This document shows, piece by piece, positions 1-64,000 of a DNA stretch of 64,000 nucleotides. The notes below the pieces were generated by a model. The model saw only the letters and a list, made by a program, of their open reading frames with translations, was not told the origin of the DNA and did no database searches. Position 1 is the first letter of the stretch; every line of letters starts with the position of its first letter. The translations under genes and the position numbers were made by a program. The stretch is from a virus (taxonomy: Duplodnaviria > Caudoviricetes): the IMG/VR virus record IMGVR_UViG_3300020577_011550, positions 1 to 64,000 of that record. One strand, written 5' to 3'.

Positions 1-582
1 TAGGCCGAAGTAGCGCCCGTATTCCTGCACCAGCACATCCGCCGCGAGCTTCGACGCGCCAAACAGCGAATGTTTCGACTGATCCACGCGCATCATCTCA
101 TCGATGCCCACGCGCCCATCGGCGTACTCGTAGCGCGTCGCCAGTTCGGTGAACGCCAGATCGTTGGGCGCATCGCCATAGACCTTGTTCGTCGAGAGAT
201 GCACAAAGACCACGTTCATTTTTCGTGCTGCTTCCAGCAGATTCAGCGTGCCGCCCGCGTTCACTTCGAAATCGTCAAAGATGCGCCGGGCCGCCAGATC
301 GTGCGACGGCTGCGCCGCGGCATGCACGATCAGATCCGGCGCCAACCGCTCCACCAGATTCAGCACGCGGTTGCGGTCGCGGATGTCCAGATCGATGTCC
401 AGAAAATTGGCACACTGGTCGCGCAGGCGCTCTCGGTTTGGCCGTGTATCCCCACCGGGACCGAAGAAATCCGCGCGCATATTGTTGTCGAGGCCGATGA
501 CCAGCCAGCCCAATGCGTTGAAATGCTCGACCACTGCCGAGCCGATCAAGCCGCTGGAGCCTGTGACGAGGATGAGCTTCAT
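1..582 (-). CDS. NAD-dependent epimerase/dehydratase (CDP-paratose 2-epimerase-like), runs off the window end
   Basis: Manual translation of the minus strand from ATG 582: [18 protein letters not shown] (GxxGxxG)...[10 protein letters not shown]...STNKVYG...LFGASK (YxxxK-type). ATGA overlap with upstream gene. Absent from the ORF track because it has no stop inside the window. Confidence 0.9.
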
Positions 583-1922
583 GATTTCCTCAGCACCCAG
601 CCGCCGAGGGCATAAAGGCAGCCTTGCCAATCGCGTTCAGACACGCTCACACTGATCGCGCCGCAGGCTTCCGCCTTTGAACACAGTGACCAGACCCCGC
701 CAACCTTGCGCCAGAACATGGACGACAGCACTTCAAAGCCATAAAGCAGCGTGTCCAACCGGTCACCGCCATACACACGATGCATTGGGGCATGTACATG
801 GTCGCGCCCGACGGGCAGCGTTAGGATCAACAGTCCGCCCGGATTCAGCGCAGCATACAGCCGCCGCATCGCCTGCAAGTCACCATCTTTGACCATATCC
901 GTGACGCCATAGCGCCCGGCCAAGCCAATGTGTTCGAGCGTACTGCACGCTACGATGAGATCAAACGTCGGCAGCTCTACCGCCAGCACATCGCCAATGA
1001 TGGTCTTGGCTGGGACGTTCATCGGCTGGTAATCGAGAGCAGTTGTGCTCCACCCTTGCCGATTCAGCGTGTCGATAACACGACTGACACCGCCACTGCC
1101 TACGTCGAGCGCGGAGCGCCCCATACCCGCTGGAATGGCGAGATCAACAAATCGATATTCGATATCCCGATCCCCGGCCAGATTGTGCGAGAGGTGGAAA
1201 TTCAGCCCCCGCGGCGGGTACGGCGCGCTAAGACCAATTTCATAGGGATCTAACGGCTGCTGGCCGAGATAGCGTTGATGTGGATACCAGTCCATCCATA
1301 CGGGCGCATACTCCGGTTGCGGTTGATTCGCGCATAGCGCCTGATACGATGCATTCCGCCAATGGCTGTCATACGGGGCTTTCAACGCACCATAGTGGAA
1401 GATCGTCTGCGTCACCTCTTTAGTCATGCCCATCTTACCGGGTTCGAAGGCGGGGGTTTCGTGCGCAGGCTGGAACGCGCCCTCATGTCGGTAGCTGATG
1501 CCCTTGTTCAACAACCACGCACGCCATTGGCGATAGGGGTCAAGATCCGGCGCATAGTGCAGCCGATCGCGCACAAAATTCACGCGCGGCAGGTGCAGCA
1601 GCGCGAATTCTCCCCGCTCCAGCTCGCGCCGGATGCCGTCAATGTCCTCGGGGAACATGAGCTCATCCGGGTCAAGGCGCAGGATCGCGTCATAACCCGC
1701 CGCTTCGACATGATCGAGCAAGGCCTGCGCGTGCTCACCGAATTTCCAGTCAAAGGGGCGCTCGAAGACCACACCGCCGAGCGCGCGGATTACGTCTGCG
1801 CCGCCATCGGTGGACCCGCCATCCAGCGCGACCACGCCATCGACCGCCGGGAGCATCACCGGCAGATGCAGCTTAAGCCAAGCGGCTTCATTCTGAAACA
1901 TCAATGCGAGTGCGAGTTTCAA
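579..1922 (-). CDS. Glycosyltransferase family 2 fused to a class I SAM methyltransferase (DUF268-like)
   Basis: N-terminal GT-A motifs ([16 protein letters not shown]); C-terminal LDVGSG, STLEHIG...GRYG, LNPGG. Confidence 0.8.
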
Positions 1923-4267
1923 CCAATTCCTCCGAGAATGGATAACAGATCGCGGGATACGAGGCTCGTCAGGTAATCGCCCAAGAGCGTGCGCATAAAC
2001 GGTGTGGCGGCGACAGGAGTCAGCGGCGCAGGCTTCGCGGCTTGCAGTTCAGCGCGCAGTGAGGCGATCACATCATCCGCGCTCTCGGTAACGGCCGGCA
2101 AATTTGCGCAAAGGCAGTTGTGAACGACGTGACCGTTGACCGTGTACGTATTGTCTGTGTCCACGTGCATGTTGTACACCAAGCCGGTGTAGAACTTTTG
2201 CTCTACTGCCCGGATCACGGTATAATTCATGTGGGCTTGAGTGGGATTAGCTACCCCGCTGACAAACTGGTTTCCTGACCGGTCGCCCACCTCAACATCA
2301 GGAGACGATGACAGGAGATCGTTACTATGCGCGCTTGTACCAAGTGCTGCAAGTTGTGCGACGGCATTCTCTGCCGAAAATGCTACGACGAAGGCCGCGC
2401 CCAAGCAGCAGCTCAAAGAAATGCCGTTCGTATTTGCCCCCGGTGCGGTGCACCCCGCGCACGAAAAACCAAACACTGCATGAAGTGCAGCGGCGAAATT
2501 CGCACAGAAGCTGTCTTGAAAGACCACATTTCGCGAATTGAAGCAGTTTTCAATCGCCCAATCCTTGATGTCCTCACCGAGTTGTATACCAATTCCACGC
2601 TCGGAACTCCCGATATTTGTACCCAACTTGGCGTCCCGTTTAGAACCCTGCGTGCAATGCTGCTCCACATCGGCATCCCACTTCGAACACGCAGTGAAGC
2701 TGTCAAAATGCAGTGGGAAAGACCTAACAGCGATGTTCGTCGCACTGTCCAAGGACAGCGTATGGGGCAATTTTCCAGAATCTATCTTCGAGGAGAAAAC
2801 AACCCCGCCAAACGTCCCGAAGTGGGGGCGAAGATTTCCCGCGCCAAGTTGCGCCATAATCCGGGACTGAATGTCATGCGCGGCGCCGAGATCCTCCGCC
2901 CCACCAGCATTGAGATCGCTATGGGTGAAGCGCTGCGCGCCCAAGGTTTCCGCTTTGAACGCGAATACCGGGTTGGCCGCTTCTTCTTGGATTTCGCTCA
3001 CCCCATTGCCAAGATCAACATCGAATGTGACGGGTTGTACTGGCATAATGCCGAACGGGATGCTATCCGCGATCAATGGCTGTCGGCGCGTGGTTGGATT
3101 ACTTTCCGGTACACCGACGAGATGATCAACAGCGATATTCAGTCCTGTATGGAGCACTTTATCTTCTGGCTTGAGGTCTTGGGCATTGACCCATCCGCGC
3201 TCGGTTAAGACCGGGTGCTCAGGCGTCAGCGTAAAGCGGCCTGAGTCGGTTGTGACCTCGTAAACCTGCCCATCGTATTGCCGTGACCATGCCATCAGGA
3301 CACGGCAATACCGCCCATGATCTGTCAGCACATAATCACCCTCTCGCACATCCTCAATGACAAGCACACCTCGCTTGGTTGTAACCAATTGCCCCGGCGT
3401 ACAGCATTGCGGGTGGCTATCCGCTACAACCATCGGCGCACCCTCGAGCGGGTACGGATCTTTGATGCGTTCACCGCTCATGCCAATGGTGGCGAGCTGG
3501 TCGCAGATATCGGCTTTCGGATGCCGGGCCGACAAACGCCAGTCCATACCGCTGACGAACGGATTCGCGCGGCTGGCTGCAAAAGTCGCCTCCGATGCGG
3601 CGCGGCTCACTTCTGACCGGGCCAGCACCATCGCGTGAAAGCTGGCGTCTGTGCCATAGGGCTTGTTCGTGCGCAGCGTCCGAGTGGGACGTAGGAAGGC
3701 TTCAAGATCTTGCGACATCAGCAGCGCACCGCGACCGGTGCGGATACCATCAGTCAGCAATGCGTCGATTTTGAGGCGTGTGTTCTGCCCTGCCCTCCAG
3801 ATGCGATCACTGAGGCGATAGCCATTCGGGTCAACCCACGTGTGCGGGGCATCATAATTAGCCAGCGGATTGGTGATGTTCACCTGCTCACGCGCCAGCG
3901 GACGAGCGGTCGCCAACCATGCGAGCACATCATCCGGCAGCCGTTTGCGGAGATACAAGGTGTGCGCAGTCAACGTCCGCGCAACACCTAAAGCCATTCG
4001 GTAGTTCAGGATCGAAGCGAAGCGCGACACGGGCGTTACGCCATCCGTGGCAAAGACCATTCGCCCCTGGGAGAATAACCCGGACACAATGGCGCCACAG
4101 TTTTCCAAAACCAGATCGCGGCGATAGGTCGGGATCACCCCATTCACGGTATTTTGGGTGAGAATGCCGCTCAACTGTTGTACAGCGTCGGCCATCATTT
4201 GATCGACGTCGGCGTTGATTTCCTTGAGTGTCTGGTAGACCACCCGGGAACTAGCGATGTTTTTCAT
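1919..4267 (-). CDS. Minor head / head morphogenesis protein (SPP1 gp7 / Mu gpF family) containing an intein
   Basis: Follows portal; LARSEVSRA and WRLS...ICD motifs; HPQ|CLC (HPNCRC-type) motif restored after removing the intein. Confidence 0.88.
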   Translation of the reverse strand: MKNIASSRVVYQTLKEINADVDQMMADAVQQLSGILTQNTVNGVIPTYRRDLVLENCGAIVSGLFSQGRMVFATDGVTPVSRFASILNYRMALGVARTLTAHTLYLRKRLPDDVLAWLATARPLAREQVNITNPLANYDAPHTWVDPNGYRLSDRIWRAGQNTRLKIDALLTDGIRTGRGALLMSQDLEAFLRPTRTLRTNKPYGTDASFHAMVLARSEVSRAASEATFAASRANPFVSGMDWRLSARHPKADICDQLATIGMSGERIKDPYPLEGAPMVVADSHPQCCTPGQLVTTKRGVLVIEDVREGDYVLTDHGRYCRVLMAWSRQYDGQVYEVTTDSGRFTLTPEHPVLTERGWVNAQDLKPEDKVLHTGLNIAVDHLVGVPESNPTTRRQPLIADSIPFGIMPVQPVTFDVDLGNGVSEIQEEAANPVFAFKAETLGAQRFTHSDLNAGGAEDLGAAHDIQSRIMAQLGAGNLRPHFGTFGGVVFSSKIDSGKLPHTLSLDSATNIAVRSFPLHFDSFTACSKWDADVEQHCTQGSKRDAKLGTNIGSSERGIGIQLGEDIKDWAIENCFNSRNVVFQDSFCANFAAALHAVFGFSCAGCTAPGANTNGISLSCCLGAAFVVAFSAENAVAQLAALGTSAHSNDLLSSSPDVEVGDRSGNQFVSGVANPTQAHMNYTVIRAVEQKFYTGLVYNMHVDTDNTYTVNGHVVHNCLCANLPAVTESADDVIASLRAELQAAKPAPLTPVAATPFMRTLLGDYLTSLVSRDLLSILGGIG
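2198..2226 (+). promoter_or_regulatory. Sigma70-type promoter for the antisense endonuclease, inside the intein coding sequence
   Basis: TTGCTC(2198-2203)-17 bp-TATAAT(2221-2226); GAACTTTTGCTC (LexA-like) overlaps the -35; CAGGAG RBS before ATG 2327. Confidence 0.6.
2327..3208 (+). CDS. Vsr/DUF559-family (PD-(D/E)xK) homing endonuclease with Zn-finger and NUMOD3-like motif, antisense within the intein
   Basis: CxxC clusters, GENNPAKRPEV, then PTSIE...FEREYRVGRFFLDFA...IECDGLYWH...RDQWLSARGWITFRY; RBS and promoter present. Confidence 0.88.
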   Translation: MRACTKCCKLCDGILCRKCYDEGRAQAAAQRNAVRICPRCGAPRARKTKHCMKCSGEIRTEAVLKDHISRIEAVFNRPILDVLTELYTNSTLGTPDICTQLGVPFRTLRAMLLHIGIPLRTRSEAVKMQWERPNSDVRRTVQGQRMGQFSRIYLRGENNPAKRPEVGAKISRAKLRHNPGLNVMRGAEILRPTSIEIAMGEALRAQGFRFEREYRVGRFFLDFAHPIAKINIECDGLYWHNAERDAIRDQWLSARGWITFRYTDEMINSDIQSCMEHFIFWLEVLGIDPSALG

Positions 4268-5700
4268 GCTGCGTTTTGCTGCGGCGTACCATCATCCGCA
4301 TTCGGATCAGGTGTGTTGGCCAGCTGATTAATCGCGGCCTGGTCGCGCTGATCCTGCTGCGCCTGCCGCTCATCACGTTGTTTCTGTCCAGCCCGGAGCG
4401 CATCTTCAACATTTTCAATGCGCAGCGGCAGGAGTTCCAGTGCGGTCTTATCATCGATGATGCTGGTTTCGCTGTGCGCGTATTTGACGGCGTTCAGGAC
4501 GAGGTTGCCGTCTTGTTCATTCAGCGGCTGCCACTGGATCATGATCGGCGTCTCAGCGTCAACGCGGGTTTCGAACACGCTGTAGTAGGCGAGTACCACG
4601 CGGGCAATCTGCTGCATCCACGTTTCGACGAGGCCGCGCCGCTTCTCTAACCACTTGATGAACGGCGGCATCTGTGCGTCCGCACTGGCCTTGCTGGAGG
4701 CGATGGCGTTACCCCAGACGAATTCGGGGACTTCGGTATGCTGGAGATACAGATAGAACAGCAAGCCGAGCAGCGCTTCAACATCCGCGCTCATCGACGC
4801 TGGACTCTTCCATGAGAACTTCGCTTGATTCGGGAGCACCACCAGATTGTCCGCGTCGAAATCGACGACGTTGACGGTTTCTGTTGTGCCATCGGACAGC
4901 GTGGTCGTAACCTGTCTGGAATAGCGCTCCATAAACTTATCGACCGCTTTCGGATCGCCCATTTCTTCGATCACGGGCGTCGGGCGACCCTGACGAATGT
5001 TGCCCTTGATCGCCGCATCGAAGATTTCGCCATATTTTTGCAGCAAGGGGATCACCGCTTCACCCTCAGCGCGCCCAAAGGTTTCATCCATGCCCTTGCG
5101 ATTAGGCACATGAATCACGGGCACTAAACCGATCAGGTTGCGGTAGGTACGCGGTCTGCTGACCCCACTGTCGTAGGTGATCGTTTCCACACGCTTTTCA
5201 GCCGTGTAGTCATTGACAATGGTCATGGTGCGTCCGGTGTCCGTCGGATGTGAAAATGTCTGGGTGATGCGCCAGCCGATGATCTTGCTGAAATTCTGCT
5301 CATCGACAATGGGATCAACCAGATGAGGCGGCATGATCGTGACACTGAGATCCGCGTTGATAACAACGAAAAAATCGCCCAGATTGAGCGATTCTTCGAA
5401 AACGCGGAGCATGTCTGCATGGTGATTGCTCCACCATTCATTCAAATGGAGCTGGGCGTTGCGGTCGTCACACTTCCAGCGCGGTTCTTTGCCCATGACG
5501 TATGAGGCGATTTTGGACGCGAGCGGTTTGAGCAGCAGCCCGCTGATCTCCAGACCGGCCGCTTTGCCGCGCCGCGCTTTATCCCAGAAGGCATAATCGG
5601 GCTGCGTCAAATCCTGCTGTGTGTAGGTTGACCAAGCGCTACGAAACCGAATCAAATAGCGTTTCGCAGAACCGATCAACTCTCGAATTGGATTCGCCAT
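4264..5700 (-). CDS. Portal protein
   Basis: Between terL and minor head gene, 478 aa; VPVIHVPN...FGRAEGE portal-type motif. Confidence 0.85.
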   Translation of the reverse strand: MANPIRELIGSAKRYLIRFRSAWSTYTQQDLTQPDYAFWDKARRGKAAGLEISGLLLKPLASKIASYVMGKEPRWKCDDRNAQLHLNEWWSNHHADMLRVFEESLNLGDFFVVINADLSVTIMPPHLVDPIVDEQNFSKIIGWRITQTFSHPTDTGRTMTIVNDYTAEKRVETITYDSGVSRPRTYRNLIGLVPVIHVPNRKGMDETFGRAEGEAVIPLLQKYGEIFDAAIKGNIRQGRPTPVIEEMGDPKAVDKFMERYSRQVTTTLSDGTTETVNVVDFDADNLVVLPNQAKFSWKSPASMSADVEALLGLLFYLYLQHTEVPEFVWGNAIASSKASADAQMPPFIKWLEKRRGLVETWMQQIARVVLAYYSVFETRVDAETPIMIQWQPLNEQDGNLVLNAVKYAHSETSIIDDKTALELLPLRIENVEDALRAGQKQRDERQAQQDQRDQAAINQLANTPDPNADDGTPQQNAA

Positions 5701-5727
5701 GTTGCCCTTTCTAAAGCAAAAACGCCC

Positions 5728-5739
5728 GAACGGGCGTTC
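5728..5739. promoter_or_regulatory. Perfect GAAC-N4-GTTC box upstream of portal, inside a GC hairpin, below a minus-strand TATAAT (5749-5754)
   Basis: cGAACgggcGTTCt; coincides with the hairpin aaaacgcccgaacgggcgttc, so it may be a terminator instead. Confidence 0.4.
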
Positions 5740-5763
5740 TCTATTTCGATTATAAAGGACACG

Positions 5764-6030
5764 TCAAGAAGCGATGTAAGCGGCCTCCAACCGAGCGCTA
5801 GCCTCTTCAAAAGCGTGAGGTGCTACCGGAATAACAATGGTGGCGGGCTTATACCGCTCTTGCAGTATCGCTAAAGCTTCATACTCTGCTGGACGATGAT
5901 CGTAATCACCGATGTCCTCCCAAATGTCGGGCTCCCGATACCATTCAAATCCTTGTTCCAGATCAATGGCCGATAATTTCGCCCGCTTTGCCGCTTCTGC
6001 ATCGCGCAAGATGCGTTCAAAAATGCTCAT
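5764..6030 (-). CDS. Hypothetical protein between terL and portal
   Basis: 88-aa ORF filling the gap; extended -10 TGTTACCAT upstream. Confidence 0.6.
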   Translation of the reverse strand: MSIFERILRDAEAAKRAKLSAIDLEQGFEWYREPDIWEDIGDYDHRPAEYEALAILQERYKPATIVIPVAPHAFEEASARLEAAYIAS

Positions 6031-6071
6031 AGCTCAATGGTAACACAAGTCTTGATTTTCGCACAACTGTT

Positions 6072-7568
6072 CTACCATTTGAACCTGTAGCTCTTAATCT
6101 CGGGTTCACTTGTTTCATGCAGTTTATTGAATGCGCCCGCGGTCGCATCGCCCTGATCACGGTACTGGCTGTTCGGAATCGCCACCATTTCCTCGATGTA
6201 ATCGCGATTCCATTTACCTTCAATCAGAATGACATTTCCGGCTTCGGCTTGCGCTGCGAACGGTTCAAGGCGGGCATCTTTATTCCCGCTCGGCATATCC
6301 CGGTAAATGTTGAAGCCCGCGAGGTTGCGGATCGTCGATTCAGCGCTCTCTTTACCGCCAGAACCCGGCTCTTGCTCGATATAAATGTCCACCGCATAGA
6401 CATCTCCGAACATCTGCGCGTCGAGCTGCGCGGTTTGTTTCATGATGCTCTCGCGTTCCAAGGCCGACCACTGCCCGCGCACTACGTCTTCGATGTAGAT
6501 TTTGCCGTCTAGCCCGCGCGCGAGCAGCGCGCCGCAAGTGTAGGCCCCAGAACCATCTGTTCCGGCCTTGTCCCAGTACCGGACGCGCCCCTGCACATCC
6601 GCCGGGCGCGCGCGCTGAATATGAGACAGCCATTCACGCTTAATGCGATTGCCTTCGACCGCCCGCGGCACGCCCTGATAGAGCGAGGCCCACACTACCG
6701 AGCCCACTTCACGCTGAATCTCGTCAACAGCAGCTTGGCTAAAGCGGCTTGGGGAGAGGCATTCGCCGGGCTGACGTCCGAGCGGATCCGGCATGCCTAG
6801 GGGTTGCCCCAAGAATTCATTGTTGTGGTCGCGCTCCTCTTGCGTTTCCGCTTTGGCAGGCAGGCGCAGCAGCGTCCACATGCCGGGGTAATTCTTGAGC
6901 AGACGCCCGGTGAGGTCATCCTCGTGCCAGCGCGTTTGAATCACAATGATCGCGCCACTCTCGCCCATACGGGTACGAAGCACGGACTGATACCATTCCC
7001 ATACCGTATCACGCACCGTCAGCGACTGCGCTTCCTTCCAGTCTTTCAGCGGGTCATCGACTACGGCCAACGCCCCGGGAAAGCCTGTCAGCCCGCCGCC
7101 CACACCGATCGCGCGGACACGACCACGATACGGATAGGCCAACCCCCATTCATTGACCGCGCGACTATCACGCCGGGTCACGATGGGCGCGACGTCAATG
7201 GCGCGCAGTTCGCCAAACAGGGCCTTGTATTCACCGCTCTCGACGACCCCGCGCGCTTCACGGGACATACGCTCGGCGAGATCAGCGGCATAGCTGGCGA
7301 TGATCACCGGGTCATTTGGGCGCCGTCCGCTCCAGTACGCGGGGAAACGGATGGAAGCCAGCTCGGATTTACCGTTTTGTGGGGGAATGTTGATCAGCAG
7401 CCGCCTGATCTGTCCTTCCAGCACCTGATCCAGCGTATTGGCAATCAGGTGATGGACGGGATCGGGCTTGTAACCGGGAAACGTGTACTTCGTGAACTCG
7501 ATCAGGCTGGAACGGGCGCGCCGCCGCCTAAGCAGCTCTTGCGCGGCTTGTTGTTTGGTGATGTTCAT
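6072..7568 (-). CDS. terL: Terminase large subunit
   Basis: PPQNGKSE Walker A, VVDDP Walker B, QTRWHEDDL, YWDKAG, EQEPGSGGKE, DQGDA nuclease motifs. Confidence 0.97.
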   Translation of the reverse strand: MNITKQQAAQELLRRRRARSSLIEFTKYTFPGYKPDPVHHLIANTLDQVLEGQIRRLLINIPPQNGKSELASIRFPAYWSGRRPNDPVIIASYAADLAERMSREARGVVESGEYKALFGELRAIDVAPIVTRRDSRAVNEWGLAYPYRGRVRAIGVGGGLTGFPGALAVVDDPLKDWKEAQSLTVRDTVWEWYQSVLRTRMGESGAIIVIQTRWHEDDLTGRLLKNYPGMWTLLRLPAKAETQEERDHNNEFLGQPLGMPDPLGRQPGECLSPSRFSQAAVDEIQREVGSVVWASLYQGVPRAVEGNRIKREWLSHIQRARPADVQGRVRYWDKAGTDGSGAYTCGALLARGLDGKIYIEDVVRGQWSALERESIMKQTAQLDAQMFGDVYAVDIYIEQEPGSGGKESAESTIRNLAGFNIYRDMPSGNKDARLEPFAAQAEAGNVILIEGKWNRDYIEEMVAIPNSQYRDQGDATAGAFNKLHETSEPEIKSYRFKW

Positions 7569-8017
7569 GATGCGGCAATGCGTTCCAGTTCGGCTTCTGT
7601 CATCTCGCCTACAGGACGAATGAACGATTCGCCCTTCGTGGTCAGATCCACCGCGACCGGCTTTTCTGTGCCTTGCAGCTTGACGATCCGGTCTTCCATC
7701 TCAGCGGCGATGCGCAGCGCGTTCAGGTTCTTCTTATTGACGCGGTAGTCTTCCCACGCGCGCATCTGGATCTCCCGGTACTGCGCGATGCTGCGATTTC
7801 GGTTGGTGACCACGTCGTCAATGTACGTGCGTCGGCGCAGCTCGTCACATCGCTTAATGTCGCGGTAGGCGGTGCGCAGCGTCACGCCAAGCGCCTCGGC
7901 GATCTGGAGCGGGCTCGCGCCCTGCACCTGCATGGAGCTCACAATCGCCAGACGCGCCAAAATATCCGTGTCTTCAAACCACACCACGGATTTTTTACCC
8001 TTCTTCGCGCCTGGCAT
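7565..8017 (-). CDS. terS: Terminase small subunit
   Basis: N-terminal HTH (QIAEALGVTLRTAYRD); 4-nt overlap directly upstream of terL. Confidence 0.8.
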   Translation of the reverse strand: MPGAKKGKKSVVWFEDTDILARLAIVSSMQVQGASPLQIAEALGVTLRTAYRDIKRCDELRRRTYIDDVVTNRNRSIAQYREIQMRAWEDYRVNKKNLNALRIAAEMEDRIVKLQGTEKPVAVDLTTKGESFIRPVGEMTEAELERIAAS

Positions 8018-8149
8018 TGTCTATAAATCCCTCTCTCAAGCGCACCAGAATCGAAACACGCCGCGTAAAGCACGGCGTGTCGTTGCATTAATTATAATGT
8101 TAGTGTCAACGTGAGCATCAATGTTCACCTTATGTTCTTTCAATCAGCG

Positions 8150-8383
8150 TTACTCTGCTCCAATCAAATCCGCCACGAAGTAAAATTCTTCAGGACTGAG
8201 GATGTACATTGCCCCCGGCACTGTAACGAGATGAGGCAGTAGCATCGGCATACCCGATGCACGAGCTTCTTCAGCCAAATGCCGCATTGTGTCTAACCAC
8301 CACTCCGCGATGCACATTACAGTCCCCGCTGGAATTACATCTGGGACGAATACTGGCATAGAAATTGTGTTGTTATCGCTCAC
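8150..8383 (-). CDS. Hypothetical protein
   Basis: 77-aa ORF overlapping the stop of the upstream gene. Confidence 0.6.
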   Translation of the reverse strand: MSDNNTISMPVFVPDVIPAGTVMCIAEWWLDTMRHLAEEARASGMPMLLPHLVTVPGAMYILSPEEFYFVADLIGAE

Positions 8384-9420
8384 GATTGAGACTCTTCGAT
8401 AGACGCTTCAAACACAGTATCGGAATAATCCACTGAATCACCCATGACCTCATAGTCTTTGACGCGAATGCCGTTCTTTGCGTTGCCGACTGCTGTAGCT
8501 GGACGCCAGAATGTACCCGTGTACTTACCGAACAAGGGTGCATCGTCGGTGTAGTGCGCGAAATTACCGCGCCGAATGTGCAGTGGTATAACATCGAATT
8601 GCTGTTGAGGCTTATCGTCGCGCTCATACCGCTTGCCCATCGGCTTAATCGCCAGCGTCTTGTATTTCGTCATGGGCACGCCGAAATGACGTTGATAGGC
8701 CGCGTTGTCGGCGGGATCGGGTTCGTGGTCAATGGTGACGATGTTGCGGCAGTTGAGGAATTGAACGCCGTACAAGCCGCGATAAACCAGAGCAATAAAA
8801 CAGGCGTACCTATTCGCGAACAGCGATGTGTTAACATCTAATATTTCACCTTGATCGTTGAGGATTATTACGCCAGTTCCGATTTCCTCAAACTCACCCT
8901 CAAAGATACTAAAACATGCAACATTGATACTTTTGCATGTATGCGATGATTCCTCCGAGTCATACTGACATCCAAAGTAAACTACGATCCCATTGCTCAC
9001 CATAACCAGATCATCGGCATCAAACCATGTCTGATCCACGATCCGCATCTCAATCAGGACTTCAGAAAACGGCATATTACCGACTGATTGAAATTCAAGC
9101 TTTGGAGGGCGTTCAAATAGCCCGGCAGGAGTCTTGATTCGAGGCTCCATCTCAGACAAGTCTATGACCGGGAGAGTGGATGATATGAACATATCGCACC
9201 CTGCAAGAGGGGAGACTTCTGACGGCAACGGAAATTCATTGCCCGTTGTATTCCAATAATCATCACGTATCTGTATATCAGCCAATTCTTCAGCGGCAGC
9301 AGCTTTAACTTGCTGGATAAGCAAGTCAGATAGCCGCGCCCGCTTGACCAGCCCCTCGATTTCTCGCGCCTTCTGTACCTGTTCCATGCGCTCACGGCGC
9401 TTGCGTGATGCTTTACCCAT
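8380..9420 (-). CDS. Hypothetical phage protein (AT-richer cassette)
   Basis: 346-aa ORF, RBS GAGGTG; C-terminal HIRRG...FW...VG...G.RVKDY motif seen in phage hypotheticals. Confidence 0.8.
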   Translation of the reverse strand: MGKASRKRRERMEQVQKAREIEGLVKRARLSDLLIQQVKAAAAEELADIQIRDDYWNTTGNEFPLPSEVSPLAGCDMFISSTLPVIDLSEMEPRIKTPAGLFERPPKLEFQSVGNMPFSEVLIEMRIVDQTWFDADDLVMVSNGIVVYFGCQYDSEESSHTCKSINVACFSIFEGEFEEIGTGVIILNDQGEILDVNTSLFANRYACFIALVYRGLYGVQFLNCRNIVTIDHEPDPADNAAYQRHFGVPMTKYKTLAIKPMGKRYERDDKPQQQFDVIPLHIRRGNFAHYTDDAPLFGKYTGTFWRPATAVGNAKNGIRVKDYEVMGDSVDYSDTVFEASIEESQS

Positions 9421-10255
9421 TGCTCACCTCTTTGTCGTTAATCTCGCAATTAGCGATAGCTTGCTCTCTCACCCACTCGAAATAAGCTTCAATCCGTTCA
9501 ATGATTGCCTGCGCCTGATCCTCCCCAAACGTTTCACGTAACCACACGTGAGGATGCTTGGCACTTTTTCGAAGATTTAGGCGTCCTGCCATAGGTAGCA
9601 TATTCCCAGGCACAGTGCCAAGCGAATTCGGATCGGCGATCGGTATCCAATGGTCAATGTGGAGATCGTCGGTTACCCCTGTAATCGCACAAGCATTACC
9701 CCAATAGCTCATCATCCGCTGATAATCGTCTGCCGTAAAAGAATTCGGCAAACTAGAAATACGCGCCCGCCGACACAAATCATGAATCTGAACTGTTTTA
9801 GGATTGTTGGTTTTCCATGCCTTCTTATATCGCTGAACCTTGCCAGAATTCGTTGATTGCCATCGCTTAATCTGAACCTGCACATTCGGGTTCTTTTTAT
9901 ATCTTTCACGACGCTTTTCACGGATAACAGGCAGCTTTTCATGTTGCATCTGTGCATCACACTCAATACAAGTAGGTCGCCTACGAAACTTCCCTCGCTT
10001 TGCTGGATAAAATTTGTCTGCTGTTTTGAATTGCTTGCAGCGAGTGCATTGCTTTTTGCCCGTCATTTTCGACAGATCAAGCAGGCAGACTAGATCGTGC
10101 TGCATAAGATAAGTGCAATATTTGCAGCGAGCCGTCAAGCCGAATTTGCCGAGCTTTTCACGATAAAAATACTGAGGCGTTGCGGGGAAACATTCTTGAC
10201 ACAGGCTACAACGTTTGTAGTCCTCTGGACATGCGGTATACTGATACATAAGCAC
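9413..10255 (-). CDS. HNH homing endonuclease, free-standing
   Basis: Repeated CxxC fingers with PATPQYFY; CAITG...HIDHWIP...N...N HNH motif; own promoter and leader hairpin. Confidence 0.9.
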   Translation of the reverse strand: MLMYQYTACPEDYKRCSLCQECFPATPQYFYREKLGKFGLTARCKYCTYLMQHDLVCLLDLSKMTGKKQCTRCKQFKTADKFYPAKRGKFRRRPTCIECDAQMQHEKLPVIREKRRERYKKNPNVQVQIKRWQSTNSGKVQRYKKAWKTNNPKTVQIHDLCRRARISSLPNSFTADDYQRMMSYWGNACAITGVTDDLHIDHWIPIADPNSLGTVPGNMLPMAGRLNLRKSAKHPHVWLRETFGEDQAQAIIERIEAYFEWVREQAIANCEINDKEVSNG

Positions 10256-10358
10256 CTACCTCCACATAGTTAGGTTGCTAGTACGCTCGGAACTGTTGGA
10301 AGCAGTCCGAGCGTATGTTTTTTGTTCCCTTAATTGTACCACAAAACAAACAACTGTT

Positions 10359-10541
10359 CTACTCCCCGATCAGCGTCTGCCGCTGATTAATCGCCGTTTC
10401 CAGCAGTTTGACCGTGCCGGGTTGATTCCCGGACGACAGCAGCTCCCGATACGCCTGTTTCAACTCGGACAACGACGCGGCGGCGATCGTTTCATTGATG
10501 CGCTTCGCGTTGCCACTCTGGATTGCCTCACTAATGGTCAT
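10359..10541 (-). CDS. Small hypothetical protein
   Basis: 60 aa, RBS GAAGGGAAAG, minus-strand promoter near 10700. Confidence 0.6.
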   Translation of the reverse strand: MTISEAIQSGNAKRINETIAAASLSELKQAYRELLSSGNQPGTVKLLETAINQRQTLIGE

Positions 10542-10735
10542 CGTCTTTCCCTTCTAAGCAAAACGCCAGATCAATGTCTGGCGTTCGTTTGTAAGACCGC
10601 CCCGCCGGTCTTGCACCTGCATCTCGCGCCTGAGAGGGCGCGCGCCCTAAGCTTTAGACGAGAGGCGGAGAAATAAGAATATTCGTTCTAATTTAAGACT
10701 ATAACATGACTTTTTCTATTTGCAAGTGGCTTGAT

Positions 10736-10756
10736 ATACCATATGATATATGGTAT
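10736..10756 (+). promoter_or_regulatory. Palindromic operator/promoter, copy 1
   Basis: ATACCATA-tgata-TATGGTAT between TTGATA and TATACT. Confidence 0.85.
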
Positions 10757-10785
10757 ACTTCCTTTATCTATCAAGGGAGGTGCTT

Positions 10786-11223
10786 TTGAACATCCTCTAC
10801 ACGTTCGGGTACACAGGTATCGAGCCTCAAGAAATCCTTGAAGCGGCGCAGCGGATCAGCGGCACGGTCGCTGACATTCGCATCTCGCCGCGTTCCCGGC
10901 ATCCGCAGTGGGACGGCCGCACCCTGGCCGAGGCGTGGGGCCGTTGTTATGTCCACATCCCCCAGTTGGGCAATAAAAACTACAAGGGGCAATACGGAAC
11001 GGGCATCATGCTCGCCAATCCGCAGGCGGGGAGACAGCTGGTGTTAGCACATCTGACTCGCGGCCCGGTCATGCTGATGTGTGCCTGTCCGAGTTGGGAG
11101 ACCTGCCATCGGCGCGACGCCGCTGAATACATTTTGCAGTCTCAGCCGAATTTGGAAGTTATCCACCTCACTGCTGATGCGCTGCGCGCGCTCGGCAAGC
11201 CAGTCCAGTTCAGTTTGTTCTAA
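10786..11223 (+). CDS. DUF488 family protein
   Basis: LYTFGY...ADIRISPRSR...YVHIPQLG...MCACPSWETCHR; TTG start after GGGAGG. Confidence 0.8.
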   Translation: MNILYTFGYTGIEPQEILEAAQRISGTVADIRISPRSRHPQWDGRTLAEAWGRCYVHIPQLGNKNYKGQYGTGIMLANPQAGRQLVLAHLTRGPVMLMCACPSWETCHRRDAAEYILQSQPNLEVIHLTADALRALGKPVQFSLF

Positions 11224-11235
11224 AAGGTCAGCACA

Positions 11236-11925
11236 ATGCCCTATATCGAACGACCCGGCGACGAGTTCGCCAATCGGTTTGAGAGCAACACAGCCAGCGG
11301 CGGCGCTCAGGTCGTCGCCACCATCACGGAAGCGCAGCGCGATCAGTGGATTGAGGTTGATTCCCCCGTGGGCGAAATCTCCGATGCGCGCTGGGCTCAG
11401 TTAGTCTTCAAGCGGGACAAGCGCTTGACCGAAATCTGGAAGTCCGCGCTCTGGCAGCGCATCATGGCCGCGTGGAAAACGGGTTGGGACTATGACCGTT
11501 TGAACGACCTTGAGCACCTCTGCCCCAACTGTGGCTCACCGCACGTCCGGCACGGCAGCGCGGTGCTGTGGGGTGACAAGGACACGATGTGTCAAAGCTG
11601 CATGTACCTCGACAATTTTTCCATGTTCATGGAGGCCTCCCGCCGCTGCAAAAAAGTTCGTGGAATGTGGCTGACTATCCGCAATGCACCCCCATCGCGC
11701 TGTGCAGAGGCGATCCGCGAAAAGATCATGCACCGCTTTTCGGCTGCCGTCCCTACGAGCATCCGCGATCAAGGAGATGGCCTGTTTATCGTCGATTGGA
11801 CGAGTGGCGCGACCATGCTCTATCAAGCGAGGATTGATGCCCTGTCCAAACTCGGCTTCATCTTCGTCGACAGCTGGGTCATCGCGACAGATAGCCAGAG
11901 CATTGCTGTGAGGTGGGCAGAATGA
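11236..11925 (+). CDS. Hypothetical protein with CxxC zinc ribbon
   Basis: 229 aa in operon. Confidence 0.7.
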   Translation: MPYIERPGDEFANRFESNTASGGAQVVATITEAQRDQWIEVDSPVGEISDARWAQLVFKRDKRLTEIWKSALWQRIMAAWKTGWDYDRLNDLEHLCPNCGSPHVRHGSAVLWGDKDTMCQSCMYLDNFSMFMEASRRCKKVRGMWLTIRNAPPSRCAEAIREKIMHRFSAAVPTSIRDQGDGLFIVDWTSGATMLYQARIDALSKLGFIFVDSWVIATDSQSIAVRWAE

Positions 11926-12824
11926 CCTATCAACTGACAACGGTGATCGGGGCGCTGACGAAAAACAAGTCGCCCTACCTGCGTTTGACCGCCCGTACGG
12001 GCGAGTCCGTTTCGGTATTTAACAACCTGTCCACGTGGGTGATCCTGCTGCGCGCCTATCCGGAACTGGCCGGGCTGCAGCCGGATCAGCGCATGACGTG
12101 GGAGGAGCACCCCATTTGCGTCGAGATGGTGAAAGACGCGAAAGACTACTGGCAAATCACGCGCATCGCCCCGCGGGCGGAGAATGCGATGCCGGATATG
12201 CCGTTCGTGCCTGACCACGCGGCTTACAAGCTGGCGGCGGTCAACTGGGCGCGCAGCGTGCTGGCCCGGAACGGCACCGAGTTCGTTGTCTTCGACATGG
12301 AGACGACGACCAACGATAAGCTGAAGGCTGAGCCGTTGAGCATCGGTCTGTATAGCCCGCCCTGCGACACCCGGCTCGGGCGCATCTCCGATCGCGTGGT
12401 TATGGATCAGCTGGTTCAGCCCATCCGGATGAGCGCGGTTACGGACAACACCGAGGCGGCGGCCGTCCACAAAATCACGCCGGAGATGTTGGCAGACGCG
12501 CAGCACTTCCCGGACGTCTACCCGAAACTGGTGAGCAGCCTGCTGCACAAAACCATCATCGGCTACAACGTCGGCTTTGACCTGACCGTGCTGCATCGAG
12601 CCTGCGCGCGGCACAACCTGACCCCCATTGCCCCGCTCTGCGTGATCGACGCCATCGAGCCCGTCTCGTGGTTCATCGGCGAATGGAATGCCGACCGGCA
12701 GTCGTTCACGTACAAGTCCCTTGAGGATGCGGCAGAGCATATCGGGCTGGCATTCGGCGACGCGCACAACGCGCTGGCCGATTGCAAGATGACATGGCAG
12801 GTGATCGAGGCAATGGCGAAATGA
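11922..12824 (+). CDS. DEDDh 3'-5' exonuclease (DnaQ-like)
   Basis: VFDMETT, IGYNVGFD, HNALAD motifs. Confidence 0.92.
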   Translation: MTYQLTTVIGALTKNKSPYLRLTARTGESVSVFNNLSTWVILLRAYPELAGLQPDQRMTWEEHPICVEMVKDAKDYWQITRIAPRAENAMPDMPFVPDHAAYKLAAVNWARSVLARNGTEFVVFDMETTTNDKLKAEPLSIGLYSPPCDTRLGRISDRVVMDQLVQPIRMSAVTDNTEAAAVHKITPEMLADAQHFPDVYPKLVSSLLHKTIIGYNVGFDLTVLHRACARHNLTPIAPLCVIDAIEPVSWFIGEWNADRQSFTYKSLEDAAEHIGLAFGDAHNALADCKMTWQVIEAMAK

Positions 12825-13447
12825 TTCATCCGACACTGCAAGCCGCTAAAGCTGAATGCACGGAAAAGCAGGATCAGGGCCGTTGGGCAGCGGTGTATCA
12901 GCGGGTGGTCGATCGTCAGTATTTTTGCATCTGGGCGATGAATCGGCGGACGCTGGTGAATTGCCAGCAGCTGCATAACGCCTACATCGTCGCCTTGCTG
13001 TACAACGGCGATTGGATTGCCGCCGATCACTTCATGAACCTGATTGGCCAGCATGCGCAGGTGGCCGAGGAAGTCTTTGAAAATGCGCCCACCGAAACGA
13101 ATCGCCAGATCTCGGATGCGCTGTTCGCTTTGAGCATGCGTTCCCCGTTCAATCTGGGGCTGGATGAAGCGGGCGGCGCTAATTGGGGCATGGCTCCGGA
13201 GGATGCGCCGTACGAATACAGCCTCGAACTGGAAGCCCTGTTCAAGCTGCTCAGCTCAGAGCACATGCCCGATCGGGTGAATGCCCTGCTGGTCCTCTCC
13301 TCATGGGATCTGAAGCTGCTCCCGGCGGACATGCATAAGGCGCTGGAATACCTCGCGCGAAACGATTCACACACCGTTGTCCGCCAATGGGCGGAGTTCG
13401 TGCTCGACCCGCTCAATAAACCCATTCCCCCCAGACAAGGAGTCTAG
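12821..13447 (+). CDS. Hypothetical protein (HEAT-like C-terminus)
   Basis: ATGA overlap with upstream gene. Confidence 0.7.
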   Translation: MIHPTLQAAKAECTEKQDQGRWAAVYQRVVDRQYFCIWAMNRRTLVNCQQLHNAYIVALLYNGDWIAADHFMNLIGQHAQVAEEVFENAPTETNRQISDALFALSMRSPFNLGLDEAGGANWGMAPEDAPYEYSLELEALFKLLSSEHMPDRVNALLVLSSWDLKLLPADMHKALEYLARNDSHTVVRQWAEFVLDPLNKPIPPRQGV

Positions 13448-13448
13448 G

Positions 13449-13946
13449 ATGCGCTTGATCATTTTCGATCTGGATAACACCCTTGTTCGCCCGCTGCCCG
13501 GCATCAAGATCCCGAACACGTGGAAGCAGCAGGAAATCATCCCCGGCGTGCTCGATCAGTGCGCTAAGCTGATTGACGACGGCGTGACGCTGGCAATCGC
13601 ATCCAATCAGGGCGGTGTGGGCTTAGGCATCTGTACGCTGGAAGATGCGCAGGAGCGCGTCGAGAAAGTCGCGACCGCGATCGGCGCCAAGAAGTGGATG
13701 ATCAGCATTCATCATGAGGGGGCGACACGCACGGACTTGAGCCGCTTCCACATGCCCTACCTTGGCGTCGCCGCGCAGCCGTTCTACCGCAAGCCGCAGC
13801 CTGGCATGATCTTCAACCTGATGATGCAGCTGCACACGACCGCGCCGGAAACGCTGTTCGTCGGCGATCAGGAATCGGACTGCAAAGCCGCGACGAACGC
13901 GGGCGTTCGCTTCCAGTGGGTGAAGGAGTTCTTTGGATGGTCGTGA
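13449..13946 (+). CDS. HAD-IIIA phosphatase (polynucleotide 3'-phosphatase / GmhB-like)
   Basis: FDLDNTL, IASNQGG, RKPQPGM, FVGDQESD. Confidence 0.9.
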   Translation: MRLIIFDLDNTLVRPLPGIKIPNTWKQQEIIPGVLDQCAKLIDDGVTLAIASNQGGVGLGICTLEDAQERVEKVATAIGAKKWMISIHHEGATRTDLSRFHMPYLGVAAQPFYRKPQPGMIFNLMMQLHTTAPETLFVGDQESDCKAATNAGVRFQWVKEFFGWS

Positions 13947-14323
13947 GCTACGTCCACAAGCACAACCGGCGGACGCTGCGCAAGGCACTGGATGAACGCA
14001 TTCGGCGGATGCTCCAGCTTTGCGCAGACGATCTCACCCGGTCAGGCTTTGCGGGCAAGGTGCGTGTGATCTTCCAGACGGGGAAAAGCCGCGTGCAAGC
14101 GCGGCTCTATGGGCTGTGCTGTTTCTTCCACCCCACCCCGACTATTTATATCTACACCCGCTATTGCCGGATCAAGACCATTCTCGACACTATCGCGCAC
14201 GAGTTCGGCCACGTCGCGCATTTCGTGCTGTTTCCGGAGAGTCGGACGCACTGGTGCAAAGCCTACCGGGAGAAGTTCGCCGTGATGTATGCGCAGATTA
14301 TGCTGGAACGGTTGGGGGTATAG
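13937..14323 (+). CDS. Putative zincin-like metallopeptidase
   Basis: TIAHEFGHVAH HExxH motif. Confidence 0.6.
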   Translation: MVVSYVHKHNRRTLRKALDERIRRMLQLCADDLTRSGFAGKVRVIFQTGKSRVQARLYGLCCFFHPTPTIYIYTRYCRIKTILDTIAHEFGHVAHFVLFPESRTHWCKAYREKFAVMYAQIMLERLGV

Positions 14324-14324
14324 C

Positions 14325-14423
14325 GTGACGATCATTGACTTTCTCATCCTCTGGTTTATAGCCAGCATTCCGGCCTCGCTGCTGATGGGGCGCTTTCTGC
14401 GCTGGTGCGATACAGGCGAATGA
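14325..14423 (+). CDS. 32-aa membrane peptide
   Basis: GTG start, hydrophobic, fills the gap exactly and overlaps the next gene (ATGA); below ORF-track cutoff. Confidence 0.5.
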   Translation: MTIIDFLILWFIASIPASLLMGRFLRWCDTGE

Positions 14424-15172
14424 CTTACCAGCTCCCGCTCCTGAACGGCATTAACCTGCCGATCTGCCCCACCTGCCACCGTGAGACGCATGTCCTTGGA
14501 CAATGGTCGCCATCCGGTCGGCTGTTCGTTTGCCGTGACTGCATGAGCACCTACGGACCGCCAGACGGCGTGTTTGTGCCTCATGACAATTCGGTCGGCG
14601 TGGGGCTTCGGCAGGAACCACAATATGCCAAGGAGCGCGAGCTATACCACCGGCGGGCGCAAGTGCTTGAGGAATTGGCGAAGGGCTGCATCTACACCAT
14701 CAAGGATATCGACGAGCAGGACAATCTACCGTGCACGAAAGAGAATGACCTCTACCTGCTCGTTGAGTACCACGTGAACCCGATGGCCTTCCAGCGTCCG
14801 ATCTATGTGGATATGCGCCTCGGCTGTCGCCGCTGTCAGAACCGGTTGCGCTATGTCATGCAGCAGCGCAGCGCGACGATCAACTTTAAGGAGCGGATGC
14901 GGGCGACACTCAGCCAAACGGCCAGCCTGCCGATCTGCGCCCGGTGTGGATCGGTGCATGACAACCGCACGCTGAGCGGGGACGCGGCTGCGTACTGCCA
15001 GCACTGCGATGACATGAACGCGGTGGAATCATTCTGGCAGCATCGCGGTATTTTTGGTGGGGAAGATGACGAAAGCATTCTTGATCGACTCCAGAAATCA
15101 CACCCCGGCCTGTTCGAACGGGGAGTCTTACCGGATGGGTGGTTCATCCTTCGCGCAAAGGAGCAATCGTGA
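14420..15172 (+). CDS. Hypothetical multi-zinc-finger protein
   Basis: Several CxxC pairs. Confidence 0.7.
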   Translation: MTYQLPLLNGINLPICPTCHRETHVLGQWSPSGRLFVCRDCMSTYGPPDGVFVPHDNSVGVGLRQEPQYAKERELYHRRAQVLEELAKGCIYTIKDIDEQDNLPCTKENDLYLLVEYHVNPMAFQRPIYVDMRLGCRRCQNRLRYVMQQRSATINFKERMRATLSQTASLPICARCGSVHDNRTLSGDAAAYCQHCDDMNAVESFWQHRGIFGGEDDESILDRLQKSHPGLFERGVLPDGWFILRAKEQS

Positions 15173-15435
15173 AAGCTGTTATTCGTCTCATCCAATGGGT
15201 ATTCGCCAGTCCGCTGCGACATCAAGAACGCGTCGATGGCTACCGCCGTCGCATCAGCGACTTTTGCGGCGGGCTAACGGACATCCAGTGGGAAGCGGTG
15301 CTGTACGACTGTGTTGCACGATCCGCCTATCAGGGCGAATCTTTATGGTATGAGCTGGGCTGCTACGAAGAAGCGGCATCCATCGGCGGCAAAGAGACCG
15401 TGCTGGCACGGATTCAATATGGGGGTGAACGGTGA
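15169..15435 (+). CDS. Hypothetical protein
   Basis: GTGA overlap, RBS AAGGAG. Confidence 0.65.
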   Translation: MKAVIRLIQWVFASPLRHQERVDGYRRRISDFCGGLTDIQWEAVLYDCVARSAYQGESLWYELGCYEEAASIGGKETVLARIQYGGER

Positions 15436-15896
15436 GCCTTTACCTGATTCAGCGCGGACCGCGCCCAGCTTATCACAAAGCGCCATTCCACCCGGTCATC
15501 ATTTGCGACCGAAAAAGGATCGGTGAATGGGAATCGCAGGATACAGATAATAAGTGCAATGTTTGGGTCAATTCCACGGGGCCGCACTCAGGTTGGTTGA
15601 TGCGGCGGTGGCAGGGGTTGATCATCGACTATGGGCATGTTGTCCACAAGATTGTGCTTCCAGATGGAACAGAAGCGGATTTTTACCGAGACTATGATGA
15701 TCCGCACACGATCAAACATCTGCTGCCCGGCGCAATCTGGTGGAGCGATAAGGTCATGCCCAAATGGATAGAAGCACTGGGCGTGGTCTACCCATTGGAT
15801 AAATTTACACAGGGCTGCATTTTGGATGCAGTAGCCGACGATGGGTGCATGGGAGCGACCCGCCCACTACCAACGCATTGGAAAAGACGGGAGTAG
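15432..15896 (+). CDS. Hypothetical protein
   Basis: Operon overlap. Confidence 0.7.
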   Translation: MSLYLIQRGPRPAYHKAPFHPVIICDRKRIGEWESQDTDNKCNVWVNSTGPHSGWLMRRWQGLIIDYGHVVHKIVLPDGTEADFYRDYDDPHTIKHLLPGAIWWSDKVMPKWIEALGVVYPLDKFTQGCILDAVADDGCMGATRPLPTHWKRRE

Positions 15897-15899
15897 ATA

Positions 15900-16235
15900 G
15901 TGAAAACGCCGCAATTCAGCAAACTGATCGAGCTGGCACAATCGCTCAAATGGTTGGTGTGGGCGTACGACGTGCCGGATTACAGCAAAGTCGAGCCGGC
16001 GAAGCTCAGCGCGCCGCTCAAGCGCATTTACGTGCTGAGATCTCCTAATGGCGTGCCGTTTCGGGATGGGATGCCCGTTGTGGCTGAGCAGATTAGTGAA
16101 GAGGAATCCGCTTCACCGGATGTGGCAGCAAGGAGATTCAAATTTAAAGCCCCTGCCCGCGAAACCGAACTCGAGGCGTGGCAGGACTTACCACAGACGG
16201 AAGATCAACTTCGTCAACACTCACTACGAAGCTAG
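15900..16235 (+). CDS. Hypothetical protein
   Basis: RBS GGGAG, operon position. Confidence 0.65.
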   Translation: MKTPQFSKLIELAQSLKWLVWAYDVPDYSKVEPAKLSAPLKRIYVLRSPNGVPFRDGMPVVAEQISEEESASPDVAARRFKFKAPARETELEAWQDLPQTEDQLRQHSLRS

Positions 16236-16248
16236 GTGAAAGACGGAT

Positions 16249-16569
16249 ATGGACATTACTCCAATTTTAGAACGTCTGGTTAAAGCCAGAACTCAGGCGG
16301 GCTTGTCGCAAGCACAGGTCGCAAAGATGTTTGAGGTGGAACGTACCACCATTACAAACTGGGAGGCAGGATTATCGCCTCTAACCCTCAAGAACTTCTT
16401 GCACCTGTGTGAAACCTATGGTGTATCGTCGACGTGGGTTCTCACGGGCGTCAACCCGGATTTTGATAAGGAAGCGTTCATGAAGGCGATGAGCGGTACT
16501 TTCGTGAACATGGCGAAACTGATCGAAGTATTCGAGATGATCGCAACCGAAAACGAGGTGAAATTGTGA
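16249..16569 (+). CDS. XRE-family HTH regulator
   Basis: RLVKARTQAGLSQAQVAKMFEVERTTITNWEAG. Confidence 0.9.
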   Translation: MDITPILERLVKARTQAGLSQAQVAKMFEVERTTITNWEAGLSPLTLKNFLHLCETYGVSSTWVLTGVNPDFDKEAFMKAMSGTFVNMAKLIEVFEMIATENEVKL

Positions 16570-16937
16570 CCGACACACTGATCGGCGCACTGTTGAATCA
16601 AATCGAAAGCGGGAGCAAGGCCGCCGCCCCTGCCCTACTCGCATTCAAGGCGATGGCGGAAGCTCTCCCAGGCATTCGGCAGCCTGAAGTGATCGCGGCG
16701 TTGAATCGCATGTGCAAACATGACGATGAGACTCTACGTAAGCAGGCGCGTGAAGCGCGGTTGCTGATGTGGATACCTCAACCAGACGAACGCGTGCGCG
16801 TGAATGGTTATCCGGGGCGCGTCCACGGTCTGCGAGACAACCAGATTCAGGCGACCGTCGAAATTGATGATGGTCATCGGCTCATGGTCGACGATGTGTA
16901 CATCTGGGAGATTACACCGAGGACGAAGACGCGATGA
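16566..16937 (+). CDS. Hypothetical protein (C-terminal SH3/KOW-like)
   Basis: GTGA overlap. Confidence 0.65.
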   Translation: MTDTLIGALLNQIESGSKAAAPALLAFKAMAEALPGIRQPEVIAALNRMCKHDDETLRKQAREARLLMWIPQPDERVRVNGYPGRVHGLRDNQIQATVEIDDGHRLMVDDVYIWEITPRTKTR

Positions 16938-17476
16938 GCTTTCAACGCGGCGACGTGGTGCAGCACAACGAACACAAGTGGATCGGCGTGGTCGAGTCGG
17001 TCAATTCACTGCTGGGTGACCTGTTCGGCGAATGGTTGGGCGAGGTCATCTGGTTCGAGGGTGACGACCTCGCCAAACGCAGCGCCCGCGCGGATCAGAT
17101 TACCAAGATCGACGGGTACGAGTTTGAGGCAGCATTGGCACTTGGGGATGTTGACCGCCTACGCCAACTCTACACCGACATGAAGCAGCAGCGCGATCAA
17201 GCAATCATGGCGACCGTCCCCGAGCTGCATCGCCGCTATCAACTCACTCTGAAGCTCGGCGCGGATAGTGTCGATGACCTCGACGGTGCGCTCAACAGCG
17301 TTCAATTTGATGTATCGGTGCTGATCGACAAACAGTATCTGAATCGCAGCTACCAAAGCGTCAGCGGTGGCCCAACGCGAGACTGGACGCTTGACATCGA
17401 ATTCGACCCGGAAATGACGCATGAACGCCATTTCGAAGAGATCAGAGCCTATCTGGAGAAGAAACGTGGGAATTAA
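16934..17476 (+). CDS. Hypothetical protein; N-terminus paralogous to the next gene
   Basis: RGDVVQH...GVV...VIWF...YEFEAALALGD. Confidence 0.75.
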   Translation: MSFQRGDVVQHNEHKWIGVVESVNSLLGDLFGEWLGEVIWFEGDDLAKRSARADQITKIDGYEFEAALALGDVDRLRQLYTDMKQQRDQAIMATVPELHRRYQLTLKLGADSVDDLDGALNSVQFDVSVLIDKQYLNRSYQSVSGGPTRDWTLDIEFDPEMTHERHFEEIRAYLEKKRGN

Positions 17477-18212
17477 TCGCGGGACGGTGGTCACCCACCT
17501 GAATATGAACGACCTGCGGGGCGTTGTGGCCGAAGTCAGCACGAACTATGCGCGTGTCATCTGGTTCAACGACACCCTGACGATGCGGGATGCAGTTACC
17601 TTAGTTGCGCTCAGCCCGGTTCCGAATCAGGAAGCCTACGCCTTCGAAGCCGCGCTCTATCTCGGTGATACAGGAAAGGTGCTGGATCTCTACCGCGCTG
17701 AAAAGAAGCGCATGGACGGCTGGCAAGAGCACTTCCAGCCGCTGATCGACCAGTACGGCGCAGCGGAAATAGCGTGGATCGCTGGGAGCATCGCGGGCAT
17801 GGTCGCAACCGGGCAGTTCACGCCGGAAGATGCGATCCGGCACTGGGAACGGCCGCAAGCGATTGTCTCTGGGCAGGCTATCTTCTACGGTAAGTCTCTC
17901 GCGCCGAAATGGGTGACCGATCTGGAACGCCGTTTTGCAACCACCCGGCACGAAGCTCCCAAATGGCCGCCGCCCGATTGGTGGCTCAGCGGCATGCGCC
18001 TCGTCGAAGCCCGCGCACGTTTTGACAAATATACGAGCGGCCTGACCGACGGCGAATGGCAAGCTATTCTTGATCGGTGCAATGAAGCCAACAAAGCCAG
18101 CCCCGACGCCGACGCGTTCTGGAAGGAGCTTGACGCTTACGAAAAGCTTGCCCGGAACTTCGGCAAAGGCCTGCTGCTTGCGAATGTGCAGAAGGCAAAC
18201 ACCGATGAATAA
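17466..18212 (+). CDS. Hypothetical protein; N-terminus paralogous to the previous gene
   Basis: RGTVVTH...GVV...VIWF...YAFEAALYLGD. Confidence 0.75.
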   Translation: MGINRGTVVTHLNMNDLRGVVAEVSTNYARVIWFNDTLTMRDAVTLVALSPVPNQEAYAFEAALYLGDTGKVLDLYRAEKKRMDGWQEHFQPLIDQYGAAEIAWIAGSIAGMVATGQFTPEDAIRHWERPQAIVSGQAIFYGKSLAPKWVTDLERRFATTRHEAPKWPPPDWWLSGMRLVEARARFDKYTSGLTDGEWQAILDRCNEANKASPDADAFWKELDAYEKLARNFGKGLLLANVQKANTDE

Positions 18213-18540
18213 CACACTTCGAGCCGAATACTACGATTATGTGCGTCGCGCCTGGGAGAATGATGCGACGGCTATGGACTACGAGCAGTGGCTTGAAGCG
18301 CGGATCGCCGATCTGACGACCGCGCTCACCCCATTCGCGCGGTTTGGGCTGCTCAAGCACACCTACGCACCGGAGGCCGTGTTCACGCTGGTGCATGACC
18401 GCGACGGCAATCGGATCGTCATCAAGTTTGGCGACTTCACGGAAGCGGCTAAGCAGATCCCCGGCCTGACGCTCACCCCATCCGAGACCGAGACCATTGG
18501 CGCGGCTGGTGGTATCGCGCAGATTATGGAGCAGTCATGA
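18205..18540 (+). CDS. Hypothetical protein
   Basis: Operon overlap. Confidence 0.65.
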   Translation: MNNTLRAEYYDYVRRAWENDATAMDYEQWLEARIADLTTALTPFARFGLLKHTYAPEAVFTLVHDRDGNRIVIKFGDFTEAAKQIPGLTLTPSETETIGAAGGIAQIMEQS

Positions 18541-19115
18541 AGAAGTCATTGATCCCCGTAACCTTCGATGAGAAAGACGGCGTGAACGTGCACATGTTTA
18601 CCCGGGTGCTTTTCACGCCCGGTCAGAACATGTGGGGGCTCGATCCCGAAGGCGTATACGAAGGCATCTATGTCGGCTGGAATCACCCACTAAACAGCCC
18701 GGTTGAAATCAAGATCGACCATGTTCTTCCAGGGCCGCAACCGGTCCGCCTGAAGCCGTCAATTGAGAACGTTTGGCGCATCTGGGACGCCCGCGACGAT
18801 GAGGTCGAAGCGCTGCGCAGCGCGCTTGAACAAATGCGCCTTGCTTTGAAAGATGCAGGTAAGGCGCTGCAAGACTTTTATCTAGGACGGGTGACACCTG
18901 AGAGAGCTAAACTGGAACGCTCGATCGCCGATTTAGATTGGCGATTAACGCCTGTGCAGGCAGCAGTCCTCACTCGATACCGCGACTTTATCAAGCAGAA
19001 GCTTGACAGCGATGATATGAAAGCATTGCGGACGTTTGCTCAGTCTGAAGATTATCGGGTTGCTTTCGGTGACATGGGCTTCGATGAAGCATGGGACCGC
19101 TTCAATAGTGCCTAA
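18537..19115 (+). CDS. Hypothetical protein (coiled coil)
   Basis: ATGA overlap. Confidence 0.7.
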   Translation: MKKSLIPVTFDEKDGVNVHMFTRVLFTPGQNMWGLDPEGVYEGIYVGWNHPLNSPVEIKIDHVLPGPQPVRLKPSIENVWRIWDARDDEVEALRSALEQMRLALKDAGKALQDFYLGRVTPERAKLERSIADLDWRLTPVQAAVLTRYRDFIKQKLDSDDMKALRTFAQSEDYRVAFGDMGFDEAWDRFNSA

Positions 19116-19329
19116 TCCGCGCCTGCTGCTGGTCATCGCCGCGTTAATCGGCATGACCAGCGGCCATGTGCTGGGCGCACTGGTGGCGGTCTTCGTCACC
19201 AAACTCGTGGTAGTACCGATGCTCTTCCCTGCCCCGCCTGCACCTGCACCAAAGGCGACGCCGGCGAAGAAGCCCACGACGAAAACAACCAAATCGACGA
19301 GCACGTCGAGAAAGAAGAAGACGACTTGA
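19108..19329 (+). CDS. Small membrane protein with Pro/Lys/Thr-rich tail
   Basis: Hydrophobic N-half, basic tail. Confidence 0.6.
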   Translation: MPNPRLLLVIAALIGMTSGHVLGALVAVFVTKLVVVPMLFPAPPAPAPKATPAKKPTTKTTKSTSTSRKKKTT

Positions 19330-19562
19330 CTCAGAAGTCCATTCCCATCGCCCGTTTCGCCGCGCTGATGCATGACGCCGAAGCCGCGGTCAAGGCCAAC
19401 GACTTGGCGACGCTGGAACGCATCAACGCCGAGATCGAGCAGATCGGCTACCGCGTGATCGTCCGGAACGGCGAAACGCTGGTGCAGCAGCTATACTTCA
19501 ATCCGGCGACCGGGCGCTATGAATTCCCGTCGCCCGTGCCAGAACGAAAGGAAACGAACTGA
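19326..19562 (+). CDS. Hypothetical protein
   Basis: TTGA overlap. Confidence 0.65.
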   Translation: MTQKSIPIARFAALMHDAEAAVKANDLATLERINAEIEQIGYRVIVRNGETLVQQLYFNPATGRYEFPSPVPERKETN

Positions 19563-20020
19563 TGGACGACCGTGGACAACTGATCGAACTGACCGAGCGC
19601 CAGCAGCGCATCCTCACCATCATCTGGCATTTGAGCGTGGACGAGCCGCAGACGATTCAACGGTTGGGCGAACACGACGCTTTTTGGAAGGCGACCGAGG
19701 CCGAGCGGGCAGCCGCCGTCGAAGCATTCCGCGCCGATCTTCAGCCGATGGTCGCGCTGCATCTGGTGACCATCGATGCTCAGGAACGCGTCGCGCTGAC
19801 GCACATGGGCTTCGGACATGGCTACGCGGTCAGCCTGTGGAGGCAGGGTGTTTCGCCGAAGCTCGCCAAACAATGGAATTGGACGGGTGTGCCGATCCCG
19901 GATCACCCAATGAAGTTCGTCCGCCCCACCGAAGCCGAAAAGCGCATGGTGTGGGACATCCACGACCCCGCCAAAGCGGATGAGGTCAACGCCTGGTGGA
20001 ACGAAGAAGACGCGGAATAA
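19562..20020 (+). CDS. Hypothetical protein (winged-helix-like)
   Basis: TGATG overlap; followed by a terminator. Confidence 0.7.
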   Translation: MDDRGQLIELTERQQRILTIIWHLSVDEPQTIQRLGEHDAFWKATEAERAAAVEAFRADLQPMVALHLVTIDAQERVALTHMGFGHGYAVSLWRQGVSPKLAKQWNWTGVPIPDHPMKFVRPTEAEKRMVWDIHDPAKADEVNAWWNEEDAE

Positions 20021-20052
20021 CAAAAACGCCCCTCGATATGAGGGGCGTTTTG
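20021..20052. terminator. Bidirectional rho-independent terminator
   Basis: caaaaacgcccctc-gatat-gaggggcgttttgt. Confidence 0.85.
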
Positions 20053-20054
20053 TT

Positions 20055-20772
20055 TAAAGGGCGGTTTTGTGAAACGGGTCAGTTCCACGAGCAAAGGGTC
20101 GATGACCCACACCTACCGCCGACTCATCGGCATGACCACCCCGGTAGCCCTGCCACTACCGCCACGCAGGTTCGCTAGCCTCTGCGTGTGCCTCCGTCCT
20201 CTGGTGGGTTTGGCGGCCCTCTACGTCCGCCTCAGCTCAAAAGGTTTGCAAATCACGGTGAAGGGGTTGAACCTCCCGGCATCGGTAGATGATGAAAACA
20301 CCGTCAGCCTACTGAACCGTGATGCGGACTCGAAAGGGTGGAAAAAGCACCCCAACACGCGCCGCTGACGTTTCCGCGCTTTCCGTCATTTTCCTGCTGA
20401 AGGTTGCGGCTCCTTCTGTCCTCCGCTCCACGAAACACAAAACCGTTGGGGGACTGGCAATCGTTGGACGGTTACAGCGTCCGCTTACGGGACGCCCTGT
20501 GTTGCGCTTCGTCGCATCGCTGGACGACCGCCCTGAACCTGCTCGGGCGCGGCTCCCCTATTCACCAGGTGAACGGCGGTGACCCCCTGAAAGGCTAGTG
20601 CAGAGCCGAGTCTTCGTACCCCGGCTGCGGACGTTGCCTTGTGCCACAGTGCGGAGTTGAACCGCATACATCCCTGTTCTTGAACGGGGCGCTCTACCGG
20701 TGAGCCACATGCAGCAGACGGGACACGGTTGCCCATGCCCCTCACATCGAACCTTGATCATGCACTCAACCC
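20055..20772 (-). ncRNA. Candidate large (~720 nt) structured non-coding RNA with two tRNA-like modules
   Basis: Own promoter upstream, terminator downstream, no credible CDS, dense hairpins, GAAA loops, two TTCAAC T-loop arms. Confidence 0.65.
20642..20715 (-). tRNA. tRNA-like cloverleaf with 8-nt anticodon loop (UUCAAGAA) and bulged acceptor stem; probably not a canonical tRNA
   Basis: D arm GCTC-accggta-GAGC; T arm TGCGG-TTCAACT-CCGCA; no encoded CCA. Confidence 0.45.
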
Positions 20773-20778
20773 GCCTCA

Positions 20779-20808
20779 AATATAGAACAGGTGGGCTAAT
20801 TCTGTCAA
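20779..20808 (-). promoter_or_regulatory. Sigma70 promoter driving the non-coding region
   Basis: TTGACA(20808-20803)-18 bp-TATATT(20784-20779). Confidence 0.7.
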
Positions 20809-20879
20809 CAATCAGTTTGTTATAACTTTCAAATGTACCCGCCCTGCCCTCCGTATGGGGAATGGTTCACACACGATGC

Positions 20880-22190
20880 GTGGCACTCTACAGCGGCTAA
20901 AGTCGCGTAGCATTTGAACGACGCTTGCGCTTGCCATTGCCTTTCAGCAATGACAGAGGCGCTACGTTATCGTTCACGGATGTGCCCCATCCGGCTCGAT
21001 TTAAAATGTTGATCGCAGCATTGTGGTCTCTATCGAGCGAGAGGCCACAATCACATTCTACCCATCGGATTGATAGGCCGAAGTCATCAAACAGTGAACC
21101 ACAATTCGAGCATGTTTTGGAAGTGTAGGCAGGATCTACAAACGCGATCTCACGTCCGGCACTCGCAGCCTTGTACGTGAGCAATTGCTTGAAGAAACCC
21201 CACCCGGCGTCCAAAATGCTTTTACTGAGGTGTTTATTCCGTGCCATGTTGGTGATGCTTAAGTTCTCAATCGCAATCCGGTCATATCGCCGTACAAGAT
21301 CATGACTCAGCTTGTGCATAAAGTCCTGACGCTGATTGGCAACGTGTTCATGCTGGCGCTGCACTTTCAGCAACTTCTTGCGGCGATTTTTCGACCCACG
21401 TTTCGCCCGCGCTAACTGACGCTGCAAACGGCGTAGACGTTTCTGTCCAGATCTATAAAAGCTAGGGTTGGTGGTCTTTTCCCCATCACTGGTTGTGATC
21501 AGTGACGCAATCCCAACATCGATCCCCACCACATGTCCATTTTTAGGGAGCGTTAACGGTTCGACAGTCTCGCAGGTAAAACAAACATACCACTTGTCAG
21601 CGCGGCGAAGGATACGCAGAGTCTTGATTGTACCTTCTAGCGGGCGATGCCAACGCACGGGGATACGTCCGACGCCAAACAACCTCAAGCGGCGACCATC
21701 CAGCTTTGCCCCCATGCCGTACTGCTTGAACTCAAAACTGTTAAAACGGTTGCGAGACTTGAAGCGTGGATAGCCGGGGTTCTCTCCTGCTTTGACACGG
21801 CGAAAGAACGCCTGAAACGCAAAATCCACCTGTTTAACAACAGCTTGTGCTGTCTGACTAAACATCTGTTGGGCTGGCGGGAAAGTTAAACGATAGTGTT
21901 TGGCAAGCTGCTCTAAGTCCGAAAGCGTGACCGTGCGTTTTTCTAGCTTGTAGGCGTATTTTCGTTCCGCTAGCGCCATGTTGTACAGGTTGCGGGCGCA
22001 ATCTAAAACACGCAGTAAGTGTTTCTCCTGCGCCTTGCTTGGGTACAAGCGGTATTTAAAAACCTTGATATGAGTGCTAGAATTCGCCATGCTCTGACAG
22101 TCCTATTGTCGGAGAGCCAGTGGGGATTGCCGTCCCGTGACTGGCATTTTTTATTTTAGCACAAATGTTTGATTGTGCAACCCTTAATCC
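20880..22190 (-). mobile_element. IS200/IS605-family element carrying tnpB only (IS1341-type); left end approximate
   Basis: Right-end hairpin tacgcgactttagccgctgtag ending in ...CCAC at 20880; no tnpA. Confidence 0.75.
20897..22090 (-). CDS. tnpB: RNA-guided endonuclease TnpB
   Basis: YKYRLYP-type N-terminus, VGIDVG, IAIENL, CxxC..CxC, DRDHNAAINI; RuvC D-E-D intact. Confidence 0.95.
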   Translation of the reverse strand: MANSSTHIKVFKYRLYPSKAQEKHLLRVLDCARNLYNMALAERKYAYKLEKRTVTLSDLEQLAKHYRLTFPPAQQMFSQTAQAVVKQVDFAFQAFFRRVKAGENPGYPRFKSRNRFNSFEFKQYGMGAKLDGRRLRLFGVGRIPVRWHRPLEGTIKTLRILRRADKWYVCFTCETVEPLTLPKNGHVVGIDVGIASLITTSDGEKTTNPSFYRSGQKRLRRLQRQLARAKRGSKNRRKKLLKVQRQHEHVANQRQDFMHKLSHDLVRRYDRIAIENLSITNMARNKHLSKSILDAGWGFFKQLLTYKAASAGREIAFVDPAYTSKTCSNCGSLFDDFGLSIRWVECDCGLSLDRDHNAAINILNRAGWGTSVNDNVAPLSLLKGNGKRKRRSNATRL

Positions 22191-22272
22191 CCTACCCCAC
22201 CCTTTTCTCAAAATTCATGCGCGTGCTTTTGACAACCCTTATAGGCGACAACCTAAAGCTTTCTTACTTGCT

Positions 22273-22293
22273 ATACCATATGGTTTATGGTAT
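22273..22293 (+). promoter_or_regulatory. Palindromic operator/promoter, copy 2
   Basis: TTGCT-ATACCATA-tggtt-TATGGTAT-AGT. Confidence 0.85.
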
Positions 22294-22331
22294 AGTTCTC
22301 ATAATCACACACACGAAAGGATTTTGAGGTT

Positions 22332-22814
22332 ATGAGCACGAAAGCACAGCGTTTACTCCCCCACCTGATCGCCCACCTGAACGTTTGGAACGAGCGCGCG
22401 TTCACCGTGTCACAGTTGTACGACGACCTGCTGCGCACGATTGACGATCCCAACTTCGACGTGCTGGAAGGTGTCAGCGAAGCCATCATCCGCGACGCCG
22501 CCAAGCTGCTGCCGGAAGGCTGCGTGAAGGTTCTGCCGAATCGCCGCCTTGTTCTCCAAGCCCGTGCCTTTGCCAAGCCTGAGGAACTTGTCAAAGTCCT
22601 GCGCGCCATCGAACGCGAACGGTTTCCGGAGACCGCCGATCTGAATCTCGGTCTGTTCGTCGACAAACTGATCGAAGACCTGCAATTCCGGCTGGTGTTG
22701 GGTCGTCCGTGGTACGTCCACCAATCGCTGGATTGGGCGAAGGCGACCGGGCTGTTTGAAGTGACGCCCACGTTCTACGGCATGATGCTGCGTTGGACGC
22801 GAGGTGCAGCGTGA
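22332..22814 (+). CDS. Hypothetical protein
   Basis: RBS GAGG; first gene after the operator. Confidence 0.75.
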   Translation: MSTKAQRLLPHLIAHLNVWNERAFTVSQLYDDLLRTIDDPNFDVLEGVSEAIIRDAAKLLPEGCVKVLPNRRLVLQARAFAKPEELVKVLRAIERERFPETADLNLGLFVDKLIEDLQFRLVLGRPWYVHQSLDWAKATGLFEVTPTFYGMMLRWTRGAA

Positions 22815-23371
22815 ACACGGTCGATTGGGAACATCCGATTGGTTTCGAACGTGTCGTCAAAGGCGAGACCCGGCGTGAAAACCGCTTCCTCGTCACCTGC
22901 GGGGAGTGTGGCGAGTCCCGTTTGCTCAAGCGCATTGATGCGAAGAAGGTCGAGCAAACAGACGCGCCGTGCTACCCGTGCACGCAGCGCGAGAAGGGCA
23001 AGCTGGGCTACCGCGCGACCATCGAGCGGCATGGCGAAAACTTCTTCCTCGATCTCATCCGCGAACGTGAGCTGAACAATCCGCCGGTGCTCACCCGCGC
23101 GCTGATGGACATCCTCGATAACGTGCTTCACATCCGCTACGAACGTGAAATCCAATGTGGCCGCTACCTGATCGATTTCGTTATCGGCGACCGGTTCGCC
23201 ATCGAGGTCAACGGTGGTGTGCATGTGCTGCATGCCGAGCGCGACGCGCGCAAGGCGCAGTTCCTTCGCGAGCAGGGCTATGAACTGCTCGTCCTCGAAC
23301 AAGCCGACATCCCCGACGCTGCTGATCGGGTGTGTGAATTTTTAGGAGTATACGAACTTGCAACGGTCTGA
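22811..23371 (+). CDS. Free-standing Vsr/DUF559 endonuclease with N-terminal zinc ribbon
   Basis: YEREIQCGRYLIDF...AIEVNGGVH...RDARKAQFLREQGY. Confidence 0.85.
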   Translation: MNTVDWEHPIGFERVVKGETRRENRFLVTCGECGESRLLKRIDAKKVEQTDAPCYPCTQREKGKLGYRATIERHGENFFLDLIRERELNNPPVLTRALMDILDNVLHIRYEREIQCGRYLIDFVIGDRFAIEVNGGVHVLHAERDARKAQFLREQGYELLVLEQADIPDAADRVCEFLGVYELATV

Positions 23372-26300
23372 GATTGTGAAGGCGCTTGAGCCCTTCGTGC
23401 CATCCGATGAGCAGATGGCGATTTTTGAGGCGGCTGTCAATACGAAAGACAACATCGGCATTGACGCCAAGGCGGGGACAGGTAAGACGACCTCGATTGT
23501 CCAGTTGGCGAAGCTGCTGCCCGGCGGAAAGTCCATGAAGAAGCGCTTCTGTGCGTTCAACAAGCCGATTGCCGATGAACTGGCGGATCGGCTGAAGGAC
23601 ACGGGCACCGATGCGAAGACGTTCCACAGCATGGGCGTGGGCGCGCTGATCCGCTATTTCGGCGGCAAGCAGATGAATCTGGACGACCGCAAGTATAAGA
23701 AGCTCGTCCAGGCGTGGTTGGCACTGCCCGACGAGCCGGAATGGGCGAAAGAGGTGGAGCAGCCCCGCGAACTGGCGCTGAAGGTGCGGGAACTGGTGGT
23801 TCAGACGGTGAGCAAGCTGCCTCCGGATGATCGGAAGGAAATCGCCGCCGAGATGAACAAGCAGTTTATCGAGTTGATGACGAGCGTCTTGAACTTCCTG
23901 CGCCTGAAGCTGATCGGCTGGACGGATACCGCTGCGCTGCGCGATCTGATCGACCACTACAGCTTTCAGGACACCCTCCCCGATGAATTCGTCGACGTCG
24001 CGGTCGAGATCGTTCCCTATCTGATGGGGCTTGCCGAGCAGCTCGTGAAGAAGGCATTCGAAGTCGATTTCACCGACCAGATTTATTGGGCGGTATACTG
24101 GCAGATCCCGACTACGCAGTATGACTACCTGCTGGCAGACGAATGCCTGCCCTACTTGACCCCCGTGCAATTGGCTGACGGATCAGCGCTCCCGATTGGC
24201 GAGATCGTCGAGAAACGGCTGTCCGTGAAGGTGCTGGCCTACGACACGGCGACGGGTGAGCAGCGCGCGTGTGAAGTCACCGGTTGGAGCAGAACGCTCA
24301 ATCAGAAACCGCTGGTCAAGATTAAGGCGCGCTGGACAAAAAGCCACAAAGATGTTGTGGCTGACGGCTATAAGCAGCGTCCCACTAATTTCGTCGTCTG
24401 CACCGTCGATCACAAGATCTGGGCAAATGGGACATGGATGTATGCGGGCGATGTTCGTCCCCGCATGGTTGTACAGGTCGAGACGGGCGCGATCAAGTCG
24501 CAGGCATACAAGATCACCACCAGCGGGCGCGAAACCCTTTCCAGCGAAATGACCGCTAAAAACCGGGAGGGGATTGTCGCGAATCATCGCGGTGGGTCGA
24601 TCACGGTCCGGGGCGGGAACGGGCGTGGGCTGACACTGGCGCAGAGCGTGCTGCTTGAAGCGCTTGGCGAAGGCTGGACAGCCGAATACGCAGTAAAAAC
24701 GGGATTGCGTCAGGACAGCGGTTATCCCACGAGCTACAAAGTGGACATCGCTAATCCGGAACGCATGATCGCCGTTGAGGTCGATGGTGAAACCCATCGT
24801 AACCCGGTTCAAAAGCAGCGTGATCAGAAGAAACAGGCGCTGCTTGAAACGCTTGGCTGGACGGTGCTGCGCTTTTCGAACCGCCAGTGCATCCAGACCA
24901 CACAGCAGTGCGTGCAGGCGATCAACGACGATTGCCCGCTCGATGCGATTGTCGCGTCGGTTGAACCGATGAGCCTGCCTGACAACTTCGTCTATGACAT
25001 CACTGTCGCCGACTGCCATAACTTCTATGCCAATGGCATCCTCGTCCACAACTGTCAGGACATCAACCCCATGCAGCGCACGCTGCTGGCGCGTTCCATC
25101 AAGCCGAACGGCGGGCGCATCATCTTCGTGGGCGACCCGGATCAGTCAATCATGAATTTTGCAGGGGCCGACTCGGACAGCTTCGAACTCTCCGTGAAAA
25201 CTTTCAACGCGAAGGTGCTGCCGCTCACCCTCACCCGCCGCTGCGATCAAGTGATCACGCACCATGCTGCCCAGCTCGTCCCTGAATTCCGCTGCCCGCC
25301 GGAGAAGCCGCGCGGCAAATTTGTGTGGCTGGACGAGTCGCGCATGGCAGGCATTGTGCAGCCCGGTGACATGGTCGTTTGTCGCATGAAAGCGCCACTG
25401 GTGACCGGGTGCTTGAACGTGATCGCGGAAGGCAAACCCGCCACTATTCTAGGCAGTGACATCGAAAAAGGCTTGATCGCGCTGCTCGAAAAGCGCAGCG
25501 ACTACAAAGACGACTTCGACAATCTGGATGACGCGCTGGATGGCTACGAAGCCGAACAGGTGGAGCACTTCACAGCGCGCGATGAGCTTCAGGCCGCGGA
25601 TGCCGTTGCCGATCAGTGTGCGGCGCTGCGCACCATCATCCACCGCGCGAAAGCCGACGACATGGACGCCTTGAAGCGCTATATCGAAACCCTGTTCTCC
25701 AGCGGCAAGAAAGAGGACATGGTCGTCTTCGTGACCGCGCATAAGTCGAAGGGCTTGGAGGCGGATCGCGTGTTCATCCTCGCACCGGATCGGATGCCCC
25801 TGTCCTATCCGAACATGCTGCCTGAATCGGCAGTACAGGAAATGAACCTGCTGTACGTCGCACTCACCCGCGCCAAACACACGCTGGTGATCCTCACCAA
25901 CGAGAAGTATCGCAAGAACAATGTCATGCCCGCCTACGGGCAGACAGACTTTGACGAGCACCAATGGGCAGCCGACGAGTTCGAGCCAAAGCCTCCGCAG
26001 GAATACGACTACGTCTACAACAGTCGGCATGATGATTTCGACCGCGTGCCCGTTAATTCGCCCGTGGGCGAAACGACGATTGATGAGATCGTGCAGATGA
26101 TCAAGGACTCGGGCGTTGAGGGTTGGGATCTCGAACTGTCATCCGGCTTCGAAGACAACGGCCCCAGCCAATGGGTGCTGGCCTACGATGACCCCGAGCT
26201 GGTTGACGACATCATTTTGGGCAGCAACCTGACGATGGTCAAGCAGCGGCTGGAAGTGGAATTGAAGCGACTCGCCAACGCCAATCAAGCGCCGCCTGAA

Positions 26301-26456
26301 CCCGTCGCGCCTGCCCCGGTCGTCATCACACCCATCATCCCGGAGAAGGTTGATAAGCTGCGCGCGGTCGTCGCGACGCTCACCGATGTCGAGCTGGAGG
26401 ACATGATCCGCTATCTCTCCCAGTTCCGTGAAGAGCGCCGGAAGGCCAGCCCGTGA
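23358..26456 (+). CDS. UvrD/REP superfamily I helicase containing an intein
   Basis: AKAGTGKTT Walker A, DE|CQD Walker B split by the intein, [27 protein letters not shown]. Confidence 0.93.
24144..25052 (+). other. Intein (303 aa) with in-frame DUF559/Vsr endonuclease
   Basis: [10 protein letters not shown]...TVDHKIW...VDIA...VEVDGETH...RDQKK...[21 protein letters not shown]|C. Confidence 0.93.
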
Positions 26457-26902
26457 GTTTCCATCAGGTCGAAATCTGGACAGACGGAGCCGTCAAGCCC
26501 AACCCAGGGTTTGGCGGCTACGCCGCTCTGCTGATCTACGGCGAACACGAACGCGAGCTCAGCGGTGGTGAACCCCATACGACCAATCAGCGCATGGAGC
26601 TGATGGCGGCGGTGGTCGCACTGGAAGCGCTGAAGCGGCCGTGCGAGGTGACGCTCTACACCGACTCGAAGTACCTGAAGCACGGCATCACCGAGTGGGT
26701 GAAACGCTGGAAGCGGAACGGGTGGATCACCAGCACAAAGCAGCCGGTCGAGCACCGGGATTTGTGGGAACGCCTCGACGAGCAGGTGCAGCGGCACTTG
26801 CAAGTCACGTGGAAATGGACGAAGGGCCACGCCGGAACCGAGAAGAACGAGCGCGTGGACAAATTGGCCGTAGAAGCTCGCAAGCAGATGGAGGAAACGT
26901 GA
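26453..26902 (+). CDS. rnhA: Ribonuclease HI
   Basis: [30 protein letters not shown]...NERVD. Confidence 0.97.
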
Positions 26903-27219
26903 ATCGCGTTGTCCGCTATATCGATACGCAGCTCGACATTTTGCAGGGCCAGTGCGACGCCCTCAGCTCGCCATCCGGATTGCTTCCTAACGCGCGCCAG
27001 CTGCTGGAGCGCCATGACCAGTTGAAAGCGCTGATTGCCCGCAAGTCCGATCTCGAAACCATGCGCACCCAGTACGTGGTGAACTGCAATGCCGCCGATA
27101 TTTGCCGTAGTTTGATGCTCACTGGGCGCGGCGACGCCCAGTCCAAACGTGGCCTTGAACTCGCAGAAGCCACCCTCAGAAGCATCGAAGAGGAGTTGTT
27201 CAATCATGACCCCCGCTGA
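26899..27219 (+). CDS. Hypothetical coiled-coil protein
   Basis: GTGA overlap, RBS GGAGG. Confidence 0.65.
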
Positions 27220-27487
27220 GATTTTGAAGGCGATGGTGGAGGCGGCGCAGCGGATGCCGCCCACCATCCTCAAGGAACACTACAAGGTCACGTTCGTGAC
27301 GCAGATCAACAGCACCCGGAATGCGTACCGGCTGGAGAAGTTTTCGCCAGACGAGGACGCGGCCGTCATCGCGTACAAATTCACCTTGCCGCCGTACAAC
27401 GACGAACTGATCCTGTGGAGCCCGGATCTGGATTTCAGCGAGGCAGAAGCCATGGCGATTGCAGCAGCGGTGGTCACACGACTATGA
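27206..27487 (+). CDS. Hypothetical protein
   Basis: RBS GAGGAG. Confidence 0.65.
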   Translation: MTPAEILKAMVEAAQRMPPTILKEHYKVTFVTQINSTRNAYRLEKFSPDEDAAVIAYKFTLPPYNDELILWSPDLDFSEAEAMAIAAAVVTRL

Positions 27488-27948
27488 CCTGCGTGATTCC
27501 GAATTGCACACGCCAGCGTAAAGTCAGCCGCACGGGCAAAGAACTGACGATGTGCGATGAGCACAACCGGGAATACTGGCGTCGGCAGAAGAACAAGGAC
27601 TGGGACGGTTGGCCGGGTCAGAAGCCCGGCAAGCGTGGCGGGGCGCGAACCAAGCGGACTCCACCGCCAGCCCTGCCCGAACCGCCCCGGAATATTCGCG
27701 TGCTGGCGCTGCGCTGCGACGTCTGCCGAATCAAGAAGGCGATCAGCGAATTCGCGCCGGGTGCGCGGACGTGCAGCACCTGCGCCAGCGTGGGACAGGT
27801 CATCAGCATCATCGACCCGGTCAAGAACACGGTGCGGCATGCGCGCGTGATCGGCATGGACGAACAGCCGCGCAAGATTGAGACCTACTACGGACTGTTC
27901 GTCCAGCAGGAAAAAGAGAGCGGCGCGCTGGTGGTGGTGGAGGGGTAA
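27484..27948 (+). CDS. Hypothetical zinc-finger protein
   Basis: CxxxxC..CxxH and CxxC motifs; ATGA overlap. Confidence 0.65.
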   Translation: MTCVIPNCTRQRKVSRTGKELTMCDEHNREYWRRQKNKDWDGWPGQKPGKRGGARTKRTPPPALPEPPRNIRVLALRCDVCRIKKAISEFAPGARTCSTCASVGQVISIIDPVKNTVRHARVIGMDEQPRKIETYYGLFVQQEKESGALVVVEG

Positions 27949-28280
27949 TGTCAGCAAAATCTTTCTTCCGCGGCGTCTACCCAACGAGTCCCGGCTGGTG
28001 CGTCTACATGACCATCAAGGGCAAACGCGCCTATGGTGGGCTGTACTACTCAGACGTCATTGCCGCGGTGTTTGCCAACGACCTGTTCAAGCAGCGCCCC
28101 GGCGTCCCGCTCAACGACATCCCGCCGCACATTGAACAAGTGGCCCGGCAGCTTCCGTCACGTCGGCGGAAGCACGCGACCAAAGTGGAAAAGCGGATGC
28201 TTCAAGCTCATGCAGCGCAGGTCGATCGGTTGTATCTGGAATGGTTGCTCGTGCAGCAGGCGGAACAATATGGCCGATAA
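27948..28280 (+). CDS. Hypothetical protein with AP2-like DNA-binding N-terminus
   Basis: FRGVY...WCVYMTIKGKRAYGGLY...AA..AND. Confidence 0.6.
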   Translation: MSAKSFFRGVYPTSPGWCVYMTIKGKRAYGGLYYSDVIAAVFANDLFKQRPGVPLNDIPPHIEQVARQLPSRRRKHATKVEKRMLQAHAAQVDRLYLEWLLVQQAEQYGR

Positions 28281-28875
28281 CAAGATTCCGATTGAATGGG
28301 GTAAGCAGAATTTGTTTTCGAACCCCACAGGTTATCAGCTCAACATCCATACTGGCGTGACCGTTGGCCTGCAAAACACGTTGACGCTCCTCCAAATGCC
28401 GCTCGCCGAGGAGCACCTTGACCCGGCCTATGTGTTCCTCAAACGCCTGCCGCTCGTACGCGATCCCTTTGACCGGACGAAGCGGGTCGCCATCATCACC
28501 GACGGGCTGTATATCACGAAAGATCTCGAAGGGTTACAGCTCGAAATCGCGAAGATGGATCGGCCGCAGAATGATCCCATTCCGGAGATGATGGTCTATT
28601 CGCGGGATACGGTGGCGGGCGTGCTCGACGTCGTCATCGTCTGGGGCATGGTCTTAAGCGGCAAGGCTCCCAACGGCGATTTGGTGGGCGACTGGTACTT
28701 CATCATCTGTCGGTTGGACGAGCTGATTCGTGTACTAGAGGACATCTTTCTGATCGACCGCTGGTTTAGCAACGTTGAAGAAGCGACTCAGCCCCTGCCG
28801 AAAAAGAAAGCGACCGTGGATGAGAAGCGGGCGGCCATCGAACGGGTGTTGGCAGAAGCCGGGTTGCCCCGATGA
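28270..28875 (+). CDS. Hypothetical protein
   Basis: Operon overlap. Confidence 0.7.
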   Translation: MADNKIPIEWGKQNLFSNPTGYQLNIHTGVTVGLQNTLTLLQMPLAEEHLDPAYVFLKRLPLVRDPFDRTKRVAIITDGLYITKDLEGLQLEIAKMDRPQNDPIPEMMVYSRDTVAGVLDVVIVWGMVLSGKAPNGDLVGDWYFIICRLDELIRVLEDIFLIDRWFSNVEEATQPLPKKKATVDEKRAAIERVLAEAGLPR

Positions 28876-29363
28876 ACGATCGACCAACCATTCTCATCTG
28901 TGGCAGTCGCGAGGCTTCGCCCGTGCTGCTCGACTATGCGCGCCGCGCCACACTCCGCGCGCTTGAAAATGGCTGGTGGCTCATCGCCGGGGATGCCCTT
29001 GGTGTGGATCAGGTGGTCGCCGAAACGGTGCGCAACCACTTCCAGCACGAAGACGAGCTGATGTATGGGATGCGCGTCTACGGGCTTGGCGATATGCCGC
29101 GGCATGGCATTGGCTCAAATACGGGGCGTGTTCATTTCCAGAAACTGACTGGCTACACCAAACAAACCATGACCCGTGGCCGCTGTGATTTGCATGTCTA
29201 CAACGAGTACACGGCGATCAGCAGCTACACCGACCGCGACCGCTACATGGTGCGCGAGGCGGATAAGGTGCTGTGCATCTGGAACGGCAGCAGCCGGGGC
29301 ACGCTGGCAGTCTACGAGTACGCCGAAGAACTGGGAAAGGAGGCTTGGCTTAAATATGAATAG
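28872..29363 (+). CDS. SLOG-superfamily (YspA/DprA-like) protein
   Basis: ICGSR, AGDALGVD, RDRYMVREAD...WNGSSRGT. Confidence 0.8.
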   Translation: MNDRPTILICGSREASPVLLDYARRATLRALENGWWLIAGDALGVDQVVAETVRNHFQHEDELMYGMRVYGLGDMPRHGIGSNTGRVHFQKLTGYTKQTMTRGRCDLHVYNEYTAISSYTDRDRYMVREADKVLCIWNGSSRGTLAVYEYAEELGKEAWLKYE

Positions 29364-30648
29364 TGCCCTTTTCTCCTCCGCCGCCGCGCTATGGGCCACG
29401 CCACAAGACCTGTTCGATAAGCTGCACCGCGAATTCCACTTTGAGGTGGACGTGTGTGCAATCGCTGAGAATGCCAAGTGCCCGGTCTACTTCACGCCGG
29501 AAATGGACGGCTTGAAGCAGGAGTGGCTAAGTACCCTCATAGTCAATAAAACAGGATCTATCTGCCAATGTCAGAAGCACTCATTCAATGCTCCAAGTGC
29601 AAAGAATATAAACCTGCTACAAGGGAGTTCTTCTACCCAGACCAACGTAAGAAAAGCGGATTTGCCACTCAATGCAAAGCTTGCAAAAGAAAAGGGAAAC
29701 GTTCGGACAAAGCGATTGAAACAGGTAAATTGGAATGCACCCGTTGTAAGGTCACTAAACCCCTTACACTTGAGTATTTTGCTCGCAACCCTGATAACCG
29801 AACAGGATATTCCTCTTGGTGCCGAGAATGCAGTCGTGAACATGCTCGGCTTAAACAGGCGCGCCGACGCGCTGATCCTGTGGAGCGAGCTTCTGTCATT
29901 GCGGCCAAAGAGAAATATGCTAAATCAGAAAAGGGGCGACAGCGCAGTCGGCGCAACACTAACATCCAAAACCATAAGAGACGTCAGCGAAATATTGAAA
30001 CGCAATGGGATTGGACAGCAACCGACTGGAAAACCTGTAAAGCCGCTTGGGATCACTGCTGTGCATATTGCGGGGAACGCGGAAAACTTACGCAAGATCA
30101 CTTTATCCCCTTATCTTCTCCCGACTGCCCCGGAACAATCCGTCAGAATATGGTTCCGGCGTGTGCCAAGTGCAATTCTTCAAAACAAAATCGGTCGCCA
30201 TTTGAATGGTGCACGAACCAAGATGTACTACGAAGGATACAGAGTTACTTCGCATCATTGCCCACAGTGCGGTGAATGCATCGAAATTACGTATCCATCT
30301 ATAGCATGGATGAATCCCCCGTACGGTTCGCCGGAGCACGTGTGCAAGCCCAACTGCAAAAAGAAGCGCTGCGCGAAGCGCGGCTACCACAACACCGTAT
30401 ACAAGCCGGGCATCATCGACTTCATGCACAAGGCGTACACCAGCGCGAAAGCGGGCGCAACCGTCGTGTGCCTGGTTCCGGCCCGCACCGACACCAAATG
30501 GTGGTGGAGCTACGCGATTCACGGCGAAGTCCGGTTTTTGAAAGGACGCCTCAAATTTGGGGACGGGAAGAAGAATGCGCCCTTTCCGTCAGCGATCATC
30601 ATTTTTCATCCGGGTCTTGCCAATCAGGGAGTAAAATGGGGGCTATGA
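29356..30648 (+). CDS. Phage Dam-type DNA N6-adenine methyltransferase with a ~255-codon in-frame insertion
   Basis: WATPQDLF..L...F.FEVDVCA...NAKC...DGLKQEW / WMNPPY...VCLVPARTDTKWW...FLKGRLKF...APFPS; insertion lies between W and WMNPPY. Confidence 0.88.
   Translation: MNSALFSSAAALWATPQDLFDKLHREFHFEVDVCAIAENAKCPVYFTPEMDGLKQEWLSTLIVNKTGSICQCQKHSFNAPSAKNINLLQGSSSTQTNVRKADLPLNAKLAKEKGNVRTKRLKQVNWNAPVVRSLNPLHLSILLATLITEQDIPLGAENAVVNMLGLNRRADALILWSELLSLRPKRNMLNQKRGDSAVGATLTSKTIRDVSEILKRNGIGQQPTGKPVKPLGITAVHIAGNAENLRKITLSPYLLPTAPEQSVRIWFRRVPSAILQNKIGRHLNGARTKMYYEGYRVTSHHCPQCGECIEITYPSIAWMNPPYGSPEHVCKPNCKKKRCAKRGYHNTVYKPGIIDFMHKAYTSAKAGATVVCLVPARTDTKWWWSYAIHGEVRFLKGRLKFGDGKKNAPFPSAIIIFHPGLANQGVKWGL
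29568..30275 (+). CDS. HNH homing endonuclease nested in a shifted frame inside the methyltransferase gene
   Basis: CSKCKE..PATREFFY, CAYCG...LTQDHFIP...NMVPACAKCNSSK; ACAGGA RBS upstream. Confidence 0.9.
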   Translation: MSEALIQCSKCKEYKPATREFFYPDQRKKSGFATQCKACKRKGKRSDKAIETGKLECTRCKVTKPLTLEYFARNPDNRTGYSSWCRECSREHARLKQARRRADPVERASVIAAKEKYAKSEKGRQRSRRNTNIQNHKRRQRNIETQWDWTATDWKTCKAAWDHCCAYCGERGKLTQDHFIPLSSPDCPGTIRQNMVPACAKCNSSKQNRSPFEWCTNQDVLRRIQSYFASLPTVR

Positions 30649-31061
30649 GACAGTGGACGCCCGTCGTGAATCTGGTGGTCGGCACTGATCGTCCAACGCT
30701 CGAGCAAATCGAGCGCGTGCAATTTGTGGTTGCTCAATCATGGTGGAAGCATCAGCAGGTGGTCACGACCGACGACCACGGCATCAACGCCGAAGTTGCC
30801 CGGCAGTGCCTGCTCCAGTGCGTAGAGTGCACGATTATTGGCACAGGCCAGCGCCCGGCGAATGGCGCCGACGGGCAGTATGTGCGCGTGCTGGTCGAGA
30901 AGGGGATCGCCCGTATGGAACGCCGAGCCCGCCGCGATGCCTTCGCGCTCGGCATGGCTGATCGGGTGATTACTTTAGGTGTGCAGGTCAAGACGGAGAA
31001 GTGGACACTGGACTTGCAGGAGCTCACGCCCCTGCAAGTTTTCGGGGAATACAGACGTTGA
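30645..31061 (+). CDS. Degenerate SLOG-like protein
   Basis: VVGTDR...TTDDHGINAEV...RRDAFALGMADRVI pattern parallels the upstream SLOG gene. Confidence 0.5.
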   Translation: MRQWTPVVNLVVGTDRPTLEQIERVQFVVAQSWWKHQQVVTTDDHGINAEVARQCLLQCVECTIIGTGQRPANGADGQYVRVLVEKGIARMERRARRDAFALGMADRVITLGVQVKTEKWTLDLQELTPLQVFGEYRR

Positions 31062-31063
31062 AG

Positions 31064-31089
31064 AAGCCGGGCATTACGCCCGGCTTTTT
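31064..31089 (+). terminator. Rho-independent terminator
   Basis: aagccgggc-attac-gcccggcttttt. Confidence 0.8.
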
Positions 31090-31867
31090 AGTTATGCTGA
31101 GGAAGTGTCGGTTTTGGAGTCTCACGCCGAAATTCAAAATCCCAATCGGCATTCCCTACCCACGGATAGGTACAATCTGGCATCGCCTTAATCTCAAGCA
31201 CTTCTTCTGGAGTCAAAGAGAACCACTCGGTATCGCCATGTCGCTTATCTGCATATCGTACATGCAGCTCGTGCTCTAAGCAGGCGATTTGGTTGCTCTG
31301 AATCTGGTGTAGAAGCTCAATGCTGAACGGCAACCCTGAAGTAATTTCGCGTCCACGTCGCTGTGGGTTGTTCGAAAAGCCGATCTTGTAGTGCCCTGTC
31401 GAAAGCTGAAACAGATACACATAGCCAGTATGAGGATCGGGATATTTCCAATACAGGTCTTTAAAGCGGAGATATTCTTCATACCGTCTCAAAAGAGTGT
31501 CGGCCTCTTCAAGACGATCATGAAGCATTAGCACTTCATCGGTCGGCTGTAAAACGCACTGCTCGTAAAAGTAGCTACACCACAGTTCAAGCTGGCTGCG
31601 TCCTTCGTCAGAGCGAACGAACCAACGAATAAATTGAACAAACTCAGTGTCCAGATACTTATGGTTCCGATAATGTTCAATTCCCGTATCTAAACGCTTG
31701 TGCATCCAATACAGGTTAGCAGCAGCAAGCAGAGCTTTATGGTTAAGTTGAACATGGAGAAGAGTCTCAGCGAGCGCGTTTACATCCGCGCCATATACAT
31801 CGGAAACAAGTTCAATCGAGGTTTCACCGATTAGGAATTTGAATCCACTGATTTTGATGTTATACAT
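31088..31867 (-). CDS. GIY-YIG (T5orf172/Mug113-like) domain protein
   Basis: GYVYL...YKIGFS...LEHELH..YA..R...EWF; own promoter TGGTATAAT. Confidence 0.85.
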   Translation of the reverse strand: MYNIKISGFKFLIGETSIELVSDVYGADVNALAETLLHVQLNHKALLAAANLYWMHKRLDTGIEHYRNHKYLDTEFVQFIRWFVRSDEGRSQLELWCSYFYEQCVLQPTDEVLMLHDRLEEADTLLRRYEEYLRFKDLYWKYPDPHTGYVYLFQLSTGHYKIGFSNNPQRRGREITSGLPFSIELLHQIQSNQIACLEHELHVRYADKRHGDTEWFSLTPEEVLEIKAMPDCTYPWVGNADWDFEFRRETPKPTLPQHN

Positions 31868-31974
31868 CGCGCACCTCCGCGATTTGTCACCTATGAAGAG
31901 ATGGCAGTCAGGACGGTAGGTGTTCCGTCTTTTCGGTGATCAGCCTAGACTGCCAATAGAATTATACCATGTGA

Positions 31975-33069
31975 TCAACTGTTCAGGGCATTCCGCTTTT
32001 CTTCGATCCACGCTGCGAGTTCGTCCAGTTCTTTCGCCAGCGCTTCACGCCTTTCCGGACGCTTCCAATCACGGTCAAACTGCTTCTGAAAATCGGTGCG
32101 TTTCTGAATCACAGGCAGCGGTTTTGCGGTCGTTTTAGGCGAAGATTTCGAACTTTTTTTCGCGTTGTTTAACGCGTTCAACAACGCGCGAATTTGACGA
32201 ATTCCCCAATCTTCTTCATCAGCGATTTGCCACTGTTCTTGGGGTAGTGCCAGCACCTGCCGATACACGCTCAACGATGCCCGGTTGGTCACGCCGCACC
32301 CATTAAGCAGCTTCTGCATCGACCCATCCGGCGCGTCAAGATCGACGACCTGTGCATAGTAATCGCGATCATTGGCAAAGTAGTTGTAAGCCGTGAAGCG
32401 CTTACGACCGGCGAGCAATTCCATCATGAGAAGCGCGTACTGACGGGCGCGCGCAACCATGTTCAGGTCTTCGCGATTGACGTTGCTCGTCGCCTGATCG
32501 AAGCGGTCAAACTGCTCGTCGATCTTGATGGGAATGTATAACCACCGCTCATCCCGCGTGAGGTAGTACAGCAGGTGGAAGCCCAGCCAGCGGCGTTCAC
32601 CATCGCCAATGAGATAGGTTTGCTCATCGCGCGGAGTGACGATGATCGGGTATTCCAATCCATCGTTCGCTATGGAAGCGGCAAGCTTCACCGCTCTAAG
32701 GAGAGCGCGCTCAATCGGCTTGATCCCCTCGTCAGGCAGCTCGGCAAGCTGACGGTTGATGATGCGGAGATAAGTCTCTTTCAACGCATCAACGGGCTGA
32801 CCGCTTTCAACGCTGGCCTCAGCAAACCACCCATCGAACAAAGAAATGGTTGATTGCGGGTTGCCATCCCAATGGATACGAGCGGCGTAGGGAATAGCCC
32901 GCCGCGGCTGTGTGACGTCGGGATAAACAATGACGATGTTCGCCGTCAAATCAGCGGGCGCAATCGGAGCTGCTGGCGGATCGGGTGGCGGTGGATCAGT
33001 TTTGGCTTTGGGCGGCGCGCCTCGCCGCCCAAAGATTTCGTCCGCTCCAGGCGGTCCCTGCTGTGTCAC
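31975..33069 (-). CDS. parB: ParB/Spo0J-like partition protein
   Basis: LEYPIIV...YLIGDGERRW; N.NREDLN; directly downstream of parA. Confidence 0.8.
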   Translation of the reverse strand: MTQQGPPGADEIFGRRGAPPKAKTDPPPPDPPAAPIAPADLTANIVIVYPDVTQPRRAIPYAARIHWDGNPQSTISLFDGWFAEASVESGQPVDALKETYLRIINRQLAELPDEGIKPIERALLRAVKLAASIANDGLEYPIIVTPRDEQTYLIGDGERRWLGFHLLYYLTRDERWLYIPIKIDEQFDRFDQATSNVNREDLNMVARARQYALLMMELLAGRKRFTAYNYFANDRDYYAQVVDLDAPDGSMQKLLNGCGVTNRASLSVYRQVLALPQEQWQIADEEDWGIRQIRALLNALNNAKKSSKSSPKTTAKPLPVIQKRTDFQKQFDRDWKRPERREALAKELDELAAWIEEKRNALNS

Positions 33070-33911
33070 GCCGTCACCTCTAGACTATTTTGCACGAGGC
33101 TCACAACTTCCGCGGCAAACGGTTCAAAACGGCGAACAGCCTCGACCGCCGACGCACGGTCATAGGATGCTTCACGGTCTTTCACTTCGCGGTGCGCGTA
33201 GATCGACATGAGGCGATTGCGCGACTCCTGCCACGCTACACCCGCGCTGATCGCAGGTAGGATGCGCGGCGGATAGGGGCGATGGCGATACATCATCTTG
33301 AGCATTTCGTGATTCACCTTCGCCGTATTGTCACGTGCCGCCATCCGGGTCGGCAGCACGCCGATCAGCTTCGCAGCGGGGAAGTTAGTCGCTTCACCTT
33401 TGGCGCGCGCCGTATCAAGAAAGTTGAGTGTGTCGCCGACGCTCTCAATGCAGTCCAGCTCCGTCATCGTCGGAATATAGACATAATCCGACGTGTAGTA
33501 GACCGCCGTGTGCAGCTGCGTGATACCGGGGCTGGTGTCGATGAGCACCACATCTGCCCAACCGCGCAGGAGATTGACCTTTTCGTAGAAGACTGCCGGG
33601 GTGCGCTTGTCTTCTTCGATCTCGCGCGTGCCATTCCACGCCGACACGAGCATCAGGTCAGCATCCTTGCGATTGGTGAACAGAGGCGATACCGGGCGCA
33701 GCACGTCTTCCCATTGTGCGCCGCCGTACATCAGATCAAACAGGTCATCCCGTTCTTCCAGTCCGACGCGGCGCGACGCATTGCCTTGACCGTCAGCCTC
33801 GATCACCACCGTGAACAGACCGGCCCGCGCGCACGCAGCCGCGAGATTCATGATCGTTGTCGTCTTACCAACGCCGCCTTTACGAGCAATACCACCAATG
33901 ATAACCGTCAC
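33066..33911 (-). CDS. parA: ParA/Soj ATPase
   Basis: RKGGVGKTT deviant Walker A, EADGQGNAS, IDTSPG. Confidence 0.93.
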   Translation of the reverse strand: MTVIIGGIARKGGVGKTTTIMNLAAACARAGLFTVVIEADGQGNASRRVGLEERDDLFDLMYGGAQWEDVLRPVSPLFTNRKDADLMLVSAWNGTREIEEDKRTPAVFYEKVNLLRGWADVVLIDTSPGITQLHTAVYYTSDYVYIPTMTELDCIESVGDTLNFLDTARAKGEATNFPAAKLIGVLPTRMAARDNTAKVNHEMLKMMYRHRPYPPRILPAISAGVAWQESRNRLMSIYAHREVKDREASYDRASAVEAVRRFEPFAAEVVSLVQNSLEVTA

Positions 33912-34012
33912 TTCGTCACCACCTTCGCGGCGAAGCTGCCGCCCTGTGCGCCTACTTTCGTCGGCGCGTTTGTCTTCTGAACCTTCACTTGGACTTTGAA
34001 ATTACCGTGCAT
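33908..34012 (-). CDS. 34-aa small ORF bridging two genes
   Basis: MHGNFKVQVKVQ...; overlaps both neighbours; below ORF-track cutoff. Confidence 0.45.
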   Translation of the reverse strand: MHGNFKVQVKVQKTNAPTKVGAQGGSFAAKVVTK

Positions 34013-34907
34013 GAATAACGAGCTCCTCTTGCATGTGTGCGAAAAGTTGACCTAGACCCTCGTCCTGCAGCGCTTCCCGCAGCGCTTTCAACGTGCGCGC
34101 CGGGTCGCCCCGGTACACGGTGACTACGACCGGCAGCACCTGTTTCGTGCGCCGTTCCTCCTCCAATACATCCGCCAAATGTTCCTGCTGCGCTTCATAC
34201 CGCGCGCGCTTCAGGTCCGTCACGGTAGCCTTGCGAATCGGCACGCCGGCAATGTGGCCCGTCGCCTCAATCGTTTGCAGTGTCCGTGATTCTTGACCGG
34301 GCTTCCGGTCTTTCATCTGCGCGAATTCCGTCACCAGCTCGGGGCAGGTGAGCCCGTACTTCGCGATGATGTCCAACACGTACGTCTGGATCGCAGGCTT
34401 CAACCGTCCCAGCCGATCGACCATGTCCTTACCCGCGAGCGCCGTGATCTCCGAGCTGGTGACCAGATGCGCGATCAACGGGTTCTGCTCGACGACCGAT
34501 TCGGCTCTGACGACCTGCACCGCTTTGGCAACATGCGCCTCGGTGACTTTAGGCGCTTGTTCGGCCTGCGCCAATTTCTGCGCGGTTTCGTAGGCGCGCA
34601 GCTGCTGCGTCGGCTCGGGCAGCGTCTTCAAAACCCGCACATGCCGGTCGGGAATGTTTTCGCCCGTGGGCGAAATATTCGCTTGCACCAGCGCCGCATC
34701 TTTCAGCCGGTAGACCTGACTCGCCGACCGCCCGAACCGCGCCTGAGCGCACGCTGCAAAGCTGTGATAGCCCAGCGCCAACCACCCGCGCCCGTTATAG
34801 AAGCGCAGCACTTCCTCACGCGCGCTTTTCAGGCTGAGCGCGATCTTCTTGACGGAGGCTTCCGCTTCCGCCTTCGATAGATCCGTTGGGAGCAGGTCAT
34901 CAGTCAC
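34002..34907 (-). CDS. Hypothetical phage protein (GWLALGY.SF..C...F..S.SQVYRL motif)
   Basis: GTG start overlapping the PolX stop; motif common in phage DNA-associated proteins. Confidence 0.75.
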   Translation of the reverse strand: MTDDLLPTDLSKAEAEASVKKIALSLKSAREEVLRFYNGRGWLALGYHSFAACAQARFGRSASQVYRLKDAALVQANISPTGENIPDRHVRVLKTLPEPTQQLRAYETAQKLAQAEQAPKVTEAHVAKAVQVVRAESVVEQNPLIAHLVTSSEITALAGKDMVDRLGRLKPAIQTYVLDIIAKYGLTCPELVTEFAQMKDRKPGQESRTLQTIEATGHIAGVPIRKATVTDLKRARYEAQQEHLADVLEEERRTKQVLPVVVTVYRGDPARTLKALREALQDEGLGQLFAHMQEELVIHAR

Positions 34908-35835
34908 GAAGCACCGCCAGTGCCTGTTCGAGCACCCCGGCGATGGACTCACGCCGCAGCCGCGCTTCGAGCAGATCGACAAACGTCTTAACCCGCTTGC
35001 CTTCCGCAACACGCCACTTATCCGGCATCCGGTTCAGCTTATCCCAGTAGGCAAGAGCGCGGGCACTCGTCATCTCCAGCGGTTCATAGTCACCGTATCC
35101 GACATAGACCCACACCTTGCCATCCGGACGCAGGAATGGCGACGACCAAACAAACGGCGGACGTTCGGGCTTTTCTTTCGGTGGCGACCCCGCAGCCGTG
35201 ATCGGCGCTTCCAGCCCGCGCAGGCCAAACATAGCCTGCTGGCGGATCTTGTATTTGGATGGCTCACCCCATTGGTGACGCGCGCCAAACTGTTTGGAAT
35301 ACGTCTTAATGGAGCGATTCTTTGGCTCGATGTAAGGCAGGCCGCACAGCGCGAACCAGTCTTGTTCGGTCGCAATTTTGAGACGTTCTTCGCCCGCATA
35401 GACATACCCGTCTTTGACGTGGAACGGGGCGCTGCCGTGCTTGATCTTCGTGACCAGATACATGTTGGCATTATCTGCCGGATTGCCGGGACCGGTGCGG
35501 AGCCATGTCATGTACCCGCGGTTCCAGTCGTCACACAAAAATAGCTCCGCCTTCATGCCTTGATAGACTAGGCCGCGGTATTTCTCACCCCAGCGCGTGG
35601 TCTTCTTTTCGCCGTAGAGCGCTTTGCTGATCGCCCCCTGCGCGACGAGACCATCAAGGAAGGAGGAATAAGAGGGGAGGGCAGTCGCCACGATCTCGAT
35701 ATCGCCAACCTCAGCTCGTTCGCGCCGCAGTGAACCGGCGATCTCACTCCACACAAGGTGCGGGCGGATCAGCGCGAGCAGCGCGTCGGCAATCGGACGG
35801 ACTTCGACCGCGGGCCGCTTCTCCCCGTCAGACAA
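34900..35835 (-). CDS. Family X DNA polymerase-like nucleotidyltransferase without PHP domain
   Basis: IAGSLRR..EVGDIEIV, WLRTGP, E.DWF..CGLPYIEP..R; TTG start after GGAGGAGG. Confidence 0.85.
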   Translation of the reverse strand: MSDGEKRPAVEVRPIADALLALIRPHLVWSEIAGSLRRERAEVGDIEIVATALPSYSSFLDGLVAQGAISKALYGEKKTTRWGEKYRGLVYQGMKAELFLCDDWNRGYMTWLRTGPGNPADNANMYLVTKIKHGSAPFHVKDGYVYAGEERLKIATEQDWFALCGLPYIEPKNRSIKTYSKQFGARHQWGEPSKYKIRQQAMFGLRGLEAPITAAGSPPKEKPERPPFVWSSPFLRPDGKVWVYVGYGDYEPLEMTSARALAYWDKLNRMPDKWRVAEGKRVKTFVDLLEARLRRESIAGVLEQALAVLRD

Positions 35836-36076
35836 CGGTTTCCTCCTCCGGGATGGGCAGCAGATCACTTAACTGACACCCGAGGAACTTGGCTAAGGCA
35901 ATGAGCGTTTTGACGTTCATGGTTTCGAGTACGCCCTCATCACCTCTCAGTAAATGGCTGATGGTCTGCGTGCGTACCCCCGTTGCTTGCGAGATCTCCC
36001 GCTGCGTGTAGCGCTTGTTGTCGCGCTTGTCCTTTTCCGTCAGCAGCGCCAAAAACCGATTTTCCTGTTTTCCCAC
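35828..36076 (-). CDS. Cro/C1-type HTH repressor
   Basis: YTQREISQATGVRTQTISHL...KTLIALAKFLGCQLSDLL. Confidence 0.88.
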   Translation of the reverse strand: MGKQENRFLALLTEKDKRDNKRYTQREISQATGVRTQTISHLLRGDEGVLETMNVKTLIALAKFLGCQLSDLLPIPEEETVV

Positions 36077-36105
36077 TCTCGCACCTCTTCCGCTAGCGAT
36101 ACCGT

Positions 36106-36159
36106 ATTATAGCACAAAAAGATCAAATATTTGACACCAAAGGCGCATTAAACTATACT
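36106..36159. promoter_or_regulatory. Divergent promoter pair (immunity switch)
   Basis: Plus strand TTGACA(36131)-17-TATACT(36154); minus strand TGTGCTATAAT (-10 at 36111-36106). Confidence 0.75.
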
Positions 36160-36398
36160 TTTAATATTCTCATGTTCATAGAGGGCGGTTCATGGTTTAT
36201 CTTGATAGTAAATGCTCATTATTTCAGATTTGTAACCAACCTCTGACGTTAAATTCACGCGGGTTAGTTGTACTATGAAACTAATAACGTTGATAGGCGG
36301 CTATGGCCGTATATACCCTATAGCCGATGTAACAGATTTCTTTTTTGATCATTGCTATGCTCACCCACGACACACAACATTCAAGAAAGGTGAGGATC

Positions 36399-36632
36399 AT
36401 GAGCCAGCATGTGGATCCAAAACATTGGGGACGCTTACGATTACCGGAAGAGCTCATCGACGCATCGAAAGCTATATGCAAGCGAGAAGGGTTCAATCCG
36501 CAGGACGAATTCCATCTGTTCCTGTACTTCACCCTTCACAAAGCGTTCCCCGAATGGACGGCGCACGCGACCGAGCTGCACGAACTCGACTGGCTGCGTG
36601 CGCAGCTCGAGGAAATGGGCAAGATCACGTAA
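36399..36632 (+). CDS. Small ribbon-helix-helix-like regulator
   Basis: RBS GAAAGGTGAGG; first gene divergent from the repressor. Confidence 0.6.
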   Translation: MSQHVDPKHWGRLRLPEELIDASKAICKREGFNPQDEFHLFLYFTLHKAFPEWTAHATELHELDWLRAQLEEMGKIT

Positions 36633-36783
36633 CGTCGCTGGACTTAACCGATAAAAAAGGACTGACATCTCCGCGCATGGATGATGCCAGTCCTTTTTTG
36701 TTGGTTGGGGATTTCGTACCTACCAACATGTTCGTTTTCGATCATCTGTGCTAAATTTGAGAGGGAGTAACGAAAATCTAACT

Positions 36784-37056
36784 ATGCCGCATTTCTTGAC
36801 GCCCCCACGAGGCCAAAAGGTCGTGGCAAAGCAAGTCCTGGGATTTATCCCCGTGCACAACACGTGCGTCACCGCGCAGGTGGAGACGAACAAGCGGGGA
36901 GGGTATCGTCTGGTGGTTGGCGAGGGCATGGATCTGGCCCACACCGGCCGCTACAAATCGGTCGAAGAAGCGATGGAAGGAGCCGCGAATTATGTCCGAG
37001 CAGCACACAGCGACCTCGAACGTAGCAGCCTGCGCCAGCCTCAACCTGCTGGCTGA
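36784..37056 (+). CDS. Hypothetical protein
   Basis: RBS GAGGGAG. Confidence 0.6.
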   Translation: MPHFLTPPRGQKVVAKQVLGFIPVHNTCVTAQVETNKRGGYRLVVGEGMDLAHTGRYKSVEEAMEGAANYVRAAHSDLERSSLRQPQPAG

Positions 37057-37234
37057 CGAATTCACCGAAGTGTTCCTTGCGGGAACAAACACGCAGATCG
37101 TGACGCTGGCAGCTATCAGCCCGCCGCGTCGCCGCCCGGCAACGACGTATCAGGCGTGGGTGTTCAATTTTGATACTTGCGAAAGCGCCATCATCATTTT
37201 GTCCGCGGAAACCCCGCTGGACGTCGGGCAATGA
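36992..37234 (+). CDS. Hypothetical protein
   Basis: RBS AAGGAG; hairpin follows. Confidence 0.55.
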   Translation: MSEQHTATSNVAACASLNLLADEFTEVFLAGTNTQIVTLAAISPPRRRPATTYQAWVFNFDTCESAIIILSAETPLDVGQ

Positions 37235-37326
37235 AAAAGGCTGGTCTCGAAAGGCCAGCCTCAGCAGGTGATCGGCTCCGATGGTTGAACCCCTAGAGCC
37301 GATCACCGAGAACAGGATAACTCGAA

Positions 37327-38766
37327 ATGACAAACTTAGCAATCGCACCATCCAAATCTGAAATGCGGCTCGTCCGCCGCAGCATCCTGACCATACCTCC
37401 AGAGCAGTTGGAGCGGATCAAGATGATCGTGGACTATCTCGGGGATTCAGCGCTCACCATTGCCAAGAATGGCAGTAGCAAGATGAGCAAGGGTGACATC
37501 GCGCTGGTCATTTTCAAGGGGCTGGAAGTCGGTCTTGAACCTATGGCCGCACTCGAAAGCATCGATCTCATCAGTGGCAAGCCCACGCTTGATCCAGCCG
37601 GCATGCTAGCGCTGGTGCAGGCAAGCGGACAGCTCGATGACATCCAGTTCATCGAAGAGACCGAAGTGACCTCGCGCATCATGATGAAGCGCGCAGGGCA
37701 GTCGGAATACACGCGCATCTTCACAATCGAAGACGCTAAGCGGATGGTCACGACCGAATGGGTGAACCAGGTCAAGCAGACGATCCCGCTCACCGAAAAG
37801 GCGAACTGGAAGGCGATGCCCTCGATCATGCTCAAGTGCCGCAACATCTCCCAGATGTGTCGCTACCTGTTCGGCGACGTGATTCAAGGGTTGTACACGC
37901 CGGAAGAACTGGGCGCCTCGGTCTCCGTCGATGCCGATGGGCATATGGTGGTTCTGCACACTGAGCAGCCGCGCCAGCAGCAGCAGCCGACCGTACCGCC
38001 GACAACTCAGTCGACGACCCAGCCGCAGCTTCCGGAAGGCATGAAGGGCACATGGGCGAACGCGGAGTCCATTAACAAGATCCTCAGCATCTTCGCCGAA
38101 GAAGCGAACGGCAGCCTCACCGCGACCGAAGTGTTCCGGTTGGCAGGCATTGAAGCCGCAGAGGGCATGAAGCCGGATGCGTGGAACAAAGTCTACGCTT
38201 CGGGCAAGGAAGCGGGACAGACGATCAAGGCCGCGTTTGAAAAGGCACTCACCGAGAAGCCCGCGACCCCGAAGACGCCCGTGCTCGACGATGAGCAGTT
38301 GATCGCCGCGCTCGAAGAGCTGTACCCACACGCGCTGGCGGACTTCGAAGAATCGTTGGGTTACGCGCTGCTGGAAAAGGCGCTGACGCTGCAAGACGCG
38401 CTCGCCCGCGTCGCCGGGGTGATCGTCTCCAATGTGTGGTCGGTGCTGGCCAGCGTGGGCACGTACAAGGTCACGACCGGCAAAGCGCCGCAGCACTACA
38501 CGGAGCTGGAGACCGGGATCGGCCCAATCCGCATCTACGGTCGTGACACCTTCAAGAAGATGTCTGAATCGTTCTATGACGAGAATGGCATCGAGAAGTG
38601 GGAAGCGGGGAAGCGCTACGAGTTCAACGTCCCGCTCGTCGTGAGCTGGGAACAGAAGCAGGGCTACAAGGTGGCCACCGACATTGACCTGTTTGTGCCC
38701 GACGGGTTTGAACAGGAAGAAGTCTCGGAGACCACGAAAGACTTCAACGCTATCGGGCAGCCGTAA
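37327..38766 (+). CDS. RecT-like single-strand annealing recombinase with long C-terminal extension
   Basis: GLEVGL.PM.AL..I.LI.GKP, NWK.MP..ML..R......R.LF.DVI.GLYT.EEL. Confidence 0.85.
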   Translation: MTNLAIAPSKSEMRLVRRSILTIPPEQLERIKMIVDYLGDSALTIAKNGSSKMSKGDIALVIFKGLEVGLEPMAALESIDLISGKPTLDPAGMLALVQASGQLDDIQFIEETEVTSRIMMKRAGQSEYTRIFTIEDAKRMVTTEWVNQVKQTIPLTEKANWKAMPSIMLKCRNISQMCRYLFGDVIQGLYTPEELGASVSVDADGHMVVLHTEQPRQQQQPTVPPTTQSTTQPQLPEGMKGTWANAESINKILSIFAEEANGSLTATEVFRLAGIEAAEGMKPDAWNKVYASGKEAGQTIKAAFEKALTEKPATPKTPVLDDEQLIAALEELYPHALADFEESLGYALLEKALTLQDALARVAGVIVSNVWSVLASVGTYKVTTGKAPQHYTELETGIGPIRIYGRDTFKKMSESFYDENGIEKWEAGKRYEFNVPLVVSWEQKQGYKVATDIDLFVPDGFEQEEVSETTKDFNAIGQP

Positions 38767-38897
38767 CACGCTGCACCGCCTATAAAAGCGAAACGGGACT
38801 CGCATCCCCATGCGTCCCGTTTCGCTTTCAAGTCTATTTTGTCAGCACACAGATAGCATAACACGGTTTTTCGTGCGGTGCTAGTTAGGGTTCGGTA

Positions 38898-39572
38898 ATG
38901 TTCGCATTGCACGATAATTGGTTCAAACTTCCGAGGCAAGTGATCAGCATCTTCCCGCTGCTGGACACGGCACAGGAAACAAAAACGGTTCTGTATGCAC
39001 TTTGCCACCTCTGGGATGGTGGTGCTTTCTGGCTCAGTTTTGATGATTTTCTGAATGGGTGTGCGTCTGCCAATAGCGATGAACGCTACGACAACGGCGT
39101 TTCGCTCACAGAAAAGGAACTGCGGGAAGCTCTAGCCTCACTCGTAAAGAAGGGGTTTTTACGCCAATCGCCAGTCGATCATGCTGAGATTTATACATTA
39201 GTGCTTCAGCAAAGTCACCCAATCAGTGATTGGGGGGATAACCCCAACAGCGCAGGCAAGCCGTGGACGAATACGCCAAAACCTCGCAAAACGTCGCCAG
39301 GCTATATCTATGTCCTGCGCGGCGGTGAGCTGTACAAGATCGGTCGATCCGCGAACCCAAAGGCACGGATTAAGTCTTTATCAACCGTGTCGCCGGTCGC
39401 GCTTGAAGTCATTTGCTTGTCTGAAACGAACGATATGGTCGGCGTGGAGATTCAGCTCCACGAGCGTTTTGCCGACAAACGACAACAAGGAGAATGGTTT
39501 GCTCTAACCGACGATGATGTTCACTCTATCCGAGCTATGTTAGAACCATCTACTGTTGGGGGGCAATCATGA
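38898..39572 (+). CDS. wHTH plus GIY-YIG (T5orf172) domain protein
   Basis: GYIYVL...YKIGRS.NP..R...E.QLH..F...R..GEWF. Confidence 0.8.
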   Translation: MFALHDNWFKLPRQVISIFPLLDTAQETKTVLYALCHLWDGGAFWLSFDDFLNGCASANSDERYDNGVSLTEKELREALASLVKKGFLRQSPVDHAEIYTLVLQQSHPISDWGDNPNSAGKPWTNTPKPRKTSPGYIYVLRGGELYKIGRSANPKARIKSLSTVSPVALEVICLSETNDMVGVEIQLHERFADKRQQGEWFALTDDDVHSIRAMLEPSTVGGQS

Positions 39573-41044
39573 CCCCCAAACACATTCCTGTTTCATTGAA
39601 GCTTATCAACGAAGATAAGGAAAACATCGCATACCGCAAAACTTTTGCCGCGCTGACTGACAGCGTAACCGGAGCAATCCTGCTCCAACAAATGTCGTTT
39701 AACGCCAAACTTAAGAACTACGACCCGTTCTACAAATTCCGTCAGCCTTGCAGTAAGCATGAGCTTTACAAAGACGGTGACTCGTGGACAGAAGAGCTGG
39801 GCTTTAACGTGGCCGAGTTCGATAACGCACTGAAGATCATTGCTACCAAAGTCACAAAGGGCGTGAGCAAGAAGGCGCTGCTTGAAACAGAATATCCGGT
39901 TCAAGCACCGGGCGAATCTGATCAAGCATATGCCAAGCGCTACGAGGCCGCGCTGCGCTGTCTTGTCATTTATTGGACAGATGCTAACCGCCTCACATGG
40001 TATCAAGTCAACACTGAGCTACTAGATAAATTCATAAACTCGATTTATCTAGGAAAGTGCAAAGGGTTGAGATATCTGAAAAAGGCCGTTTATAGAGATA
40101 CCCTAAAAGGTCGGAAAGCGGAGATTCCTGATCCAGAGATCACTTCAGAGATCACTTCAGAGAAAAAGATCGACGATCAGGTGTTCGAAATTTCCGTCTC
40201 GATTCCTACCATCGACGACGATGCGCGCGGCGAGATCCTCCTCCTCCTTCACGGTCAGCGTTTCCACGGCAAGAAGCGTCTCGGCAAGTTTGAATATATC
40301 TGGGAGAAGCTGCTGCCCGTCGCCAAGCGCCCCGATCCCATGGCCTATATGGGCGTGTGGGCGAAGGTGGAAGCCCACGACTACTGGCTGACATTCCAGC
40401 GTACCTATCAGCAGGCCGAGCGCCTCAGTGCGCGCAATGCGGTGAACATCTGGCAGGACATTGAGCAGATGACCAGCATGGACGTGATGCCCGTCGAGAT
40501 CGAGCAGGTGATCGCCTGGCGCATCACGCCGAAGCGGAAGCAGCCGTACAAGTTCGAGTATCTGCTGATGGACATTAAAGCGCTGCGCGAGCGGGATAAG
40601 ATCGACGATCCGGATCTGGAGCTGGCGATTTGCAAGGTGTTCAAGGTGCAGGCGGGAGACTTTACCCGGCGACTTGCTCGCTTCTTCGAAGGCAAAGAGG
40701 GTGATTTGCCCGCATGGAATCTCTATCGCCTCAAGGACAACCCGATGAGCGCCCGCGAGCTGGCCGCGTTCAAGCGCTGGTACGACGACGACGAGCGGTA
40801 TGACAATCAGGAGACGCCGCCGACGACGGCCGCCAACCTGCGCGATAAGATCGATTTATTCCGCGCCAGCCTGAATCACGCGGCGCGGGTGGAACGCGCT
40901 CAACCGCTGCTCGAGCAGTGGCTTGGTGTCCAGACTCAGCCAGCACCGCCGGTCGTGGTGGATGAACCGGATGCAGAATTCGCGGCGCAGATTGACGCGG
41001 ACGTAGCGAATATGGTCGGGCAGTTCAGTGGAGGTCGTCGATGA
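39569..41044 (+). CDS. Replication initiator / replisome organiser
   Basis: Position between recombinase and DnaB; YK(F)..PC..H.LY..GDSW.EELG N-terminal motif; internal 12-bp repeats. Confidence 0.7.
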   Translation: MTPKHIPVSLKLINEDKENIAYRKTFAALTDSVTGAILLQQMSFNAKLKNYDPFYKFRQPCSKHELYKDGDSWTEELGFNVAEFDNALKIIATKVTKGVSKKALLETEYPVQAPGESDQAYAKRYEAALRCLVIYWTDANRLTWYQVNTELLDKFINSIYLGKCKGLRYLKKAVYRDTLKGRKAEIPDPEITSEITSEKKIDDQVFEISVSIPTIDDDARGEILLLLHGQRFHGKKRLGKFEYIWEKLLPVAKRPDPMAYMGVWAKVEAHDYWLTFQRTYQQAERLSARNAVNIWQDIEQMTSMDVMPVEIEQVIAWRITPKRKQPYKFEYLLMDIKALRERDKIDDPDLELAICKVFKVQAGDFTRRLARFFEGKEGDLPAWNLYRLKDNPMSARELAAFKRWYDDDERYDNQETPPTTAANLRDKIDLFRASLNHAARVERAQPLLEQWLGVQTQPAPPVVVDEPDAEFAAQIDADVANMVGQFSGGRR

Positions 41045-42441
41045 CGCAGCAGAAAAGACCTGTGCCAGGGAAGGTACTCGACTTGCAGAGCCAGCCGGGA
41101 ATTATGCGTCTCGCACCGCACAGCCCAGAGGCCGAAGAAGCGGTGATCGGCGGGGTGCTGACCGATCCGGATGCATTCTACGGAATCGCCTCGTACCTCA
41201 AACCGCAAGACTTCCACATCAACCGGTTGGCGATTGTCTGGGAAGCGATGCTTAAGGTCGCAGAACGGCATGAAGGCATCGATGTGCTGACTGTCAGCGA
41301 AGAAATTCGCGCGATGGGCAAGGCAGCGCAGTTTGATGATAAGACGCGTGGCTTTCTGACGAATCTGATCAACCGCACCCCCACCAGCGTTCACACTGAG
41401 ACCTACGCCAGCGTAATCGAGCGCCTCGCTATTCGGCGGCGCTTGCTCACGGTGGCGGATGAAATCAAGGCGTTGGCCTATGATGAGCAGCTTCCGATTG
41501 AGATCATTACAACGCAATCGGAAGAACGGTTGTTTGACGCCACGGGGCGCGCGAATCGGGAGCAGGAATTCGCGATGGAACAACTGCTGGAAGCGCACAA
41601 TGCGTACGTCGAGGCGGTCAGTAAAGATTCAGGCGTCGCGGGTTTGAAGCTGTATATTTCGGCGCTGGATCAGCAGAATATCATGATCTTCCGCAAAGAT
41701 GTGCACGTCCTCGCCGCGCCATCAGGGCAGGGGAAAAGCTCCTTCTTGCTCAATACCCTGGCCATTAATCAGCTGCGCATGGGCAAACTGGTCGTCATCA
41801 TCACGAACGAGATGAACGAGGCGGGCGTGATCCGGCGGTTGATCTCGGGCGAAGCGGCTATCAGCGAAGAGCGGCTGCGTCAGGGAACGATGTCGCCTGA
41901 AGAAAAGCGCCGCTATTTGGAAGCGACCGCGCGCATGGCGAATTGGCGGATGCTGGTGGTGTCGCAGTTGAACCCGGCCAACCCCGTCACCCCATTGACG
42001 GTTGAGCGCACGCTGCGCCGCATTGAGCACTTTCACGGCAACATTGATCTCGTGATCATCGACGGCATGAAGGCGATGAAGTTTGCCGTGGGCTATGAAG
42101 GCGAATATCAGAACGAGCTTAAGCTGATTCTGCCTGGCCTGAAAGGGGTCGCGGATCAGATGAACGTCCCGCTGTTTTGCGCGCATCACCTCAACCGGCA
42201 AAGCTCGAAGAAGACGAAGCCGCCCACACTGGAGGGCATGTACGGCGGCAGCGCGATTGAGCAGTATGCCGACACCGTCTGGGCGCTGGTGCGCGAAGAA
42301 TACGACCCGATGATTCCCAATCAGCCCTCGCACTTGATTTCGCTCAAGGTGCGCTCAGGCACGCCGTACTTTGACGAAGTTCTCCAGTTCAACAAGGCTG
42401 CGAATCGTTACGACAGCGAGCAGTCGCGCATCAACTTCTAA
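41041..42441 (+). CDS. dnaB: Replicative DNA helicase, DnaB-like
   Basis: PHSPEAEEAVIG N-domain, APSGQGKS, EM, LNR, IEQYAD. Confidence 0.9.
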   Translation: MTQQKRPVPGKVLDLQSQPGIMRLAPHSPEAEEAVIGGVLTDPDAFYGIASYLKPQDFHINRLAIVWEAMLKVAERHEGIDVLTVSEEIRAMGKAAQFDDKTRGFLTNLINRTPTSVHTETYASVIERLAIRRRLLTVADEIKALAYDEQLPIEIITTQSEERLFDATGRANREQEFAMEQLLEAHNAYVEAVSKDSGVAGLKLYISALDQQNIMIFRKDVHVLAAPSGQGKSSFLLNTLAINQLRMGKLVVIITNEMNEAGVIRRLISGEAAISEERLRQGTMSPEEKRRYLEATARMANWRMLVVSQLNPANPVTPLTVERTLRRIEHFHGNIDLVIIDGMKAMKFAVGYEGEYQNELKLILPGLKGVADQMNVPLFCAHHLNRQSSKKTKPPTLEGMYGGSAIEQYADTVWALVREEYDPMIPNQPSHLISLKVRSGTPYFDEVLQFNKAANRYDSEQSRINF

Positions 42442-42450
42442 ATTCTTGCT

Positions 42451-42471
42451 ATACCATACGGTCTATGGTAT
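42451..42471 (+). promoter_or_regulatory. Palindromic operator/promoter, copy 3
   Basis: TTGCT-ATACCATA-cggtc-TATGGTAT-ACT. Confidence 0.88.
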
Positions 42472-42497
42472 ACTCCTTTCAATGAAAGGAGAGGGAT

Positions 42498-42803
42498 ATG
42501 CCGGAGACCGTAATCACCATCGTGATCCCCGACGGGCAGGACGAGGCAAAAACCGCCAACATCCTGCTCCGCCGCGGGGACAACGCCCGCATTAAATCCA
42601 TCACATTTTCCACACTCGCCGACCTGACCGACGCAGTTCACGATCTCTCGCTTGAGGTTCAAGAGATCGAGTTTGCGGCTGAGCCGGAGAAGGTCAAGAA
42701 AGCCTCCCGCAAGAAAGCGGATCACCCCGTTGCGCCTAAAGGCCAACCCAACCCACAGCCCGTCGCGGCTGAGTTTTCCGTCAAGCAGCAGATCCTATTT
42801 TAG
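42498..42803 (+). CDS. Hypothetical protein, possibly PRTRC protein E-like
   Basis: First gene of the PRTRC-like operon; basic low-complexity tail. Confidence 0.55.
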   Translation: MPETVITIVIPDGQDEAKTANILLRRGDNARIKSITFSTLADLTDAVHDLSLEVQEIEFAAEPEKVKKASRKKADHPVAPKGQPNPQPVAAEFSVKQQILF

Positions 42804-42814
42804 CGAGGTGCTCC

Positions 42815-43108
42815 ATGCCTGATTTTGATGATACCGAGATGCTGGACGCCGGCGACGAGGCCGACGTCGAAACCACCGAGGCGCAGCCGGTCGAAGCCGC
42901 GCCCGATCAGCCTGTCACCAAGCGCGTGTTCAAGGTCGGCGGCACAACCATCCACGAAGATGCGACGACCGCGGCACTCAGCAGCGAAGCCGCACGCGAC
43001 GTGCTCAAGGCGATGTATCCGGAGATCGCCAATGCAACCATCCGCGAAACGGTCAATAATGGTGTGAAAACGGTTGAATTCTTGCCCCAGCCGGGGCGGA
43101 AAGGTTAG
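42815..43108 (+). CDS. PRTRC protein C-like prokaryotic ubiquitin-fold protein
   Basis: RVFK.....I..D......E.....L...YPEIA.A.......EF....GRKG C-terminus ending in Gly. Confidence 0.75.
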   Translation: MPDFDDTEMLDAGDEADVETTEAQPVEAAPDQPVTKRVFKVGGTTIHEDATTAALSSEAARDVLKAMYPEIANATIRETVNNGVKTVEFLPQPGRKG

Positions 43109-43115
43109 TTTTCAC

Positions 43116-43610
43116 ATGTTGGTCAACGAAATCCTCATCAACAAATACACCGTCATCTATGGCGCTCCGGCGAGTGGCAAAACCACCTTAGCGGTTTTCA
43201 CTGTTGGTCGAGAGGCTTTGGAGCGTGGGCTAACTGTCGCGGTCGCAACGAAAGACATGTCGGCTTCGAGCTTGCGCGAATACTTGCCTACGCTTCAGCA
43301 TGTCGTTGAGCGTGTGGAGGACTTACCCCCGGTTGATGTTGCGATAGTCGATGCGCTATCGCTGCCGTGGAGTAAGGATATCCCCGATCTGAGCCGGGCT
43401 AGAACGGTCATCGAAACGCGGCTGCTTGGCCGCACGCCGCTGGTCAAAGCTTATATTCATGAGTCCCTCCGTCGCGGCGCGGATCTGATTCTCAAAATGG
43501 TTGAGGAAGGCGCAGAGGTTGTTGAATCACGCCAATTCGAAACCCATCGGATCTTTAAGTTGGCGCTGGTGCCGGGCAGTCCTCAGTTTCGCCGATTTCT
43601 GGAAGGGTAA
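43116..43610 (+). CDS. Small RecA/KaiC-like P-loop NTPase
   Basis: IYGAPASGKTT, AIVDAL. Confidence 0.7.
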   Translation: MLVNEILINKYTVIYGAPASGKTTLAVFTVGREALERGLTVAVATKDMSASSLREYLPTLQHVVERVEDLPPVDVAIVDALSLPWSKDIPDLSRARTVIETRLLGRTPLVKAYIHESLRRGADLILKMVEEGAEVVESRQFETHRIFKLALVPGSPQFRRFLEG

Positions 43611-43613
43611 ACG

Positions 43614-44105
43614 ATGCTCTTTGACGATGTGTTCAACAGCCGTCATTCGCTCATTGTCGGCGATGAGAGCAGCGGTAAGACGACGCTGGCGCTCACGCTC
43701 GGCGCGCTGGCCCTGACGTATGGCTACAAGGTTGGGTTTGTTTCGCAAGCGGATGTCAACCTGCCCGGCGCGGTGATCGGGCGAACATTTGGGGAAATTG
43801 GCCGCGCCCATGTGCTGATCACCGACTTTCCGCCGCCACCTGTTGCGACCCCATTGTGGGACGTGCTCAACCTCGCCCCGATCGTGATCACTGTGGTCGG
43901 CGTATCGCGGCGCGATCAGGTGCTGGATCTGATCCCGTATAGATTGCAAGCCGTTTCGGACAACATCTGGCAGGTGCGCTGCACGCGGATTGTTGTGTTG
44001 AAGTCGGAGCGCTACTACCCCGGCGACGTGTTTCCGGTGCAGCTGACGCCCGATCGGCGGCGCTATGTTGGGGTGGGGCAGTTTGACGGCGCAGCTGTGT
44101 CCTGA
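43614..44105 (+). CDS. Second small RecA-like P-loop NTPase (degenerate)
   Basis: IVGDESSGKTT, LITDF. Confidence 0.65.
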   Translation: MLFDDVFNSRHSLIVGDESSGKTTLALTLGALALTYGYKVGFVSQADVNLPGAVIGRTFGEIGRAHVLITDFPPPPVATPLWDVLNLAPIVITVVGVSRRDQVLDLIPYRLQAVSDNIWQVRCTRIVVLKSERYYPGDVFPVQLTPDRRRYVGVGQFDGAAVS

Positions 44106-44373
44106 TCCGCTCGAGGAAGAACTCTGCGGACCGCTCAAATACTGCCACAAGTGTAAAGAGTGGTGGCCGCGAGACGGAGAGTTCTTCCCCCGGCAGGGAG
44201 ATGGGTTTCAATCTCCCTGCCACGCGTGTATCGCTGAATCGCGTCTGCTGATGATCGGGCAACCGTGTATTGTCGAAGGATGCAGGGAACCCCGATATAC
44301 GACCAGCAGCGCACGGTGTAGGCAGCATACGAAAGAGGCACGATGTTCGAAGCACTCACCCAAGAAGACTTGA
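44065..44373 (+). CDS. Cys-rich zinc-finger protein
   Basis: YCHKCKEWWPRDGEFF...CHAC, CIVEGC...C..H. Confidence 0.55.
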   Translation: MLGWGSLTAQLCPDPLEEELCGPLKYCHKCKEWWPRDGEFFPRQGDGFQSPCHACIAESRLLMIGQPCIVEGCREPRYTTSSARCRQHTKEARCSKHSPKKT

Positions 44374-44615
44374 TCGCGGCGCTGGCTGATGTGCCAGCGG
44401 TCGAACTCGAAGCAATTCAGATTCTGCGCACGCATCCAGCGCAGCCGGGCAACCTGTTTCCGACCGGGCTGGATCGGGAAGTCTATACCCGGGCGACGAT
44501 CCAGATAGTGAAGTATGCCCGCGAATGCGCGGACTTGGCGGCGCGGATGCGCGATCTACCGAGTGTGCCGATGCGGGTGATCGACGATGCAATTATCGGG
44601 GGCTACTCGCTGTGA
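44343..44615 (+). CDS. Hypothetical protein
   Basis: RBS AAGAGG. Confidence 0.6.
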   Translation: MFEALTQEDLIAALADVPAVELEAIQILRTHPAQPGNLFPTGLDREVYTRATIQIVKYARECADLAARMRDLPSVPMRVIDDAIIGGYSL

Positions 44616-45433
44616 ACACGCTGCTGCTCGGCGATCTGACGGCCTGCCTTCAGCTCGCGGGCGCGTGGCTCGATCCGATGGCCATCGTCGCCGATGAACC
44701 CTACGCCGAAGAGGATTACATGCTCGTGCTGCGCGAGCGGTTCCCCGAACAGTATGCAGAGTTCTGGCGTCTGGTGTACGAGGGGCAATCGGGCGTGAAC
44801 GTCGAAATGACGATCACCAATGAGATCAACGAACGGATCCCGTATGGCGAATTCATCGATCTGGATTTTCTACCGTGGGGGCCGCCCGTTCCGTTTTTGG
44901 GGTCAGGATTGTCGAACAATGGCTATGAGGATGTTGATGACATCTGGAGCACCAGCCGCGGCGCCGAAGTTGGCCGCCTGTTTTTGCTGGATGATCCGGC
45001 CAATGACAACTACGCCTTCAAAGCCCACGCGTTGATTGCCGAAGCTGTGGACGATGAACTGACCTGTGTGCTGACGTGGATCTTCGGCAGCAGCGGGAAC
45101 ACGTTGTTCGATTGGACGGAATGGGAAGCGGGCGAGAGCGGCCTTGAGCATCCCGGTTGGGAGGGGATGGAATCAACCATCCCGGTTTATACCGAGGCGT
45201 GCGAACTGCATGACCGGGCGATGAATGGCTTTGAAGCGCTCGAAGAGGATGATGACCTGTACGGTCAAGTGTGTGGCGACATTATTCGCGCCTACTGGCA
45301 GAGTATCGAAGAGGTTCACTATGTACGTTATGACCGCCCCGCCTTCCAACGCGTTGGCATCGGCCTTCCAGTCGATTCAGGCACAGCCGATCCTGAGCCT
45401 GACCTTCATGCCGTACGGGATCGTGCTGCGTAG
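44612..45433 (+). CDS. Acidic protein, probably PRTRC protein F-like
   Basis: Acidic ~270 aa, directly upstream of the E2-like gene as in PRTRC cassettes. Confidence 0.55.
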   Translation: MNTLLLGDLTACLQLAGAWLDPMAIVADEPYAEEDYMLVLRERFPEQYAEFWRLVYEGQSGVNVEMTITNEINERIPYGEFIDLDFLPWGPPVPFLGSGLSNNGYEDVDDIWSTSRGAEVGRLFLLDDPANDNYAFKAHALIAEAVDDELTCVLTWIFGSSGNTLFDWTEWEAGESGLEHPGWEGMESTIPVYTEACELHDRAMNGFEALEEDDDLYGQVCGDIIRAYWQSIEEVHYVRYDRPAFQRVGIGLPVDSGTADPEPDLHAVRDRAA

Positions 45434-46031
45434 CAACAATGCACAGGGCACGATCGAAAAACTTGTCTCGCCCGAAGGCCTCGCCCAGATGCTGAGTGGC
45501 TTGGCGAAACCGTCGTGGAACACCGGACTGCTCACGCCGAACACGTTGTGGATGGGCGACCTCAACGGTAAGCGGGTGGTGGTTGAGTACCGCAAGCCGC
45601 AGGTGACGGGTATCTGGCTGGATGGCAGTGAGACCCCATTGCGCGTAGCGCTGCCGGGGCTGGTCATGCTGCGCGAGGTCAAAGTGGATACGAACGCGTC
45701 CTATCGCCTGTGGGCGGTCAAGCGACGTCCGCGCAACCTCAAGGCGAAGCTCTACAATGCGCCGCTGCCGAATGTTGGCGGCAGTGGGGCGTGTTGGGGC
45801 ACGGTCACGGTCGATAAACGTGACCCGGTCAGCCTAGCAGCGGACTGGAAGGCATTTCTCGGTTCGCGCTTTGGCGATCACTCCTGCAACGGTAAGTCGA
45901 AGATGGAGAAGAACGACATCCGCAAGCGCCTGATCCAGATCGACGGCATGAATGAAGATAGCTATCCGCTCGGCGATTTGGTCGATAGCGGGCAGACGCT
46001 CGAAAAAGCGCTCAAAGAGGTGACCAAGTGA
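45321..46031 (+). CDS. PRTRC protein B-like (prokaryotic E2 family D)
   Basis: VALPGLVM......Y.LWAVK.RP......LYNAPLPNV...G.CWG. Confidence 0.8.
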   Translation: MYVMTAPPSNALASAFQSIQAQPILSLTFMPYGIVLRSNNAQGTIEKLVSPEGLAQMLSGLAKPSWNTGLLTPNTLWMGDLNGKRVVVEYRKPQVTGIWLDGSETPLRVALPGLVMLREVKVDTNASYRLWAVKRRPRNLKAKLYNAPLPNVGGSGACWGTVTVDKRDPVSLAADWKAFLGSRFGDHSCNGKSKMEKNDIRKRLIQIDGMNEDSYPLGDLVDSGQTLEKALKEVTK

Positions 46032-46825
46032 GCTACGAATTCGACCCGCAGCTGCACCTGAAATTGATCGTCATCGTCGGCTTGGGCGGCACAGGCAGCC
46101 AGCTCGCGCGGTCGGTCACGCGCATGGCCTACGATATGCGCCGCCGGAACATGTTCACACCAGATATTTTGTTCATCGATCCAGATGTGGTCGAGGAAAA
46201 GAATGTCGGCCGCCAAATGTTTACCGCCGCCGACGTGGGGCAAAACAAAGCCGAAGTGCTCGCCCGGCGCTTCAACTACGCGCTCGGTCTCGGCATCACG
46301 TGGCGTGCGGAGCCAGTGACCGGCGATCTGTTCAAAGAAATCAAGCTTACTGATCACAGCACCTATCGCGGCAACGAAGTGATTCTGTGTGGCGCGGTCG
46401 ATAACCATGCCGCCCGCGCGGAACTGGCGAAGATCAACGCGACGTGGATCGACGCTGGCAACCATTTCGCCGCCGGGCAGGTGGTCATCGGCAACACGTC
46501 TGATGCGGGCAGCGTGAAACGCGCGCTGGAGGAAGCGAAACGCGTGAAGCGAAAGACGCTCATGCTCAGCCCCAACGCTGCGCTCGTGTTCCCCGAGCTG
46601 CTCCAGCCCGATGAGAAACCGAAGATCTCCTGCGCGGATCTGGTCGCGCTCGGCGATCAGCACCTGCTCATCAACGACGCGGTCGCGATGGTCGCGGCGC
46701 AGTATGTATTCAAGCTGCTTTTCCGCCAGCCGATCACCACGTTCAAGTCGTACATCAGCCTCGAAACACTCGCCATGCGCAGCGTGGCGCTCTCCGAAGA
46801 CGAACTCCTACCTTATCTGAATTAA
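46028..46825 (+). CDS. PRTRC ThiF/E1-like adenylyltransferase
   Basis: VGLGGTGS, DPDVVEEKNVGRQ.F...DVG.NKA..LA.R, GAVDN..AR, WIDAGN, SC. Confidence 0.9.
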   Translation: MSYEFDPQLHLKLIVIVGLGGTGSQLARSVTRMAYDMRRRNMFTPDILFIDPDVVEEKNVGRQMFTAADVGQNKAEVLARRFNYALGLGITWRAEPVTGDLFKEIKLTDHSTYRGNEVILCGAVDNHAARAELAKINATWIDAGNHFAAGQVVIGNTSDAGSVKRALEEAKRVKRKTLMLSPNAALVFPELLQPDEKPKISCADLVALGDQHLLINDAVAMVAAQYVFKLLFRQPITTFKSYISLETLAMRSVALSEDELLPYLN

Positions 46826-46830
46826 AACAC

Positions 46831-46861
46831 AAAGCCCCCGCTTGAGGCAGCGGGGGCTTCT
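46831..46861 (+). terminator. Rho-independent terminator
   Basis: aaagcccccgc-ttgaggca-gcgggggcttct. Confidence 0.75.
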
Positions 46862-46942
46862 ATGAAAGGAGGTGAGGTTCACTTCTTTTCACACACGCCC
46901 TCAAGCATACGAATTTTTTCTAACCTTGTCAATCTATTTGCT

Positions 46943-46963
46943 ATACCATACGCTTTATGGTAT
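46943..46963 (+). promoter_or_regulatory. Palindromic operator/promoter, copy 4
   Basis: TTGCT-ATACCATA-cgctt-TATGGTAT-ACT. Confidence 0.88.
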
Positions 46964-46999
46964 ACTACCCTTAACCTTATGAGGAAAGGTTGAGGTCAC

Positions 47000-47248
47000 A
47001 TGCAACACACACATTTGTTGGACGAATTATTGGAGCAAGCCCGAGCGCATCAGGACGAGGAACGGAACGTCTCCTATGCGCACCAGTGGTACAGCGGCGT
47101 GTACGTGCAGATCATAGCGATCGGCCTGCAAATGGCGATCTTTACGATCGGCGCGATGATGCCGGACGAACTGCCGCTCGTGACGGATGACTATCAGCAA
47201 GCGGCTGAATTCTTCGAAGAGCAGATGCAGAGCGCGGAGGCCTTCTGA
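47000..47248 (+). CDS. Hypothetical protein
   Basis: RBS GAGG; first gene after the operator. Confidence 0.7.
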   Translation: MQHTHLLDELLEQARAHQDEERNVSYAHQWYSGVYVQIIAIGLQMAIFTIGAMMPDELPLVTDDYQQAAEFFEEQMQSAEAF

Positions 47249-47454
47249 TGGACATTTATCTCCAGCATGAAGATTGGCGCGATTGCCCGGTCATTTATCC
47301 CCGGAACAATCCGCTCATGGGCGAAATTGTCCCCACGCCGAAGCCCTCGCTCGACAGCTCAACGCTCATCGGTCTGGGCTATCGCGAAGTTGCGCCCGAT
47401 CTGTTGGTGCGCACTGGCATGACCAAGGCGCGCCGCCCCGCTGCACATCTTTGA
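47248..47454 (+). CDS. Hypothetical protein
   Basis: TGATG overlap. Confidence 0.6.
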   Translation: MDIYLQHEDWRDCPVIYPRNNPLMGEIVPTPKPSLDSSTLIGLGYREVAPDLLVRTGMTKARRPAAHL

Positions 47455-47455
47455 A

Positions 47456-47671
47456 ATGTGGTACATCGATGAGACCGGGCCGCGGCACGTTTGCGGTTAC
47501 GGCACAAGCCCGCGTGCTGCGCATGCCGATGCATGGCGGCTGCGTCGCCAGGTCGCGAATCACGGTTCGCGCATTGCAGCCGCCGAGTTTGCCCGCAGTC
47601 GGATCAAGCAGATTGCCTTCAAGGACGTCGCCGACGAACGCGCGCTCCGCCAACTTGAGTTAGCGGGGTAG
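47456..47671 (+). CDS. Hypothetical protein
   Basis: Operon position. Confidence 0.55.
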   Translation: MWYIDETGPRHVCGYGTSPRAAHADAWRLRRQVANHGSRIAAAEFARSRIKQIAFKDVADERALRQLELAG

Positions 47672-47676
47672 GGCAG

Positions 47677-47979
47677 ATGAAGACGACCTGTCCTGTTTGC
47701 AATGGTGATCGCACGATTCGCAGTCTGCACATGACTGCTGCCGGGCCCGATGAAGTCAACTGCTGGTTCTGTGAAGGCAAGGGGGAGGTTCCGGTTTCGA
47801 CCGAGCCGATTTATGTCCTGACCACGAGCCAGATTCACCCGTGGATTTACTCGCAGGCGTGGGTCAAGGGCACTTTGGCGAAGATCCAGCATCCGCGTCA
47901 TGGCACGTTTTACGCGAAGCAGCGTGGCTCGTGCTGGCACCGCATCGAACGCAAGCTGCCGTTCGGCTATGGACTGTAG
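47677..47979 (+). CDS. Hypothetical protein with DnaJ-like CxxCxG fingers
   Basis: CPVCNGD, CWFCEGKG. Confidence 0.65.
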   Translation: MKTTCPVCNGDRTIRSLHMTAAGPDEVNCWFCEGKGEVPVSTEPIYVLTTSQIHPWIYSQAWVKGTLAKIQHPRHGTFYAKQRGSCWHRIERKLPFGYGL

Positions 47980-47988
47980 GGGAAGATC

Positions 47989-50454
47989 ATGACGATGCTC
48001 GAAGGACTCACTAAACCGATGCGCGACGCGTTGAACGCGATCCGCGCTGGCGGCGAATCGACCATGAAGGCGAACACCAACACGATCAAGGCGCTGATCG
48101 ACCGCGGGCTGATCGAAGTCGCGGCGATTGAACAGCCGCAGCGCTGGTTGCTTTCGCCCGTGGGCGAAATGGTCTACTTCAACGACGAGGTCTTGTCCAC
48201 GTATCAAACGACCAGCTTCGCGCCGGGGCAGGATGTGCAGTATCTGCACTGGCATACCAACGGTTATCCGTGGCGCTTTGAATGGGAAGCCGGGCAGGTT
48301 GAGCGCATCACCAAAGCATTCGTGTTCGTGAAGTATCCGAACGGCGAGGTGAAGCAGCACGTGCCCAAGCGCTTACGTCACAAGCCGATGCCGACGCTCA
48401 GCGCGGTGATAGCCGAGGCTTTGATTGAAGCTGCTGCGCTGCAATCGACCGACACCAGTTTCGAGCCGTACATCTCCGAGCCGCGCATGGTCGATGACAA
48501 GCTCATCGCCGTGACCGCGATCTGCAATATCTGTGGCTGCCAGTACGACTCGATCCACCTGAAAGGGCTGCGCAATCCGTGGTTGTTCGCGAACCTGAAT
48601 CCGCGCTGCCCGGCGTGCTTGTGGCCGGACATTGACGACCGGATCAAGAAGATACGCGAATCGGAAGCCCTGTCGCATGACGAACCCCTCGTCGTGGAGC
48701 CGCGCATGGTCAACGATAAGCTGATCGCTGTGACGGGCTTCTGCGATGTGTGCGGTTGCCAGTACGATGATATTGTTCCCTACGAGATGCCCCGCGAACG
48801 CCTTTGGCGCTGGACAAACTTGGTTTCGCGCTGCTCGGTGTGCTTCCGGAACAACTGCTACGAATGTGGCAAGCCGCTGCCCGCCACCAGCGACGAACGC
48901 AGCATCGGGTACTGTGACGAGTGCAATACACGGCCATTAGGGAGCAAAAAAGCGGCTGAGCAAATCCCTAATATCCCGACCGCCGCTCACATCGACTATC
49001 CGCTGCTCGTGACGTTCCTCGCCGATGGGGAGAACGCGTTTCATCACTTATGGGCTTGGTACGCGGGTGTGATTTCCATCGCGTTGATGGACTACGAGCG
49101 TGTCTCCTCAGAGGATGCGATGAAGCGTGCCATGCGCAGCGCCGCCGCTCTGCTGCACCTGCGCTTCGAGGAAGAATACCTGCGCCTCGTCGATGCAGTC
49201 GGGCACAATAACGACGCGGACGCGCTGTTTCACGTGCTGCCCATCAATGCGGAAATGACGGTGCGCACGTGGATGATCGAGTACGGCCAATTTGATTACA
49301 CGGCTCAGCTGATCGACCTGCGCCAGACCGCCCGTGAACATGCCGTCTACGTTGACCCGATCCCTACGCGCTTGACGCCATTGGAATACCGCGAAGGGCA
49401 GTACAGCTCTCGGCAGCGCGCCGGGGTGTGCCGCGTTTGGTGGCACGCGCCGTCCACGCGCCGCTTCGTCGAACACGTCACGCAAGATAGCTCGACCGGC
49501 AGATGGTACGTTCACGCGCACAAACTGGAGATCCCCATCCCGCTGATACCAGATGAATACTTCACCGTCGAAGAATTGACGCCCGCGCGGATCAATGACC
49601 GCGTGCAGCGTTTGGATGATGGGCAGTTGGGCACGGTCGTCGGCGTCAGCGGCGGCGACGTGTGGGTGAAGCCGGAGCAGGGCGGGGAGCAGCCGCGCTG
49701 GAAGCGCGTGCACGTTGACATCATTTATCCGAAAGACCCGACCGGCGATGAAACTGATGAATACCTGTCGGATGAAGCTGTGCCCCCACCGTGGACGCCG
49801 GATATTTTGAAGCGCGTCCGTATCAAGGCTGGACTTCATGCCGGCATCATCGCCCAAGTCACGGATATTGGCGCGAATGCACGCGGGGCAACCTACAAGG
49901 TATTCAGCGAATGGTACAACGCCTCCGATTTGGAAGACCCCAACACGCCCATGACGCTTCTGTCCGACGAAGAGATCGCCCACACCTGCGCGAAGATTCG
50001 CCTGCACCTGCATGGCGGGATGCGCGTCGGGTTGATCGAATCAGTGACGCACCTGCTCGATCAGCAGTATCAGGTCAAGTTCGTTCACTTCACTGACTAC
50101 ATTCCCCACGCGATTCTCGAACGCATCGAATTCCTGTACATGGTCGATGATCATGACCGTTCGTCCGTCCTGATCGGATTGGACAGCCCCCCATTGTGGC
50201 GTCTGAGTCAGTCCGACGAAGCCCGCGAATTTCAGGCCGTGTTGGATGCCGCCGGAATCGCGCTGCAAGCCCGTTTTAACGCGCAAAACGAACTTATCGT
50301 CTTTCACCCCCTTGAGGATGTTTTAGAACGCTTGTGCGCCAACGTGCGCAAGCTGGCGGGGGTTTTAGCGGTCGATCTCGGATTCAACAACAACCCGTGC
50401 TTGGCGCAGGTCAAGCTTCAGAAAATCTTAGAAGGGGCAACCGCCAATGGCTAA
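47989..50454 (+). CDS. Large mosaic multidomain protein with an internal zinc-finger duplication
   Basis: 821 aa; EPRMV(D/N)DKLIAVT..C..CGCQYD occurs twice; several SH3/KOW-like segments. Confidence 0.75.
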   Translation: MTMLEGLTKPMRDALNAIRAGGESTMKANTNTIKALIDRGLIEVAAIEQPQRWLLSPVGEMVYFNDEVLSTYQTTSFAPGQDVQYLHWHTNGYPWRFEWEAGQVERITKAFVFVKYPNGEVKQHVPKRLRHKPMPTLSAVIAEALIEAAALQSTDTSFEPYISEPRMVDDKLIAVTAICNICGCQYDSIHLKGLRNPWLFANLNPRCPACLWPDIDDRIKKIRESEALSHDEPLVVEPRMVNDKLIAVTGFCDVCGCQYDDIVPYEMPRERLWRWTNLVSRCSVCFRNNCYECGKPLPATSDERSIGYCDECNTRPLGSKKAAEQIPNIPTAAHIDYPLLVTFLADGENAFHHLWAWYAGVISIALMDYERVSSEDAMKRAMRSAAALLHLRFEEEYLRLVDAVGHNNDADALFHVLPINAEMTVRTWMIEYGQFDYTAQLIDLRQTAREHAVYVDPIPTRLTPLEYREGQYSSRQRAGVCRVWWHAPSTRRFVEHVTQDSSTGRWYVHAHKLEIPIPLIPDEYFTVEELTPARINDRVQRLDDGQLGTVVGVSGGDVWVKPEQGGEQPRWKRVHVDIIYPKDPTGDETDEYLSDEAVPPPWTPDILKRVRIKAGLHAGIIAQVTDIGANARGATYKVFSEWYNASDLEDPNTPMTLLSDEEIAHTCAKIRLHLHGGMRVGLIESVTHLLDQQYQVKFVHFTDYIPHAILERIEFLYMVDDHDRSSVLIGLDSPPLWRLSQSDEAREFQAVLDAAGIALQARFNAQNELIVFHPLEDVLERLCANVRKLAGVLAVDLGFNNNPCLAQVKLQKILEGATANG

Positions 50455-50752
50455 CATTTCTGATCGTAAGCTGCTGCACATCGGCGCGTCACAGCGCGCG
50501 GCGAAAGCAGCCCGTCCGAAAGACTTTACGGTCGTCCTGCGCGGTGTGCGTATGTCGCCCGGCGAAGCGCTGAAGCGTGGCGGATTTGTCGTAGCGAGCT
50601 GGTGGGAACAGAAGGTCACGCTGATCTGCCTGCGCACCGGTCGGCTGATGCTTCTCTCTGGCAACATCGCCGTGGAAGTGAACGCGCATCCGGATGTGGT
50701 TCGCGCCGTCTTCAAGCCGCACTGTGATGCCCAGTGGTGGAGGAAAAGCTAA
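50447..50752 (+). CDS. Hypothetical protein
   Basis: Operon overlap. Confidence 0.6.
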   Translation: MANISDRKLLHIGASQRAAKAARPKDFTVVLRGVRMSPGEALKRGGFVVASWWEQKVTLICLRTGRLMLLSGNIAVEVNAHPDVVRAVFKPHCDAQWWRKS

Positions 50753-51669
50753 TGTCGCTGACCTCGCAGCTCAAGGAAGCGGACAGCCCGGTTTCGCGCT
50801 TTCTGAACGCCAAGATGAAGTCGGAGGCGGTGGACGGCATGATCGCCAGATTCAACGCGGTCACAACGCGTCGGCCGACGCTGGTCACTGACGGCGTGAG
50901 CGCCGATATCGTCGGCACAGCCTTCGATTACGCGTTTCGCTGGAACATTGAACAGTTTACGCCGCGGCAGCTCGTCGCCTGGCATGGTGCGCGCGATTTA
51001 CGCGATGAACGGGTAATCATAGATTTGGTCGAGATGGGCAATGCTCAACCCGACCAGCGCGCTGCCTGCGCCATTGTCTTGTCGTGGTATGAGCGGATCT
51101 TCCGTTCGGGGCACATCCGCCCCGAACTGGAAGCCTCGAATGTCGGGCTGAGCAGTGAAGGTCCGTACCTCACACGCTTATTGGCCCATGTGCCGGCCGC
51201 TGATTTGGCCGACGTGCAGCGTTTGATGTCAACGGTAAATCAGGTCTGGGGTGATCGGCTGAAGGAGCAGCCGTATCACTCCAACCCCATGTTTGATGGC
51301 AGCCCGAATGTAGGCGGTGCGGACGCGGACTGGATCATGGGGCGCACACTCTACGAATGCAAAACCACGCGCAAGAGCCGCCCGTTCACCCGCGAAATGT
51401 TCCTCCAGATGATCGGCTACGTGCTGCTCGATTACTCCGATCGCTACAAGCTGGAAAAAGTAGCGTGGTATTTCGCCCGTCACCAGCTGCTGATCGAGCT
51501 GCCCATCACCAACCTATTTCGGGATCTGCCTGCGCTGCGCGCTGAATTCAAGGCTCGCTTGCGCCCATCCGCGCCCCGGCGCACACGTTCGCTGGCGCGT
51601 GATCTTCGCGACATCGCCGAAAAACATCACGGCGACGAACTCGACTTTGACCTGTATGGAGACTTTTAG
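50752..51669 (+). CDS. PD-(D/E)xK nuclease-fold protein
   Basis: GADADW......ECKT...QMIGY. Confidence 0.7.
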   Translation: MSLTSQLKEADSPVSRFLNAKMKSEAVDGMIARFNAVTTRRPTLVTDGVSADIVGTAFDYAFRWNIEQFTPRQLVAWHGARDLRDERVIIDLVEMGNAQPDQRAACAIVLSWYERIFRSGHIRPELEASNVGLSSEGPYLTRLLAHVPAADLADVQRLMSTVNQVWGDRLKEQPYHSNPMFDGSPNVGGADADWIMGRTLYECKTTRKSRPFTREMFLQMIGYVLLDYSDRYKLEKVAWYFARHQLLIELPITNLFRDLPALRAEFKARLRPSAPRRTRSLARDLRDIAEKHHGDELDFDLYGDF

Positions 51670-52089
51670 ATGACGAAGGCTAGCGCACAGATGAAGCTCG
51701 AAATGCTCGTGGACTTTGCAATCAAGGCCACCACGCTGCGCGAGGTGGATTGGGTCGCTGCTCAGATGGCAGTTTATGGAGAGCGCGGCATTGATGCTCT
51801 GGTCGCCGGGATCACCGATGCAACCGCGGGTACGCGCGCCGTGCTGCGCATGCTGTCGGTGCTCGGCTCAATGCACGTTGTTTCTACACCTAAGGTCGCC
51901 GCGGCGCTGGAACGACTGCTGCTCACGCGTCCGGAGGTACAGGTGCACAAGGCCGTGCTGCCCTCCATCATTTTGCACGGTCAGCAAGGGCGCGAAGATG
52001 CGGCGCTGGCGGTGCATTCGTTCAAGAATCGCAGCGAGGCGACCGCTGCGCTCGTCACGGAAGCCTATCGCATTCTGGAGAAGTGCTGA
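51670..52089 (+). CDS. Hypothetical HEAT-like protein
   Basis: Abuts upstream stop. Confidence 0.65.
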   Translation: MTKASAQMKLEMLVDFAIKATTLREVDWVAAQMAVYGERGIDALVAGITDATAGTRAVLRMLSVLGSMHVVSTPKVAAALERLLLTRPEVQVHKAVLPSIILHGQQGREDAALAVHSFKNRSEATAALVTEAYRILEKC

Positions 52090-52580
52090 TGGTTACGATC
52101 AAGGCCACTGGTCAGCCCGGCGAACGGCTGCACGCCGAACCGTGCGGGTATCCCGAATATCTCTGCTCGTGTGAGCATCCGCCGCTCAATGATGCTGGTA
52201 TCGCAGCGCTTGATACCGAAGACTTTGACGTAGAAACGCTGAAAAGCACGATTAAAGCGCTGAAGCGTCGCCTTTCCGTATCCACGCCGAAGCGGCAGTT
52301 CAAACAAGTTTTGGAGCTTTATGCTCTGGGATATCTGGAAGAAGCCGAACTCGATCTGGGCGACTTTACCCTCACCGTGCAGCGACGCTCCAGCGACTGG
52401 ATGGTTTACCTGAACGGTCAAAAAGGCGTATGGGGTTGCCACAACACGCTCGATGGCGCGATTGGGTACATGCTTCTCACCTATGTTGGCTGGTGCAATA
52501 CCGTTCACGACGTGTCTCACCCCGAACTGCATGATCTTGCTCTGAGCATTCTCAAGAAACCGGAGACTGTCCAATCATGA
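52089..52580 (+). CDS. Hypothetical protein
   Basis: TGATG overlap. Confidence 0.65.
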   Translation: MVTIKATGQPGERLHAEPCGYPEYLCSCEHPPLNDAGIAALDTEDFDVETLKSTIKALKRRLSVSTPKRQFKQVLELYALGYLEEAELDLGDFTLTVQRRSSDWMVYLNGQKGVWGCHNTLDGAIGYMLLTYVGWCNTVHDVSHPELHDLALSILKKPETVQS

Positions 52581-52990
52581 TCAAGATGTCTGTCGTTCAC
52601 GTGTCCGGCCCGAAGATGACGCCGGAATATCGGTTCACGGTCGAGAATCAGCCCGGCGGTATGGCTGCGTTTCAGGACAAAATCACGGAACGCACTGTGA
52701 CCGAGATGGCCGAGTTGAACACACTGATCTCCGAAGGCTACGAGAAGTTCGACGCGCAGAAGTTCACGTTCAGCGACGGCGAGGCGATTATCTACCTGCT
52801 GTACAAGCCGGATCCGACGAAATACGTTGTCGAAAGCCGCTGGCTGACAACCGACGAAAAGCCGGATTGGGAGCCTGCGCCCGACCCCTATATGTTTGAT
52901 GACTCCAACGCTGCCTTCGAGCGCCAGCGCGATCTCAGCACGATTTCGCGTGACTACCAGTTTCGCGTGCGGTCGGTGAATCATGCCTAA
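52577..52990 (+). CDS. Hypothetical protein
   Basis: ATGA overlap. Confidence 0.7.
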   Translation: MIKMSVVHVSGPKMTPEYRFTVENQPGGMAAFQDKITERTVTEMAELNTLISEGYEKFDAQKFTFSDGEAIIYLLYKPDPTKYVVESRWLTTDEKPDWEPAPDPYMFDDSNAAFERQRDLSTISRDYQFRVRSVNHA

Positions 52991-53684
52991 GATTCGCGAG
53001 CTAGCGATCATCACCGCCCGCCTATTCCAACCGGGTGCTCCCTGTGTGCGGAAGCATCTGCTCCAGATCGAAACAGATCTATGGTGCTTTGGAAACCGCG
53101 ACGCCCAGTCGGTCTGGGATGTGGTGGAAGATGAGCACGCCCCTGCGTCGCATTTTGACGACCGGGCTATCCATATCAGCATCGCCGCTGCGCCCAGTCC
53201 CGCCCCGCGTTCGAACGGTATGACCTATCTGGACTCTCTGCTGTTTGAGCGCAATCCGGATGAAGCCATTGCCCCTAGCAGCACGGTAGCGCTTGCCTAT
53301 GTCGCCAAGCGGCGGTTGTTGGACGTTGAGGGTAACGAGGTCCGCTTCTACGGGCTGTTCGAGCTGGAACTCCCCGATGTGGAAGATCGGCTGTTGGATG
53401 CCAGCCAGATCCGCGCGATTTTCCTCGGCGAGCTGGACTTCAACCGCTCACTTAAATCGCTGACGTTCACCGTCACGACCGCCGAACAGGAAGGGGTGAT
53501 CCTTGCCGCCATGCGTAATTATCGCGTATCGATGCGTGCACTCCGGATCGCCGATGCAACCAACATTCCAGTTGATAACCTACCGCTGTTGGCATTGGAG
53601 AACGCGGGATTGATCAGCGCAGACTGCTCAGGCCCGGTCATTCTCTACTCACTCACCGATCGCGCCAAGAAAGGCCTGCTGTGA
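52983..53684 (+). CDS. Hypothetical protein, tandem paralog A (C-terminal wHTH)
   Basis: RELAIITARLFQPG...WDVVE. Confidence 0.75.
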   Translation: MPKIRELAIITARLFQPGAPCVRKHLLQIETDLWCFGNRDAQSVWDVVEDEHAPASHFDDRAIHISIAAAPSPAPRSNGMTYLDSLLFERNPDEAIAPSSTVALAYVAKRRLLDVEGNEVRFYGLFELELPDVEDRLLDASQIRAIFLGELDFNRSLKSLTFTVTTAEQEGVILAAMRNYRVSMRALRIADATNIPVDNLPLLALENAGLISADCSGPVILYSLTDRAKKGLL

Positions 53685-54370
53685 ATCTTTACCGTGAATT
53701 GGTACTTGTCACCGCGCGCATCTTCGAACCCGGCCAGCAGCTTTCCTGCGTTGAATTGGTTGCGCTGGACACCAAGTTCTGGTTGCTGAGCGAGGGGCAG
53801 GATTTGTGGGATGTGATCGAACAGGTGCAAGGAACGAACGATTACACATTCCTGCGCCGCGCGATTCATCTCACCGTTGAACCGCTGCCCAACCCGGTGT
53901 TCCCGTATCCGGACTGGAAGTCCTACGTGCACATGCTGTTGAGCGAGGCGACGACCTGCACCGAGCAGCAGTTCTTCGAAGTCGATACCTCTCAATGGAA
54001 CGATGTCATCGAGCGCCGGTTGCTGGATAGCCGCGCTCGCATCATCCAGTTCTACGCGGTCTACCGCGTCGACGAAACGGTGCAGCGCGACGATGAAGAC
54101 TGCAAGGACACTCGGCTGATCATCGAGTACGAAGGTGAGCTTGATCTCACCATCCCACCGCTTACGACCTCCGCGCTTGAAATCCAGATTTTGCGGGTGG
54201 TTAACGCATTCAGCCATTCGCCGTTTACCGCGGGCGAAATCGATCGCGCATTGGTCACGCGTCCCGGAATGGCGCTGCATAGTGCCCTGACGAAGCTCTC
54301 GGAACAGGGGTTGCTGAAACATCTCGGCGGGTTTGGCTATGAGACGAAATTTGAGAAGGGGGCACAGTGA
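53681..54370 (+). CDS. Hypothetical protein, tandem paralog B (C-terminal wHTH)
   Basis: RELVLVTARIFEPG...WDVIE. Confidence 0.75.
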   Translation: MNLYRELVLVTARIFEPGQQLSCVELVALDTKFWLLSEGQDLWDVIEQVQGTNDYTFLRRAIHLTVEPLPNPVFPYPDWKSYVHMLLSEATTCTEQQFFEVDTSQWNDVIERRLLDSRARIIQFYAVYRVDETVQRDDEDCKDTRLIIEYEGELDLTIPPLTTSALEIQILRVVNAFSHSPFTAGEIDRALVTRPGMALHSALTKLSEQGLLKHLGGFGYETKFEKGAQ

Positions 54371-54639
54371 GACGCAATCAACACACGACCAATATGAAAC
54401 GCCAGATGCAGGGCGACCCGCCGCACACGCGCTGGTCATTGAGCGAAACGCACAAGGAGTGGCAGAAGGCTGTCGCGTCCGGGAATATCGAACAAGCGCA
54501 GCTGCTTTGGAATGCGGGAATTTCCTACGCGCCGCAGGTCAAGCCGATGTCGCGCAAGGCCTATAACCGTGCTGCCCGGCAGCGGCAGGCGGCTTCGCTG
54601 CCGCAGTTGATCACGGCGAAGGCGCGAGCTCTTCGGTGA
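54367..54639 (+). CDS. Hypothetical protein
   Basis: GTGA overlap. Confidence 0.6.
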   Translation: MRRNQHTTNMKRQMQGDPPHTRWSLSETHKEWQKAVASGNIEQAQLLWNAGISYAPQVKPMSRKAYNRAARQRQAASLPQLITAKARALR

Positions 54640-54833
54640 GAAAATACCCGCGTTGGCGACCGCGACATCGTCGTATTCGGCGGCGTTATCTGGTTGTCGA
54701 TTATCCAGCAAATCGGCTGTACACGGTCAAAGGCATGGTGGTACAGGACACCCCCATGCCCGAAACCGAAGAAGCACTACAGGATCGGATCAAAGAAGAG
54801 GCTAATTTCTTGATCCGTGAACTTCGTTTATGA
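54636..54833 (+). CDS. Hypothetical protein
   Basis: GTGA overlap. Confidence 0.55.
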   Translation: MRKYPRWRPRHRRIRRRYLVVDYPANRLYTVKGMVVQDTPMPETEEALQDRIKEEANFLIRELRL

Positions 54834-54860
54834 TATATTTCAAGTGAGGCACACACACAC

Positions 54861-55571
54861 ATGAAGCAGCAACAGGTACTTGAGGCACTCCAAAAGGTGG
54901 TGGACGCTCAATCGATCCACCCGAATACCGCAAGATCGCTGATCAGCCAGAATCTGATCATCGCGACCGAGACGGGCTACCTACTGACGGAAGATGGTCG
55001 TATCCTGCTCGGCGAACAGCTGGTCATTCAGCAATCGACGCGCGTGAAAGACGGTCTGCTCTGGCACACGATCGGCACGCCGTTCACGACGCGCGCCGAA
55101 GCCGAAGACGCAGCCCGGCTGCGTTCAGTGGCGGACGAAGTTGACTATCGCGTAGTGCTGGCTGACGGCATTGAACCCCAAACCTTCATCGTGTATTCCT
55201 ACGGCATCCGCTATTTGCAAGACGTGAACGAACTGCGCACGCGTGAGACGACCATCGTTCGCCCCGAAGGCGACGAAGGCGATCCGCTGCATATTTTCGC
55301 GGTCGAGCGGAATCAGGGGACAGGCTGGCAGCGCTACGGCACGCAGCTGTACACCTCGCAGGTGGATGCTGAAGGTGCGGCTTCGTCCGCATCGCAGACC
55401 AAAACGGGCGATTACCGGATCGTCCTCGACGAAAGCCCGCTGCTGCTACCGGTGATGTGGCGCGGCGGGCGACGCATGCCGGATGTTCATTTGCTGCGGC
55501 AAATGGGCACGATTGCCGGCGGCGGGACTGAGCATATTGAGACTCTTGTCCAGATCTGGACAGGGGACTAA
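54861..55571 (+). CDS. Hypothetical protein with N-terminal wHTH and an internal repeat
   Basis: W...G..F.....AE..A...S.....DYR(V/I)VL occurs twice. Confidence 0.7.
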   Translation: MKQQQVLEALQKVVDAQSIHPNTARSLISQNLIIATETGYLLTEDGRILLGEQLVIQQSTRVKDGLLWHTIGTPFTTRAEAEDAARLRSVADEVDYRVVLADGIEPQTFIVYSYGIRYLQDVNELRTRETTIVRPEGDEGDPLHIFAVERNQGTGWQRYGTQLYTSQVDAEGAASSASQTKTGDYRIVLDESPLLLPVMWRGGRRMPDVHLLRQMGTIAGGGTEHIETLVQIWTGD

Positions 55572-55590
55572 CTAACCAGAGAGAGAGACG

Positions 55591-56097
55591 ATGGCAAGCA
55601 TCCTGATGCTATACAATCAAGAAATCGCCGCATTGCTATTGGGCGTGGGGCGTAAGTTGGAAATCGTGCGGTCTGCTTTAGAAGAAGAAATGCTGAGATC
55701 GGACGCGCTTCCGCTCTTTCCCTTGCCATCTCTCGTAACTGCTGACGGGAAATCCGTCGTTCAGGTATCGACAATTGTCGAGTCCAGCCTCGTCGCTATG
55801 TCGCGCGACATCAACCGTGCTGAGAAGGCAGAGACGATTTTGGAAGTGCCTGACTTAGCCGAGTATGTCATCCAATACGTGCGCCTGCGCCAGATCAAGG
55901 GTGAGGGCACGGTTCGACACAGCAACGAGATGATGATCAGCTTATCGGAAGCGGGCCTCGATGCTGTCAAGAAGATCGAGGCTTTTCTCAAGCCCCAGGT
56001 TGACGCCAAGCTGCTATACCCCGCGCCGAAGCGTGAACTCAACCGGAAGCTGATCTTCGTGATCGCGCTCTACTACGCAAACAAGCCCGCCGCTTAA
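55591..56097 (+). CDS. Hypothetical protein
   Basis: 168-aa ORF ending in a terminator. Confidence 0.7.
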   Translation: MASILMLYNQEIAALLLGVGRKLEIVRSALEEEMLRSDALPLFPLPSLVTADGKSVVQVSTIVESSLVAMSRDINRAEKAETILEVPDLAEYVIQYVRLRQIKGEGTVRHSNEMMISLSEAGLDAVKKIEAFLKPQVDAKLLYPAPKRELNRKLIFVIALYYANKPAA

Positions 56098-56107
56098 GGC
56101 GGGCTTT
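56083..56107 (+). terminator. Rho-independent terminator
   Basis: aagcccgcc-gcttaa-ggcgggcttt. Confidence 0.75.
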
Positions 56108-56124
56108 CCCCTCAATTTTTCGCA

Positions 56125-56145
56125 ATACCATACGCCTTATGGTAT
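56125..56145 (+). promoter_or_regulatory. Palindromic operator/promoter, copy 5
   Basis: TCGCA-ATACCATA-cgcct-TATGGTAT-AAT. Confidence 0.88.
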
Positions 56146-56177
56146 AATAACTCTCATCATCAAAGGATGAGGGTTAG

Positions 56178-56459
56178 ATGATTCACACACCATCACTCAC
56201 CAAGGTTCTATCCGGATTGGATGTGCGCGCCCTGCGTGCCGTCCAATCGCTTGCGCAGGAGCAGATCACCGCGCGGGAACGGATGCAGGCGCAGTTATTG
56301 AGGATGACTGCGGATTATGATTCAATTGGGCCGCTGTGGACGGCGACCACCTATGGTCTGGGCTACGTTGAGAAACCGGGTTACATGGTGCTCGACGGCC
56401 CATTTACCAGTCGTGTAAGTGCTGAGCAGGTCTTAAAGGAGGTCGTTACCCATGTTTGA
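56178..56459 (+). CDS. Hypothetical protein
   Basis: RBS GAGGG; first gene after the operator. Confidence 0.7.
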   Translation: MIHTPSLTKVLSGLDVRALRAVQSLAQEQITARERMQAQLLRMTADYDSIGPLWTATTYGLGYVEKPGYMVLDGPFTSRVSAEQVLKEVVTHV

Positions 56460-57861
56460 CAAGAACTTTTTCCCCACTCCAGATCCAGTCATTGACCGGA
56501 TGATCAGCCCCATTTTGCGCGAATACGGCGGTCTACGCTATGTGCCAAACTTTCAGATTCTTGAGCCGTCGGCGGGCAAGGGCAACATCATCGACCGATT
56601 GGTGCACACGTATGGCGCGAAACCTGAACAAATCTTCTGCATCGAAAAGAATGACGAGCTGCGGATGATCCTTGCAGGAAAGGGTTATCGCGTCATCGAC
56701 TCGGATTTTCTGACCTATGCAGATCGCTATGCCTTCGACCTGATCATCATGAACCCGCCCTTTGATGACGGCGCATCGCACTTGCTTAAGGCATGGGAAG
56801 TCCTGCGCAACGGGCGGATTGTATGCCTCCTGAATGCCGAGACGGTGCGCAATCCGCACACCAAAGAGCGGCAGGTCTTGAAGACGCTCATCGACGCCTT
56901 CGGCGAAGTGGAGGACATCGGGCAGGCGTTCAAACAGGCCGAACGCACGACCGATGTGGAAGTTGTCATCGTCCGCCTGTGCAAAGAGACGCGGGACGAG
57001 CTGCCGGGCTTCGAGGGCATGGAATTCGACGGCAAGGTGAACGAAGCGGAATTTACGGCCAACCCGCTCGCGCACCCGAACATCATTCAATCGCTGGTGG
57101 AACAGTACAACCAAGCCGCCCGGTTGACACAGGAAATCCACGCGCTCAGCAGCCAGTACCGCTTTTACACGCGCGGCATCATCGACACCGCACTGGAAGA
57201 CAAGAAGGCCGCGCCGTCACTCAATACCGCGCTCACCGAACTTAAGGCGCAGTTCTGGAAGTATATCTTCCAGAAAACCAAGATCGGGCAGGCGACGACC
57301 AGCCAGTTCCGCCAAAAGTTTGAGACGTTCGCCGCGCAGACCGCGCAGCTCGCCTTCTCTGAGGCGAATATCATGAGCGTGCTCGGCCTATTCTTTCAGA
57401 ACCACGATCAGATCATCAAAGAATGCATCTTGGACGTGTTCAATAAGGCGACCGCCTACCACGCAAAGAACCAAGTCCACACCGAAGGCTGGAAGACGAA
57501 CAAGTCGTGGAAATTGAATAAGCGGATCATCATGCCGAATGGTGTGGTGTATGAACCGCGCTGGGATGGGTGGAGTTGCTATAACCGCCGAGACTTTTTC
57601 CTTGACATTGACAAGGCGCTCTGCTTCATCGCCGGGAAAAAGTTTGATGAGATTCGCGGGCTGTACACCGCGATTGATGATCACTTGCGGAACATTGGGC
57701 GAAATGGCATCGCCTATGACGAGGTGTTTGAGAGCGAGTTCTTCCGCGTGCGCGTGTTCAAGAAAGGCACGGTGCACCTCGACTTCAAAGACCTTGATTT
57801 GCTGGCGCGGTTCAACATCGCCGCGGCGGAAGGTAAGGGTTGGCTTGGGGCGGGGTACTGA
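56452..57861 (+). CDS. Class I SAM adenine methyltransferase with DUF4942-like C-terminus
   Basis: FFPTP, LEPSAGKG, IMNPPF; C-terminal F.VRVFKKGT.H..F. Confidence 0.85.
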   Translation: MFDKNFFPTPDPVIDRMISPILREYGGLRYVPNFQILEPSAGKGNIIDRLVHTYGAKPEQIFCIEKNDELRMILAGKGYRVIDSDFLTYADRYAFDLIIMNPPFDDGASHLLKAWEVLRNGRIVCLLNAETVRNPHTKERQVLKTLIDAFGEVEDIGQAFKQAERTTDVEVVIVRLCKETRDELPGFEGMEFDGKVNEAEFTANPLAHPNIIQSLVEQYNQAARLTQEIHALSSQYRFYTRGIIDTALEDKKAAPSLNTALTELKAQFWKYIFQKTKIGQATTSQFRQKFETFAAQTAQLAFSEANIMSVLGLFFQNHDQIIKECILDVFNKATAYHAKNQVHTEGWKTNKSWKLNKRIIMPNGVVYEPRWDGWSCYNRRDFFLDIDKALCFIAGKKFDEIRGLYTAIDDHLRNIGRNGIAYDEVFESEFFRVRVFKKGTVHLDFKDLDLLARFNIAAAEGKGWLGAGY

Positions 57862-58499
57862 TGAGCGACTTCATAAAGCGTCACTGGAACGACGTGCAGC
57901 GGATCGCGTTCGTGCGACTGCTCAGCCCGTGTATCACGGTCTACGGTTTCCAGATCCCGGCGGAATGGATGCAGCGCGAGTATGGGGTGAACATCCGCCT
58001 GTTCTCCGAAGTCTCCGCCTTCAAGCCGGATGGTTCGCTCGCTCGCGCGGGCGAGGCCTTCCATACAGTGGTGCAGTTCCACAGTCCGGAGGGGATCGCC
58101 GAGCGGCGCGTATTCGCCGGGTGGCGCACAACGTGGACACAGGCGATGGTCGATTACGAGGTGTTCGCCGTGACCGAGCGCCAGCGCCAATTGTTGGCTG
58201 CCAAGCGCATCGACGAGGAACGGCGACGCAAAGCAGCGGAGGCCGACGCCGAGCGCAAGCGCGTGCGTCAGCAGATGGCAGGGTACTACTTTCAGCAGCA
58301 CGGCCAGCGCGTGGACAGCTTCAAGGTTGGGCAGAAGGTAGCCACACTGGACGATGGGAAGGTGTGGCAGGTCGTCAAGAAGCACGCTTTACAGGTGGAA
58401 CTGGGGTGGCTGGCAGCCGTGCGTTTTGTGCCACGGGATACGGTGGTCATCAAGGGCTCGAAAGAAGGTTTGCGGTTGTTTCGTGAAGCAGTAAAGTAA
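57861..58499 (+). CDS. Hypothetical protein (C-terminal SH3-like)
   Basis: TGATG overlap. Confidence 0.7.
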   Translation: MSDFIKRHWNDVQRIAFVRLLSPCITVYGFQIPAEWMQREYGVNIRLFSEVSAFKPDGSLARAGEAFHTVVQFHSPEGIAERRVFAGWRTTWTQAMVDYEVFAVTERQRQLLAAKRIDEERRRKAAEADAERKRVRQQMAGYYFQQHGQRVDSFKVGQKVATLDDGKVWQVVKKHALQVELGWLAAVRFVPRDTVVIKGSKEGLRLFREAVK

Positions 58500-58543
58500 A
58501 CGTATTGAAGAGGGACGCGATAGACCGCGTCCCTTCGGGAGAG

Positions 58544-58774
58544 ATGATGAGCGCGGTTGATTCGAAAGATGTTGTTTTGGCCAGCGGCGAATGGAACGAA
58601 AGCACGCTGCCTCAAGTGGTCGCCGCTGGACGCTTGTATATTCTCAATGGGCGTGGCGAATTCGAACAGGTGATTTTCGCGCAATACTGGCGTGACGGAG
58701 CGCTGCGTAATGTTTCGCCAGACGGACGCGAGATCGATGAAGATGGGAACGTGACTCGACAGTTTTCATCCTGA
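58544..58774 (+). CDS. Hypothetical protein
   Basis: RBS GGGAGAG. Confidence 0.55.
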   Translation: MMSAVDSKDVVLASGEWNESTLPQVVAAGRLYILNGRGEFEQVIFAQYWRDGALRNVSPDGREIDEDGNVTRQFSS

Positions 58775-58800
58775 CCGATTGATGTCCGTTTCGTGACCGC

Positions 58801-58827
58801 AAGGCCGAGACTACCCTCGGCCTTTTT
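58801..58827 (+). terminator. Rho-independent terminator
   Basis: aaggccgag-actacc-ctcggcctttt. Confidence 0.75.
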
Positions 58828-58913
58828 CGTCCGCCAAGTTATCAGACTCTAACACGCCTCGTCTTGTACAAACGTTCTAATCGCGTAGAGTAGGATACGA
58901 GGAGGCGTTTACG

Positions 58914-59366
58914 ATGCAAATCTACGAATACCTATGCCAGTGCTTTGATGATCATATCGACCCCACACAGAACAGTGTCGCTCACCATTTTGGCCTCACC
59001 CTGTCTGAATTGAAACAGCATCTAATACCCCTTTGGCGCGAAGAGCTGCTCTATCCCGATTCGCTCATCCCTAAAGAGCGTGTAGTCATTGGCGCTACCC
59101 AGCGCGATGGAAAACAGCGGACGAAGCGAATCACAAAGGTTACGCCGCGGCGCATCGCCAGAGAACAGGCAATCCTATCCTTTATCGACACGTACATCAG
59201 CGAGCGGCACATTTCGCCCACGCTGGATCAGATCGCCGCGGCGGTTGGTCTGCGCGCGAAATCGAATGTCAAAGCATATCTTGATCGGCTGGTCGAGAGC
59301 GGAAAACTGAATCGCGAGGGGAGGGCGGTATGGTTACCGAAAGCGAGTCAGGAAATCAGCTTCTGA
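58914..59366 (+). CDS. LexA-type DNA-binding-domain protein without peptidase domain
   Basis: EQAILSFI..YI.E....PTLDQIA.AVGL..KSNV..YL..L...G.L; RBS GAGGAGG; GTAC-N4-GTTC box upstream. Confidence 0.8.
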   Translation: MQIYEYLCQCFDDHIDPTQNSVAHHFGLTLSELKQHLIPLWREELLYPDSLIPKERVVIGATQRDGKQRTKRITKVTPRRIAREQAILSFIDTYISERHISPTLDQIAAAVGLRAKSNVKAYLDRLVESGKLNREGRAVWLPKASQEISF

Positions 59367-59729
59367 AAGCCGCCCGGCGCGAAAGGCTTGGAGATCGCTG
59401 TAGGGCAAGCTCATTCGTTTTGCGACTGACCCGTTACGCATAAAAACGACGGCCACTGTATCAATCGGAAATGCGTTCGAGTTTGGGATTCTGCGCAGGA
59501 TGGGCAGAGCTTCCAGCCGCCGAGCATCATCATTCGCGGCAAGGCTCGTGACTGTCAGGGTGAGCAGTTTGCTTTCGACGGTGTAAGTGACCTCGACCGC
59601 GGATGTGGCCGCGCGCACACGTTCTTCGTACTGCTGACGCGTGGTCAACAATTCGCTCAATGTGGGCAGCGCGACCAACGTAACAACGAACAGCAATAGC
59701 CCAACAGTCAACAAGCGGCGGGGTCTCAT
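59334..59729 (-). CDS. Secreted or membrane-anchored protein at the end of the lysis operon
   Basis: N-terminal basic plus hydrophobic signal anchor. Confidence 0.65.
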   Translation of the reverse strand: MRPRRLLTVGLLLFVVTLVALPTLSELLTTRQQYEERVRAATSAVEVTYTVESKLLTLTVTSLAANDDARRLEALPILRRIPNSNAFPIDTVAVVFMRNGSVAKRMSLPYSDLQAFRAGRLSEADFLTRFR

Positions 59730-59780
59730 GGCGTCACTCCAGTTTTGGCGGCACAGTATAACTATGCCGCCAGTCAACTG

Positions 59781-60317
59781 CTAGTTCCGGCGCGGAAAAG
59801 CATCCCGCTGCGCGCCAGCCACCGCGATCTTCCCCTTCGCCGCCTGATAAGTCGCATGGGCAGCGCCGAGAGTTGCGAGTAGGCCAGTGAATAACGGAAG
59901 TAAATTGTCTTGCCACACTCCGGCAAACCTTGTCACGAAGTCAAAGGCAGACGTGAAGTAGACTTGGTATCCGAGCGTCGTCGAGACCGTGTAGACAATC
60001 CAGATCACCGCAGCGGTCGCTAATGACAGCTGCTGCGCGGTAAATCGCCTGAGGGCGTTGATCTGCTTGAGGTAGCCGACGATGAACACGGTAAGCGGGG
60101 CAGCCACTAGCCCTTGCAAGATCGTGACCACGGAACCAGTTAACAGGTTCGCCGCCGTATCGAGATCGGTGATCGGCACATCGTCAACGACGGGCACATC
60201 ATCCACGGGAGTTTCTTCCACCGGGGCAGGGGTAGCCGTCGCTTCCTGCGCCAGCACCGGTACAGACGCCACGAGCAGCAGCGCCACAAGGATCAGAAAC
60301 AGACACATGCGAAGCAT
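59781..60317 (-). CDS. Probable holin or membrane lysis protein
   Basis: Signal peptide plus about three hydrophobic helices, directly downstream of the endolysin-like gene. Confidence 0.55.
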   Translation of the reverse strand: MLRMCLFLILVALLLVASVPVLAQEATATPAPVEETPVDDVPVVDDVPITDLDTAANLLTGSVVTILQGLVAAPLTVFIVGYLKQINALRRFTAQQLSLATAAVIWIVYTVSTTLGYQVYFTSAFDFVTRFAGVWQDNLLPLFTGLLATLGAAHATYQAAKGKIAVAGAQRDAFPRRN

Positions 60318-60359
60318 TTGGTACTCTCCTCTAACTATGCGTAGACATGATACGAGGCG

Positions 60360-61646
60360 CTAAACGAGCGCCTCGTTAATCACCGTAATCGTGGGCAGGG
60401 TCGCGCCGCGCGCTTTCTGCCGTCTTGCCCACAGGGCTTGATAGACTTTCGCGATCCCTGTGTGGAACGTGATGAGCTGTTGAATCTCATCATCCGTTAG
60501 ATTTTCCGAGCAAACCGCGTCATCAGGCGGCGGCGGTTCTTCCACCGGCGGCGGTGTTTCAATGACAGTGAAGGTGGGCACATTGTCGACACCTACCGCG
60601 ACAAACCCTTGCTTATTGTTGTAGGCCGCCTTCACCCACTTGTACCCGCCCGCGTCAATCACAGGCGACAGCCAGACGGTAAATTCAGCCTCATAGGGAA
60701 TGGTCTCGATCTTCGGCTGCGCGGTGGTGGCCGTCGGGCGCAGATTCAAGCCGTCCTTCGGGTTGACAGTTGCCTTGCGTTCATCAGTTGGTTGTGTCAC
60801 CTGCGCATTCCTTTCATGCCATTCTTGATACGCCGTCTTGGGCGTGCGCTCGACCGTGCTGGCGAGGAGCGTCCATAGCTTGGGCGTCGCCTTGAAATGC
60901 TTCCAGCGCGTGTCGTAGACGCCTTCTCCTTCGCAATAGAAGACGAACGGGTATTTCTTCACGACCGGGGCGAGATTGGTCGTGTACTGCTCTTCACTCC
61001 ACCCCATGGCGAGGTATCCAGCCTCCGGTTCGGCGTAGCTCTTCACCGCGCCCACTTCGCCGATCAGGAGCGGCGGGAGCGGGATGCCCCGCAGCGCCGC
61101 TTCATGCTCTAGAAAGTGTGATGTGTCCGTCGCTGTACGATAGCGATTCAGCCGCCACCAGTGAACAACACCCCGCTCGCGCCCCTCGGCCATAGCCTCA
61201 AATAAGGGCAGGAGCAGGGAATATTGAGCAAATGCCGGATTCCCCGTACTCAGGCAGCACAGGCCGAGCGGAATGCCCGCCGCCGTGCCTAGCCGGGCCA
61301 CCGCGACGTGTTTCGCGACGGTGTCCGCCAGCAGCGCCGGGTCGGTGTGGCTGTTGGCGTCTTCGTTGCCCACAAACAGCACGGTCCCTTCGACGTGGAG
61401 CTTGAAAAACAGCTGCGCAAAGCCGTCGGGCGTAACCGTGTTCAGGATGTTGTCATCCTTCCACCAGCGCGAAGCAACAAGCGTGTTAGGTAGTAAATCT
61501 TTTACGTACCTTAGGCGCTGAAGATGCCTGTCGATTGCATCTTTATGCTCGTAAGTTCCGACAATTACTACCAATTGTGGATTGAGCATAGTAAGTACAT
61601 TGTCGGGCGTTGGCTTCAGTTCGTGTACGCCAATTCTGGAAAGCAA
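60360..61646 (-). CDS. Probable endolysin (glycoside-hydrolase-like TIM barrel plus SH3b cell-wall-binding domain)
   Basis: GNE...IGEVG GH-type motifs; GLNLR..A.......I...E...V......GGYKWVK...GFVA SH3b; TTG start after GAAAGGAGG. Confidence 0.65.
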   Translation of the reverse strand: MLSRIGVHELKPTPDNVLTMLNPQLVVIVGTYEHKDAIDRHLQRLRYVKDLLPNTLVASRWWKDDNILNTVTPDGFAQLFFKLHVEGTVLFVGNEDANSHTDPALLADTVAKHVAVARLGTAAGIPLGLCCLSTGNPAFAQYSLLLPLFEAMAEGRERGVVHWWRLNRYRTATDTSHFLEHEAALRGIPLPPLLIGEVGAVKSYAEPEAGYLAMGWSEEQYTTNLAPVVKKYPFVFYCEGEGVYDTRWKHFKATPKLWTLLASTVERTPKTAYQEWHERNAQVTQPTDERKATVNPKDGLNLRPTATTAQPKIETIPYEAEFTVWLSPVIDAGGYKWVKAAYNNKQGFVAVGVDNVPTFTVIETPPPVEEPPPPDDAVCSENLTDDEIQQLITFHTGIAKVYQALWARRQKARGATLPTITVINEALV

Positions 61647-61648
61647 TG

Positions 61649-62545
61649 CTAACTGCCTCCTTTCAGCCACAAGAAATAACCTTCAATGCGCTGTTTTATT
61701 TTCTTAGCTTTTCGCTCGCCAAACCGCCGAACGAGCCAAGCCTCAGGCTCCAAACTATGCTTGGAGTTATTGCAACCACCGACGCCATCTCTGCTTGAAT
61801 GACAAAGTGGAATAATGTTTGTTGGCGTCGTTGCCCCCTGAGCAGAAAGCGGCACCCAGTGATCAGCCGCAAGGATCGTCCAGAAGTCTGGCGCTTTTCC
61901 ACAGGCAGCACATTTATGATCGAAATATTCGAGCGCCTTATTCCAGTCGGATGATGTAAAGCTCACTTCTTGCTGAAGTTTTCTCGCCCGACGCCTATTT
62001 GAGTGGACTTTGGCATATTCGGGATGCTTTAGACGATAATTTCGCTGCTGTAAGCGCACTTTTTCTTTGTTGTTTTGTTCATAGATCCGCTTAGCTACCC
62101 TCACTTTTTCAGGGTTATTGAGCCGATACCTACGGACTGCGTCTCGATGTTTTTGTGGGTTTTCGGCGTACAGATCGCGGCGTCGAGCGTTCAACTCCTC
62201 GCCTTTTTCTTTTAGCATCCGTTTCGCGTAGCTTGCTTTACTTTCTCGCTCTGTAAGCAAACGGCATTCTTTGCACGTCCTATTGAGGCCGTCGCTCGAT
62301 CTACTCGACAGGTGAAAAAATGCATCTGATGCTGGAAGTGGGCGTTTACAGACATTACAGATTTTTGTTGCTTCTGGATCAGGCCGATACTCATATCGTG
62401 GTTGCTTGGTTGTTTTGCATGCCTTACACCACGATTGATATCTTCCGCGCTTTGCCTTGTAAAATTCGGTGACGGCTTTGACTTGACCGCACTTGCTACA
62501 CCGACGACTCTCTGTGATACAATCAGGAGTACCCATACGAAACAT
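61649..62545 (-). CDS. HNH homing endonuclease
   Basis: CxxC fingers, PASDAFFH, CAACG...ADHWVP...NIIPLC...CNNSK; likely start MFRMG after GAAAGG (ORF track extends it to 62653). Confidence 0.9.
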   Translation of the reverse strand: MFRMGTPDCITESRRCSKCGQVKAVTEFYKAKRGRYQSWCKACKTTKQPRYEYRPDPEATKICNVCKRPLPASDAFFHLSSRSSDGLNRTCKECRLLTERESKASYAKRMLKEKGEELNARRRDLYAENPQKHRDAVRRYRLNNPEKVRVAKRIYEQNNKEKVRLQQRNYRLKHPEYAKVHSNRRRARKLQQEVSFTSSDWNKALEYFDHKCAACGKAPDFWTILAADHWVPLSAQGATTPTNIIPLCHSSRDGVGGCNNSKHSLEPEAWLVRRFGERKAKKIKQRIEGYFLWLKGGS

Positions 62546-62713
62546 AACCTTTCGTTGGTTAGAGGCAGTAGGGTGTGTTGGTAGCACCCCTACTGCCTTG
62601 TTTGATTTCTCCCCTAAGTATAGCACAAATGAGCTATATCCGCCGATCAGCATCAGGATAGAAACGTCAGCTTCAGGGTGCGTTCGGCCACCTGATTCAC
62701 CGTGTTCAGTTCG

Positions 62714-62926
62714 TTACTGGTGCTCAGACTGACGAGGCGCATGTAACGGCGGCCGCCAATTGCCCATAAGCCGACAGGAAACCACGCCGTGACAGCGCGC
62801 CAAATGCTGGTTGATCGCATCGCCGTGCTCATATGTGCCTACAGTCACCATAAATTGCGGCTGGAGCGCCAGCAGCACAGCATCCGGCGTGGGCTTCAGC
62901 TCATGCGGACCAATCCGAGAAAGCAC
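62714..62926 (-). pseudogene. Orphaned original 5' end of the endolysin gene (about 45 homologous codons, then fused to unrelated sequence)
   Basis: MLSRIGPHELKPTPDAVLLALQPQFMVTVGTYEHGDAINQHLAR matches the functional gene's N-terminus. Confidence 0.85.
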
Positions 62927-63937
62927 TTACGACACCTGCGCGATCCGGTCAATCAGCATAAAGGGCGATTTCATGATGGCCGTTCTAACTTCTCCTGAAG
63001 CGAGAATGCCTGTCAAATCCCATTCATAGATGCCCGTTCCGACATCGAGATCCAGCCCGAAATCAGCCGGGAAGGTGACTTGCAGCGCCGTTGCGCTGTA
63101 TACACTCCCGGTGATGCTCAACACGGGGTTTGTACCGTCTTCGCCCGCTTTGCGGATGCCAAGAGTGATCTCGGTAGCCGCCGTCCAATCGCCGGTCAGA
63201 TTCGAGAAAACGACCGTTGGTGTGTTACCACGCACCACGGTGAGCGTTTGCGTTCGCGGATCGTACGAACCGACATAACGAACTGAGCCCGACTGAATCA
63301 GATCCGTCTTCGTTTTGATCGACGACAATGCCGCGCCTGTCGTTCCAGTCGTCAAATGCTCGCTGCTCGCCTCATCCCACACGGCATCGGCAATCGCGGC
63401 AGCGCTCGTTCCCGCTCCTGTGACCCACGCTGCGTCGCCCCGGTCGCGAATTGCTTCCACGCTATCCGTACTGGCGTCAAACGTGCCGCCCACATCGCTG
63501 GGCGTGCTGGCCGTTTTCGAGAGAACAGCCTTGAGGAAGCCGAGCACCGTATTGACACCCGATCCGGTAAATGCGCCGATCCGGTTGAGCAGGGTGGTGA
63601 GGTTGGCGGCGATGGTCGAGATTGATGTGACCCATGCTTGTCCGACTTCCAGCTCGACCAGCCAGATCGGATAGTCCGCGGCGGCGTCGAGGCACTGGAA
63701 AACCAGCGTGTATTTACCTGCGCCTTGCAGCGTGGTTTCCGTGCCTTGCAGCGTGTACCCGTAGGACTGCGCCGACGCGCCGTTCGCGCTCACGGTCGTG
63801 CTCGACGGCGTGAACGCTGTACCGTTCCGCGCTGCGCTCAGCAGGGTAGGGGCGGTACCGAAATTGTTGACAGGCGTTCCCCCGGTCGCAAATGTGACCG
63901 GGACATAGATGTCAACGCCGACCGCTTCGGTGGTCAT
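62927..63937 (-). CDS. Probable virion structural (tail/baseplate-associated) protein
   Basis: T/S/G/A-rich, IADAVWDEA.S.H...GT.G motif, C-terminal BppU-like beta domain; upstream of lysis genes. Confidence 0.65.
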   Translation of the reverse strand: MTTEAVGVDIYVPVTFATGGTPVNNFGTAPTLLSAARNGTAFTPSSTTVSANGASAQSYGYTLQGTETTLQGAGKYTLVFQCLDAAADYPIWLVELEVGQAWVTSISTIAANLTTLLNRIGAFTGSGVNTVLGFLKAVLSKTASTPSDVGGTFDASTDSVEAIRDRGDAAWVTGAGTSAAAIADAVWDEASSEHLTTGTTGAALSSIKTKTDLIQSGSVRYVGSYDPRTQTLTVVRGNTPTVVFSNLTGDWTAATEITLGIRKAGEDGTNPVLSITGSVYSATALQVTFPADFGLDLDVGTGIYEWDLTGILASGEVRTAIMKSPFMLIDRIAQVS

Positions 63938-64000
63938 TTCTCCTCCAGTGCCTTCAAGAGTTCAATCTGTGCGTCGTACCTCGCATCTTCGATGCGGTAG
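63934..64000 (-). CDS. 3' end of an upstream gene (partial)
   Basis: Open coiled-coil frame ...RIEDARYDAQIELLKALEEK* overlapping the next ATG. Confidence 0.45.
   Translation of the reverse strand, partial: YRIEDARYDAQIELLKALEEK

Follow-up and report, generated by a model that had tools for sequence, protein, structure and literature searches.

A MuF-like minor head gene in a 64,000-nt stretch of viral DNA (the window, which is part of a 77.8-kb virus record) appears to carry a composite selfish element built of two genes on opposite strands. One is an unbroken class 1 intein read with the head gene; the other is a predicted EDxHD/Vsr-like endonuclease read antisense across the intein's middle, which would have been captured as a cassette with its own promoter and translation switch, and which would allow homing to empty MuF alleles. 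The probability of this reading is put at roughly 0.75. The element belongs, with good support, among the antisense VSR-like MuF inteins already described in print (Gosselin, Arsenault and Gogarten; bioRxiv 10.1101/2025.01.02.630785), to which its clade adds a promoter and an uncatalogued int-alpA-like RNA leader. A single stretch of DNA would then combine an intein frame with a candidate promoter, an RNA fold supported by covariation and the coding sequence of another protein.

An unbroken intein and the gene on its opposite strand

On the minus strand of the window, terminase and portal genes are followed by the MuF-like gene, whose neighbors are the portal gene on one side and a glycosyltransferase/methyltransferase gene on the other. 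The protein-coding features of the locus are as follows.

1919-4267, minus strand: MuF-like minor head (head morphogenesis) precursor, 782 aa (PHROG 1657, head morphogenesis, E 7e-24; phrog_115, minor head protein, E 1e-6)
3406-2117, minus strand: class 1 intein, 430 aa, HPQ/C...HN/CLC (Pfam Intein_splicing, motifs and predicted fold)
3140-3406, minus strand: N-terminal splicing half, residues 1-89 (AlphaFold pLDDT ~95)
2117-2230, minus strand: C-terminal splicing half, residues 393-430 (AlphaFold pLDDT ~95); the opposite strand bears the candidate nuclease promoter
2231-3139, minus strand: sense-frame insert, residues 90-392, the reverse image of the leader and nuclease (no domain, pLDDT <50)
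2327-3208, plus strand: predicted EDxHD/Vsr-like (DUF559) endonuclease, 293 aa, codon register 0 (DUF559, E 3.9e-12)

The presence of a complete intein in the minor head protein, as claimed in an earlier sequence-only reading of this DNA, is borne out by several lines of evidence. Pfam Intein_splicing matched at E 5.4e-11 (43 bits against a cut-off of 35.8), and the class 1 residues C1, T61-x-x-H64 (block B), H429-N430 and a +1 Cys are all in place, with C1, T61, H64, H429 and N430 invariant among 23 homologues. The W-C-T triplet of class 3 inteins is absent; position 4 of block F is N412 and not Cys. Moreover, the Hint fold predicted from the two splicing halves has the gp41-1 intein as its best match (Z 19.3, rmsd 1.5, 123 residues). 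The intein is inserted in the C-terminal HPxCxC motif of the MuF-like protein, immediately ahead of the first Cys; a start at the second Cys was ruled out, because block A spacing and the empty allele of a relative lacking the intein (P0009, with HPHCLC at the junction) both fit the first. Given the intact class 1 motifs and the predicted fold, splicing would be expected to restore HPQCLC.

In the intein frame, residues 90-392 are predicted to be disordered, and their sense translation had no family matches in Pfam, PHROGs or NCBIfam. An in-frame nuclease within the sense insert was sought in these three HMM libraries and in the predicted fold, and none was found. The earlier description of a middle region with no in-frame domain is therefore accurate in substance, with its length corrected from ~290 to ~303 aa.

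The opposite strand is a different matter, as HMM searches of both strands placed DUF559 on the antisense side, in the codon-register ORF that had been proposed. The predicted protein consists of N-terminal CxxC zinc ribbons, a helical region (a confident helical bundle at aa 60-130 in the predicted fold), a NUMOD-like stretch and a nuclease domain at ~aa 191-284. DUF559 was matched in 13 of 13 nuclease homologues, among which E196, D222, E233, H240 and D245 never vary; these residues line up with the I-Bth0305I active site, D222, H240 and D245 corresponding to D196, H213 and D222 of that enzyme. A profile of the nuclease matched 3R3P, the I-Bth0305I catalytic domain, at E 2.5e-6, and 3R3P was also the best Foldseek match of the predicted fold (E 2.9e-4, rmsd 2.4, TM 0.78 on the target). 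The Vsr-like C-terminal fold and the catalytic residues, as modeled and aligned, are those of an EDxHD nuclease. Of the composite Zn-finger/NUMOD3/DUF559 architecture assigned earlier, DUF559 stands and the zinc finger rests on CxxC motifs in which C37 and C40 are invariant, whereas the NUMOD3 call was not confirmed: the NUMOD3 HMM had no match in the window nuclease and one in its 13 homologues, at E 0.15.

The overlap of the nuclease's end with the block B region of the intein is real, because the nuclease stop codon, read in reverse complement, is L67 of the intein, which lies three codons past block-B His64. Intein residues 67-89 thus double as the last codons and stop of the opposite-strand gene. 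Gene callers had annotated none of the nested nucleases on the contigs fetched for this analysis. As had been pointed out, a helicase intein in the same window carries its endonuclease in-frame, with a DUF559 domain; an origin of the nested gene from this in-frame DUF559 was rejected, with only 26% identity over 100 aa.

Selection on two frames and the history of the site

Protein searches combined with DNA patterns gathered 19 distinct full-length elements from this MuF site, each with an in-register antisense ORF of 256-299 aa. Twelve nested loci were found by DNA pattern alone, and so were not chosen for their open frames. Among 13 aligned homologues, the first, second and third codon positions of the nuclease frame have identities of 0.56/0.63/0.39. 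Single-base differences that are silent in one frame only number 3979 for the nuclease and 769 for the intein, counted over non-independent pairwise comparisons. Conservation is hence not confined to the intein frame, and the per-frame comparison favors the nuclease. In the last 18 nuclease codons, which overlap the splicing domain, the counts are balanced, with 131 differences silent only in the nuclease against 159, which indicates that both frames are constrained there. Codons that would read as stops on the antisense strand are absent from the 13 nested nucleases, where ~49 would be expected; 11 genes that share the leader but are not nested have 27 such codons, with ~34 expected. Taken together, these sequence comparisons indicate that selection acts on the nuclease frame and that the intein frame is kept free of stops.

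The same data bear on the view that the antisense ORF is merely a shadow frame, open through GC-rich codon usage, within a decayed ordinary intein. In-register antisense frames are frequently open in this genome, and zero antisense stops for one such gene has a chance of 0.025. A shadow frame would not, however, be expected to encode DUF559 in every homologue with its catalytic residues unchanged, to vary most at its own third codon position, or to yield a confident nuclease fold, and the frame with neither domain nor fold is the sense frame. Codon-level selection, invariant residues, the domain in all homologues and the stop counts refute such an artefact, and the idea is hardly credible. The two-gene reading that had been offered from the window's letters agrees instead with the codon selection in the nuclease frame, the open intein frame and a conserved promoter and leader (see below).

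Alleles at the MuF site range from full inteins (393-435 aa) through partly deleted (183-216 aa) and mini (123-141 aa) forms to empty sites. Both partly deleted alleles that were examined retain promoter and leader remnants and the nuclease tail. In trees of the extein and of the intein ends, which are short and mostly poorly resolved, the window copy clusters with two mini-intein alleles both times (support 100/99 and 99/93), which fits vertical descent, and no sign of a recent homing event or jump of this copy was seen. Its nearest relatives, at 85% identity over 150 extein residues, bear 123-aa mini-inteins. In the trees, full alleles are interspersed with partial and mini ones, mostly with moderate support. 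The simplest reading of this distribution is one old capture of the cassette followed by repeated loss, although repeated gain may also account for it. Protein-seeded searches for further loci found little.

A candidate promoter and a structured leader ahead of the nuclease

Upstream of the nuclease on the plus strand, the following elements were located.

2198-2226, plus strand: candidate sigma-70-type promoter TTGCTC-17-TATAAT, inside the intein's C-terminal codons
2231-2290, plus strand: three-way-junction RNA leader with helices P1 and P2, junction GACAA, and P3 with loop L3 at 2271-2278 (folding and covariation)
2298-2305, plus strand: decoy site (copy 1), complementary to L3 (covariation)
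2304-2323, plus strand: hairpin P4, whose loop is the Shine-Dalgarno at 2313-2317 (copy 2), also complementary to L3 (covariation)

A promoter embedded in the intein's C-terminal codons and an AGGAG ribosome-binding site had both been proposed. The latter is confirmed at 2313-2317, 9 nt ahead of the nuclease ATG, and the promoter does lie among those codons (2198-2226 within 2117-2230), although its two boxes differ in standing. The -35 box TTGCTC is weak, with three of six consensus matches, and a consensus promoter scan did not call TTGCTC-17-TATAAT. The -10 box, on the other hand, stands 6-7 nt ahead of the leader in 18 of 18 aligned leaders, nested and free-standing alike. With the -10 box 6-7 nt upstream of P1 throughout, the transcript should start at the structure, and the predicted start is ~2233 on the plus strand. 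Between the -10 box and the nuclease start codon lies a structured leader of ~95 nt. The sequence-only reading had made no mention of such a structure between promoter and ribosome-binding site.

The window's leader has a minimum free energy of -25.7 kcal/mol (z -3.0). In the alignment of 18 leaders, 89-91% of cells pair and 76-80 cells have changed on both sides, with the qualification that the set was seeded by sequence patterns in P1, P2 and the junction, the conservation of which is thus partly built in. None of 500 shuffles reached the covariation score, and slid controls drop to about a quarter of it. G-U pairs are frequent on the nuclease strand, which suggests that this is the strand that folds. 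Loop L3 matches both downstream copies in the 18 training leaders (p 5e-5), where at least six versions of L3 occur and the copies change along with it; it does so again out of sample in 13 further leaders found with search patterns that lacked L3 and the tail (p 5e-5, and the same for 8 distinct loops), all of these p-values being inflated by the relatedness of the leaders. Pairings of L3 with the decoy and with the Shine-Dalgarno are thus supported by covariation, while switching between them, and whatever may trigger it, would be a further step.

The leader precedes 19 nested nucleases and, among free-standing genes, eight complete zinc-finger/HNH genes and a zinc-finger gene that is partial. 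The free-standing ones are without exception antisense to morphogenesis genes, and several lie just 3' of small head-gene-like ORFs ending in CxC, a resemblance judged by eye and to which PHROGs gave no name. As these genes have no intein opposite them, the leader cannot be put down to intein codons. At one locus, L194, the same leader stands before an antisense HNH gene by which a MuF intein at this site is split. Two others, L220 and L047, have one leader before a radical-SAM-like gene and one before a short ORF, and the leader is accordingly not specific to nucleases. In prokaryote genomes a strict leader pattern had no matches; a loose one had at least 120, and among the matches listed none exceeded 21 bits with the model. 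The main text of a survey of viral structured RNAs (PMC10690425) does not mention leaders of this kind, although this one may figure, without a name, among the candidates of that survey.

At the gathering score, the leader at 2231 had no match in Rfam, and two catalogued classes nonetheless resemble it. The first is int-alpA (RF02996; gathering cut-off 35.8 bits), which shares the three-way junction, the order of elements and a P3 loop complementary to the 3' tail, and to which the leader had no match at E 10. A true member of this class does occur elsewhere in the window, at 31888-31955 (46.9 bits), with an L3 loop that matches a decoy and a Shine-Dalgarno and a position upstream of another endonuclease-like gene. 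The second is Mu-gpT-DE (RF03012), in the consensus of which the same CCUG is base-paired to CAGG in a Shine-Dalgarno and to which the leader's 3' half is weakly similar, at 13.1 bits in the window and up to 24.4 in homologues against a cut-off of 49. Both classes are catalogued as sRNAs, and the leader scores below the cut-off for each. By comparison of sequence and predicted structure, then, it is built like int-alpA and is not a member by score. No paper on the function of int-alpA RNAs was found. A c4 antisense RNA and an HDV-like ribozyme were also considered as identities for the leader and rejected; neither had an Rfam match, and the order of elements differs.

A proposed two-strand selfish element and its relatives

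On the reading preferred here, a free-standing nuclease cassette would have been captured antisense by the MuF intein, and then repeatedly deleted to leave partial and mini alleles. The head-gene mRNA would be translated straight across the insert, and the intein would excise itself along with ~300 aa of meaningless antisense translation. The promoter in the intein's C-terminal codons would produce a separate antisense transcript which, judging from its conservation, begins at the folded leader. With L3 paired to the decoy, the Shine-Dalgarno would be free in the P4 loop and translation on; with L3 on the Shine-Dalgarno, it would be off. During co-infection, the EDxHD nuclease would cut empty MuF alleles near the insertion site, and repair would copy the unit in; homing is predicted from what is known of I-Bth0305I and from published phylogenies.

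A broader proposal, tentative and held at clearly less than an even chance, is that promoter, two-state anti-Shine-Dalgarno switch and zinc-finger nuclease form a portable cassette found in three settings, namely free-standing, flanked by the halves of a split intein, and nested in an unbroken intein at that same MuF position, with the leader regulated, for instance, by the nuclease zinc finger or by a phage protein. If true, this would provide RNAs of the int-alpA class with a function and account for both the expression and the restraint of an antisense nuclease within a late gene. Autoregulation through the N-terminal zinc finger is a guess, and one weakened by the occurrence of the leader before a radical-SAM-like gene.

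Three further readings were weighed. The leader could conceivably be a static damper, or a trans-acting sRNA released in the manner of c4 or int-alpA, and the cataloguing of int-alpA and Mu-gpT-DE as sRNA genes is in keeping with this; yet L3 covaries with two separate sites of the transcript it belongs to, including the Shine-Dalgarno, when a static structure needs only one, so that such a role is rather unlikely, if by no means far-fetched. It is less probable again that a real and expressed nuclease has in the intein no more than a safe harbor, with another target or with nicking activity only, and that the intein is not mobilized as a unit. The service of the same leader to free-standing HNH genes at several places in morphogenesis regions would fit, as would the lack of a recent horizontal move of the window copy. 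However, all 19 diverged elements combine cassette and intein at one site, several free-standing relatives sit just 3' of the small CxC-ending ORFs described above, and horizontal patterns have been reported for two clusters of VSR-like MuF inteins (bioRxiv 10.1101/2025.01.02.630785). Least probable of the three is an element working as described of which the window holds a copy in decay, the intact-looking nuclease being inactive or without empty alleles to find. The partial deletions in the clade and the mini-inteins of the nearest relatives lend this some color, but the copy has every catalytic residue, the -10 box and every leader helix intact, and stops in neither frame.

As for known systems, the antisense layout is not new here, having been published by Gosselin, Arsenault and Gogarten (bioRxiv 10.1101/2025.01.02.630785), who reported full inteins with antisense VSR-like, possibly EDxHD, nucleases and whose list includes "VSR -1 ORF" class 1 inteins in MuF-like minor capsid proteins of actinobacteriophages, for example the Gordonia phages Angelicage, Malisha and Sampson. 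The antisense ORFs of these three phages are in register and match the nuclease profile at E 3e-9 to 3e-16, and their inteins likewise stop ahead of this C-terminal CxC; the antisense layout recurs in two Vibrio phages. The published MuF inteins and the window element share the host gene family, the equivalent site before CxC, an unbroken class 1 intein with an in-register antisense Vsr-like nuclease, and a middle without structure in the intein frame. The window intein is longer, at 430 aa, than the published class 1 range, which ends at 385, and its nuclease stops inside the block B region, whereas theirs reads further through. It also adds N-terminal zinc ribbons, the leader and the conserved -10 box, the last two of which were lacking at every comparison locus tested, three VSR and one LAGLIDADG from Gordonia and two from Vibrio.

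I-Bth0305I (Taylor et al. 2011, PMC3239194) shares with the window nuclease the C-terminal Vsr-like domain and five aligned catalytic residues, and probably the N-terminal DNA-binding modules, and resides in a group I intron, whereas the window gene lies antisense inside an unbroken intein. The EDxHD nucleases of Dassa et al. 2009 (PMC2677866) lie between split-intein halves. Those fractured genes likewise place a nuclease cassette with its own control elements between intein motifs, and the related locus L194 is itself a fractured MuF gene; their leaders, however, are simple hairpins with T4-type late promoters, while the sense frame in the window spans the whole cassette. In phage T4, the homing endonuclease genes I-TevI, II and III, segB and mobE (PMC2988022) are similarly limited in translation by RNA structure at the Shine-Dalgarno. 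There the structure is a single hairpin that is removed by the choice of a late promoter, whereas the window transcript appears to begin at its structure, and its control seems to be based on alternative loop pairings.

Finally, Gosselin and colleagues proposed that a free-standing nuclease invading an intein gives rise to elements of this kind, left the route of expression open, and did not analyze promoters or leaders. On both counts the present clade provides evidence from sequence: for expression, a conserved promoter and an RNA that would control translation, and for origin, a control module shared by nucleases that stand alone or split an intein, at this site or close to it.

Other genes and remnants bearing the leader

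The leader RNA of the antisense nuclease also occurs at loci outside the window. In a fractured MuF gene (L194:10697-12531), which contains a split intein at the same insertion site, it precedes an antisense zinc-finger/HNH gene, with the HNH promoter and the start of the C-intein arranged back to back. At a further locus (L220:5705-6650), a radical-SAM/photolyase-like gene lies downstream of the leader and is divergent relative to a probable terminase small subunit gene. Deletion derivatives (L037:5334-5456, L041:3425-3551, and L049:6712-6783) retain the promoter together with a partial leader, joined to the final portion of the nuclease gene.

Antisense nucleases in Vibrio and Gordonia phages

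Inteins at the MuF position of Vibrio phages 1.265.O and 1.266.O (L031 and L032) possess antisense DUF559-like ORFs that are in register with the intein but have no annotation; they are 245-246 aa long, each with a TACAAT box on its 5′ side; the structured leader is absent upstream of the ORFs at these two loci. In Gordonia phages Malisha and Sampson (L039 and L040), the reverse-complemented codons of intein block F appear to supply the antisense nuclease's Shine-Dalgarno sequence.

Further nuclease genes and an int-alpA RNA in the window

Several other nuclease and mobile-element genes occur in the window:

9413-10255 (-), endonuclease VII-like ORF
20897-22090 (-), IS605-type TnpB gene (OrfB_IS605, Cas12f1-like TNB)
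22793-23371 (+), free-standing DUF559 gene, immediately 5′ of the helicase gene and overlapping its start
23358-26456 (+), intein-bearing UvrD-like helicase
29568-30275 (+), HNH ORF, overlapped in a different frame by a longer ORF (29176-30648)

The helicase intein encodes its DUF559 domain in-frame (aa 459-524), and this domain shares 26% identity with the antisense nuclease over 100 aa.

The window also encodes a member of the Rfam int-alpA family at 31888-31955 (-), scoring 46.9 bits against a cut-off of 35.8. It is preceded by a TATAAT box, and its P3 loop matches both a decoy site and the Shine-Dalgarno sequence of an endonuclease-like ORF (31088-31867).
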